Program-made: the position numbers and the translations under genes | NCBI GenBank assembly: GCA_040954595.2 | Contig: CM082578.2 | Span: 14,228,304 to 14,292,303 of the forward strand | Reading direction: 5' to 3' | Length of the DNA stretch: 64,000 bases | Source: Balanoglossus misakiensis | Lineage: Eukaryota > Animalia > Hemichordata | In this document: piece by piece, positions 1 to 64,000 of the stretch | How the letters are laid out: every line of letters begins with the position of its first letter | How positions within the stretch are numbered: the first letter of the stretch is position 1 | The notes under the pieces: generated by a model | Seen by the model: the letters and a program-made list of their open reading frames with translations, nothing else | What the model was told of the DNA's origin: nothing | Database searches by the model: none

Positions 1-290
1 AAAGATAGGGAGGTTGGTTGGTCAGATAAAATGTGTTTTTGCTTGGGTGTCTCTCAAAATCAGACAAAGGACATTACACTCCATTTCAATAACATTTTGC
101 TCAGAATCACATTTTTGTAGTTGTGTCTACAGTCAATTCATGACTATGCCGGAAATAATTCCCACTATAAATATGTTTAAAATGTAGTGTGCCGTACACA
201 GTCACTCAGTAATTCATCCGAAGTCATATTGTTGTTACTCTCCATTCGCCAGATGGGATGAATTTGAGTTCCAAGTTTTGAATTTTGCAG

Positions 291-1989
291 GAAGAAGACA
301 ACAAACTTCGTGAACAACTCCGTCAAGAATGGGTAGCTAAACAAGAAAAGTTAAAAAGTAAGTGCAATTGACTGTGTTATGATCCAGTTGGACAGAGAAA
401 TCCTTGTTGTCGATCAGATGTAAAGTGCATCATCACATTCTACCCACGATTTTTCTCTACATTTGTTTACAGGTGAAGATGTGGAGATTACGTTCAGTTA
501 TTGGGATGGGTCAGGTCATCGAAGATCTGTTCAGGTGAGAAGATATCACAGTTAATTTAATTATGCGACCATAACAGCAATTCATCAAAAGTGGAATAAG
601 AATAATTCTTTTTTAATGCTTCTCTTCTGCAGATGAAAAAAGGCAGCACCATGCAGTACTTCCTGCAGAAAGCTCTTGAAATGCTTCGGAAAGATTTCCA
701 TGAGCTCAAGTGAGTACAACTGCAATGCTTCAACAGATAGATATTTTTGACCTGTTAATGACTCGCTTCATATTTTGTCCCCAGAACTTCTTTGCACTGT
801 TTCTCGACAATTGCAGTGGTGTTGTTGGCTAGATCTGGAGAGTAAATATGGCTGAGTCAGAACAAGAACAGTCGATGATCATCAGTGATCATATTCATTT
901 TAATTCATTTTTCTGCAGATCAGCAACAGTAGAAAATCTTATGTACATCAAAGAGGATCTGATCATCCCTCATGTAAGTATCAAACCAATTAACTGAAAC
1001 AAAGTTATTCTCTTGGGTATATGGGAGTTCTGTCCAGATTCTGAGCTGATTTGTGTGTGCAGCCTATGGACCCTCAAAAAAGTTGCATTGCACTGCTTTG
1101 CAAGCTCAGTCTGCTTAACTTCTTGTATTCTTATTTTTTATCCAGCATTACAGTTTTTATGACTTCATTGTGACAAAGGCCAGAGGAAAAAGTGGTATGT
1201 ACTGATAGATCTTTGATTTCTTGGCACAGAGCAGTTAACTCATAAAAATCAATTTTATCATTTCCCCAAAAATCAGTCGGTCAGTCAGTCACAGGCGAAA
1301 CAAGAAGGAAGAATTCTCAAGGACTGTACCTAAAATTGCTAAATTCACCATCCCTATGGATGGCATTCTAACCACTGCATAATGATTCTCCCCTATTGTG
1401 TATCACTGCATGCAAAGATTTTACTGTTGCCTTTTTTACCTAGGTCCACTCTTCAGCTTTGATGTCCATGACGATATTAGGATAATCAATGATGCCACAG
1501 TTGAAAAAGACGAGGTGAGCATTTTTACTTCCTGTGCTATTGATCGATCAGGTTTCCTTGGTGTCAACTGTTTGTGGCAAGCAACCCACACATTTGAGAC
1601 ACACTATGTAACGAATCCTCACATATTCATTTTTTTCCTTTCCCAAAGTCTCATGCCGGGAAAGTTGTTTTGAGAAGTTGGTTCGAGAGAAATAAGCACA
1701 TCTTCCCTGCCAGTCGATGGGAACCCTATGATCCAGAAAAGAAGTGGGATAAATACACAGTGAGTCATCCAGTTTGAATTGAAAGATCACATGCTTTACT
1801 TTGCAACTGATTGGTCATGCAGAGAGATTTGTTCAAACAGAACATTGTAACTGGTTTGGGCAGGGGAACTGTGGTAAGATCTTGAAGTTTTACATGTTGG
1901 TCTTGCAACGTAGGACTCATTTATGAAATCACACATAACTCTTCTCATGTTTACTTTTACAGATATCTGATGGAAGAGGAAAGCTCTGA
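291..1989 (+). CDS. FAM50A: FAM50A/XAP5 family nuclear protein, 3' part (5' exons lie upstream of the window)
   Basis: Exons 291-357, 473-534, 633-709, 919-973, 1146-1194, 1444-1514, 1649-1759 and 1963-1989 have GT-AG boundaries and consistent phase. They translate to [59 protein letters not shown]...[38 protein letters not shown]...[29 protein letters not shown], the conserved XAP5 C-terminal domain. Confidence 0.95.
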
Positions 1990-2412
1990 GACTTTTGAGA
2001 ATCTCTCCTGGAAGTCAAAAGTATTCATGCCGTCTTTCAGTGAATTTTCTACGGACGTACCACTCAAAATTACATGATTACATTACACCTGAAATCTTTC
2101 AGATTTTGTGTAGGTGTGTGTGTAAAACTGGGTTTGGCAAGAACAGCCCGCCACCACCATCATCCATCCATGGGTTGATTTCTCTCACTGGGAGCAATCG
2201 TCTTGGTAGCATTTCTACAGGTATAAACAACAGACCCTTTTTAGTCTGAGCACAGAATGGGAAACAAAGGGTATCAACTTTAGAAGGAGGCCATGTATAT
2301 ACAATGTACTTCAGTGTGTGTTCACTGAAGTTGATTTAATTTCTGGTGGTGTGTGCAAGATATAAGTTTACCATGTGTCTTATGTAGTTTTTGACTTTGC
2401 AAAAAAATTATG

Positions 2413-2418
2413 AATAAA
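2413..2418 (+). terminator. Candidate polyadenylation signal (AATAAA) of FAM50A
   Basis: AATAAA about 420 nt after the stop codon, followed by T/GT-rich sequence. Confidence 0.55.
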
Positions 2419-2458
2419 GTTATTACAGTTATGATGCTACATGTTTTCTTGCAATCTT

Positions 2459-2464
2459 TTTATT
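2459..2464 (-). terminator. Candidate polyadenylation signal (AATAAA on the minus strand) of NIT1
   Basis: TTTATT on the plus strand about 115 nt beyond the NIT1 stop codon. Confidence 0.5.
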
Positions 2465-2579
2465 TGTTGATCAGGAGTGCCTACAGTATACTATTAAAAC
2501 CTCAGTCATTTCATTATAAATACAACATCAGTTGCTTCTTGCAACATTCTCCTTTTAAATGTTCGGTGACTATTTTACA

Positions 2580-5500
2580 CTATCCAGTATTTTCAGAGTT
2601 CCTTTCCGCCTTTGCCTGTATTTTCCCATAGAGGTCATATCTCCTGTGATTCCAGCACGGTAGCTGCGTGCGAACTGTCTGTAGGTAGTCCAGATCAATG
2701 TCAGCAACACAGACGTCCACTCCTTCGTGACAACAAGCTATGATACATCCCCAGGGATCAACTACCTGTTAGGTTGAATCAGAAGCATGGACTGTAGAAT
2801 GTTTACTTTGAATGAAAAAATACCAATTTTGTGGAATCTTGCAATGTATAAAACATCCTCTGCAAAGTATGGGTACCTGTAACAGTTAGAAGCTGATGAC
2901 CTGACAGGATTTTCTATCCAGAAACAGACTTGTTGAGTTTTCACGTGAGGGATTTCTACATGTAAATCAATCAAGTTCACATCATGTCAGTGTAACACTG
3001 GCTTTGCACCAAGTGCTTAGAATTTTCTTTGGTACCTGATCTGGGGGAGTACTGGTATTAAACCAATCAGCCAACAATTTCCTTTGATCAGCTGACAATC
3101 AGACTTGGAAATGGAAACTTTCAGACATACGATGCCAAGAACTAAAGTTAAACCTTTTCAACCGCTGACTTGATCTTCAGGATTTCTGTCAGTCAACGTC
3201 ATTAATAAAAGATACCTGTGCAACATGAGCAAATCTCTTCCAAACTGCAGGATTACAGGATTGTGCAATCTGACAACTACCACCATCCTGTCTGTTAAAC
3301 ATCGAAGGAAGGTTGATGACATGTTAGAATAACAGTGTTTCTTTCATAAAGGGGAAGAGGTACAGTCCCCCCTACAGTGGCATCCTGGCTGAAACACTGT
3401 ACTAGTAATAAGATTGCAGATAAAGTACAAATTTCAAGTACACACACCATGGAGTGACCATAGGATGTTCTCTTTTCGTGGTGACGTCCGGTCTGTGCAG
3501 CAGCTATAACATAACACTGCATCTCAATCGCTCGACTTCTCAGAAGAACCTGCAATGGATGGGTGTGAGAAACACTCATCAGACCTCAAAATTTTACTGA
3601 ATAATATGAAATGTATCAGTAGTATCCGATACACTGTGTGCCTCGTAATAGACCAGAAGCACAGTGCATAAAACTGAGAATATCTCATTCCACAAATGGA
3701 TAGGACAGACAGATGATAGAATACTTGACATTTAGTGTACATACACAGATGTAGTTTCAGGTACAAATGATACAAGACCTGTAATGTATCATGCATTGCA
3801 ATGAAAAGCAGGGACATCAACACCTAGGCTATCAGAACCACAGAAGACAAGTGTCTCACCTCCCAATGAGCTGCACCTGTTGTTGCAGTGAATGCTGAAG
3901 GGTAGGTCAGTATCTGTGCACCCTGGTGTGCTAGGGCTATCGACATCTCAGGAAAACGTAAATCATAACACTATTTTCAGTTCAGGAAATAAAACAATCA
4001 TGACAGTGCAAATGGGTAGAATTATTGATTCATTGTTTTTATCTGACTGCCCATCAATACTCAAAGCAACATGTGTACATAAACAGCTTTCAAAGGATAC
4101 AGTTGCCAGACCAATTTTTCCCACTGGAGTGTCCACTGGTGGAATAATTTCATCGCCTGGAATGGTGAAATCACTTTCTTTGAGTCTGACTTGTCCTTTG
4201 ATGTCAATGTCAAATAAATGTGTTTTATTGTAGACGGCAACAATGTCCCCATGACTATTCACTACAATATGAGAATTGTACAGTCGTTGACTGTCTGCAT
4301 TTTCATCCTGAAACGACATGAGACAAAACATTCAGTGTTCATGATGTGTTTGTTTTTCATTTCTTCATTTTTGATACTTTACACAGAGCATTTGAGTGAA
4401 CTAAAACTACAGTGTTGTATATCATAATTTTACAACTCACTGTTGCAATATATTTACCAAAATAACACATCTTTCTTACCAATTTCACAACTTTTAACCA
4501 TAATTTCAACCTTGCTCTTGCATTTGGTTTCATTACTTTACCTGCGGCATTTATTTCACAATGGTTTGATGTTACTGTTTTTAATTAATCACATTATGCA
4601 AGAGAACACTTTTTTAATTTCCATTTTACAAATGCTCTCTAGAGGGCGGCCTGCAAGACAAGTAAAAGTTGAAATTATTTAATATAAACTCTTACTTTGT
4701 GATGCATCCCACCAAGGGACAACCACATGTCATTTTGTTTGGCCAATGCTTTCATGGTTTGCATGATATGTCCATCTAAGGTTTCTGCAAGCTTCATAGT
4801 TTTCTCTCGACTGTCACCAACATAGTCAAAACATTCTGGAAAGAAGGCCATCTAAAAGAGGAAATAAAAAATAAAGGGGAACATCTTCAACTCTCATGTC
4901 CATGCCCACCTCATGTACAATTTACACATATTTCTTTTAGTCAATGTCTGCTGACCATGACTCGACATTATGTATACCTCTAGCAGATGAAAAATAACTT
5001 TTATACATAAAAACAAAGCTAAATGGTACATGTACCTGCATTCTATTATTAGCTTGTGACTATGATATCATTACTATAAATAATGCAAACAATCCTTTTC
5101 ACAGATGGACACCATGGGATATTTTCAATTTTTCGTTTGATTTTTATACATTTGAGTATAAAAATGCTATTAAACATTTTTCATGGTGCAGGTACACTGC
5201 ATTCTTTAGTTGTGGTCGTTCATGGTTCTAGACAAGCTCTGTCTCACCTTGGCACCTTTCTGCTTAGCCTCAGTGATCAACTCCCTGCAGGTTTGTAAAT
5301 TGGCATCTTTGTCAGCCTTACAGTTCAACTGACACACAGCTATGGTGTTCCTATTAGCAGACATCACTGACATCTTAACAACACTATTTGAAAACAGCCT
5401 CCGTGTGAGGCTGATACTAGCTCTAATTCCTACTTGCAGAGTGAGACACCGGTGATACATCAAAACGTCAGCGTCTGTCATTGTAAAAAAAATGAACAAA

Positions 5501-5621
5501 AGCGTTATTATCTATTTATCAAACATGACATGACTATTTCATGTTATTCGGGCAAACAAAGTACATTATAACCTGAGCATCCATGAAGTATTGACCGAAA
5601 AAGAGCTGAACAGCACACCAT
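2580..5621 (-). CDS. NIT1: Nitrilase-like protein 1 (deaminated glutathione amidase), about 330 aa
   Basis: Minus-strand exons 5621-5573, 5429-5248, 4851-4696, 4307-4101, 3970-3860, 3549-3448 and 2765-2580 (993 nt). Motifs include [14 protein letters not shown] (catalytic Glu), YNKTHLFD (catalytic Lys), CYDLRFPE (catalytic Cys), [36 protein letters not shown] and HRRYDLYG. Exon 1 is less certain because its donor (gttata) is weak. Confidence 0.92.
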
Positions 5622-5818
5622 ATAGACCCAGGCACTTCTCGGAGGTGGGGTTACCCAAGGTCAGTAGCTGTAACCTTTGACCTTTGTGACCTCGTACTTT
5701 CAGGTCGCGTGCATTTAAATCGAAGTCGAGGCTGTCGTCGTTGTTTATAAATGGCCGCCGCCTGTTCCGAATTTAAAAGGTTGATCACCCGTCTCATCAC
5801 GGTTCATTTGCGGCCACA
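5622..5818. promoter_or_regulatory. Bidirectional promoter between NIT1 (-) and the ANKRD26-like gene (+)
   Basis: 197 bp separate the two divergent predicted ATGs. The stretch is CpG-rich relative to the window and holds a YY1-like AAATGGCCGCC (about 5749-5759) and repeated TGACCT nuclear-receptor half-sites (about 5671-5692). Confidence 0.65.
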
Positions 5819-8800
5819 ATGAAGAAGTTCTTGCGATCGAGTTTGCGGAAAAAATCACCATCACCAGACCGCAAGGAGTCGACAGATAACCGATCATCGG
5901 GATATGATTTGAAGGAAAAAGAGTTACCCAAGCTGCACAAGGCAGCTTGGAACGGCGATCTCAGCAAAGTGAAACAACTCGCCAAAAAGGGGGATTTAAA
6001 TCAACTCGATAAAGCAAACAGGTAACGCTCACTTGCGATGTATAAACAGATCCACGCGTGGTAAGCCGCACATGATGTAACATTTGAAACAGTAGCCTTT
6101 TCGCCAAGATTGGTTATTTCCCCGCAGTTATGTCAACAACTGACTGCGGCTGTCGCCCGGAAGCTGTCGCCAGTGTCGGTCACTTTATTAAAATAATTTG
6201 AATCATTCCTGATCAGCGACCATTCACAGGGATCAGATGTGAAATGAGAGGCCAGTCTTAATTTTCTATTGATTGTACCACGCAGTATACACAGGAACAG
6301 CTGATGTCGCTGTCCCCATACATGTTCATGGTCAGTCACTTGTCCAGAGCAGCTGTCTAATTAGTATGCATTGCCATGACAACCACAAACGCACAAAATC
6401 GCCATTGCAACTGTCGAAACTTGAAGATTGCGTAACGTTAACAATCGCGTATATTATTAAAATTTGTACTGTTAAAACGAATGAATGGATTGATGGATGG
6501 ATGGATGAATGAATGAATGGGTCAATCAATCCACCAATCAACCAGTTAAATTAAATTTAAATTAAATTAACCCCGCAGTAATGTTAAAAATATTATTGAT
6601 TATATTATTTTGTACAAATTGATTTAATTTTTGATTTAATTTTTGTGTGAGCTAGTATTGGACATGATGTATGAAATGCTAGAGTTCATAGGTTTATTCA
6701 ATGTCTTTTCTTGGTGTGTTGAAAGATATCTCCATTATGTTTGTTTTTTGAGTGGGGAGGGTTTAAATTCTTATTTTGGTGTGCTATTGTACACACATTT
6801 TTGTTTACCAAACATGTTACAACTTGACATCAACCCAGTGCGTAGCACTACCATACAGTAGTGAGGGAATATTACAAGTCAATTCTGATGTCTGTTTTAG
6901 GTCCATTTCTGCAGGTATAACTCTCAATATCATATACCTTATTCTGACCATGATATCTCCACAAATGGACCATGTTTTAATGCAAATATTCCTGACAGAT
7001 TCTGTCACTACAGTGATGACCAATGTACAACATCGGTATTTATCTGTGCTACCTGGAATGTAGGACTGCCTTTTTAGCCCATTGACCCAGAGTTTGGAAT
7101 AGTGCCAACTTCTTGTTCTAAATCACAAAGTAGATATTGCAGTCCATAAACAAGTTAGACCCTTGTGGCAGAGTCTAAGCATATCCATTAAAACGATGAT
7201 CCTAGGTTGCGTCTTTGCATTGTTGCCGGCTATGTGCATGAGTGATAGAAGAAAAAAAGAATGCAAAGAACGCATTGTCAATCAGTATCACTACAGATCA
7301 TGTCTTTTTTTCTCTCCCTCTCTTTCAGAACACCAATGCATTTAGCATGTGCTCATGGTCAGTTTGATGTTGTGCAGTTCTTGATTCTGAATAAAGCCAA
7401 ACTGAACATCTGTGATAATGAACAGCATTCTCCTCTTATGAAGGTGAGACATTTATGATCTGCCAGTAGTTTAGAATCTGCCAAATAAACAGGTCTACTC
7501 TGGGATCTCAAAAATGAAAATAAAATATGCACTGTCAATGGTAAACAGAAGCAAGCATTTATTTACCATAGCAGTGTACATTTAAAAAAAAAACTGTAAC
7601 TGTAGAGGAACTTTGGAACTGTTTTCATTGTTGATGTACTGGTTTCAAAAGTCATCCCTAAATTGAAATCTATGGCTGATCTGTATATGCCTGTCAAAGT
7701 TCAATGAAGTACCATATGTCAGCAGTGTAACAGTTGGTGCAGAATGTGTGAAAGGTATAATAACCATCAAAAACGAGTACATCCATAATCGCTGCACAAT
7801 GGAAATTGCAGTGAACTAAAGTGTACATTACTTAATCCACCTACTTGCACTCCATAACATGAGCAGACAATGATCAAATGGAATTATGAAAATCAGCCAT
7901 CGGCACAACTGACTATATAGACCTCATTTCCTTGTCTACATTTTAGGCTGTTCAAGGAGACCATGTCAGTTGTATCAAACTACTGCTGGAACACAGTGCA
8001 GATGCCAATCAAGTGGACATCAATGGCATGACAGCACTACATCTTGCGGCACATACTGGATCCGGTGATGCTGTTGCGTTGCTCTTAGATTATGGTGCTA
8101 TGGTCAATGCAACAAACAAGGTAATTCATGGTGATTGTAATGAATCTAAAATTTTGAACAATGTGTATGTGGCATGCGTTATACTCATATTGTGATCTAT
8201 TTGTTGCGTTTGACAGGATGGTTGTACACCATTACATCTAGCCACTGTGGTGGCCAGTGATGATGTGGTAGAGTTACTCCTGAACAAAGGAGCAGATGTC
8301 AACGCCACTGATAAGGATCAACGGTAAGTTCCTCTTTCTGTGCTTTCATTTTCTCAGCGTCTCACTGGTGGAGTCAGTCGCTCAGTAATTCAATTGAGAA
8401 CAGAGATTCAGATGATTATAGCATATATACCACAAGACATATACAGCACAATTCACAACATGCACACGAGCCACAGGCAAGTGCATATATCAAAATGTAC
8501 AATGACTGCCAATCAGCGTCATACCCAGTATCATTTTATTTAAAGTTAAAGCACCATGATGGGGTTTTTTTTAATGATGCAGAACCCCATTGATGTACGC
8601 CTGTGACGCCGATCAGATTGGTATCGTCAAGTTACTTCTGGAGAGTAAAGCTGACACTGAGATCAAAGACACCAAAGGTTGGACCGCAGCTGATCATGCT
8701 GTTATGAACGCTCATCATGGGTAAGAGATATGCTTCATGTCAAGGGGATACAACAGGGCACTGGTGTATAATTTCACTGCAGTAGATCAGTATAACTACT

Positions 8801-11800
8801 TGAGACTTCTAGATTTCTAACACAGATAATAATTCGTATGCAGATGTTCACATCTCATCAATGAACACAGTGCAGCACATCGGGCAAGGCCAGCCAGCAG
8901 ACAAGGTGGTATGTTCAGAGCTCCTGGTACACCTGCTGCCCCAGGTGCAGAGACGGCGAATGTGGGATATGGTCTGGGAAACCCTGCAGCTGACTATACA
9001 GGTAAGAATTATTTTGTTGACAATCAAAATAATTAATAACTATGTCATGCAAAATTCAAAGAAATCAGTGTTGCCAGCTCTTTCTTACCATTACAGCATA
9101 TTCACACAACTAATCTTTTAATTTCCTATTGCTATTCACCATCATTGATTCTACATTTCCTCATCAGATGAAGTCTTGTCACAAGAAGAAGAAAGCAATC
9201 AGTAAGTGGACATTCTTGCTGTCAAATTTTCAATTGATGTGATGCAATAGAATTTTCCATTCTTTGTATAGTACACTTTCAGGAACTGTAAGCTTCACAC
9301 ATGTTTCATTTCTTGACATTGCCAGGTACAGCTATTCACACTCGCCACCACCCGGTGATTCGTGGGCCGATACATCTGAAGCTGATGATACCACGTTTGG
9401 GGCACCCAATGCAACTAAGGTAAGATTTCTAATTCTGATTACATCAGTGCTGGGTGTGGCACATTAAACCGTAATGAAGAATATTAAAAGGCTGTTAAGG
9501 TGTTCCTTGAAATCAAGAAGCATTGTAAATACACAATTTGTTTGACAGCAACAAGAAGTCACTGAAGAAGTCACCTGATATGAAAGTTGTATTCTGTAAT
9601 AAATGTATGTTTTGTATTTCAACCAACACAGGGTGCTGTGGGAGTCAATCTGGCCAAGTTTGTACCAGCGTCTGATACAGAATCAAACAAGAGTGCTCCT
9701 GTTGGTAAGTGGAATCTTTCACCCCCTCAGCAAATGCCATGCTCCAGCCATGGATATTGAAATGGATCTTGAAACTGAAACTGTTTTGTCTCATCAGCAG
9801 GAAAGAGCAAAATACCACGAGCAGTGTCTAAAGAGAGTCTGAACAACATCGAAAAGAAACAGCCCTCACCAATAGATGCTGGGGACAGTAAAATTCCCAG
9901 ACTACAGAAAAACGCAGGTGGGAACAGTCCAGCCACAACGCCCCGCAATGAAAATGCTGCAATGACTCACAGTGACGCTGCACAGACACCGCGGAGTACG
10001 GCCGATACTGAGGTGAGTTGTGTCTGCAAGACCCCCCACCCCCCACCCCCACCCCACCCCGCAAACCCTGTTGAAAGAGTAGGGTGAGTGTAATGTGGTA
10101 CGGGCTTGTAATGGTTTATGTGTTTGGGATAATTGAGTGCGTACTGGTGACCTAATATTTTGTCGAATGTATTTAGTTTGGTGTTCACAGGTGACTAGAA
10201 TTTCTGGAATACGGTATGGGTTGTATTGTTTGGTGTTGTGAGTTTTAATATGGGCTTGTATGGTTTAGTAGTGTGATATGGTTTGGATTTGAAATGGATG
10301 TTATTAAAATGGGGGTTATTGGGTCTACCGGTATACTAAACACAGAAGGGATATATGGGAGTGTAGGTGCTGGGATAGTGGTTTAATAGGCATCGTCATG
10401 TATTTAGTTTATGTATAATGTTGAACTTCAATACACTCTTTACAAGTTCACATGTGATTGTAGTCCCTGGCTTTTACCTGCTCGGTAGTAACTCTTTACC
10501 AAAAAACTTCTGCCAGCTTTGTATGAAATGCCAATCATTGTAAAGTTTTCAAAATAATCTGCGTATATTCTGCTTTGGCAATCCCACAACTTTTATAAAT
10601 GTGCAAATTCACAACTGCAAACAAACTACTAACACATTTTTAAATGTATTTTATTGACCTAACTCTAAATATATTTAAATAATAACACATGATAGCGAGG
10701 GCAATATCACGATTTGAAGCCTGCACGAGGGATGGTGATCTCTGACTACAATATTGATGATGCCCGAGCCGCAGGCGAGGGTATCATCAATATTGTGGTC
10801 AGAGATCACCAGCCCGAGGGCAGGCTTCAAATCGTGATGTTGCCCGAGCATCATGTGTTATTAATTTTATTACGCCGAACATTTGAACGTACATACAAGG
10901 CAGGCATAGAAGAACGTAGACGCGCGTCCATATGTCGTACGTTGCTGAGAATGTAAAATGTCTCGATCTCCCAAGAATTATACGATACCTACTTCGAACT
11001 TAGATTATTTGGAAAATACTGCACTGTTGGTTGCGATTTTGTTGTATTTACTGTCCGTTTGTGGTAAAATATCGTCCAGTTGAACAGGTGTTAAGCCTAT
11101 GTGTCGCTTTGAAGCCATAGATGCGGGAGTTGACTGATCGTGGAGGAAGCCATTGAACGACAGTTTGGAACGCGCAGAAGTCGCGCGCAGAAGTCGCGCG
11201 CAGAACACAAAACAACCCAGCGGGCAATATCAGCGCACGCGACAGGGCTTTATCAACTCTAGCCATGTTATATCACTTTTTTTTCTATATCACGTGAGCG
11301 CGTCTCAGCCAATCACGAATATGGTATAATACGTGAGGTGTAATAATTAAATACTAACATATGTGTGACTGCTTAGCCCTAACTGTATGATTTTATTTTT
11401 ATATTTTTATTTCTGTATGATTAAAGGCTGATAGTAATTTTGACTTTTCTGATGATGATGATGATGTACTGGCAGATCTCTCTGCACACAGTGACTCGCC
11501 CGTCCAATCTTCTGTCCAGGTTTGTCTTCCATCTCCAAATTTCGTCAGTCATCCTTTTGCACTTGAACTGCAGTCAGGCATATGAATGTGTGTGAAACCC
11601 CATCACATGTTGAGCATCCAAATCAAGCATATGTGTCTCCAAATGTCATCCTGTCTGAACCCACAGAATTGTATGTTGTGTGATTTTGTTTTTTTTTATG
11701 CAGTTTCATTTTCACTCTCATTTTGAATGCCACATTCAGATAACTGAAATTTATGTGTGAATGTTTGTTGGGAATATAACCCCTTATGCGTCTGCTATGC

Positions 11801-14800
11801 ACAAAATGCATTAATTTATTAAAATAAGATGATGTGGCCTCTAGTTAAGAAATGCTTTTTATTGTCACCAACTTCTGCAACATCTCAGAATTGTCGCTTT
11901 CCATCTAGCGTAATGTTGGTGGTGAAAAAATAGACACTTGAAAAAAACAGAAGTGTTGATTTAAAGTTATTATTTCACCAGTAGAGGGCAGTATTGTTAT
12001 TGTAAGTCAAACTTCAGTAAGGTGTAAAATGAACCCAAGACATCTGATAGATATGAGTGATTAATGAATTTTAAACATTTACTGAATGTTTGGTGATTCC
12101 AGTATATGAATTATTTTCCTGAAATAACCTATGTGATATTCAGAGGCTGAACACTATAAAAAGATCACAATAAAAAAACACTTGTACATTAAATTAAAAA
12201 TGCGTTGTAAAACTGTGCTCCATAGATAGTTATATAAAAAATAAATACTTGAACCATTATTTATCACGTCATCAAATTGCAAGGAAGAATATAAAGTAGA
12301 AGTATCATGAATAATTTATAATTTGCAATGTTCCATATCCATTGTGCTCTGTTCTAAATTTGGAAAGTCTTCCCTGAAGGCATTCCAGAACACCAATTGC
12401 AGTTTGGGGGTCAGAGGTCACCCCATGGCAGTTGAAGGCTCCACAGGTTGTTCTATGGCGCGTTCATATGCAAATGAGATGCAAATTGAATTCCATTCAG
12501 CGTTCCGAATTCTTGTATACACTTGCTATTGTATTTACAACAAGAGCAAACGTCTTGACATAGGTATATACATGTGAGTTCGGTATTTGCCTTAAAACAA
12601 CTATCAGGCATGATTATTTTTCTTTTAAAAAATGTGGAGTGCATTGGGAAGTTGCAGAATTTTGTTTGCCATTTGCGTATTTTATTTATTTTAATTGTAA
12701 AGCGTTGTGTGGGGTTTCGTACCAGTACCTGAAGCATCGGTATCAATGCTGGAGGGTCTTTCAGAATCTTTGGGCACACTTCCAATTCATTTTGAAATTC
12801 TTGTTGTTACAGAAAGACAACGTTGAAGCATCGCCAAAGAATGTCCACAGCAAAGGTACGTTTCTGCTCTCGTAAAAATTACAGTTTACACCGCCAATGT
12901 AATATTTATTGTCATATTCTCATATTGATAATTGAATGTATTTTCATGTCATGTATGGTTATTGGTTGGAGTTTAGATGTACAGTGCCAGGTGTTAGTTT
13001 GACAATTTTGGAGCTGAAATTACTCACTGAGAATGGGTTGTCATGGTTTCTGTGTGCATAACTTTGGCAAACTGCTGTTTTATTTACAATTTCACAAAAT
13101 TTATGGTTGCGAGTAGAGTTACCTGTTTCAACAACATCAAGGTTTGAACTGTTTTGATTAGCTTTATGGGATCTTAATGCCACTATTTACAATATCAGTT
13201 TTTTTTCATTAGCATATATTTGTGTAATAGTCATACACCATACCACATGATATCATAATGTTCTCAAAATGTGCTGAATTTTCGAAATTCAAAATTAACT
13301 GTACCACAGGTAGAAAACTACCAGCTGACTTATTGGCATTGAGCCAACATTCAAACGTGTAACATGTACAATATTTATTCAGTACCTGATGTAGGCTAGG
13401 CCAAGCCAGAAAGTAATGCCTGACTTCTGATGAATGCAAACTTCTATTATTCATTGCGTATCGTATTTTAGGTTGGAAGTCAGTCAAAAAGGGTTATGGT
13501 ATCATGAAACGTAGAGAAATCTACAACCACTGTTGGAGCACCAAGTCATTTCAATTACTTTCAGTGGGTATTTTTGAATGTAGAACCATTCATATTCACT
13601 GCATCTATTGAGCTGATACCAGTAACTGCACGTTGCAGATCAGTTTGATGCTTTTTGATGATTTGATATTGAAAAGCAGTGAATTTCTTCCATGTTCAAC
13701 ACATTGTGTCTATACATGTACATAGAGACAAATCTATACCCTGAGTTGCAATACAGCCTTTTACTATTGTCATTCAAATGACACAGATCAATACGATTGA
13801 TTGTTGACTTCAGTTGAAATGCCTTCAACCATCCACTGCCCAAGGTTTTCTCGTCTTTTTCTGTGTTCTTCCGTTACTAGTAAAGTCTGCCTGAGACTTA
13901 TGATTAGAAACCATGGCTACATCACCAGAGTTGTAAATACTTAATTTCTACTGAAATTTATGTTTCAGATGTTGTCCATAATATAACATAATATCAAATT
14001 AAACATAAAACCAGGCAATAAAACCTCTTTGAAATTTTCTCTCCAGTAGTAATGTACTGAACACCACATGTGGATGTACCTAATGTGTCTGTAACAGGAA
14101 GGGTTGCTATGACAACCGCAATGACTGTACTACAACATGGCATTTTGAATCTCAGCTATGCAGTCACTTATTGTATCTCATAAAAGACTTCATAGTCAAT
14201 AATCTTTATTTATGCCACCTTTTCTCAGTCGACAAGTGGTTACGTTTTGTCAGATGACCAATACACTGACATAACATATACATGTAGCAGTGTTTCACAT
14301 TTCAATCTGTTGTGTTTCATTCTCCAATATCAGCACCTGCCAACACCAATGCACCACTAAACATGGAGGACGAGAAGAAAAGCAAGAAATCTGGTATGTT
14401 TAGTATAAGATCAAAAAAGTTAAAGGCAATGAGAGAGAGAGAGACAGAGAGAGAGAGAGAGACAGAGAGCACAACTGGACAAAAACTGGTTGTAAAGACA
14501 CCGGCTAGAGTGACACTCAAGTTCTAAACAATTCTATGGAGCATCCATGCCCACTTCAACTTGATTTTGTTTTGATGTTTGACAGCTATGGCAGAGGAGT
14601 TGGGATTAGATGACCTTGAATTTGACGATGAGGAAGAGGAGTCCCAGTTTGATGAAGTTCATATGTTAGGAGACAATGTCATGAACTCCCCCACTGTCAA
14701 CAAAGTCAATGTATTGGTAGGTTGAATCAGTCTTGGGTCTTGAATTGTTTTCACAGATTAATTCTTTGACCCTGGACTTGTGTTTTTGGTTTATCCATTT

Positions 14801-17800
14801 TCATGTCACAAGATATCATTAAATTTTTCTGTCACCACCTCTATGCTGCACCTTTTTTTTTTATCAAAAACAATATATTGTTTATATATACAATTTTTGA
14901 ATGAAAATTTTCAACCACAATTTCAGAATCCAGTTGGTGTAGAGCCGTCTGTTGATAAGAAGAAACCTACAGAGAAAGATGAGGCAGATGTTTCAGGTAG
15001 TTTTGCATGTTACGATGTACACAACATCACAGCACAGTTTTGCCAAATTTTCAATTCTCTAGAATACATTTTAGTGATTCTTTAGAACCATCATATGTGT
15101 AAGAATTTGAAATAGAACCAAGAGTTTGAAAAATCATGTTGTTTTGGTCTTTATGCTTGGATGTACTAGAGATTTTTCTTACTGTACCCAAAATACTAAA
15201 TATTCACAGAAATTGATTGGGATTCAGATGAAGACCTGCTTCCATCTCAGTCTTCCAACAAGAAAGGTAAGACAACGACATATGCTTGGGTATGGGAGCC
15301 TTATGTTTGCCAACATTACTGTTTTCATATTGTAGTAAACCAGGAAACCTTATATCCTGCAAATGACACAGTGTCAATATCACACTACCTCCAAACTGGA
15401 ATGGTGAGTCGCGTTATGTCTGTTGATTAAATTATGAATTTTCGTTTTTGTAGGTGACAGTGCAGCCAACACCCCAAGAGTTAATACAGTAGATAGACTG
15501 TCACCAAGGGCACTTCCATTCAGTAATCTGACACCACAGAATCAAAGTACACATCCAGACCGCAGCAAGTCACCGGGTGGTCTGATTTCCAGCCTTGAAT
15601 CTGATGATCATACTGAAGAATCAGAGAGTGACTGGGAGAGAGAAAGGAAGGCTGAAAAGGTTGGTGGTTCCATCTTCTGCTGGTGGTTGTGTTGCTGGTG
15701 ATTTCACTCTTTGTTGGTGCATGGTTCAACCATGTGCTATCGATGGGATGAGTGCCTCATCAACCACTTCCATGTCTAAAAATCAGGCAGCACTCTGAAG
15801 TATGTTGTGATCAATACAAACCATATCGTCCACTTCATTTGATTTCTGTGTTTTTTGGTCGATTCAGGAACGCAAAAAACTTGAAGAGCAAATGAAAGCA
15901 GATGTGAAAAAAGAAGAAGACAGAATGTTACAGTGGGAGAAAGAAGAACAAGAAAGGAAAGAACGGGAAGAGAGAGAGGCAAAAGAAGCGGTGGAAAGAG
16001 AAAAGAGGGAAGCAGAAGAAAGAGAGCATCGACGTCTTGAGGAGGAGAAACAGAAGAGGCAGGAGGAAGACAGGAAGAGGAAAGAAGAGGAAAGAAAGAA
16101 AGAAATGGAGAGGAACAGGGAGGAGGAAAAAAGGAGGCAGGAAGATGAAAGGAGGAGGACAGAGGAACGAAGGAGGGAGGATGAGAGACGGAGGGCAGAA
16201 CAGCAAAGGATGGACGAAGAGAGGAGGAGACGAGATGAGGAGGATAGAAAGAGGAGGGCTGAGGAGGATAGACAGAATGCTGAGAGGAAGAGAAAGATGG
16301 AGGAAGAGAAGAGAGAAGCTGACAAGAGACGACAGGAAGAACAGAAAAAGATGGAAGAGCAGAGGAGAGAAGCTCAGAGGAAACTGGAGGATGAACGAAG
16401 AAAGTTGGAAGAAGATTTGAAGGAGCAGGAGAGGAGGCGAGAAATTGAGAAAAAGAAATTGGATGAAGAGTACAAGAAAAATTATGAGGACAAGATCGCT
16501 TTCAATGATAGAGTGTCAGATTTTGATGACAGCGAAAGTGATTGGAGTAATCATCAGTCACCGAGTCCCATCAGGTCAGTTATAAGCTCAGAATTTTACT
16601 TTTTATACCGGCATCAGCCCCAGGTTTCAGTCTCTTTGTGCAAATATAAATGTACCAACCACATTGTAAAACATTCCTGATATTTCCTCAGTCCTTTGCT
16701 ACATTCGATGGGCCTACCACATTGTAACCTTGTAACCTTAAATGCCTTTCTTCTTGAACAGAGCCTCAACAGGTCTTGGCAGGGCAGACAGTTTTGAAAG
16801 GAATAGATCATCAGTATCACCTAGGCAACCATACACACCAGGATCTGCTAACCCTGTAAGTCAGAACATTACTTCATTAATGAAGAATTGAGTTGCAGTA
16901 ATAATTCAGTTGGCAGCCCCACGTACCCCACTTCTATGCCCCCCAAAACGTTTTTCTTTTCTGAAAGCATTCCTGTGCATGCTTTTTGCCTTCATTATTA
17001 CTGCCTGTCGAGTAGCATATACAAACTCACCAGACATGTATAACATTGAGACACAACAGTGGCTGAAGAATAATAAAATAAATTGGCAAGCTAGCGCAAC
17101 GTGACGGCCATCAGCTGGTTTGAATTGTCCACAAGAAATGTCTTTGCACCTCATGCGTCTGAAAAATGGATGTTAAATTTTCTGTTTACAGAGTTGGAAG
17201 CAGATTGTAGCAGAGGAGGTCGATGGCTTGTCGTTTTCTGACACGGACACAGAAGGTGATGGCATGCACTCGTTTGTTTCATCAACTCCATTACCATCTC
17301 CACTCTTGACATCATCACAGCTTCCACAAGGTAATAGGGCAAAGGGTAAAGGTCATCATCTTGAACTTGTTAACTTTCATCATTATGCATGTGCATATAC
17401 ATTTACTATAAAGCCCCTCACCCCCTTTTTTCCTGGATTTATTTTCATCTCTGTCATTCATTGAAAACAATAGGTTTGAATAAAATTTATGAAATGGTTA
17501 AAATAAGGTGGTAACTGTGAGAGTCATATCAACATGAATACAAGTACATTTCAATCCATCATCATCATCATAATCATCATAGTTACAAAGTTGTGTAGTT
17601 AAAAAGTTGAAATGCAATTTATCCCTGGTACCAGTGACAGACCCAGCTGCAATGATTCAAATCCAAGAGAATATTCGCGATCACAAGCGACTGATTGACA
17701 AGGAAAGAACTGCTAGAATCACCATGGAAACCAAAGTTAAGAAACTAGAAATGGAGAGAAATGATCTTCAAAGGTACGTCTTCTTGTTTTGAGTTTTACT

Positions 17801-20800
17801 GCCAGCAAATTATGCATTACATGTACATGTGACTTTGTAGGCAAAATATGCATTTTAGGGGTCACCTTTCCAGCTTATGAAATACAAAGCCAAAAATAAT
17901 AATGAAGATAACTGCTGAAGACATTCAGTTCAAACTTTCAGCATTTTTGAGTGAATATTCACTGCAAACTACTGCAGAATTATGGAGACCTTAGAAGTGT
18001 ATACACTGAAGTTTGTTCTCGAACACATTCTTCCTCCATATTGCTTGCCCAGAACCTAACCCACATGGTTTTCATTTTCACTCATGTAGAAAAATTGAAA
18101 GATTATCACAGTCCAAGACCTCACTGGAACAAGAAAAAATGGAACTCGACGCCAAAGTCAGAAATTTGAAGTAAGTATTTTGTAAATCAGGGTGGGGATA
18201 ACATCAGTTCAGTCACTTTCTAGAAATTACAAAGCATCCAATCTTGGACAGACTGTAGTAGAATCTACTTGACCCGGCTGCCCTTTGCAATTTATGTTGT
18301 TGGTCCTTACAAGAACACCGAAAAGAAAGAGATTTTCTGGGTTTCTTTAGCAGCTGTTACAAGGAATTTGCGGTTTGCTAAGACATGTATACTTTTTGTA
18401 CCTCTTTTAATTGACCCTTCAATTGCTCATTTGTAGTTACAAACTGACAGAAGAAACAGAGAAAGCTAACAGTGCTGAAGCATTGTTGGAGAAAGCCAAA
18501 GAACAACTGGAAAGAAAGGAGCAACAGTATATGCAGTGAGTTATTCAGTCATGTGACTTGAACCAACCAATCAAGTATAAATGTACAGATTTGAGGACTT
18601 GCATTGCGTCATAATTTGGAAATGATACTGCTGAAGTTGAGCCTGTCACTCTTTGTTTGTTTGTTTGTTTGCTTGTTTGTTTTTGAGCCACACTAACATC
18701 AAACATCTGATGTCATCTCTCTTTCAGAGAGCTTGAAGCCAGGCAGAAAGTTGAATTGTCATCAAGAACTTTGCAGATGGAGCTACGTAATGCACTCAAC
18801 TCAATCAAACAGGTATGTCCTCAGTCACAAATCATAAACAGAACCAAAGCATCTTCCAGTATTATAGGAACCAGTTTACTTGAAGATGTGCCAAGGTCTT
18901 TGTATTGTTTTAAAATCATAACATATGTTTTTGTTGCCTTTTTGTATCACAGCTTGAGGAGGACAAGGATGAAATCCGCAAAGAACTGGTGCAGACTCGC
19001 AGTGCCAAAGACATTCAGGAACAATTCAACCAAGACCACATCCAAGTACATGAAGCTCTCCAACAGGTACGAAGTTACTTACTGTGTTTTCACTGGACTT
19101 TGTTCCTGTTGTCACATACTAGAATAAGCTGTTGTGAAACAAATTTCAGATATATCAAAATTTAGAAGTTGTGGTTGCAATCAGTTTTTACACTGCAGAC
19201 TACACCACTGCTTGGTAAAATAGTGAGAGAAAAATAAATATTTTTCTGACCAGTCCTTTAAAAACCTTTGTTTTCGGCTTTGCTGCAGTCTAAACTCTGA
19301 CTAGCTTTCTGAACACTCACTCAATGCAATACTTATTACAAGGCACACAAGATCTTACTCTGATTTTGTTTGTGTCAATTGACCAGTTGACTTCACCCTT
19401 TGCAATTAAAATTTCTAGCTTAGCACTGTCTAACGCCTCATTTCCGTTTTTTGTCCCCTTTTTCCTGTGCATTGCTATCTTTATGCTTGTGATTTTATAC
19501 AGGAAGTTGAGCAGTTTGAAGCTGAAAAGGTATCATTGTAATATCACAAGATTTTCAATGTATTCACTGTGTTGTTTAGTTCAGTCAAGTCCATACATGT
19601 ATATACAAATTAAAACTTGGCGTTCATTGTTAATTTCTAGGTACTGGTAAACTATTTTTATATTAAATTCTGTGTAATGATGAGTGTGTTCTATAATGCA
19701 AATGGCAGAACTAATATGTCTATATGTTTATAGCTACTGACCTCTGCATGTTGTTCTAAGGTAGACACAAGTTGTGTTAATATGTAATGGTGGTCTTCAT
19801 TCTTAACAATCATTTTGCATGTTGTTCTTAATGGCTTTACTGTATGTACAATAAAGAAATCAAGTTTCTGGTGCTGTTATATTCCAATATGCGAAAACTG
19901 TTCTCTTGAAATCCACTCAGTCTGGTTTTGACTTCATAGAATATCTTTGGGATGATAAAATCAGCAATTGATAAGTTCTGATATTTTGTTTCATTTGTTG
20001 GAGTATTGCAGTACAACGTCTTTTTCAAAAAGGATTTGCATCAATGTTGTATCCAGTAACTGATATCCTGTTGTATTTCAATTGCATGCAATTAGTCTAA
20101 TAATGTTTGATTTATCTATATTGGTATATTTTATGCATTGATACTTGGGAATATCATTTTGCCTCTTTTTTATTGATTTCAGGCAGAAATATTCAGTCGA
20201 CTGGAGACGGCAGATGAAAATCGCAAATATGCATTCGATCAGAACGACCGTCTCAAAGCTGAACTCTATGGACTCAAAGTGAGTTTACTGCAAATTAAAT
20301 GTGTGATCATCACTGTGTATTCATATGCTTTTCTTGTTTAATAGGGGAGTGTGTAATCTCCAAAGACAAACTTTGATGTTCAATTCAGGTGCAGAATATA
20401 CTTGAAGCTGGATATCAAGTTCTTCCAGATAGTTGAATAACTTGATGATCGCTGGGATATGTGAGTGGCTGTGATTCTTTGACACAAATTTTTTTCACTC
20501 CCGTCAGATGGAACTGGAAAGAGTGCGTTCACGCTACAAGGATGACCAGGGAATGCTGGCTGTGGAGAACGAAGAACTCAACAACCGAATAGAAGAACTC
20601 AAAGGTGAAATTGTAAGTAACATCTGGTATACTGCAGTCAGTCCGTGTGTGTCTGTGTGTGTGGATGTCAGTACATGATACTGAATCAGCTGTCCATATT
20701 GCATGATATTATATCTATCATCCTATCTGTACAGAGACTAAATGAAGAGGCCTTGGCCCATGCCACCATGACATACAACGCTCATCTGGGCGCCGCCAAA

Positions 20801-23800
20801 ACAGAGAATTCATTACTGGTGTCCAACCTGGACAAAGAGAAGAACTCCAGAGAGAAACTGCAAACGGAGGTAAAGACTCTTTCACTTATTAGTTTCTGTA
20901 CCACAGTGGGTTTCAGTACTTTGTTAAAAGATGGAGTTGAACAGTATGACGGGTTCAAACAGAGACTCACAGTTCAACTCAGCAACAGACCTTTAACCGC
21001 TAATCTTTTCTCATTGTGCGGGATATGTCACAGGTGCAGTCTTTGTCCAACCGTCTGACAACAACCACCCATGAGCTGGAAAAGTCACAACAGGCCAGGA
21101 GTGATCTGGAACGGTAAGTCAGACATTGGATGTTGATCATGTACCAGTGGCTGTTCAGAGTGTTGTTCATCAGTACAGAGCGTATGTCCCTCAAATGATC
21201 GACCACACTCTTTGATGTAAGATGTGAAGAGCTAATTTCCACTATATTCATATGCAGACAGTATATATCTGAATTCCAGGCCCTTAAAACTTGACAGATA
21301 TTATTCAAAGCAGACTCTAATTGAAATTACAGCTTTTAACTGACACTGCCCTCTTTAAATAAAGTTGAATGATAACATGTTCATCTTGGATGAGATGGTG
21401 TAGTTTGATGTCTTGTAGAATTTTCTTATGATTGTGTGTATTCTTATTTCTTGCGGTGTTGTCCATTAGTACACACTGCTGTAGTTTCTAATGTTGTGTT
21501 TCTTGTAATGTTTCTTTTCTTTGCCTTAAAAACCAAAGCAGGACAATTGAAAGGTGAATACAGGAGCCTGGTTTCTGTAAATCCCTCAAACTCAATGATC
21601 CCATCCCAAACTTTGTGGCGTTGATATCGGGTTACTATTTTGGTGATGATAATGCATGTGACTTTCATAAAAACCACATTTTATCCAATGTACATTCCAC
21701 TCACATAGTGTTGGAATTGAGATTTTTTGTTCCTCAAACCATCTGAACACTAAAGTAGCGGGTACAAATGGATTTCCATGAGACCATGAGCAATTTGGCT
21801 GAAAGCATGACTTGAAGCAAGGTTTCACTGTGTGTGTTTAATGTGGATCAAGGGACACTGTGTGCAGGATAATAGGAAAATATACACCTATTTGATACAT
21901 GTAGGTGTGGTACATGTAGGGGGAACTACCCTGATTGTCAATGCATGAGACACCGAGTCCACCTGGGGTTGTTTTCCTTGTTGGTGTCACATGACAGTCA
22001 TGTGAACGGTTTGATTTGAATCAATCTGCATTTGCTCATGTAATAAGAATATCTCCTTTCCTTTGCTCTGATACTCAATCTCGAAGTTTTAATGTTTACA
22101 GTACATCACAACGTGAAAGAGACGACCTGAAGAGGGCTGTGGAGAGATTGGAACAAGAACTGAACTATACTAGGGATGGTGTTCAGGTATAAAGTCAAGT
22201 AGTTTGAGTTTATAGATTACATGCATGATGTGAAATAATCTTCCAAAATGACAATAGTTTGGTCCATGACCAAATATTTGAGGTTTTATGAATTTTCATG
22301 TATTTTTTTTTCACAGTCCAAAGCACAGAACCTTGGTGCTGCTGAGAGCAGATTGAAGAGTGTTGAACATGAGGTGACTATTAAATCATTCAGTGGATTT
22401 AAAAATATATATATATGCTTTGACCAAGAAAGTATGTCTCACAAATGCCAACATGGGTACTGAAATAGATCTTGTATGAAGCAATATTCCTCTTTTTTTT
22501 GTTTGATTGAAGGATTGATCTATACATACATTTGTTTCGCAGTTGCACATCTCAAATCTTCAATTAACTGAACGGAACGGTCAGTTAGCATCATTACAGA
22601 GAGAACTTGACCAGCGGAAATCAATGCTGGACAGTTCAGAAAAAGAGCTTATCAAAGAAAAGGTGAGAATGACCAATGATTGATGGTAATATCTTACTAC
22701 TAACATCACCATATCTCTTTTCTCTCAGTTCACACTTCAATTTTATTAATAATCCTGGTTGTTGCTCTGCAGGAAACAAGAATAAAGTTGGAAGCCAAGT
22801 TTGAAGCTGCTTCTGATAGGTGAGTAGGCAAATAAGAAATGAAAACCACATGTATTCAGTGATACACATTTGGTTGTTGTTGCTCATGTGATGTGTTCAT
22901 CATAATTCATAGAGAACTGAAGTCTGAATATTATTATTGACGATATACAGCAATTCAATTCAATTAAATTATTATAAAATATTACTATTTTATAGAATGC
23001 TTGTATGTTTCATTATGATGCACGTTCGAAAAAAGACTTGCATTGATCAGCCAGCTTTGTCATGATGTCTGTGTTTTCTGTAGGTTGTCAAGCACGCAGA
23101 ATGAAATGTCACAGATCAAGTATGAAAGCACAGATGTACAGGTCAGTGAGACATGCACTCAGTGACAAAGAGAATTTTTTTGACCTTTGAATGACTGAAG
23201 AATGACAATGTTAAATTTTATTTTCTTTCTGTTGGGTCGATTTCAGTCTCAACAGCTTTGAACCACAACTTCTTGGCAGCATTATTAGAAAGGTTGTTAC
23301 TCTACTATTTACATGATGTTTAGCACTAGTCTGTGAAGATAATCAACAGTCATCCCAGTCATGCACTGTTCATAAAGCATGACAATTTGATTGGTGTGTG
23401 TCTTTTATTGCAGGGTAAGCTTGATAGTCTGTTGTCGTCATTGAAGTCTGACCATGACAAGTCGGAGGCCATGCTGATAGAGAAGAACAAGAGTTTGGCC
23501 GAGATGGTGGAAAGATTGAATTTAGATCTCAGCAAGGCTGAAGAGAAACATGGCAAACAAGAACAGCATATCGGTCAACTCCAACAGGTCTGTACTTGAT
23601 TATCTGTTCTGGATTTTCAGTTGCCTTCCTTGGGGGAGGGGGGGGAGTCCTATTTTTTTCTGCCAAATCCCTAATTGAGAGTGCACAGCATCACTCAGAA
23701 ATTCTATGTTGAAAATGTTCATTGATCTCAAACTTAGATGAGTAAAACTGTGTACATCTAATTGATGCGGTGATATTGAAATTTCTCTCTCTCTCTCTCT

Positions 23801-26800
23801 CTCTCGTTCCCCTTCCTCCCGTCCTCGTTTATTGCCCTTGTAGGAACTTGCTGATGTTATCAAGAAACTCTCCGGTGCAGAAGCCAGATTGGAATCAGCT
23901 GAAAAGGTGAGAAAATGAAACACAAAACCACTGTGCATGTTTTCTGTAAGAATTAATAGCATGTTAAATGCATGATGGTCATTACTTGTTAAGGTATGTC
24001 ATGAATTGTGTTTGCCAACACGAATAAAATCATAGCTGAGTTTTTAGTATCCATGTGATATGCACAAAATGCCTGGCAAACATACACTTCAGAATGGATA
24101 GGAGTATTTGAGTGGAAATGTTAGTCCAGTACTGATGAAACTCTCTATTGAATAAACTTCTTTTTGCCAGTGCATACAAGGTGCAGGCTGGGTACTAGAA
24201 ACTCAGGTCTGGGGTAAACATTGTAAGAATAAGGTACCATCTTCATAAGATGTGTTGTGAGTAAAATGAGCATGGTTCAAACACAGATTTCACACACCCA
24301 TCATTAAACTCCATTTTGGAACCACCGCTTGCTTCTCATATGCTTTTCTCATGTAACTATAAATTGCAAATTATACTAACTTACATTTAAAATATGTGTA
24401 CTAAAGAAACACTGATAAATTTAATAACTTTGCCAATTTTTAAAATAATTTTGTTGCTTTTTATACTGAATAAAAAGTTCAAATTTTACTGCTCTCTTCT
24501 AAATACTAATATTCTCTAAACAAAATAGATTATTTTGATTAATGTCTTATGCATGATGATTTGCATATTATTTTTTGTTTTTAACAATCAAGTACTAATA
24601 AGAAATGACTATGAAATATCAAACAAATCTTAAAACAGCATATCTGTGTTTTATTTTGTTTTCTCCCCCTCTGCATAATCATCTCCCCTGTAACATCCAA
24701 TTTTCTGCACCCAGGAATGCACTCAGCTTTACAAGGACAAGGAAGCGCATGCAAACCTCCACGAGAAGGTAATCCTAGGTGTTTTATCATACGCTTGCAG
24801 ATGCGGTGTGGAGACTCTCTGGTCTGTGCCAGACACCGCTCTGCAGTGTATGATAATAATTATGTTGTCATGGTGTTTTGTGATTTGGTTCAAACCTGTG
24901 TAGTTTTCACAGTTGAGCTACATGTGCTGTTATTTTCTGGAATTTTTCTTGACCATGATGTGTCAACTAAAACAACAGGCATTTCCCCTTTCCTCAATTT
25001 GCGATTCCACTTCAAAAAAAATTCACAACAGCACAAACATACAGCTACACATCCCAACAGAGTCCCTTCAGTCACATTCACTTTGAACCAAAATATCAAG
25101 ATGCCATGAGATATAGTGACTCCGTGATGAAATGTGTAACTTTGCATGCTGTTTTCAAATCCTGCGCTCATCGGGTTGTATAAAAGCTGGGTCGTAGAAA
25201 GCTCATGGTGACACACCACAACTGTAGGTACATGGTCTTGCGTAGTGGTAGTGATCTGGTTGTTTCAGCTGATATGGACCACCAGAAATCAGTATATGGA
25301 ATGTATTTGTTCTTCTATCTTTTTTCTTTACTTGTATATTCCATCAAATTATGCAATTTGTCATTTGAAAGTGTTAATAATTGTGATTCAAACTGTTCAA
25401 TAATATTCATTTTCTATTCCAGATGTAACTGAACAAAAGGTCAGTTAAAGTGGCCAGTGAAAGATTTATGGAGTCGGTTGAAAAAGCAGATTCCATATGA
25501 GGGATTGTTGACAAGTTCTAATGATAGTCATTTCACTTGTTTTCTCACAGCTCTTTGGATCAGAGAAAGACCGCATGACGTTGGAACACAAGATTTCTCT
25601 GTTGATGGACAAACTTGAACAAACTGAGAAGGCACTGCAGGACGCCCACCAACAGTTAAGCAACGCCCAGGAACAGCTGGAACAAGGCAAAGAAGTGGAA
25701 GAACGCTACCACCAACTTGACATCGAGAAAGCCAAACTAGAGTCAGCGGTTGAGAGCGAAAACAAGAAAGTGGAACGGTTAGAGAAAGAGATGGATGACT
25801 CTCAGAAAGTGCGCAGTAGTCTTGAAGCGCTGGTGGCCAACTTGAAAAGCGCAAACATTCACCTGGAAGACAGGTTGAGTGAAGAGACGGCCGCACGCAG
25901 TCTGTACGCCAGGGAAGCCGATGATCACAAGTCATTGTGGGATAGCGAGGTCAAGTCCAGGTCAAAGCTGGGTCTGAGAATTGCACAGTTGGAGAGAAGC
26001 AAGGGGGAAGTGTCAGAACAGGTGAATGAGGTCAGTTTGGGTCAACTTGGTTGTCTGAACAGATATTGCTACACTAGAACTACATGTATAGATTTAATTT
26101 GGGTTAGGGTGTACAACATATGTATGAGATGTAATTGATATTTTGATGATTATACACATTTGTTGTGCATTTGCTTGCTTCTGTCTTTTTGTCAACATTC
26201 AGTTTCTGCCGTTGTTTGTCATTCCTTGTTTTGTTCCTATTTTCAGGAAAAGAAGAAGACGCGGAAGATGGCTGAGCTGAAGCGACAAGCAGAGACGAAA
26301 TTGGAAGCTGAAGCTTTAAGGTTAGATTGGCCACATTGTCTCCACACTTATACAACTTTGATGAGTGAAGTGTATTGTAAAATGAATTGTGTACAATTTG
26401 CCTGATGTTTGGGTACTAACATTTCCAACAGAGAATAGCACCAAAAATGATGAAATTGCTTTGTTTCACAGAAATCAACAGCTGCAGAAAGAAATTGGAA
26501 TGATGAAGAGTGCATTGAAGTCTGCCAAACGTAAACTCAAGGTCAGTACGTCCATTGATCGTTGCAATCTCCCTCGCAAGAACAGTGTCACATCATTCCT
26601 TACAATTTAGGAGTGAAGAATTAAACTTTTGTGTCCCTGTGTATTGCAGGAGCTGGAGAACCCTGATTTAACCATCAGGTCCCTGCAATCCAACTACGAC
26701 CAAGAGAGGAGGACGTTGGGTGACACCATCAGCGGTGTGAGGAGACAGAATGAAGACCTTGCTCGTCAACTGCAGGTGGAGAATGATATGCGTGCCAGTC

Positions 26801-29591
26801 TGGAAGCCAGTAATCGGCAACTGCAGCAAGGTTTGTTGACCAGTGTTATTGGGGTGGGGGAAAGAAAGTCCACAGGTCTAGATTTCTGCTCTGTGTCTGT
26901 TTGCGTCTGTCTCTCTCTGTCTCCCCCCCCTTCTTTGTAAAGACAGATTGATTTTACACTGATCTTATAGTCAACAAATGTTCTGTATTGTATAAACCAG
27001 CAACTGTCACCAGAGCTGTTAACATCAGTTACTCTATCATACCATGCGACAAAAAGTTCGTGTGATGAATCAGTAAACATAAATATCTTTTATTTTCCAC
27101 AGAACTTGCAGCACTCCAGAATGTCAAAAAGGTAAACAAAATTAAAGTTTGGGATTGTCTTTTTTAGTAATTTTGGCATCATCTTAAAAACAGAGATGAA
27201 GTTTTGATGTGTGATGTGAACTCACAGCATATGTGACTGTCTCTTTTGCAGGACAAGGAAAAACTGGAGAAGGGATACAGAAAATTGCAGGATCAGCTTG
27301 GAAAGATAAAGGTACTTGTTTCTTTTTTCATGTATTTTGCTCAAGATAAGCTATGTGATATACCTGTATGATCGTTCTGAGTTCTGACATTGATATAATT
27401 TTTGCACAGGCCAACCTGGGGACTGGTTTTATTGAGAAATCAGAAATGGACCGATTTAAACAAGACTGTGAGAGCCAGGTGAGATAATCAGATCAAATAT
27501 TGCTTCTGATAAACAAAACTCTGAACCAATATGAGTGCATAGCTTATTTGTGTTCATTTTTATTGATGATGGGTTGTAACCCATGAAGGATATTATGTCA
27601 GTGGCTGTGAAAGGGATAGATATTCTTTAACTTATTGCATCAATCAAACTGTTTTTGGATTTTTCTGACAGGCAAGGCAAGAGATTAATCAGAAATTGGA
27701 GGAGGTCAATGCGTATCTTGAAGAACAGGTGAGAGGGCATTGTTTGTGTCGTCTTCTGTCTGCCATGTGATGACACTGATCTGTTCAAAAAGGGGAAGTT
27801 TTTTATAGTTTCATAGAGAGCTGAGCCCCAGTACATTTAACATGTTGCAGTTTGTAACTATTTGTGAGATGATCTGTCTGGGGAGAGTCAGAGTGTTCCG
27901 CTGTAAAGCTGTAATCCATACATGTGTTGGTTTAAATGTTTGTTAAAATCTTTCAATGCCATGGGTGCAAAAGGTTTAACGTAATTGGGGCTTTTGTTTG
28001 ACACTGTGTAGGCACAAGCGAGAGAAAGACTGGATGATATACGCAGCAACAATGAAGTCCAGATGAAGCAAGATTATGAAAGACAGATCAATGATATGAG
28101 GGTGAGTTGGGTTTGGTTTGTTAGAAACAACTGGAACATGTCGAGTTATGGTCCATGAAGGGTTACATTTGTTATGATGAAGTAAATACTGCACTGAAAG
28201 ATTAAACATACATTTGATTCCTTGAAGTGTATTTTGCCTCCATTCTCATCACAATTAACTTTGGTATACCGTACATTAGGGCCATCAGTCATTTGGTGCA
28301 GTCATGTTCTTGGAGTGAAAACTAATGAGTTATTGCATTTGCATATTTGCATACAGGCAGAGGTGGCCAGAATGAAAGCTGGACATCAGGAAAGTTTAGT
28401 GCAAAAAGAGACGGCGGAAGCTGAGTCAGAAAGATACAAGGTATGAGAGTTTCTTCGTATTATGTTGTGTTTAGAAAGGAAAAAGAATGTGATGTGTTCA
28501 ACAGTTTTTATTAGCTTTGGCAGGTTCTAATGCCACAGTGCACTCCGTGTATGAAATGCATGGAAAACCAGAATTCAATTTCAAACTAATGACCGCAAGT
28601 CTCACTTGTTATCTACACAACCAGGATCTGTATGAGAAAGAATTAAAGATGAGAGACAAATTACGTGAAGAGCTTGAAAAGGCCACAGACAAGCTGTCAG
28701 ATGCAAAGGCCCATCTCAGGTAAATATAGAATCAGTTTCTCTGAGTTTGTACACACAAACAAGAGTATACTGCATGTGAAATATTGAAATGCAAATTTGG
28801 ATCTGTCCAGATAGAAAAAGGGTTGAAAGGGTTTATGCACATTTGTTATGATTAGTGGATCCCTTCACACTATTTTATCGGTTTTCATTCTCCTTTCAAA
28901 CACAGTCTTGAGAAACAAAGGAACAGACACATGAGAGAGAACGGCTTAGATCTGAGCAATGGTTTCTCAGCGCCACATACCAACAGTGTTGATCCCATGA
29001 CACAGAAGGTAAGATTTTAACACAGCCATGCAAAGCATGTGGACTTTGTTTGAAATGGAGGATTTAATGTGGACACTAAATTAAATATGAGCTTGGTATT
29101 TAGTTTGCTGGTTTTGTCAGTGAACCATCATATAATAAAACATTGGTCACATCCTCTTTTTTTTCCATATTTTTCTGTTATTTCAGGTACGAAATGAACT
29201 TGATAAGAGTATAGCTCGTCACCTTGGTAAGTTGTTGAATTATTTGAAATTATTGGTGTATATCATGTCATGACGAATGTGTTCCTAACAAATAGATACA
29301 ATTATTTACATTGTAAACAAGATTATATAAATTATGCTCAAAGCCTGAATATAGCAGGCACAGTGAGATTGCCAAGTGTTTGTGAAAGTCATAAGATGCT
29401 GATCAAAGTCTTATCGCATTGATTCATTTTTCACTTTGTGTCTTTCAGGATCCATGGACATAAGCCCCAACATAGATACACGTGAGAACATACCTAGCAA
29501 TTGGGGTACCCCAAATGGAGTGAACAATTCTCCATTGGACAAAGCCAACTCTCAATATATGTCAGTACTCAAGAAAAACTATTTTGTGTAA
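5819..29591 (+). CDS. ANKRD26: ANKRD26-like protein: N-terminal ankyrin repeats, low-complexity/charged middle region, long C-terminal coiled coil; dozens of exons
   Basis: Exon 1 (5819-6021) reads MKKFLRSS...GYDLKEKELPKLHKAAWNGDLSKVKQLAKKGDLNQLDKANR. Ankyrin exons follow (TPMHLACAHG...CDNEQHSPLMKAVQ, GMTALHLAA, GCTPLHLA, TPLMYAC). An E/R/K-rich exon lies at 15868-16574, with many coiled-coil exons from 17.6 to 29 kb (e.g. 25551-26030). The last exon ends ...SQYMSVLKKNYFV* (TAA 29589-29591), resembling the ANKRD26 LKKNY C-terminus as I recall it. Confidence 0.85.
6478..6520. repeat. (GAAT)n/(GGAT)n tetranucleotide microsatellite
   Basis: gaatgaatggattgatggatggatggatgaatgaatgaatgg, in intron 1 of the ANKRD26-like gene. 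Confidence 0.8.
10680..11346. mobile_element. Non-autonomous palindromic DNA element (about 670 bp) in an ANKRD26 intron
   Basis: CpG-rich block in an AT-rich intron, bounded by TAATAA at both ends. It contains a 184-nt hairpin (10680-10863), a short inverted pair TTATTACGCC (10867-10876) / GGTGTAATAA (11337-11346), an internal 13-bp tandem repeat (11171-11205) and a second copy of GGGCAATATCA (11222-11232). No transposase-like ORF is recognisable. Confidence 0.7.
14431..14469. repeat. (GA)n microsatellite, imperfect
   Basis: gagagagagagagacagagagagagagagagacagagag. Confidence 0.85.
18653..18684. repeat. (GTTT)n microsatellite
   Basis: ttgtttgtttgtttgtttgcttgtttgtt. Confidence 0.75.
23783..23805. 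repeat. (CT)n microsatellite next to an acceptor polypyrimidine tract
   Basis: About 11 CT units upstream of the exon starting near 23843. Confidence 0.8.
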
Positions 29592-31383
29592 ATGTATATA
29601 CCGTTTTCCTAAGATAAACTCCTTTTGTACAATGTCATTTCTCAATGCAATATTTAAATCATCAACCCTCATTGATGTAAATTAAATTTTAATTCACCTT
29701 ATGTATACTTAATGCTTATTAATAATATATATATACATTAAAATATTACAAATATGTGTAAAGCTCTTACTATTTATTGAGGGACCTCTAAATTTGTATT
29801 ACATTTCCTGATACAACACAGAATCAGTATTGGTGAATTTGTTTTATTACTATATTAATCGAGATGAATTTTCAGAGCTCCAAATGACTACTCATTATTT
29901 ATATACTTAATGCAAAATACTATTCATCCGTCCTTTCAAATCTAACAATTTTATTTTTTACCTGGAAAGGTGCTTTTTATTGTCAGGCAGGATTTGACAT
30001 TGGTGGCAGATTTGCACACATAATAAAATCATCAATTGCCAATTAAAGAAGGCCAATATCACTTAATATATCTCCATATATTGGCAACAGGTTCACAAAT
30101 CCAACGTATTTGGGAGGTTTCCACTTTCCTATTTAAATTTTCTTATATAAAATTATTGATGCCTTTATGGAGAAAACTACAATTCTGTACTTAGAAATCC
30201 ATTGGCAAACAATATTATTTACAACATCATACGTACTTTAACTTGAAATTTAATTTTGTTTTGGATCCATTGGTGCTATGGTGTATCTCTGTGTTTATTT
30301 TAAGGTATACATACAGTCACCTTTATGAATCTAATTACAGATACCATGGAAACAGAAGGTTAGCCAATCACAAGATTCTCACTTGGTTGACTGTGTACCT
30401 TCAATACAGGACATTTTTTGTTTCACCCATACTTCTATCCATTCTCGAGTTTTTACAGGAAAAATTCTAAATCGTCTGTTGGCCTCTTGAATAGGCTGTG
30501 CAGAGTATTTTAAAAAATTAAACAATATTCAATACCATGTTAACAAGTCTCTTGTGTATATGCTTGTGTGTCTGATTTAACCCCTCTGTAAGGCCGGCTA
30601 TGACAAAGAAATATATTTTTTGATGATACCAGCACAACGTCTTGCAGAAAGAATGTGCCCCATGACACGTAAATCTGAATATTCCCAGGGCTTCCGCGTT
30701 CCCCAAGTCCACATCTGGTGGTGCAAATGACCTTTGCCACCAAGAACCATTAAATCCATGACTGGTATCGTTGGGGACAGCCCCTTCCCGTTCCCTCCAG
30801 GAATAAACATGGCATGGTAGAATTTTTTTTTAGGATTCGGTTGCAAAGCGCGCTTAAAGTATGTCTGGATTCTCTCAGACTACACACAGAGAGATATATT
30901 TGCGAAATCCTGGTTCCTACGCCTATGCCGTTGGGGAATGTAAAGATTATTGACCTTTATTGGGATTTCGTTCACATTATTTTTCTAACCCTTTTTGTTC
31001 TGTTTTTCTCTTAAGATTTTTTTTTACTTCAATCTACTATCGTTTAATATAATGTGTATAGCAATCGTTGCTCGTATCGAAAGTTTTAAAGATACATATT
31101 TAGCGTTGAAAACAATCATTTTTTTCCGATGTTTTTATTGGACTCGAAACAAAATGGTGACGAAAAGAAGTCATTAAGTACAGTGCGGTAATCGGTGTTT
31201 TCAATGCTCTTGGGTACAATATTTCATCCATTGACTTGGGCGAGCTTTATAGTTTAGATCATTTTGAAGGACTATTCATGAATTGCGATGTATAAGTATA
31301 AAGTCTAATTCTTCCAAAACTTAAAAATTTCAAAGCATATTACGTACACATTTGAGTACCACTTTGGCAGTAAGTAGCACCTG

Positions 31384-31422
31384 CCCCCCCCCCCCCCCCC
31401 CCCCCCGGTTCCTACGCCTATG
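31384..31422. repeat. Poly-C tract followed by a repeated 16-mer; probable terminus of a small interspersed repeat
   Basis: About 22 C residues then GGTTCCTACGCCTATG; the same 16-mer also occurs at 30912-30927. Confidence 0.55.
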
Positions 31423-31656
31423 TAGACAGTCGGAACTTCCTCCATATCCAGGTTCCTCTCATAAGTTTTATGGTGTCGGCAATGATAGACGATACGTGCT
31501 TAGAACCACGGGGGATAATAACCTACCGCTGCGGATCTTTTTTCCCTGCCAAGTTCCGGAATAACACGCGCAGAATTACATCCTGCAATATCCTGGGAAA
31601 GTTTATTACTCGGAAAAGCACAAAAAATCTCAACATATTTTCAAAACAATATTAGT

Positions 31657-31716
31657 GATACAAAGTTATCTGATACATTTGTCCTGTACATGAGATCCGG
31701 GACTTTGCCTATAAAA
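31657..31716 (+). promoter_or_regulatory. Core promoter of the BRICHOS-peptide gene: GATA site, NF-kB-like site and TATA box
   Basis: TATAAAA at 31710-31716, about 70 bp before the ATG. GGGACTTTGCC at 31699-31709 (canonical kB site GGGACTTTCC). TTATCT (WGATAR on the minus strand) at about 31666-31671, flanked by two TGATAC. Confidence 0.6.
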
Positions 31717-31783
31717 GCCAACGTTTACCTCAGAGAGTCATTCTCCACATCGACGACACAAGACGAACGAAACAGCAGTAACC

Positions 31784-33502
31784 ATGGCGATACTTGTTCA
31801 ACTGATCATCGTAAGCCTGGCGGTGACTTCGATTAGTTCAGCCCCGTCTCCTATAACAAACGTACGTATACACTTGCTTTGAACGATCTACAGTTAAGAC
31901 TAGTCGTGGTTTTTTGTCTTTCGCGACCATAAATGTGGTTAGAGCTGACAATGCTAAAATATTCATTCTCGCTTTCAATTAAGACACAGTCAAAGCTAGT
32001 GGTCAATACCTGACTGATACAAAATATGCATGTACCTGAAGGAGTCTGAACAGAGTCTGTAAAACAGCGATCCGGACGACATACGCAAACAGGAGGTTTC
32101 ATTTTATCCCAGTGGCATTTTTTGCGACCATCCGTTTCTAACATTCATGTACATTTCTGATGCAGGGAACGTGGCATCATCTGACTGTGATGATCGACGG
32201 TGATGAGACGATAGTAACAGTGGCAGTGAATGAAGACAAAGGTATAGAGATGTACAAGACGGAAGACCCAACCCCTGCACTAATTGTCAAGGATTTCAAC
32301 ACCGTAAGTTGAAGATTTGGTATTTTCATCTTTACTATAGTGATACCAACGTTGTGCTCTTGACTTGAGCAAAACTACCCTTACTGCCATAACCTGTCCC
32401 GGGGAGTGGTTTGGCATACTTCGTCATGTACTTGGGATCTTGTCTGACACGAAAAGTCTAGATAGCACAAAGAATAAACCAAACTTTTACCAGGATGATG
32501 CGATATATAATATTTATAAAAGTCAACTTATCCGCTTATTAAACATTCTGATTCTTATTTTTGTAGGGAGTGGAAGCTATCGTCTCAGATGATAGTGAAT
32601 TTTGTTACGTCACGCCCCTGGATAGTAGCAGAAACACAGGGCCGTCTGCATTGAAGTCTGAAGTCGAAAAAAGCGAGGTAAGATCATGATGTTCTCTTTT
32701 TATGTTGGGTATAACCGATCGGGGTTTGTAACGTAACTATACTTCAGACGCACCGTCTTACATGATATTGGGTACCACTACTTGTAACTTCTCAGAAAGA
32801 GGCAATTTCGGTTATTTTAGTTTAAAATATTTTTTCTGGGCCTGTAGGCCTAACACCGATTTTTTTCTATTATGTATAGCATGGTACGTTTTAGTAAATC
32901 CATGTTTAGAAATATTTAAAACGTCAGATTTCACTGACATTTTGGTCATAGTAACCTTTGTCAAAATATCAAAGAATGACATGTACCTTTTCCACAGGGC
33001 GAGATTCAAACGGTGGAAGACGAAACTGACGAGCTGTATTCCACTGGCGGATATCCGATCGTGCGCAAACTCGTCTTGGGTGAAACAATCGCTGAGAAAT
33101 GTGACGGCAGAGATACTTTCTGGCTGATCAGAGTTCCAGGCGAAAGTGGTGGTATGTACACGTACATCTCTAACTCAAATTGACACCCAAAAAAGTATAC
33201 GTCGATGTAAAATTTGTCGACTTTTCACAGTACGGAGCAGAGTGCGTGTCTAAACAGCTGACCAGGGGCCAACTCCTATGGTCCATACTTACCTACTTAT
33301 TAGAAAAATTACCTGTCGCACTGTTAACTTTATTGTGAGTATTTCAGTTAACTCAAGATTTCTCTGTTTCTCTCCCCACCCTCTCGTTTTAGGACGTACC
33401 AAACGTGACGTCGACTGTCGTCATGTATTAGTGTGCAGTGTCGAGTATCAGAATGGTCAGTGGGTTCGAAGCTGCAGATACGAACTCAAGTGCTCATTCT
33501 AA
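31784..33502 (+). CDS. Secreted BRICHOS-domain precursor with a furin-cleaved C-terminal 4-Cys beta-hairpin peptide (196 aa)
   Basis: Exons 31784-31861, 32166-32303, 32567-32677, 32998-33151 and 33393-33502, all GT-AG with intron phases 0,0,0,1. Protein: MAILVQLIIVSLAVTSISSAPSPITN / GTWHHLTVMIDGDETIVTVAVNEDKGIEMYKTEDPTPALIVKDFNT / GVEAIVSDDSEFCYVTPLDSSRNTGPSALKSEVEKSE / GEIQTVEDETDELYSTGGYPIVRKLVLGETIAEKCDGRDTFWLIRVPGESG / GRTKR-DVDCRHVLVCSVEYQNGQWVRSCRYELKCSF*. BRICHOS hallmarks are IVKDFNTG (conserved Asp), CYVTPL and LGETIAEKCDGRDTFWL (the two conserved Cys). The start has a strong Kozak context (accATGg). Confidence 0.85.
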
Positions 33503-36500
33503 GTCAAGATAAGCAAGCCTAAAACGAACGGTTACGTTAGGTAAACCGTTGAAATTATAGTGTGATTTGTATTACGGCATGCGGTCCATTATCACTACTG
33601 GGTCAAGAAATTAAATAAGAAATTTCACAAAATCCGGATGCATGAAACTTTCTGAATGAATAATTCTAGATACATTACATCATTAGTGAAGGAGAGTTCA
33701 TAATTAAGCATAGATTTTGCAAAATACGTTTCGTGAGCAATCATTTTTTCTTTTATCTTTCTTTGTTTAATGTTCTAGTATGTTGTGGAATATGGGTAGA
33801 TTTAATCAGAAAACAGCAGTAATCATTTTTAGGCAGTATTGTACCGATTTTGGTGGTGAAATTGTCACACCACTTTTGTATTGATTTTTTTTCCAGATTA
33901 CAATTCTGTATTTCTGCCAGATGTTGCAACTGGCGATTCTAGAACTTTTGTATTCTTGCAGCTGCAAAGTGTCATTAGAAATAAAACAATCATGACTGTA
34001 CTCAGTGCGTCTTGTGCGGAAATTCATCTCTGTATCTCCCTCCTCTCCCCCACTCTAAATGTTTCATATGTTCTTGGAAAAGTCACGAATTTGAACTTAT
34101 GTGCAATCTGATTAAAATCAGATGTAGTTAGGCGCCAATTTTACTTTTGCTGATTCCATGCTGTTCTGTTCGGGGGCCAGTGAAGTGTACGCCCAAGAAC
34201 AGCCAACACAGAGAACAGAACAATCAAAACTACTACCAGCGCCTAACTCTATATCTGATTTAGGAATGATCATTTCCTCAGTCTGGGCAGATGTCGCTTA
34301 GATTGTTCATCCCTATTCATGGAAATCAGGCAATTTAGGGTGACCAATGTGACTGAATCACCACCACGTGATCTCCGCAAATACTCCAAAGCACCAGATT
34401 TTTAAAATTTTTGTTCTTCTCTATTCCTGGGTAAATTAGATATCAGATACAACTTACTTTTTTTCTCTCTAAACAGTTTCAGGAAATTCTTCTGCATGGT
34501 GCAGCACATTCTCCATGCTCTTGTGGGACAGGATAAAGGTGCCCAAAGAGTCTTTCCATCCACAATGACCCGAAGTTTGAGAAGAACCAAATTGTAAACT
34601 TACACGTGTGTTGCCAAATACCAACACAATAATAGTCATATAGACAGCATACACACTTTGTGTTAAGAAATCTTTTTTTAAAAAAATATTCAAATTTGCA
34701 TAGAATTACAGGTTTTTCATGATGAAATATACATTGAATGTACATGTTTTATCCAAACATTGTTTTTATCAAATGATCTGTGGAGGGTTATCCACGTCCA
34801 TAATGCCGACACTCGCAACATATGGTTAGGCGACTACCATGAAACTCTCTGCCCACTTTGAAGCGTCACAACAGAGAGGATTCTGGTCACTTTCCGATTT
34901 GCAACCGACGTAGGTTCTGTGTTTTCCTAGCAACACACAGGTCATGTCACAAGAGGATTGATGGAGCATGGTCACACGTTCTCCCACAAGTCGGCATTCT
35001 GTACACAGCAGCAAAGCAGACAAAATTCCACATGGCAGCTAGGAGACAGCACACACAAACAGAAGATGCCAGGACCGCACTTGGCACATCACGATGGCAG
35101 TCATGGTAGCATTATTGTTGTACAGCACACTCCAGGAGTTGAGAGACACACACGGGCAACACACCGCGGAAACTGACGAGTCACACACAGACAGAAACAA
35201 CTTGGTGAGGACATTTCACTGTTTAATATGCATTGAGTTACGATATCTCAGTAGTCGACGATATATTCAAATTCACTACCACAATTGATACAATCTTGAA
35301 GCCAATTCATAAAGGAAATTCTACTTGGTGGCGTAGACATTGTTATTAAAATACAGTAATAAGTCTATTACAGTCAATTCATAAATCACCATCTATCACC
35401 TTGAAAATTTGAGGAAAGTTCTCAGTACAATTAGCAGGAGGCATACAAATAGTCTCTTTCTACTGTATACATGTACTTCTGTTTAAGCGCAGTTAGTGAC
35501 AGCTCCAGGCTCTAGTTGCGACTTTCCCACTGATACTAAATCTTTGGTAGAACTATTCTACTACGAGACAAATATGGATGGTCATAAAACATCATACATC
35601 TCAGAAAGTTCTTGCGCCAAAATTGGCAGAGACTACAGACATGCGTTAAAATTACAGTATTCGGGAAGAGGAAAGGTGAGAAATAAAGACATGAAATTCA
35701 TCTACTGTTGCAGGTTTCTAATTTTTTCACACTTCAAAAACAAACTTTTTCTGTATTCCAAAATGTTACTTTTTTACTGAAATGACAGTTTACATTGATA
35801 AAATGACTCTCTAAAAAAATTAAATCAGTTCTACAATTCCAATGCTCTTCAACAAAGATTTGCTCAAAAAAAATTTGGAATGACTTTGGTTGACCTTGAG
35901 AAAAAAAGGCATTTCTCATTTCATATTTGAAATGTTCAGTGTTCGCCACATTATACATGATGGGAGACATCTTGATTTGATATTATAACATGTGCAAAGA
36001 GGTCTGTGCACTGTTTGGTTTCATTTTCAGGCTCTGAAATCAGCTAGTGATGAAAAATGGCAGTCGGGTCAGTTCCGACATTTTTCGAAGATTTGTGCTT
36101 GACACACACCTTAGGCAGTTTTGTACAATTTCACAAAATCCACATCAACCCTCATAAGTTAGTGCACACTGCAACAGAACAGGTGATCTTCATACGACCA
36201 TATTAAATTCATTTAAAATGTCTCACAAGCGGGACTGATCAATCAGAATTATCATATTTTGATGCATCAAAACATAATTGATGGTAAACATGAACTTGGT
36301 CTTGCCCATCTTTTAGTGAGAGAGGCTTGTTCAAATTGCTTGAGGAAAGAAAGAAATTTCAGAGTCTCATAAGGCTCATCATTTTGGGACATGGCTTAAT
36401 AATAAACCACAAATTATAAAATGTTGCCCAGCAACAACAATGCTACCATTTTCAGTTCATTTTTATATAGACCAGATCACAATTGGAGGAGTTTCCAGCA

Positions 36501-38969
36501 AGTACATGTACCCTTCTAAGTACTGCTGTCAATTGAGGACACCTACAGTACAATTCACTGTGAGAGGGGTGTGTGAATGTCCAACAAACTTCTCAGTTGT
36601 GGTGCTGAGGCCAGAATCTTTGATTTCATCTACGCTTCACTACAACAACTGAAAACATGTAAAGTAGATGTCAAATTTCCTTGAAATGGAAGCTGCAAGT
36701 GATTTTTAACAGATTGAAATATTTGGCAAATAACATGCACTGATTTTTGAAAAGTTCTTTACATTCTTTCAGGCATGTGAGAAGACCATCTTAGGAGAAC
36801 ATAGTTTGGAAATGAGCAAACATTTTTCACGTTTATGTGCATGAACTATTGGTAAATGCAAAAAAATGTAAAAAGGTAACAATCTTTCAGTGCTCAACTA
36901 AAGATGTCTTCTCTTTTTCCTTTGAGTTTCCTCCTCAGCTGTTTGGTGGCACAATCATAGACGTGACTGTATTCCTTTGCAACTTCATGTCATCTCCCTC
37001 CGCGAGGTCTTAGGAACAACACTTGTGCAAGGTGTGGTAATGATGGCGTATAGCAAACTGGCCTCCCTGGTAAAGATGATACAGACATAAATATTGAAAT
37101 GCTTATCTGTACGAAACTAATCACCAATTTCTTCGGTGAATGCATGAAGGCAATTTATAAGAGGAAAGTGCACATTCCCGACATATGGTGTTAATGGAAC
37201 ACAGATTTCACAATGCTGATGGAAGATTATCACATCCGGCACAGATCTTATCAATTGATATTCCTCCGCATTTTGTTGAGATAGTGGCCTCACTGAGTTG
37301 AACACATACCTTCTGATGTTTCCAATATGGGGGTCACAGGTGGCTGTTGTTGCCAGGTGTATCACATCCGAATCACACAATGTCACAATTCTGTAATCAG
37401 CATCACACAAGATCTTATCACAGATGAGTTATCAGCACGTCAGCACACTTAGCGTCATCTGCAGTATCAGCGGTTCTGTTCTGAATCAGACATGAGATTA
37501 CTGCAATGTTGATGTTGATGTAATATGCATCACATTAGATGACATAGGACAGCTCAGGGAACTGCATACAAGATGACAACATAGATGATATAATCTGCTG
37601 CATGACAGTCTTAGCAGCACAGTTGTACATTCTGCATGACAATACCACAGCACAGTTGATGCTGATGTAATCAACATAAGATGACATTTTTTGTAGAAAG
37701 TAAGCACAGCGTCTGTTATGGCATTTCACAGGTGTATACAGTACCAGTGGATGACATCACAAGAAGCTGGAATTTCATCGTAGTTTAGGCAGTTGAGTTC
37801 TATTGTCCATTTCACATCACACGAGGTTGTTGCACAGGTTCATGATGCTTGATTGCTTGGGCAATGTATCATCACACAAAGCTCCGCAACTTCAGGGCAG
37901 ATGAGTGCAAGGGGTAGCAGATTTCGAACACATCGCTGGACAGATAATGTAGTGCAAAGTGATTGCAGACTTCACATATCACTGCTAAGGGCTTGTAGTT
38001 GCAGATATGCCAATCAGACTGCTGAGACTGTTCATACTCCCAGTTGGTGAGCACAGATTTCAAGGCTTCATTGCATCTACAGTATCACTTCCAACAGCAT
38101 CCACATTAACGAGAATTGATTTCTCCTGTGGCAGGGGCAGATGCATTGACACAAGTTCAGCTGAGTTCAACACATTTCATTTCATTGATGGGAATTGAGG
38201 GTGTGGCTTTTTGTGAGATTTAGGCTAGCTTTCATGCTTCTGGCATTATAAGGCAGCTGTCTTCTTTTTCTGATGATCAGATCTTCTTCTGACAAACACA
38301 TTCCAAGGAGCGTATCATTTCTTCTTTTCTCTTGGCACTTCCTCAGGCACTTCTGATCACATCTTTCAATTCACACATTTCACAAATTCGATGACACAAA
38401 GTTCTTGCAACACAACTTTTGGCTTTTTCGATTTCAACAAGTTCCTCTTCCAAATACACAAGCGTTGAAAGCATTTTGTAACAGTTCCTTTTCACAGTAA
38501 TGAAACTGACGAGAAGACTTGGCTTCAGTATGCGAAAGTTCCTTCAGTTCCTTGGATCATGAAAGACAATTTTGAGGTCAGGGTAACTGCATTATAATCA
38601 CACTTTTACCAGCATTTTTACAGCAAGTCAGGGTAATAATTTGATCACAAAACAAACGCTGAAGACTGTTGTTCTGCAGACGGTTGTTGAAAAGCATTGG
38701 AATAACCGACGAAACACACAAATCAAGTTTCAAAACACCTTCCAGGCTTTAAAATCACACAAATGAAGACACCAGTGAAGAGATTTTGCAGACCGGGGAA
38801 AAAATCAACTTCTTCCTTGAGCAGGTGGTTTGAGAATGCAAAACACATCACACTGGCCAAATCCTTCCTTCTACTACTATCTTCCTTATTGACGGAATTC
38901 AAAAAAAAAATATCAAATATCAAATCTTAAATGAACTTGTACAGACTTGGACTGATGGGTGGAATCATT

Positions 38970-41399
38970 TTATGCCGCACCGCGTACAACAATCACAACT
39001 AAATGATCCTCCTTCGATGGTTCTTGTCCCAGGCTTGGTGCGACCCGCAACAGGTATTTATGAGAGAATTCACAAGGTGGAAAAGCATGCAGAACACCAA
39101 CTTCACGTTCCTTTGGTTTACTTGATGCTCCTACAGGCAAACTGATCACACCCGCAGCTTGTTTCTGTTGCAGATAGGAGACCAAGTTCCGCAGAGGTCG
39201 CATCTGTGTTTGATTCGGTTCCTCCACATTTTGTTGGGATTCGGGCAAAGCAAGCAGAAGACAATATCCCGAGCTACCAGCAGACGAAATGCGGCGAGTC
39301 ACTTCCTCCAGCTTGGGCTGATCCAAGCGCAGGCGCTGAGTAATTCGTAAGACATGCGACTCACTGGAAGCAGAATCACTCAACAGTGTATCAACAACAG
39401 TCGGATCACCACCAATCAAATGCATTCGAGTTGCAAACGCACTATTTTTCAACACCACAGATCCATGCCAAGCAACCGGAAAACAATCTCCAAGATCAGT
39501 CAAGGTGTCAACTTCCTCAACCCTATCTCTATCCCGAATCTTTTTGTCGTGTTTGCCGCGATGTTTGGATTTGTCGTTGATTTTGGAATCCTCTTCGTAC
39601 TTGTCAAGTCTGTCTTTGTCAGACTTGGCGTACTGATCACTACTGTTTGAGCGGCGACGCTTCAGCCGTGGCTCCCTTGGTGATATTTCGTGTTTGTTGG
39701 GGGGAGTTCTGGGAGGTGACACAAGCCGGGAATCCGATCGGTATTTGTCTGGTGGTGAATAGTCACGATCGTGGATTGGTTCAACAGAACGCCTTTTGCG
39801 CACATCCCTAGTCCTTGATGGCGATGCACTTCTGCCTCTTGGTGGCGTTCCACGTTTTCGACGGTCGCTACTTCCCATGTCACGAGTCCTTGGAGGAACA
39901 TCATTTATGCGACGTCTGTCCCAGTCTGGCTCACCATGTCGGTTCATACCACCATGGTTGCGTTCCACAGGCCATTCGTCCCTGCGTGGTGGCGGCGGCG
40001 GTGGTGGCAGTGAATAACCGCCGGGATTTGCGTTCGCCCATAGGTCCATCTCCCCATCTCTGTAATGCGGTGGCGGGGTAAGTCCCCTCTCTGGGTTTCG
40101 GCGATAATGCTCAGTCAGCATGGCATCATGGTGTTGTCTGTGCGGCGAATATTGAGGTACAGGATATGCTTTCACCGTAGACTCTGGGTCAGCGAAATCG
40201 ACACGCAATCGTCTGTCTGCTCCTCCCAGTGGAAATCCTCTCATTTGTGAACAAGCAGCTTGAGCTGCATCAAGGGAATCATACAACACATACGCATGAT
40301 TATCACCCTTGATGTAGTCAATTTTCCGAATGGCACCAAAACGGTCAAACTCACGTTCAAGAACAGCAAGTGACGTCCAGGGACCCAAACCTCCTACCCA
40401 CAATCGAGTTGTTGGAACAGGTTTTCCATAGCCAATTTTACAAATATTCCTACCAATATATTGCCCTGACATTGCAACTTTGGCTTTGTGAGCCATATCA
40501 AGATTCATGAATTTCACAAAAGCATATGCATTACCCTGACCTCTCATGGGTCGTTTCACATCAACATCTTCCACGATACCAAAACGGTCAAACATCCGTC
40601 GCAGATCTGACTCAAGAACATTTGCTTCAAGGTTTCCAACAAACAGCGTACGTGTAGCTCTTTGGTCATCTTCTGGCAGCATGTGTTGTTCACGTGGAGT
40701 GTAGTATTCAGTGGCATTGGCATATGTTGTACGTCTGTTGTCGTATGCTTGGTACGTACGATCACGTGGTGTCATCTCGCGAGTCAAACTCCCATGTCTG
40801 ACAGCCCTCCTTGAAGATGCAGCAGTGTGTGTCGAGTAATTAGATTCTGGACTTAAACTCCTTTGTTTCAATCTACCATGGTCTTGTGGTAAATAAACTG
40901 GCGTTATATCCACAGTGCGATCGAACAACACAAGCCTCCCTGTTTTGGCACGTCTTGCTTCACGCGCATCATCTGTGACCCTAAAACTCACATAAGCCAC
41001 CCTCTCATCCCCGGCTGTGTAAGTCAAACGCACGTTTACATCGCCAAATTTTTTGAATTCGTGATACAACGCGTCTTTGATTGCCATGTCGGATACATGC
41101 GAGCTAAAATTCGACACTTTGAGTGTCCTATACTCTTGTTTGTTGGTTGCTGCTCGTTCAGGGTATCCGCTGTCGCGATCGCGGTCAAATCCGTCCCTAT
41201 CGTTTCGAAACCTCGAATCACGTTTTTCTCTCTTTTCCAATTTTCCATGGTCAGCACGACTGAATTTGCCCCTACCTTCACGCCTCTCGCGGTCGCTCTC
41301 AGGGGTGATGCGATCTCTTGCACTCCTTTCATGCATGTCTGACGTCCCTTTAGATCTCTTTGATTTTGAATTTGAGTTCCTATCTTGCTGACGTTTCAT
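38970..41399 (-). CDS. RBM15: RNA-binding protein 15 / spenito (3 RRMs + SPOC; m6A writer-complex adaptor), uninterrupted ORF, 809 aa
   Basis: RRM1 (YRTLKVSNF...ERVAYVSF), RRM2 (PEDDQRATRTLFVGNL...YAFVKFMNLDMAHKAKVAMSG), RRM3 (PTTRLWVGGLGPWTSLAVLEREFDRFGAI...RLRVDFA) and SPOC (AWHGSVVLKNSAF...LRITQRLRLDQPKL...LRNLVSYLQQKQAAGVISLP...LHAFPPCEFS). The first in-frame ATG is at 41399 (MKRQQDR); the ORF-track start at 41456 is a GTG. Confidence 0.96.
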   Translation of the reverse strand: MKRQQDRNSNSKSKRSKGTSDMHERSARDRITPESDRERREGRGKFSRADHGKLEKREKRDSRFRNDRDGFDRDRDSGYPERAATNKQEYRTLKVSNFSSHVSDMAIKDALYHEFKKFGDVNVRLTYTAGDERVAYVSFRVTDDAREARRAKTGRLVLFDRTVDITPVYLPQDHGRLKQRSLSPESNYSTHTAASSRRAVRHGSLTREMTPRDRTYQAYDNRRTTYANATEYYTPREQHMLPEDDQRATRTLFVGNLEANVLESDLRRMFDRFGIVEDVDVKRPMRGQGNAYAFVKFMNLDMAHKAKVAMSGQYIGRNICKIGYGKPVPTTRLWVGGLGPWTSLAVLEREFDRFGAIRKIDYIKGDNHAYVLYDSLDAAQAACSQMRGFPLGGADRRLRVDFADPESTVKAYPVPQYSPHRQHHDAMLTEHYRRNPERGLTPPPHYRDGEMDLWANANPGGYSLPPPPPPPRRDEWPVERNHGGMNRHGEPDWDRRRINDVPPRTRDMGSSDRRKRGTPPRGRSASPSRTRDVRKRRSVEPIHDRDYSPPDKYRSDSRLVSPPRTPPNKHEISPREPRLKRRRSNSSDQYAKSDKDRLDKYEEDSKINDKSKHRGKHDKKIRDRDRVEEVDTLTDLGDCFPVAWHGSVVLKNSAFATRMHLIGGDPTVVDTLLSDSASSESHVLRITQRLRLDQPKLEEVTRRISSAGSSGYCLLLALPESQQNVEEPNQTQMRPLRNLVSYLQQKQAAGVISLPVGASSKPKEREVGVLHAFPPCEFSHKYLLRVAPSLGQEPSKEDHLVVIVVRGAA

Positions 41400-49123
<7,724 letters not shown>

Positions 49124-52100
49124 GAAAAGAAGGCTGTGTGAAGAAAAAAATATATATAGTTAGAAACTGTTATACAATATGACGTTTATGTCAACTTGCT
49201 TGGAAAGTATACGAGTTTTGGAAGCAATGTCACATGTGGTGGTCCCCATGAAGGACAAGTTTCTGAAGTGACAGAATCATTCTGGAAATTGGGAATCCAT
49301 GCACAGCATTGCACGTGTCCTTAGATATCATGTATAGTATATTGCAGCCATAACAAGGCTGTTGTAACTCTCATTTCAATGAATATCTTGATTAATTGAC
49401 ATGAACATTTTTTTCTTTTGGGTTGAGATATTGTCAGAACAAAGTGACCCTTTGCATGTATGGCATGATTTGTCAATAGGTCAAGAAATACGGACAGTGA
49501 ACTCTGATTTTATTAGCTGTCATTATAATAACGAGAGTTTTTGTCAGTTGTGAACTTGTAAAAATCAATCAAGATTGTTAGACAGGTTATAGCTTGACTG
49601 TCCTTGATTTTACTACTGAGCTGAGTTTGAGATGCTCAGGCATTGAAGAATAAGAAGAATCATTGCTACAAAATTACTAATATAGAGGGTGTTATGATCA
49701 GAACAAACAATTGTCAGATATTTTCCATGATGTGCCCTATCAATGCATATAATTGTAATACCAGTACCTATCAACATGTTTTGTCTAAATTGACAATGGA
49801 ATTTATAATCTGAAGAAATGGGGAAAAATTATAGCAATAGCATTGAATTAAAGTGACTTAAACAAAACAAAAATCGTTGATATATCTGTGATTCAGGTTT
49901 CTAGATTCTGCTGAAAATGGATTCACATGTAAATACGGAACTATTGTGTTGCATTGTAAGGATGTTTCTTTTCAGAGTTCATATTATTTTTTTATTCTTT
50001 TATCACATTTTTAGAGACACTTGACTGAGAAGTCAATTCTGATATTATTAGAACTTTTTTTTGCGTTTTTCAAATATTTTTTCTTTCAAATGCTGATAAT
50101 TAGGGGTGTTATCTATTAAATGTACATCTTTTCTATCATCTGAATGTAACTGTAAACTTGGAGAGAGAGAGGAAACCATTTTGATTTTACAGGAAAAGTA
50201 ATAAATAGTGTTCTAGTGTATTCAAGACCTAGTCTGTTGCAAGTTGTGAATGCATTGTGTGTTAGGGTGACTGATACTTGAAAATCTCCATGAGCGCCCT
50301 CTCGAGTTAAACATTGGCATTCCTCAGGATTCACGTTTTATAACATTTTTACAGCCAGAATCTTGCATGTCTGAGAAAACTTTATTGGTTTTACAGAACT
50401 GAGCTTTGACAAATATTTACTCAGTGTAAAGGTATATGTACAAATATCACATTGGGAAAAAAGATAATTCACAAAGTCAAAGAGGTCATGTTGCAGCTTC
50501 ATCAGAATTAGCCATTAAAACCATGAAGTTTGGGTAATCATTATTCACAAATAAATACAAACCCATGTGTATTTGATACCGAGCAGAAGACAGTCATTTT
50601 CCCACTAACGGGATGAACTCATCAGAGTATACTTGGATGTAGTTTCTACTATGATCTCTCCATATTAGAGTGAGTCTAGGCAAAGCTGAGGAACAAATAT
50701 TTTTCATTCTCAAGTGGTTCTTTTATAAACAGCTTATGTACAAAATTATTTGTTCCAAAAAACACAAAACAGTACATGTTCATCCTTGTTGAGTTTTTGG
50801 CACCAAATCATGCCAGTATTATGATGCCAAACACACTAGTCTTCTGTTTCCAGCCAGCATTCATCCAATGCTTACTGCCAGTTCATCTCCAAACATTTAC
50901 ACTCCTTCTCACTCGTCCCCAAATGGTCCGTCCATTCAGATCTTTCAAATATCCCTGGATCTTCCACTCTGTTAAGTTTTACTTTATAAACATGATGTAC
51001 AGAGCCATGAAGACACAGCTTGATGCCACTGCCAGATGTAACCGTGTACCAATAACTGCAGCTGTAAAAAAACGAGTAAACATCTTCAGTTAGAAAACAG
51101 CACTTCAGTATTGATACTATCACTGCCTCCATTTATACATAAATGGAACATTTTCAACATAAGATCACAAGACACCAACAGCAAAATACAGCTTGAAATA
51201 GTTTCGAAACACTTGGGGAGCCAGGGAAATGCTGTCATCACTACAATGTACACAGGCCTGCACCTATGATTCAGGCAAACCAAAATCACACATCACCTTA
51301 CCTTTATAAAATACACCCAAGAATCCTTTTTTCTCAGATAAAAACCATTGCTTCAGTCTTGGTACTCTTTTCATATATGCACATGTACAAACAACTAATA
51401 GACCAACGATTATCAGGCCGTCAAATGAATAAACTGCAGTAAAAAGGTAAGAATGAAAAGCAACATGTCAGGCACTGGTACATCAGTTCGTTTCTCGATT
51501 GTCAATACAATACATGTACTTTCAAGTGATGTAGTAAAGGGTAGCTCCATGGTGAAACACATTGGTGTTATGACAACCTTTCAAAAGGATTTCACTGATG
51601 TCAACTCAGCCCGTCAACTTTGATCAGATACATGCACAACCTCTCATATGTACTGACTCAACTGAGATGTACGTTTCTACATGAAACAAACTTGTCTTCA
51701 GGAAGCTTCAAGTTGAATAAACTCTTTCAAATTGATTTTAAAACAAGACCTACCATTAGTCATGTTGAGCAGGGCAGACACGCAATCGCTATCTATACAT
51801 AAGGATTTTTTAACCGATGAACGTCGCGTTAATAGTTTAAAATCAACTATTTCAACGACACAAAATTGTGACCGTGTATGTTTACGTGGAACCGGAAGTA
51901 AATGTGGCAGCGGTGTTTTTCGGACTTCTGGGATAGGGTCGCAATATTTAAATTAGGGAGAGGTCACCTTATGTGTCAGGTGACCTGTGCGATTTGTTTT
52001 CATGAGCTATATCAGTCTCAGGCAGGCAACGCAGCTGTGGTGTGTAGCAAGCGTATGATTTCCGCCTTCTTTGCAGGATAAGAGTCCTATTTCTTGCTCG

Positions 52101-52182
52101 TAACTTCTCTTTGCACACAGGCAAATCACCCTTACATGTTGTTCCTCTGTCGAAGCCTAGCTGAGAAGCGGACGAACGTTGG

Positions 52183-55100
52183 ATGATGGATGTATTTGTG
52201 GCGAAATACGACTACGAGAAAGAGAGGGACGATGTACTTAGTTTCAAGAAAGGTGACAAGTTTGAAATCACGCACAAACCCGATGATAAATGGTGGGCCG
52301 CAAAAAGAATCGGCGATGGATCCCGTGGATATGTACCAGCACTTTATTTAGAGGTACTCACAGTATTATTCATGCATATAGAATATATCGTGTCTGTTAA
52401 CGTTACGCCGAAATAAGGCAGTTTTTCACGGTGGTGTGTGAACGCGTAATACAGTACATACACTGACCTCCTCACTCAATATTCAATGACCACCCGGCCA
52501 AACAATGTAGTAGGTACACCCTTTCTTATCCGATCACGACATTAAAAATCGCATTGTACTGCACTTCTTTGCAGCCTTCGAGAGACAGAGTCATTGGCAA
52601 GCTTATACCTGAAGAAATAAGAAAATCGGTAGGTCAAGAATCCACCTAAACACTCGTTGATATGCTATATAACATTTGCTGCGGGTCCTCCCACATTTGG
52701 GACTGTTCATGGCTACGCCTCGAGCCTACATCTACTGTATGCTCGACTTTATTTGGGAATATACAGTTTATGCTACGGACCCGCAGCAAGTGACAATACT
52801 ATAGTTATCATTTTTGGTGTAATACCTAATGTATTAGTTCACAGACCCTGTCTCACTCCAGGGTCTATGGATTAGTATTGAAATGTATAAATAGATATTT
52901 ATAGTGGTGCAAATATGATTGTACTGACATAATGTGTGGGGCAGGTGCTAGTTAATTTGTTTGGTGTTATCATATTGTTTATTAATTAGATGACACACAA
53001 AACCAGTAGCAATTCTTTGCGAGTTCCCTTGTGTTGTATTAAAGAAAGTATTTGCTTGCACTATACAGTATACGGCAGGAGTTTGTTTGGAATACAAATT
53101 ATATTTGAATATATGACTTAATAATGTGTAAGTTTGACTTTCACATTTGAAATATAGCATGGATAATATTTACGAGTAATTATATAAAAAAGACAACCTC
53201 ATTCTGAATAAAAAGATAGTCAAAATTGAAAGAGACGTATCATGCAGAATTATAAATTTGGTGCAGGTGTTACATTTTTGTCGTCAGTCTCTTGTAAGAG
53301 GAAGCGCGTGAATGTTTTATGGCAAGGAAACATTGCAGTACAATGCATACAGTCAGTCTCTTTGCACATCCATATGTCAGTCATTCCAACTGAAGACAAC
53401 TGCAGTTTATAGAGAAATTTTAATGGTTCTTTGTAAATGTTAATAATATTTCCCACAGACCACATTCAATACACTACACAGTTAATTGTTTATCATCTGT
53501 TGCATTGTTTGTCAGCGTACTGTTAGATAATTTCTGAGTCGTTGAATTAGCATTGGTATGCTGACTTATGCTGGTTTCATCTGCATATGTTACACAAGAT
53601 AAAATATACCACATTTCACACAATGGACTGTATTATTTAATTATTAATGCAGATGTGATATGATGTTTCAAAAATTATAATTTGGAAATGAATGTGCACA
53701 AATTTATCCAAAAATCTCCTTTTTATTCAGGGCATCAGAGATTCCTGGATAAATGTGTGCTTATTCTCTTTATACAGTGACGTGATATTGATCTGCTACA
53801 GTCAAATATTCAATTCACATTTCTGTGTATTATTTATTTTACCTAAATAGAAGAAAACATTCTTGATTATGTGCAGCATGATAAATTGGTGTAAAATGTA
53901 CATTGTAACTTGATCTGGCCTTTAGAAATGGTGTTTTGTTATTCATGATTATGTTGCAGTTACCTGTAATGGCATCTTTAAAGAGAAATTTGGCATAGAT
54001 AGACGTGGAAAAGAGATTAAGAATGAATAATGGATGGCATTCTCCAATCTGTGAGCAGTATAATTTTAGAATGCATAGGAAATAATCTGTGATATATGAA
54101 AATATACAGTTGAAGGGGAAATATTACACTCCTATTGTGATGATAACATGTCTGTCATTTTTGGCTTTGTGAAACCAGAATGTTCCTGGGTATGAAAATT
54201 GTATTACTGGGAATTTTAATTTTATGAGACTTATGATGCAGTAAGAGAAATCACAGCTGCATGCCCACTGCATGTTTTGATATTCATTTTGTAAAGTTTA
54301 ATCTTCTGTAATCGAAGTCACAAAAAGCAAATCCTTGTACCTCAGGTCTTGGAGATAAACTCTCCATTTCAGAATGGCTACTGTGCACGCATAAACTGAA
54401 TGCTGAACATTTCACATAATGCCCCCATAGTGAATTTCTCAGCAGGTAAACCTGTGTGTGGGTTCATTCTATTATATCGGTATTGGATTGTACAAATTAC
54501 TCATCAAAGTACATGTATCATTCTTTTTCGCCTAGTGACAGGAAGCCGTGAAAAGAATTTGCTGTGCCTTTCACAGGCGGTACTAGAACATAAAGACGTT
54601 CTTGTTGGTAGGGAACTGTGACCTGTCAATCATACTTCAGCCCAGTCAGTCACATGACGAGTGAAGTGAACACTCCAACGGTTACTCAATGGGTTCAGAA
54701 TGCAAACCAGTCTTGTGCAGTTTCAGAATTCAAATCGACTAGATCTGTTGGTATTTCTGTCACGTGGAATGAGGATCGCATGCATCAAAGTGGAGACAAC
54801 CGCCCACACCTTCTGGATGGCCAACTTCCCTTCAGCTAAAGTCAAGTAGTAGTTGTTGGCTAAGTGTTGTTTTTTTTCCACATTTATGAGACAAGAGTTT
54901 CAGAACTGTATTATCACATAACTGAATATATTTTGGGGAAAATGAACCCCTTTTCACTTGGGAAGTATTAAAACAATTGATGGGCACAGGCCGTACATGT
55001 TCCTGGCTGGCTTTGTTAGTCACAGTGGTGTTGGTGTTGACAAGAAATTCATGGCTCATGTGTCCTGCCTGGTCCTGCCATGTGACTGTTTTGCTGTTAT

Positions 55101-58100
55101 GCAATCAGCCGTGTCTAAGTCTGGTCAATAACCTTGTATGTGGAGAGATACATTATGTTTGCCAGAATGAATATTATCACTACATGCGCTGAACAGATAA
55201 GGATCAATATAAATGTAATGGTGGCTATCCTGGGTGTACACAACAGTTACTTGTAAAACAAAGTAAACAGAACCAGTTTTGTGCAAAACATGGGTAAACA
55301 AGTTTGACACAGCGCTATGTTATAGTGTACCAAACAAAACAAAGCCGTGCATCACTAGGGCGTTGCAACTGATAAGTCACTATTCACATGTTTCATTTGG
55401 AGGTACATTGTGTTGTGTAAAAACCCAGCCATTCTGTAAAATGGTTATATACAACGCTGACAATCTGTGGGAAATTGAACTTGGTCTACAGCAAATGATA
55501 GGGCACACCCTAGCACGAGAATGGCTTTGAACATGGTATTTCTTTGATGTACTTTTGTGGCTTCTTTGTGTTAACTGGACAAATGCCTGTGGTCAAGCCA
55601 TGCATGTCTATGCAACTCTGTGTCTGCATGTACCATTGAAGGTTTGGCCCTGAGTGGGAGAATAAGACATGCTTGATTGAGATCATGGGACAGGGTCTGG
55701 AGAAGTAGTGTCATAACTTTTAACGACATCACAACTGCATAGAATAGAACCAGTAGAAGTTAAAATCACAGCAAACAAGACAAAAAACAACTAGTAGAAT
55801 TTGCCTTGTGGCAGTTGAAATTCCCCCATGGTCACAGACATGCCAGTGGGCCAAAATGGGCAAGAGGTGTACAATGGCAGGTTCATACAGGTTTCAACAA
55901 ATATTGGGTACCCAGAGTGAGTGACTGAGGTAAATATCAAATATAACAGCATAAACCTGGCTGGTGCAAAAGTATGTTGGTATGTTTTACTATTAAAACT
56001 GAAATTATAAAACAAAAACTGTGGTTTAACAACCAAACTGATCTCCTGATAACATATTAAACTTTTGAGTGATCACTATAGAGAGAAATGAAACTGACAT
56101 TAATGTGTGATTTCCCCAGCAAAGAAAAAGTAGGTTAACTTCCCAATTTTTGTAAAGCTCAAAAATTCCCACCACACCCTTACCCATAGAAATGTGGTTG
56201 TTATGGAACTTGTTCATATTAATATAGAAAGAAGGCTTCGTTGTGAAGTGTAGTGTTCAGTGGGTTAGTCCTGGATAATTTATCAGACGAAGACTCGATA
56301 TAACTGTTGAAAGATGCATTGTAATTTAGTTGTCTCTTAGGTAATACAGGTAGTGTGTAAACGCATGCCAAGTAGGTAACAACCATGTGGTTTGAATAGT
56401 GTCATAACACAAAAAGACCAGATCCCACATATCACAGTTACTTGCTAAGTTGCATAACTTCTGGAGTTCTCTGCTGGAAAGTTAAACTACCATTGCCGTA
56501 GTTTGTTGCTGGTTACCTTTGTGATCAGATCTCTGCCACAGGGTGGCTGAAATATACGGGTAGCCAGGTGTCTTTGAACTCAAACCCGACAAGTGCAAGT
56601 CAAACATGACCTTGCAACTGACTTCTACTGTTGTCGGTGTTTAACCACTGAAAGGTTTACTGTTATTCAGTGTTGAAAAAAATGATGGTAGTTTAAGCGG
56701 TTGTACTAACAAGAGTTATTGTATCTGCAAGACACTAGACATTTCTGTATTCAGTCGCTTTGAGGACAATACACTCATTCAAACTGTTGACCCAGAATTT
56801 TAAGGGGGTAGAGTTGAGAAAGAGAAGAAAGAGGTCATGGTAAACATAGACAAACAAATACAGGGGTGTGTTGATGTTAACATAATAGAATTTTTATACA
56901 TGTATCTGCGAAAAACACAGGTCACCCCATGTGTTACATGACCTTATAGTTACCATGAAATGCTCCTTATAAAGCCAGAAAATCCTCAGTTGCTCTTACA
57001 GCTAGCATGTAATTACAGCAGATCTGATAGGCCTGAATAAAATTATTGGATAAGATAATTGGAGCAGTTTCCTCTGTAAGGACAAAACAACCAGAATATT
57101 GGAAAATAATCAGTACCAGATACATGTATGTTATCATGAATGGTATCTGTTGTTCAGCCGTGGGTGTGAACTGTGACTTCTCATCATCATTTGTTATTCA
57201 TGAATGTCTGTGGAGTTTGTGTGTGGAATACATTTTGTATAGGACAAGGTCTACCAGCCTAATCACAGCAAACTTTTATCTCATTATTGTTATCATGTGT
57301 TGCATGTATAGTCATGTTGTCTTAGTTTGTATGAATCACCATGATCTTATCTATATGTCAGGGATAGTTCCTGTTACTTTTGAAAATGTGTTTAATATTA
57401 TTTCTTCTGTTTATCAACTGCAGTTTCATGTTCTGCAGTCTAAAAGTATGTTCAGTCTCCTAGTATACAGCTTGTCTGGATAGCACATGATTCAATTGTT
57501 ATTATTGACAACTGCATGCATGTCTGATCATGCTGATTGACTTGAAATACACGAGTTGCCAATAACTGTATGTTACACCTAATACATGTACTAGACAAGC
57601 CTGATACTGCGTAGACGTCAACAACTACCTGTTGATATATAAAAGAAAACATCAAAAGTCACAACTATTTTTCCTTGATAGAAATACATAAACAGTGAAT
57701 GTTTGTGTTTATTGCCTGTAGTAATGACATTGTCTTCTAGTCTTAATTGTTGCATGTCTTGTCTTTCTGTTTCTCCTCCCCCCGCACCAACCCAAAGTCA
57801 TCACCTCGACTCAGTCCAAAGTTTCCACCACCTGCCCTGTCACCTAAACCACCACGTCACATGATCAAAATACCACCACCCACGTCTCCGAAACCGATAT
57901 CTGCATCATCCTCATCCCACGACTTCAAGCCTCCTGGATCACCAGGCATCTTCATCCGACACTCCAGTAGTTCTCCGTCTTCATCATCTCCGGGTTTATC
58001 CACGAGTCCCAATCCGTGGCTGAACTCCCCTCTCCATTCGCCTAAACTGTCTTCCTCTCCACGTCTTGGCAACTTCCCTAAATGTCCTCTGTCTCCAAAA

Positions 58101-61100
58101 CTCTCCTCTTCCCCCAAACTGTCGTCTTCACCGAAATTCCTTCCGTCGTCATCCTCGCCGAGACTGAGCGGGAACCGAAAGATCATCATCACATCATCCT
58201 CATCTCCAAAAAGTTCCGCCTCTTTCAGTCAGTCTCTGACTTCATCATCTGTCGACTCCTCACCCTTCTCACCCCCCGTCTCAACCTTGACCCCCAGACA
58301 CACAGCACAGGAGTTTACCTACGAGGTAGGTTCTATAGCGACAACCCTCTCATTCCAGAATATTCATAAACCATTTCTAGACTCACCCATCCATCCCACA
58401 CCTTATCAGCTACATGTACTTAACTACATGTTTCAGCCGCTTCCCTGCATCTTGATATCCACCCAAATCCATTTCACTGTCTGTGGGTATTGGTGTGGTG
58501 TAAATCTAAGCTCAGGAAGCACTCATCTGCAGCTTAATACACAAATGCTGCCACCGCAGCGGAATGTCATTACAGTGACTTATAAATAACTGCATATGGA
58601 CATATTTCTAACCCAGGCTTTTTCCATCACAGCTGACTGGTTTTTCTGTGCTGTTTACACTCAGATAATTGCAAGAACGATAGCATCATGGCAGGAGAGC
58701 CCATTATAATCAATCTTAGGTTTTCTCTAATGTACACGTATACATTGTAATTACCAGTTTGTGTCTTGAAGTTGTGATCTGATACAAATGATAGCTAGCC
58801 ATATAATAAGTGTGTCACCCTTTGCAGAAAAAAAAAACATTTAAATTAACCCTGGCTAACCAGAACTTGGCAACACCATAAAGCTGTCTGCTTTGCTATG
58901 CTTGGCAAGGCAACAATGAGAAATATTGCATCACTTCACTGGTCTTGGACAAAAAGTTTTTTTGCCATTACAGGTTCTGCTCTGGTGCAAACGCAAATGG
59001 ATGTTGAAAAATATCAGGCAATGCTCGTGTCAGAAATAGCAAATATGCTGCAAAGTAATAGCACTGAGAAAAAATGTGTGAAGCTTTGTATGTAGCATCA
59101 AAATTTATGGGTTGGATCTACCCTTGAAGAGCATTGAGAACTCAATGGGAAGTTATTCGCAAAATGCATGCCATATATTTCATGAATACAAATTTGGAAC
59201 TATACATAGAATGTGATATAGTTTGGTAGCTAATTTTTATGGGTGTAATAAATTGTGTAATTACATGTACATATAACTCATGGCAAACACACCTTAGAAA
59301 TTCTTTCAGCTGGTATAATTCAGTAAAATGTGTTTTTAATCAAATATGAAACCACTGGTGCCAAACATGACAGAGATTTTTATTGACACGTCATATAGAC
59401 TAGACATGTGCAGGCAGACCAGGATTCAGTGAGAATTGTCAGACTATACAAACATATTCCCTCCTGGCATGGAAATCTATCAGCCATGCATCATTAAAGG
59501 ACCAAGCTGCCCATCTGACTCCACAATTCTATCCATTGTCTGTCACAGGAAGAACACAGTATCCATCTCCAAGCCTTACTGGAATTGCAGAAGAAAGTCA
59601 AACCCATCCCAGGTATGTATCTTCTCATATCCAATAAATCAATGGAACTTAACTTTGTGTTTTGATAAAATACTTCCATGAACTCAATTCAAAATACATA
59701 GGAAGCATATGCTCATTATTTGAAGAGGTAAATTTCATTTTTATGGATGGATTAAATGCTAATTTCCCCAATTCCATTCAATATTCACAGAAGCAATCAA
59801 AATGAGGGATTAGAGTTGTCAGTTAATTGAGCAAATTAGCAATAAAAAGCCTTTGTCCACAGATCCCATGGTTCAAAGCCTTCCTGTTTTGTCAACTGAC
59901 CAGGAATTTCTGTGTGTAATTAAACCAAGCACCTGGCCTTTTCAGTCACATGGTAACGGATGATAGCAATTACCATATATGGAAAAAAGATGAATCCTAA
60001 ACGCTGAATAACGCACATGTGTCAGCTGACTTGGTTTAATTGTATTCGACCCCAGTTGTTGTTGATTACTGCATTTTATAATTTGCACTGGTGTGGAAGT
60101 GTGCTGCGTTTGTTCTGTGTCAGAATCAGGATGTACACTTCGGGGAAATTGCCAAAGTGTAGGTATCATCACCCTTTTATTGAACACACGGCTATCATTC
60201 AGAAGTATGTGTTATTTTCACAGGTTTGGATGAGACCACAGCAATAGTGGTTTACTGATACACGCTGCACAGACAGAAAGGTTGCGTGACCCACACCACA
60301 ATTTCCTTTCCAGCTCCCAGGACACTCGCTGACATTTAAGATCAGACCATCAATTAATATTGTTCACTGTGCCACCGTGGGCCTTGTGGTCGAATTAATG
60401 GTGAACCTGTTTTTGATTCTGCAGTGGGAATTGCCAGCACGCACAATGGTTGAAGGACAGCGGTCATATTTACATGCGATGTTTCATCCCCGTTCTGCTA
60501 CAAATGGGGATGGTGTAAAAATAGATTACATACATGCACACACAAGCCTAGTCGTGGGATGTGTGCATGTTTTGTTCGGATGTTCTTATACCATGTATAC
60601 ATGTACTATGGAAAAACAATTGCCACTTTATTCAGAGCATTTTTGTTTCAAAGCCGTGAAATAAGTAAATGTATGCAAGGAATTTTTGCAGACATAAAAT
60701 TAATAAAAGCAAATATACAATCATGTACACATATGCTGGCATATGCTTTTGTTCAGTAGAACGGTCACCATCCATAGATTGAATTGTTAGTGAAATTACA
60801 GCAGAAATGCCTTTGTTGAATGAGTCTGCGATTAGAGTCCAACACTGATACCTGGTGACTCCTACACTTTGTGTTAGATATCCACTCTTCCTGCAGTTCT
60901 CATCATTTCAGTGTCCAAAAGTACATAAAAACATTGCACTCCATAGTTATCACGTCATCACTCACTTCTGCATTTTGTTTCAGCTTCATGCAGCTAGTCA
61001 TTTTTTTCATTTTCAACATTTTTTTGTGTTTTTTGCCATATTTTTTTCCACTGTAGACGATGTGGTTCAGAAAGCTTTAGATGCTGCCGACAAAAAAAGG

Positions 61101-63215
61101 CGTATAAACTCATTGCCTAGTCGTAGTCCAAGGAAGGAATCATTACAGCAGAGTGACGATGACAAGAAGGATCCCAGTCTCCATGCGTTAAGTGTGGATG
61201 ATCAGTATCTTAATGATGATAATGTCTTTCTTGAGAGTTACCCTGAGCAAATACCATATCACCATCAATGTAAGTGCATGCGTAGTTGCGGGTGTGTGAC
61301 AAAAACCCAAACAAATAGTGCAGTGCTAATATTTTTGCTTGTCTTGCGTGAGTTTTTTTTGCAAATTTTTGGTGTCTCTTTGGTGCTTTTTCTGATTGTT
61401 TTTCCCGTTTGTGTGTGTGTGTCATTCATTTCACTACAGCATTGTCCCTTATACTTACCAGCTTACCGGTCATTGCAAGTTTATTAAAACAGACTAGACC
61501 CATTCATTCACCAAAATGCATTCTCATACGTACCAGTCCTTAGCTCTCACCTTCTATTCCACATTCCTTTGTCTAGCCAAAAAAAAAGCTCATCTTCGGT
61601 TGTCTTTCCGGCAAAGAGCAGTTCTGAGATGTCAAAATAACAGTTTGGTCTTGAAATCAGGTTATTTGCAGTGTTGGTACGCAGGTTCAAAGTGAAAGTC
61701 AATGTCTTGATATAAATCGATGGCATACAGACAGTAATAGCTGATCACTCTCAGCGTGTCCAGTTGTAACGTTGGTGTGGTTGATACTAAACATCTCTAA
61801 AACCTAGCCGTCTTTATCTACAGGCAATGCTAGTATGGAATATGATGAGATTTTTACTGCAATGGAAGATGACACTTGTGTTCCATATCATCATCAGTGT
61901 AAGTGGGCCTATCTCTATGGTGACCATTTGCTGTTCCTTCATCATTCCATCATCATTCATCAACATCATAGAATCCAGTCTTTATCCATCTATTACAACT
62001 TACTAGTACAGTAGAAGTTTCTACCATCTTCTCACTCCTCTCCCACCTCTTCCTATCACTGTTTTTCTCTTACAGCTCTCATTTATTCCATTTTCTGTTT
62101 CTCCCATTTTCCACCAGTCTGTCCCCTTTCCACCACTCCTTTCACATGTCTCGCACATTTCCCCCGGAACCGATCTGACTGCATGCCGTGGTGTACATGT
62201 ACAGTGGAGTTGATCCGTCTTGTCTGTGCTATACAGGTGACATGGAGTCCTTGTGAGCTATTAATGCATGCACAGATGTGTGTCACTGTGATCTTGTAGC
62301 GGTTCTTAACTGTGTCTGTTTTCTTCTAGGTGTCGGCTAATGCATGACTCCATTTCTAATGATTATTAACAATGTTATGTTTTTACTCTGTACAATGTAA
62401 ACCACATCACACCACACCAGTGCACATAAACACTCAGAACAAACAGGAACACTTGCGTTTAATGTGATGCAGTTTGTAAGTTGTAATCTTGTGACTACTT
62501 GAACACATATGAATGTACACTTCATGAAGTACATATGTGATTTTTGTTTTTAGGGCATATCTTTCCTCTCACGTTCTTATAATCCTCATGATCCACATCT
62601 AATAATTGGTTCGATAAATGTCTGTCTTACAGGTAGTCATAGTAACACATTTTCCCCAATCACCTGTTTAATGTCACATGACCAACCAACAAGCACTAAT
62701 ACTACAATTTGTAACAGAGTAACTGCAACAGCACTTGTGTGTAGTATGTTTATAATTTTTTCACAGTGTTGTGTTGAGATCATTGTTATGTCATCATCGG
62801 ATATATTACTACAATGTAGTAACTAGTGATCGAGGTTGGATCAAGTGACTAGAGCTTATTAAATAAATGATTTTTAGCAAAGTTTTCAGAAAATTTCTTG
62901 AAAATGTATTTGTATATGATTTCTTGCAACTATTACTCTTTGACATGCAGGATTGGCATAATTAAATATCTGTTCTATTTGGTGTTACGGTACTCTGTAG
63001 AAGCAAAACATCATGTGCCAATACATATTGAAATGATCATTATGAAATAATTGATAACAACCGCAAAGATTTCACAGAGAGATCAGGCTGTCTCATGACT
63101 GTCCAGTTGGTCGAATTTGTTCATTCATTTATGTTTTTTACGTTGTTAGGTATTGCAGATAGTTTAGGTGATGATGGCGAAGATGATGATGATGATTTAC
63201 CATTTCATTTGAAGT
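52183..63215 (+). CDS. Protein with an N-terminal SH3 domain, 5' part (probably continues beyond the window); family not assigned
   Basis: Exon 52183-52353 reads MMDVFVAKYDYEKERDDVLSFKKGDKFEITHKPDDKWWAAKRIGDGSRGYVPALYLE, a canonical SH3 (YDY, LSFKKGD, WW, GYVP..Y). Phase-compatible candidate exons follow at 57798-58325 (Ser/Pro-rich), 59549-59612, 61057-61269, 61824-61898 and 63150-63215. The SH3 call is firm; the downstream exon chain is inferred. Confidence 0.65.
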
Positions 63216-64000
63216 GTAAGTCCTTCATATAACCACTGTATTCTCCTAACTGTTGTTGGCTAACCCACCTGTTTGTAAAATCAACCTAACCCTTATCCTA
63301 ACCTCTAACCTCTGACCTTGATGTAGTCTGCCATATATGCAGTGTGCTAGTGGCTAGTATGTTCTTTGCAATGCCAAATAAACTGTTTGGCAGAGGCAAG
63401 ATTGAGAAGCAAGCTGAATACAGTGTCATAGGCTACAATTATTTCTACTAAACTGAACGCTTGATGCTAGAGGGACTAACCACAAGTTAGAGTCTTTGCA
63501 GTTATACTTGATGCTTCTGTTTAATTGTGCCTTGCTTCTTTCTGTACACCCCTGTCTCTGACAAGTGGAACAATCCAATCATTTGCTGTGCTTGGACTGT
63601 TCCATGTTTACAAGGAATAAGGGGTTTGTACACAGATGAAAAAAGACAATACTAGTGTGTTTGTAAATAATGCAGTATGTATTTGTTGTATGTACATGTA
63701 GGTATGATACAGTGTCCGAGTCCTAGCTGTGATATTTGAATGTATACAAATAAGCATGTGTGTTGCCTACGTTTATCATTCATGCTTTTTTCATTTCTCG
63801 TAGCTTATCTTTTTCTGAAACCATTTCTTTTGAAATCCAGCCATATCATTGAGTGATCAGTACAACTTGGAGTGTAATTCATTGCTACAGGTTCCCATGC
63901 ATTGCTGCCATCATGGATTCACAGCTTGTTCAGACTACAAGCAGGCATTCGTCCACATTACCAAATGACACATACAGATTAAAGAACCGCAGATCTCCGT

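Follow-up and report, generated by a model that had tools for sequence, protein, structure and literature searches.

Genes and features of the locus

The 64,000-nucleotide stretch of DNA analysed here (the window) carries a five-exon gene for a 196-residue BRICHOS preproprotein whose C-terminus is a predicted two-disulfide peptide (Table 1). The gene stands alone in the interval 29600-38970, with an ankyrin-repeat coiled-coil gene, which we take to be ANKRD26-like, on one side and a single-exon RBM15 gene on the other. The ankyrin-repeat gene is head to head, at a distance of about 300 nt at most, with a gene for a carbon-nitrogen hydrolase, presumably NIT1-like; a protein kinase gene, in our assumption MAPKAPK2-like, and an SH3 protein gene lie elsewhere in the window. 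RBM15 is informative about the host: the encoded protein is 93% identical to that of Ptychodera flava, 83% to that of Glandiceps talaboti and 78% to that of Saccoglossus kowalevskii, against 48% or less for the next-ranked matches, and a 16-row tree places the window copy and that of P. flava as sisters (SH-aLRT 99). Because of this identity and tree position we take the host to be an enteropneust hemichordate, probably of the ptychoderid group. The preliminary description of the gene had held that it would be of particular interest if the host were not an annelid, and the host is not.

Table 1. Positions of genes, exons and sequence features in the window
Feature	Position	Strand	Remarks
Carbon-nitrogen hydrolase gene	about 1500-5500	-	
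Ankyrin-repeat coiled-coil gene	5770-29570	+	
TATA box	31710..31716	+	74 nt 5' of the start codon; from sequence, function putative
Exon 1, coding part	31784..31861	+	Residues 1-26, with the predicted signal peptide at about 1-19 and the first part of the linker
Exon 2	32166..32303	+	Residues 27-72; strands of the linker and the first part of BRICHOS, with conserved Asp69 (codon 32292-32294)
Exon 3	32567..32677	+	Residues 73-109; BRICHOS; first conserved Cys, Cys85 (codon 32603-32605)
Exon 4	32998..33151	+	Residues 110-160; C-terminal half of BRICHOS; second conserved Cys, Cys144 (codon 33100-33102)
Exon 5	33393-33502	+	RTKR site, 31-residue peptide and stop
RTKR, furin-type R-X-K/R-R	33395..33406	+	Residues 162-165, in exon 5; from sequence, presumed cleavage site
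Predicted mature peptide, 31 aa	33407..33499	+	Cys 4, 10, 23 and 29; Asn-Gly turn 16-17; net charge 0
Stop codon TAA	33500..33502	+	Closes the coding part of exon 5
Candidate poly(A) signal ATTAAA	33610..33615	+	From sequence; AATAAA further on at 33980
RBM15 gene	38970-41402	-	Single exon
Protein kinase gene	45800-49100	+	
SH3 protein gene	52165-52416	+	

Two imperfect palindromes, at 10677-10866 (85% over 191 nt) and 42165-42351 (69% over 200 nt), are possibly MITE-like elements. Upstream of the BRICHOS gene a 19-nt direct repeat (95%) occupies 30909-30927 and 31404-31422, the second copy following a long C run. A kappaB-like decamer with one mismatch to the consensus sits at 31699-31708, right before the TATA box; because the window holds five such decamers where 2.2 are expected (5 of 100 shuffles reach five), it is weak, and we have set it aside as evidence. 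A second pattern gave nothing here.

Gene model

The joined coding sequence comprises 591 nt, equivalent to 196 residues and a stop. Its introns (304, 263, 320 and 241 nt) are all GT-AG, in phases 0, 0, 0 and 1, with a GC content of 34-40% as against 46-51% in the exons. Ranked with approximate matrices built for this analysis, the donors used are numbers 1, 3, 6 and 10 among the 136 GT dinucleotides in 31700-33600, and the acceptors used are numbers 1, 3, 4 and 8 among the 113 AG dinucleotides there. The ten best donors and acceptors combine into 218 models, a single one of which reaches 190 residues, and that one is the model proposed in the preliminary description; among dinucleotide shuffles any 190-residue model arose in one of 1000, and one with a signal-like N-terminus in none of 1000. 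An alignment of the joined model with P. flava XP_070573665.1 spans both from end to end (91 of 197 positions identical, 46%; 3% gaps; E 6e-56). At the exon 2/3 junction all 10 alignment columns are identical to this protein, and at the three other junctions 1-5 of 10 are identical and 2-3 are gapped; the latter junctions fall in variable loops, so the exact borders there depend on splice signals and frame. No additional in-frame exon was found in introns 1-3, no alternative peptide exon in 33152-38900, and no ATG in the stretch from the TATA box to the start codon.

Coordinates, GT-AG borders, frame, shuffles and the end-to-end RefSeq alignment agree on five phase-consistent exons and a 196-residue protein, and the model is confirmed as far as sequence can confirm it; we infer that it is transcribed and spliced in this form. 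One detail of the proposed structure changes: the 31-residue peptide was thought to occupy an exon of its own, and it does lie in exon 5, but the RTKR site lies there too. Splicing to a fair alternative acceptor in intron 4, at 33230 (rank 5 of 113), would leave out the furin site and the peptide and bring the protein to an end after a few more residues.

The BRICHOS preproprotein

The protein begins with a hydrophobic stretch (hydropathy 2.8 over residues 2-14), followed by Ser-Ala-Pro at 19-21, which 17 of 21 relatives likewise have; hydropathy and family alignment together predict the signal peptide that had been proposed. The pro region has a net charge of -17. The BRICHOS motifs quoted previously (IVKDFNTG, CYVTPL, LGETIAEKC..RDTFWL) are all present, as is the furin consensus RTKR, in the R-X-K/R-R form that relatives keep.

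Scanned singly against Pfam, exon 4 matches positions 58-91 of the BRICHOS family PF04089 at 11.8 bits, relative to a cut-off of 25, and the other four exons give no BRICHOS match. Against an HMM of the family described below the match is weak for exon 1 (E 0.34) and then rises through exon 2 (E 1.3e-7; 71% identity over 28 residues with P. flava paralogue P0123) and exon 3 (E 8.2e-11) to exon 4 (E 1.6e-15), and the window protein scores 196 bits. A search of 1.84 billion representatives with exon 4 gave three proteins at E 0.001, of which two are BRICHOS proteins of P. flava (E 8e-6 and 1e-5), RefSeq entries that score 47 and 50 bits with PF04089, above the cut-off (P0123: 50.4); the end-to-end alignment of the joined model is to one of these two. 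The top match, P0121, is a repetitive protein lacking BRICHOS and was dropped as a chance match. All 13 full-length relatives match PF04089, and a profile of 13 relatives matches 8rnu, the structure of the human Bri2 BRICHOS domain, with E 3e-9. Asp69, Cys85 and Cys144 are spaced by 16 and 59 positions, exactly as are D144, C160 and C219 of ITM2A, which are given as the sole residues invariant across the BRICHOS superfamily (PMC2751770). The window protein retains 30 of the 35 residues that are invariant in 13 relatives, among them every one of the six Cys and the two Arg of the site, and it has the four BRICHOS regions, namely hydrophobic region, linker, BRICHOS and a beta-prone C-terminal region. 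Full-length homology to PF04089-positive proteins, the invariant Asp and Cys and the family HMM score thus bear out, at the level of homology, the assignment as a BRICHOS preproprotein.

Several searches were less informative. For the prodomain, fold searches were made with a model of paralogue P0124 only (pLDDT 63); both put BRICHOS on top, below the usual significance marks (Foldseek: Bri2 BRICHOS 8rnu, E 0.04, prob 0.93; VIA: proSP-C BRICHOS 2yad, Z 6.9, rmsd 2.8, 67 aligned). A complex prediction of the P0124 prodomain with its own peptide, in which the alignment was not used and the partner fold was uncertain, scored 0.02 and speaks neither for nor against binding. PDB sequence searches with exons 2 and 4 and the peptide gave chance rows only (E 0.5-1.8), a word-index search with exon 4 alone scored none of 7 candidates, and the Atlas gave no usable match with exon 4.

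The predicted mature peptide

AlphaFold2, run on the single sequence, models the peptide as a hairpin with strands at 3-15 and 18-30 (pLDDT 95.9). The Asn-Gly turn brings Cys10 opposite Cys23 and Cys4 opposite Cys29 at cross-strand, non-hydrogen-bonded sites; such a placement occurs in 1e-4 of 200,000 shuffles, a test framed after the pattern was seen. Hydrophobic residues make up 12 of 14 on one face of the predicted hairpin and 3 of 15 on the other. Model and Cys/turn geometry therefore predict a two-disulfide amphipathic beta-hairpin, in keeping with the disulfide hairpin suggested beforehand. We found no significant PDB match to the peptide by sequence or fold (Foldseek with the hairpin model: none at E 0.001), in line with the earlier remark that it was not recognisable as a described peptide.

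Four basic residues (3 Arg, 1 Lys) are balanced by four acidic ones (pI 6.7), the highest acidic count of the 15 peptides compared, the others having 2 at most. The Cys spacing, 5-12-5, is that of its own subclade. Three residues separate the site from the first Cys, compared with one in 21 of 21 relatives, by virtue of a two-residue acidic insertion; removal of the 2-3 N-terminal residues would bring the computed net charge to +1 or +2, such trimming being a guess. The peptide is identical at 17 of 28 positions to that of P. flava XP_070573664.1.

An acorn-worm family of BRICHOS precursors

A search with two relatives and the exons yielded 14 clusters out of 2823 candidates. Thirteen are P. 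flava RefSeq proteins, 10 of them on a single 44.0-Mb sequence, and the remaining cluster is unnamed, on contigs of 1.1-1.4 kb. RefSeq has named the thirteen automatically as 'arenicin-1-like' (4), LECT1-like (4), ITM2C-like (1) or uncharacterized (4). The common 44.0-Mb sequence and neighbouring accession numbers, and these only, suggest a tandem arrangement in P. flava. No polychaete precursor was among the matches of either this search or that with exon 4, and neither search returned Saccoglossus or Glandiceps proteins, at a sensitivity too low to show absence.

Every one of 21 relatives combines R-X-K/R-R with a Cys-containing peptide of 25-31 residues, and the position of the site is the same in all 22 sequences when the window protein is included. 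In the set of 14 representatives, four Cys are present in 12 of the peptides and a net positive charge in 13, at or above +3 in 9 of them; two of these relatives have peptides of 25 residues or fewer, and many family peptides are rich in Tyr, Trp and Arg. Over the 91 pairs formed by the window protein and 13 full-length representatives (fragment P0133 was left out), mean pairwise identity is 55% in BRICHOS, 36% in the peptide and 24% in the peptide once the shared Cys are discounted. Seven close pairs were compared, and every one of them differs more strongly in its peptide than in its prepro part (in one, 38% as against 90% identity, Fisher p 4e-9); these pairs were hand-picked and are not independent, and their p values, 0.03 to 4e-9, derive from amino-acid counts, not dN/dS. 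Relatives with variable C-termini, for which the preliminary description proposed a search, exist in P. flava; the window itself holds no second copy (tblastn; family HMM over 2818 six-frame segments). The window protein shows no such excess of peptide divergence relative to its own subclade, identity being 43-59% for the peptide as against 45-50% for the prepro part.

In a tree of 17 acorn-worm-type rows, built without an outgroup after 4 near-duplicate or aberrant rows were dropped, the window protein groups with P0127, P0123, P0124 and P0133 (support 100/99), its own branch being long (0.84-1.0). Peptide charges in this subclade are +1, +2, +3, +4 and +5, and the closest peptide (61% identical) is the one with +5. 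In the Atlas, P0123 has gastrokines and a cluster of cnidarian BRICHOS proteins as feature neighbours (0.93-0.94). In P. flava, the relatives are spread over sequences of 44.0, 63.0, 53.1 and 40.1 Mb and RBM15 is on one of 47.3 Mb; as that sequence is without any relative found, no syntenic orthologue is seen, which hints at a moved copy or at an unannotated orthologue in P. flava.

The P. flava set P0122-P0142 is an expanded family of BRICHOS precursors with Arg/Tyr/Trp-rich two-disulfide hairpins, charged +3 to +6 in most; as antibiotic candidates, XP_070572723.1, XP_070572757.1, XP_070572758.1 and XP_070544431.1 appear more promising than the window peptide. P0134 (XP_070572870.1) and P0135 (XP_070537158.1) have 25-residue peptides that contain six and eight Cys in place of four; we take the eight-Cys peptide to resemble hepcidin in size and Cys count. 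P0138, an ENA record, has a prodomain (nearly) identical to that of P0129 and a peptide that runs off past the second Cys, and is probably a frameshifted allele or an assembly error.

Function and alternatives

Sequence and homology establish the exon structure, the BRICHOS domain, the RTKR site, the Cys pattern, the family and the phylum of the host. On balance we think it probable that this is an intact BRICHOS preproprotein gene in which the prodomain chaperones an RTKR-released hairpin that serves as a host-defence peptide; that the acorn-worm family as a whole supplies defence peptides we hold with good confidence. The signal peptide would direct the precursor into the secretory pathway, where the acidic BRICHOS domain may hold the aggregation-prone hairpin while the disulfides Cys4-Cys29 and Cys10-Cys23 are being made. 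A furin-type convertase would then cut at RTKR and free the hairpin, hydrophobic on one face and polar on the other, whose targets in mucus or coelomic fluid may be the membranes or surfaces of microbes. The window copy is weakly charged, and so hydrophobic insertion or self-assembly, as opposed to electrostatic capture, would be its likely mode of action, unless N-terminal trimming raised the charge to +1 or +2. Secretion, hairpin binding during folding and convertase release are reasoned from what is described of BRICHOS biology (PMC9714404, PMC10182729), and host defence from the family pattern together with polychaete precedent (PMC10745061, PMC6265681, PMC5431198, PMC9410094, PMC6780910, PMC11767717).

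The defence role put forward in the preliminary description fits the family, an expanded set of mostly cationic, fast-diverging hairpins, better than it fits the window peptide, which is neutral. An antibiotic reading of this copy must be tempered by that neutrality, by a length greater than that of described beta-hairpin antimicrobials, by the two additional residues ahead of the first Cys, and by a divergence no greater than that of the prodomain. The 27 beta-hairpin antimicrobial families covered by one review are all 11-25 residues long with charges of +1 to +8 (PMC13001179); by the characters given there the window peptide is outside the range in length and charge and conforms in having Cys pairs at least three residues apart and Arg in excess of Lys. 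The same gene and processing might deliver a mucus or epithelial product, comparable to gastrokine or Bri23 peptides and structural, self-assembling or signalling, that is non-microbicidal, even were the cationic paralogues antibiotics. Its failure on charge and length speaks for this, as do the weakly charged peptides of the subclade, a peptide conserved as well as the prodomain, the cnidarian and gastrokine neighbours of P0123 and the reported inactivity of Bri23 (PMC6780910). We nevertheless rate a non-microbicidal product as rather unlikely: the protein nests firmly (100/99) in a family of mostly cationic, aromatic and fast-diverging hairpins, its nearest peptide is strongly cationic, the predicted hairpin is strongly amphipathic, and anionic invertebrate antimicrobials such as theromyzin exist (PMC11767717).

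The peptide might also stay unreleased or bound, leaving the secreted BRICHOS domain, an anti-aggregation chaperone, as the working product. BRICHOS domains are described as having chaperone activity of their own (PMC9627735, PMC10182729), and Alvinella is reported to release both parts, the domain diversifying (PMC5431198); set against the constant position of R-X-K/R-R throughout the family, and the fact that among close paralogues it is the peptides, not the domains, that vary most, we regard this as very improbable. We are equally sceptical that the gene is a stray duplicate, little expressed or decaying, which lost its charge under relaxed selection. It is single-copy in the window with no syntenic P. 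flava orthologue seen, sits on a long branch although RBM15 is so similar in the two hosts, and bears the acidic insertion, yet it keeps an open frame across five exons, strong canonical splice sites, a TATA box, most of the residues invariant in the family and, without change, the Cys spacing found in its subclade.

Novelty and significance

The preliminary description had gone further and proposed a previously undescribed BRICHOS-plus-client system. We do not uphold this, because the layout is general to BRICHOS proteins, RefSeq already carries 'arenicin-1-like' names, and coral predictions are in print (PMC2751770, PMC9714404, PMC12960093). The general layout is given as a hydrophobic region, a linker, BRICHOS and a C-terminal beta-prone disulfide peptide (PMC2751770, PMC9714404), BRICHOS proteins of echinoderms and amphioxus were already on record in 2009 (PMC2751770), and the same layout serves BRICHOS proteins that have no antimicrobial role, the Bri2 peptide being reported as inactive (PMC6780910). 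The BRICHOS antimicrobial family was described as polychaete-only in a 2019 review (PMC6780910), and a 2026 coral proteome lists two predicted BRICHOS-related antimicrobials (PMC12960093). Literature searches for hemichordate BRICHOS peptides, and for arenicin with Ptychodera, found no paper, and no title on antimicrobial peptides of hemichordates came up, most subscription journals lying outside the search; term searches of two marine antimicrobial reviews (PMC11767717, PMC12466427) returned no mention of hemichordates; and BRICHOS and arenicin were absent from the searched supplements of two hemichordate genome papers (PMC11618098, PMC4729200), a search that perhaps did not extend to their large tables. 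What the locus adds is a BRICHOS-peptide precursor, polychaete-like in layout, in a phylum where such peptides seem to be undescribed.

Starting from this gene one arrives at an acorn-worm family of at least 14 clusters, in animals closely related to chordates, and this family offers hairpins of 25-31 residues, most of them cationic and aromatic, ready for synthesis. Two questions thereby become testable, namely whether defence peptides made with BRICHOS are both old and widely distributed, and what role a neutral member has. Tentatively, we entertain the possibility of an old animal strategy, with acorn-worm BRICHOS hairpin antibiotics as the first in a deuterostome, from whose kind gastrokine and Bri peptides may descend, and with the window copy as a charge-neutral or trimming-activated member. 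If so, BRICHOS-plus-hairpin defence would not be an annelid speciality, and the window copy would work without the cationic charge thought essential for the class; should the peptides be inactive, the gene would add one more invertebrate BRICHOS protein.

Comparison with known systems

The closest counterparts are P. flava XP_070572754.1, XP_070573665.1, XP_070545516.1 and XP_070573664.1, which are 46-49% identical to the window protein, form one subclade with it (100/99), and share its layout, R-X-K/R-R site and 5-12-5 Cys spacing. Their automatic names are uncharacterized, LECT1-like and ITM2C-like, they have 'arenicin-1-like' paralogues, and none of the P. flava relatives has been studied in the searchable literature. 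The window protein departs from them in its neutral peptide, in which two additional residues precede the first Cys, and in the solitary position of its gene beside RBM15. Outside the acorn worms, non-annelid BRICHOS precursors have been proposed as sources of defence peptides in the coral Pocillopora acuta (CAH3125467, XP_058945786.1; PMC12960093); these are cnidarian, are known by prediction only, and are likened to the window protein here by description.

Among vertebrate proteins, the gastrokines GKN1-3 are secreted, with a signal peptide, a BRICHOS domain and a size similar to that of the window protein, and lie near P0123 in the Atlas, but are gastric products of vertebrates. Human ITM2B/Bri2 has a homologous BRICHOS domain, as the profile match to 8rnu indicates, and furin likewise frees a C-terminal hairpin peptide from it (PMC9714404). 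Bri2 differs in being a type II membrane protein with a 23-residue peptide described as not antimicrobial (PMC6780910), whereas the hydrophobic stretch of the window protein begins at residue 2 and its peptide has two predicted disulfides. The type II layout of ITM2 and LECT1 is not seen here, there being no N-terminal segment before the hydrophobic stretch and no upstream ATG after the TATA box.

The polychaete precursors (arenicin, alvinellacin, capitellacin, abarenicin, nicomicin and the HfBRI series) are alike in layout, as the preliminary description had recognised from the signal peptide, acidic pro region, RTKR and C-terminal peptide. Shared with them, so far as sequence and prediction indicate, are the signal peptide, the anionic BRICHOS proregion, the dibasic site and a C-terminal disulfide hairpin on the last exon (PMC6265681, PMC5431198, PMC10745061). 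Published BRICHOS trees contain a clade of annelid antimicrobial precursors (PMC9627735); the tree built here covers acorn-worm-type rows. Two polychaete hallmarks, a cationic peptide and an annelid host, do not apply: arenicins and alvinellacin have 21-22 residues and charges of +4 to +6 (PMC6780910, Table 4), compared with 31 residues and neutrality here, and polychaetes are annelids where the host of the window gene is a deuterostome. The window gene has four coding introns as opposed to the five introns of alvinellacin, and alvinellacin is likewise encoded on the last exon (PMC5431198, PMC6265681).

Follow-up and report, generated by a model that had tools for sequence, protein, structure and literature searches.

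The window, a 64,000-nucleotide stretch of the Balanoglossus misakiensis contig CM082578.2, was scanned with Pfam in 270 frames, and the following genes were recognized around the predicted BRICHOS-type gene that is the subject of this analysis:

2583-5511, minus strand: carbon-nitrogen hydrolase exons of a nitrilase-family gene (Pfam)
7249-28720, plus strand: ankyrin, CCDC144C and DUF3496 exons of an ANKRD26-like gene (Pfam; gene name taken from the domains)
38970-41456, minus strand: long single-frame RRM-SPOC gene, RBM15-like (Pfam; gene name taken from the domains)
47141-48586, plus strand: protein kinase exons (Pfam)
51267-51467, minus strand: DUF1242 exon (Pfam)
52165-52413, plus strand: SH3 exon (Pfam)

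These neighbors are animal housekeeping genes, and none indicates an immune cluster. Inside the ANKRD26-like span, 18914-19162 (+) matched the Pfam BMF family (PF15185, 158-215) with an E-value of 1.8e-5 and 24.7 bits against a cut-off of 27. Elsewhere, one frame of a Cys-rich stretch at 34830-35250 (-) carries TGA at 35103, 35091, 34974 and 34944 before ending in TAG at 34929; we take its loose resemblance to a selenoprotein P tail to be a likely product of chance. Rfam returned no match at the gathering score anywhere in the window, including around this frame.

The BRICHOS-type gene itself was modeled in five exons, the last at 33393-33502 (+), with splicing predicted from the sequence:

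31710-31716, plus strand: TATA-like box lying 74 nt before the ATG (consensus match only)
31784-31861, plus strand: exon 1, coding part, residues 1-26, an uncharged hydrophobic N-terminus
32166-32303, plus strand: exon 2, residues 27-72, predicted to form four beta-strands that stop just short of Asp69, the candidate for the conserved aspartate of BRICHOS
32567-32677, plus strand: exon 3, residues 73-109, 111 nt, phase 0-0, with the first BRICHOS cysteine, Cys85
32998-33151, plus strand: exon 4, residues 110-161, ending in phase 1, with the second BRICHOS cysteine, Cys144
33395-33406, plus strand: RTKR, residues 162-165, predicted furin/proprotein-convertase site
33407-33499, plus strand: predicted mature 31-residue peptide, residues 166-196, with four Cys, a predicted beta-hairpin and a net charge of about zero
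33500-33502, plus strand: stop codon TAA, past which the frame runs for 13 codons without Cys
33610-33615, plus strand: ATTAAA, first possible polyadenylation signal (consensus match only)

Joined, the exons give 591 nt and 196 codons with no internal stop. All four introns are GT-AG, measure 241-320 nt and have phases 0, 0, 0 and 1, and GC content is 0.46-0.51 in the exons versus 0.34-0.40 in the introns. The acceptor at 33393 has pyrimidines at 12 of 14 positions, the most among the 17 candidate acceptors listed. Hydropathy predicts a signal peptide of about 19-20 residues (the top 11-residue window, starting at residue 3, scores 2.8), and the pro-region that follows (residues 21-161) has a net charge of -17. 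Upstream of the gene, a 16-base direct repeat occurs at 30912-30927 and 31407-31422 (+); about 23 C in a row stand before the second copy, and the arrangement resembles the terminus of a small interspersed element.

Translation of 33407-33499 (+) reproduced exactly the 31-residue peptide that the first-pass annotation had placed here, with RTKR directly before it and TAA directly after; the label mature depends on both the splice and the cleavage being as predicted. The furin consensus is R-X-K/R-R. Dibasic sites are also described upstream of other BRICHOS peptides (PMC10745061, PMC6265681, PMC9410094). We considered whether the peptide might be the truncated form of a longer Cys-rich one and rejected this, as no in-frame Cys follows the stop.

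The peptide had further been read as symmetric about Asn16-Gly17, and this register (i+j=33) pairs V2-F31, C4-C29, H6-L27, L8-Y25, C10-C23, V12-R21 and Y14-W19 in a single alternation. Five of these seven pairs are hydrophobic on both sides, namely the five originally named, the exceptions being H6-L27 and V12-R21. The cysteines are spaced C-x5-C-x12-C-x5-C. The mean hydropathy of the two faces is +1.26 versus -1.58, so that a hydrophobic face lies opposite a polar face of balanced charge, and residues 6-12 form an aggregation hot spot on the AGGRESCAN scale. The near-zero charge was likewise confirmed: four basic side chains (R5, R21, R24 and K28) stand against four acidic ones (D1, D3, E13 and E26), plus H6, for a side-chain net of 0 and a calculated charge of -0.15 at pH 7 and -0.83 at pH 8.1.

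In a hairpin with a two-residue turn, these seven pairs would occupy the non-hydrogen-bonded sites, which favor disulfides and aromatic pairs, and Asn-Gly favors a type I' turn. AlphaFold2, run on the single sequence of the 35-residue last-exon product, agreed with the proposed geometry, with residues 3-15 and 18-30 of the peptide as strands and N16-G17 as the two residues of the turn (mean pLDDT 90.9; five models, 89.3-90.9); neither the disulfides nor the type of turn can be read from this output, which has no shuffled control. From the register, the cysteines would pair C1-C4/C2-C3 (C4-C29 and C10-C23) about a type I' turn. The same C1-C4/C2-C3 connectivity has been shown for alvinellacin (PMC4002450) and is described as the most probable one for HfBRI-25 (PMC10745061). 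Shuffling was used to gauge these patterns, which were picked post hoc with the sequence already known. Symmetric cysteines alone recurred in 13,752 of 200,000 peptide shuffles (6.9%, a weak result), symmetric cysteines with non-hydrogen-bonded parity in 1,736 of 200,000, and the two together with a central NG, GN, DG or GG turn in 7 of 200,000; at least five hydrophobic pairs at the best register were reached by 904 of 200,000. Considered together with the predicted fold, the shuffle results indicate that the modeled hairpin is more than chance, and we regard a cleaved, nested hairpin as the likely product of this gene. Foldseek with the predicted hairpin gave no match at E-values up to 0.001.

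We next consider the domain that would carry this peptide. Pfam PF04089 (BRICHOS) aligned to exon 4 over profile positions 58-91 of 91, with an E-value of 0.29 and 11.8 bits against a cut-off of 25; exons 2 and 3, scanned singly, gave no match to PF04089 at E-values up to 1. Features independent of this profile are more telling. In ITM2A, the residues described as conserved across the BRICHOS superfamily are D144, C160 and C219, followed by C244 of the C-terminal region (PMC2751770); here, D69, C85, C144 and C169 repeat the 16/59/25 spacing of ITM2A exactly, so that the conserved Asp and both conserved Cys are present. Only 24 of 200,000 precursor shuffles contained this pattern. In Bri2, the conserved Asp is reported as D148 (PMC9627735) and the mature peptide as residues 244-266 (PMC9714404), which puts the first mature residue 96 positions past the Asp, versus 97 here.

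Gene structure and layout point the same way. Exon 3 begins four residues past the conserved Asp, as does exon 4 of human SFTPC, and the exon layout of human ITM2B is similar. SFTPC exon 4 is given as 37 aa, the same size as exon 3 here (PMC2063649), and the introns of the alvinellacin gene are described as all phase 0 with the last in phase 1 (PMC4002450), matching the 0, 0, 0, 1 series of our model. Exon 2, modeled alone with AlphaFold, forms a four-strand meander that ends at the Asp (pLDDT 69), and a published BRI2 model likewise has four strands up to the Asp (PMC9714404). Structure searches with exon 2 yielded generic matches only (best Z 5.3): Foldseek had none at E-values up to 0.001, and VIA-align returned mostly propeller-blade-like generic matches, with BRICHOS absent among the 50 matches listed, which excludes nothing. 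The precursor follows the superfamily order of an N-terminal hydrophobic segment, a linker, the domain and a C-terminal beta-prone region, as described in PMC2751770 and PMC10182729, and it continues into a predicted convertase site and a predicted antiparallel hairpin with nested cysteines. The claim of a BRICHOS-type precursor is supported, and the pro-region is very likely that of a BRICHOS precursor.

Published descriptions list an antiparallel hairpin with nested cysteines, downstream of a convertase site, as common among BRICHOS proteins (PMC9714404, PMC10182729). A single worm is reported to have 13 BRICHOS peptides, from 18 to 91 residues long, including HfBRI-29, a two-disulfide hairpin of 29 residues, and HfBRI-75 and HfBRI-91, which lack a marked cationic character (PMC10745061); nicomicin measures 33 residues (PMC6265681), and further arenicin-like peptides are described in PMC9410094. 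Since published BRICHOS peptides already show each of them, the register, length and chaperone of the 31-residue peptide are unremarkable, and the evidence gives no ground for calling the nested hairpin or its length surprising. Nor does neutrality account for the need for a chaperone, as had been suggested, because cationic BRICHOS peptides have the same one. The observation was confirmed, and its interpretation was supported in part.

Searches for relatives were uniformly negative. Homologs of the last-exon frame, exon 2 and exon 4 were absent from a word-indexed search among longer proteins, for which such short queries are weak. HMMER over 1.84 billion representatives returned four matches at E-values up to 0.001, all of which were rejected, three of them looking like translated CRISPR arrays and one being a repeat-laden fragment. 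Entries resembling such arrays (P0002, P0003 and P0005) reached E-values as low as 1e-7 with short queries that contain Trp, through the repetition of weak matches. PDB sequences offered nothing under an E-value of 0.5, the ESM Atlas had a usable match for neither of two queries, and the two loci matched in metagenome contigs were both bacterial chance matches. These homolog nulls are weak evidence because all queries were only 31-51 residues long; with no relative found, the neutrality of the peptide may also be drift in one species. The 64 kb window holds no paralog of the gene. One candidate at 54247-54285 (-), a 13-residue likeness to the hairpin turn region in a stop-bounded frame, was rejected after 5 of 30 shuffled windows equaled it. 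The literature searched (titles, beginnings of abstracts and text passages, with subscription papers outside its scope) contained no neutral two-disulfide BRICHOS hairpin; similar peptides may be among the sequences presented only in figures or supplements of PMC10745061 (HfBRI-29, Fig. 1), PMC9410094 (alignments, Fig. S1) and PMC9627735 (tree, ESI).

What would such a peptide do? By family inference, the hairpin would rest against face A of the BRICHOS sheet while the precursor is being secreted, and this would prevent its aggregation. Bri23 is reported to bind the Bri2 BRICHOS domain with a KD of 9.5 uM, and the bound peptide is predicted to be a hairpin lying on face A (PMC11168071). A furin-type cut at RTKR would then free the hairpin from the domain, exposing two open strand edges and a hydrophobic face made up of V2, L8, V12, Y14, W19, Y25, L27 and F31 together with both predicted disulfides. 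In the last and weakest step, oligomers or fibrils of the freed peptide might form and cause microbes to be agglutinated or trapped, much as human alpha-defensin 6 (HD6) works once its propeptide has been cut. With no net charge, and hence no repulsion of the kind that separates cationic hairpins, self-association was judged the most likely mode. Self-assembly on microbial surfaces may be the main activity, a reading that we put forward tentatively and somewhat short of an even call.

A role in host defense seems somewhat probable. Against this explanation as a whole stand the lack of tandem copies in the window and of any kappa-B-like site between 30,122 and 43,626; the window has six such sites versus 5.33 expected, none of them near the BRICHOS-type gene. 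Preproalvinellacin, in contrast to the single copy here, is described as a tandem multigene family (PMC5431198). The known BRICHOS defense hairpins are described as cationic and membrane-permeabilizing (PMC13001179), a net-zero nicomicin fragment is reported to have no antibacterial activity (PMC6265681), and most BRICHOS families are listed with no known antimicrobial role (PMC10182729).

The strongest alternative is a conventional membrane-active BRICHOS antimicrobial peptide (AMP) that gains positive charge, either at acid pH through His6 and the carboxylates or by losing its D-V-D tail, and then forms arenicin-like dimer pores. The calculated charge does rise to +0.54 at pH 6 and +1.58 at pH 5, and removal of residues 1-3 would give a side-chain net of +2 and a calculated pI of 9.7, with both aspartates lying in an open tail outside the first disulfide. 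The amphipathic faces and the AMP-type precursor fit this reading, as do three Arg to one Lys, given the Arg bias described for the class (PMC13001179). The full peptide, however, is neutral to slightly negative at pH 7-8, the trimmed form would still be 28 residues long and weakly cationic, and the trimming is hypothetical. D-V is not known as a typical dipeptidyl-peptidase substrate. Overall, we find this explanation doubtful, though well worth keeping in view.

Less probable still is that the released BRICHOS domain is the effector, acting as an extracellular anti-amyloid chaperone, while the neutral hairpin serves as a plug that closes face A until cleavage. Bri2 BRICHOS fused to Bri23 is reported to lose most of its anti-amyloid activity (PMC11168071), the Bri2 domain is released to the extracellular space by shedding, and every BRICHOS domain studied is described as anti-amyloid (PMC10182729); a plug, moreover, would require a hydrophobic face and not a charge. 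Two disulfides and a register of 13 residues per strand nevertheless exceed the needs of a plug, and the pro-region falls below the Pfam cut-off on every exon, a divergence that gives no hint of a conserved role in client binding. We give a similarly low rank to a function outside defense, in which the peptide would be a receptor ligand or a component of matrix or mucus, like the little-understood mature peptides of OAF, BRICD5, chondromodulin or the uncharacterized group II. Its balanced charge and rigid surface would suit a specific binding partner, the gene is present in a single copy in the window amid housekeeping genes, and most of the 14 BRICHOS families are described as having no known physiological function (PMC10182729, PMC9627735). 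On the other hand, the mature regions of OAF, BRICD5, chondromodulin or group II are reported to be well conserved as a rule (PMC9714404, PMC2751770), whereas no relative of the 31-residue peptide was found, and the architecture here follows the AMP group. Finally, a wrong gene model or a decaying gene, whose peptide is never made in the predicted form, is very improbable: the predicted model combines an open frame across five exons, canonical splice sites, a TATA box and exon GC above intron GC with a closed, symmetric cysteine pattern and no in-frame Cys after the stop.

Self-assembly, pH dependence and action as a ligand, the three modes originally proposed, cannot be told apart from the sequence. 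Within the preferred reading of self-assembly, a bolder form would make this the first BRICHOS-chaperoned functional amyloid in invertebrate immunity, with a neutral hairpin, kept soluble by its cognate BRICHOS domain until furin releases it, forming salt-insensitive nets that trap microbes; we regard this as a long shot. If true, it would give the Bri2/ABri system a natural and beneficial counterpart and would provide a clean cognate pair in which to examine how a BRICHOS domain serves its native client. Were the peptide inactive or activated by acid, it would be just another member of an already diverse family. A neutral peptide together with its BRICHOS domain offers a cheap test of whether such cargo acts by assembly or by charge, and of whether the domain controls assembly. 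BRICHOS mining is described as the main source of new beta-hairpin antibiotics, a class characterized as short and cationic (PMC13001179). A precursor of the worm AMP type with a neutral 31-residue hairpin lies outside such filters and, on single exons, below the Pfam cut-off, so genes of this kind are probably under-counted.

The likeness to known assembling peptides is one of logic and not of fold. HD6, comparable in size to the predicted peptide, has about 32 residues, is stabilized by disulfides and is described as having a propeptide that blocks self-assembly until proteolysis (PMC4827351), and the big-defensin nanonets of the oyster offer salt-stable trapping in a marine invertebrate, with assembly at high salt (PMC6805989). 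Both, however, have defensin folds and no BRICHOS domain, and assembly has been shown for them, whereas for the 31-residue peptide it is proposed. Among BRICHOS proteins, OAF (Out at first) is similarly secreted, with a furin site, an extended antiparallel hairpin with nested cysteines and a predicted amyloid propensity (PMC9714404); its mature part, in contrast, is given as 70 residues with four disulfides and strong conservation, and Pfam found no match to the OAF family on any exon. The ITM2/BRI proteins share the 16/59/25 spacing (as in ITM2A), nearly the same distance from the Asp to the mature peptide (Bri2) and a convertase-released hairpin predicted on face A (Bri2/Bri23; PMC11168071). 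They differ in that they are described as type II membrane proteins whose peptide has 23 residues and one disulfide and whose C-terminal region is positive and conserved (PMC9714404, PMC2751770), whereas the signal peptide of the protein here looks cleavable and two disulfides are predicted.

The closest architecture is that of the polychaete BRICHOS-AMP precursors (arenicin, alvinellacin, capitellacin, abarenicin, HfBRI-25 and HfBRI-29). Like them, the precursor has a predicted signal peptide, an anionic pro-region with BRICHOS hallmarks (an anionic proregion is described for alvinellacin; PMC4002450), a dibasic site and a predicted C-terminal hairpin with two nested disulfides, and it is about 200 aa long (196 versus 202 for preproarenicin; PMC13001179), with the last intron in phase 1 and the others in phase 0. 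Unlike them, it has four introns and not five, no sequence match was found, the cysteine spacing departs from the C-x4-C-x4-C-x4-C of capitellacin (PMC10745061), and the peptide has a net charge of about zero where theirs are cationic. The contrast that the first-pass annotation drew with beta-hairpin AMPs is real. As described in PMC13001179, that class has a charge of +1 to +8, a length of 11-25 aa and an Arg bias. The predicted fold and its inferred disulfides do give a single disulfide-cyclized hairpin with Cys pairs at least three residues apart; the side-chain net charge of 0 and the length of 31 residues both fall outside the class, and the peptide should not be counted as a beta-hairpin AMP. 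What is unusual is the combination, in which a precursor of the worm AMP type, with its signal peptide, its pro-region of -17 and its 196 residues, is joined to a hairpin that fails the AMP definition. The novelty at this locus is an orphan, charge-neutral cargo carried by a predicted precursor of standard BRICHOS type.
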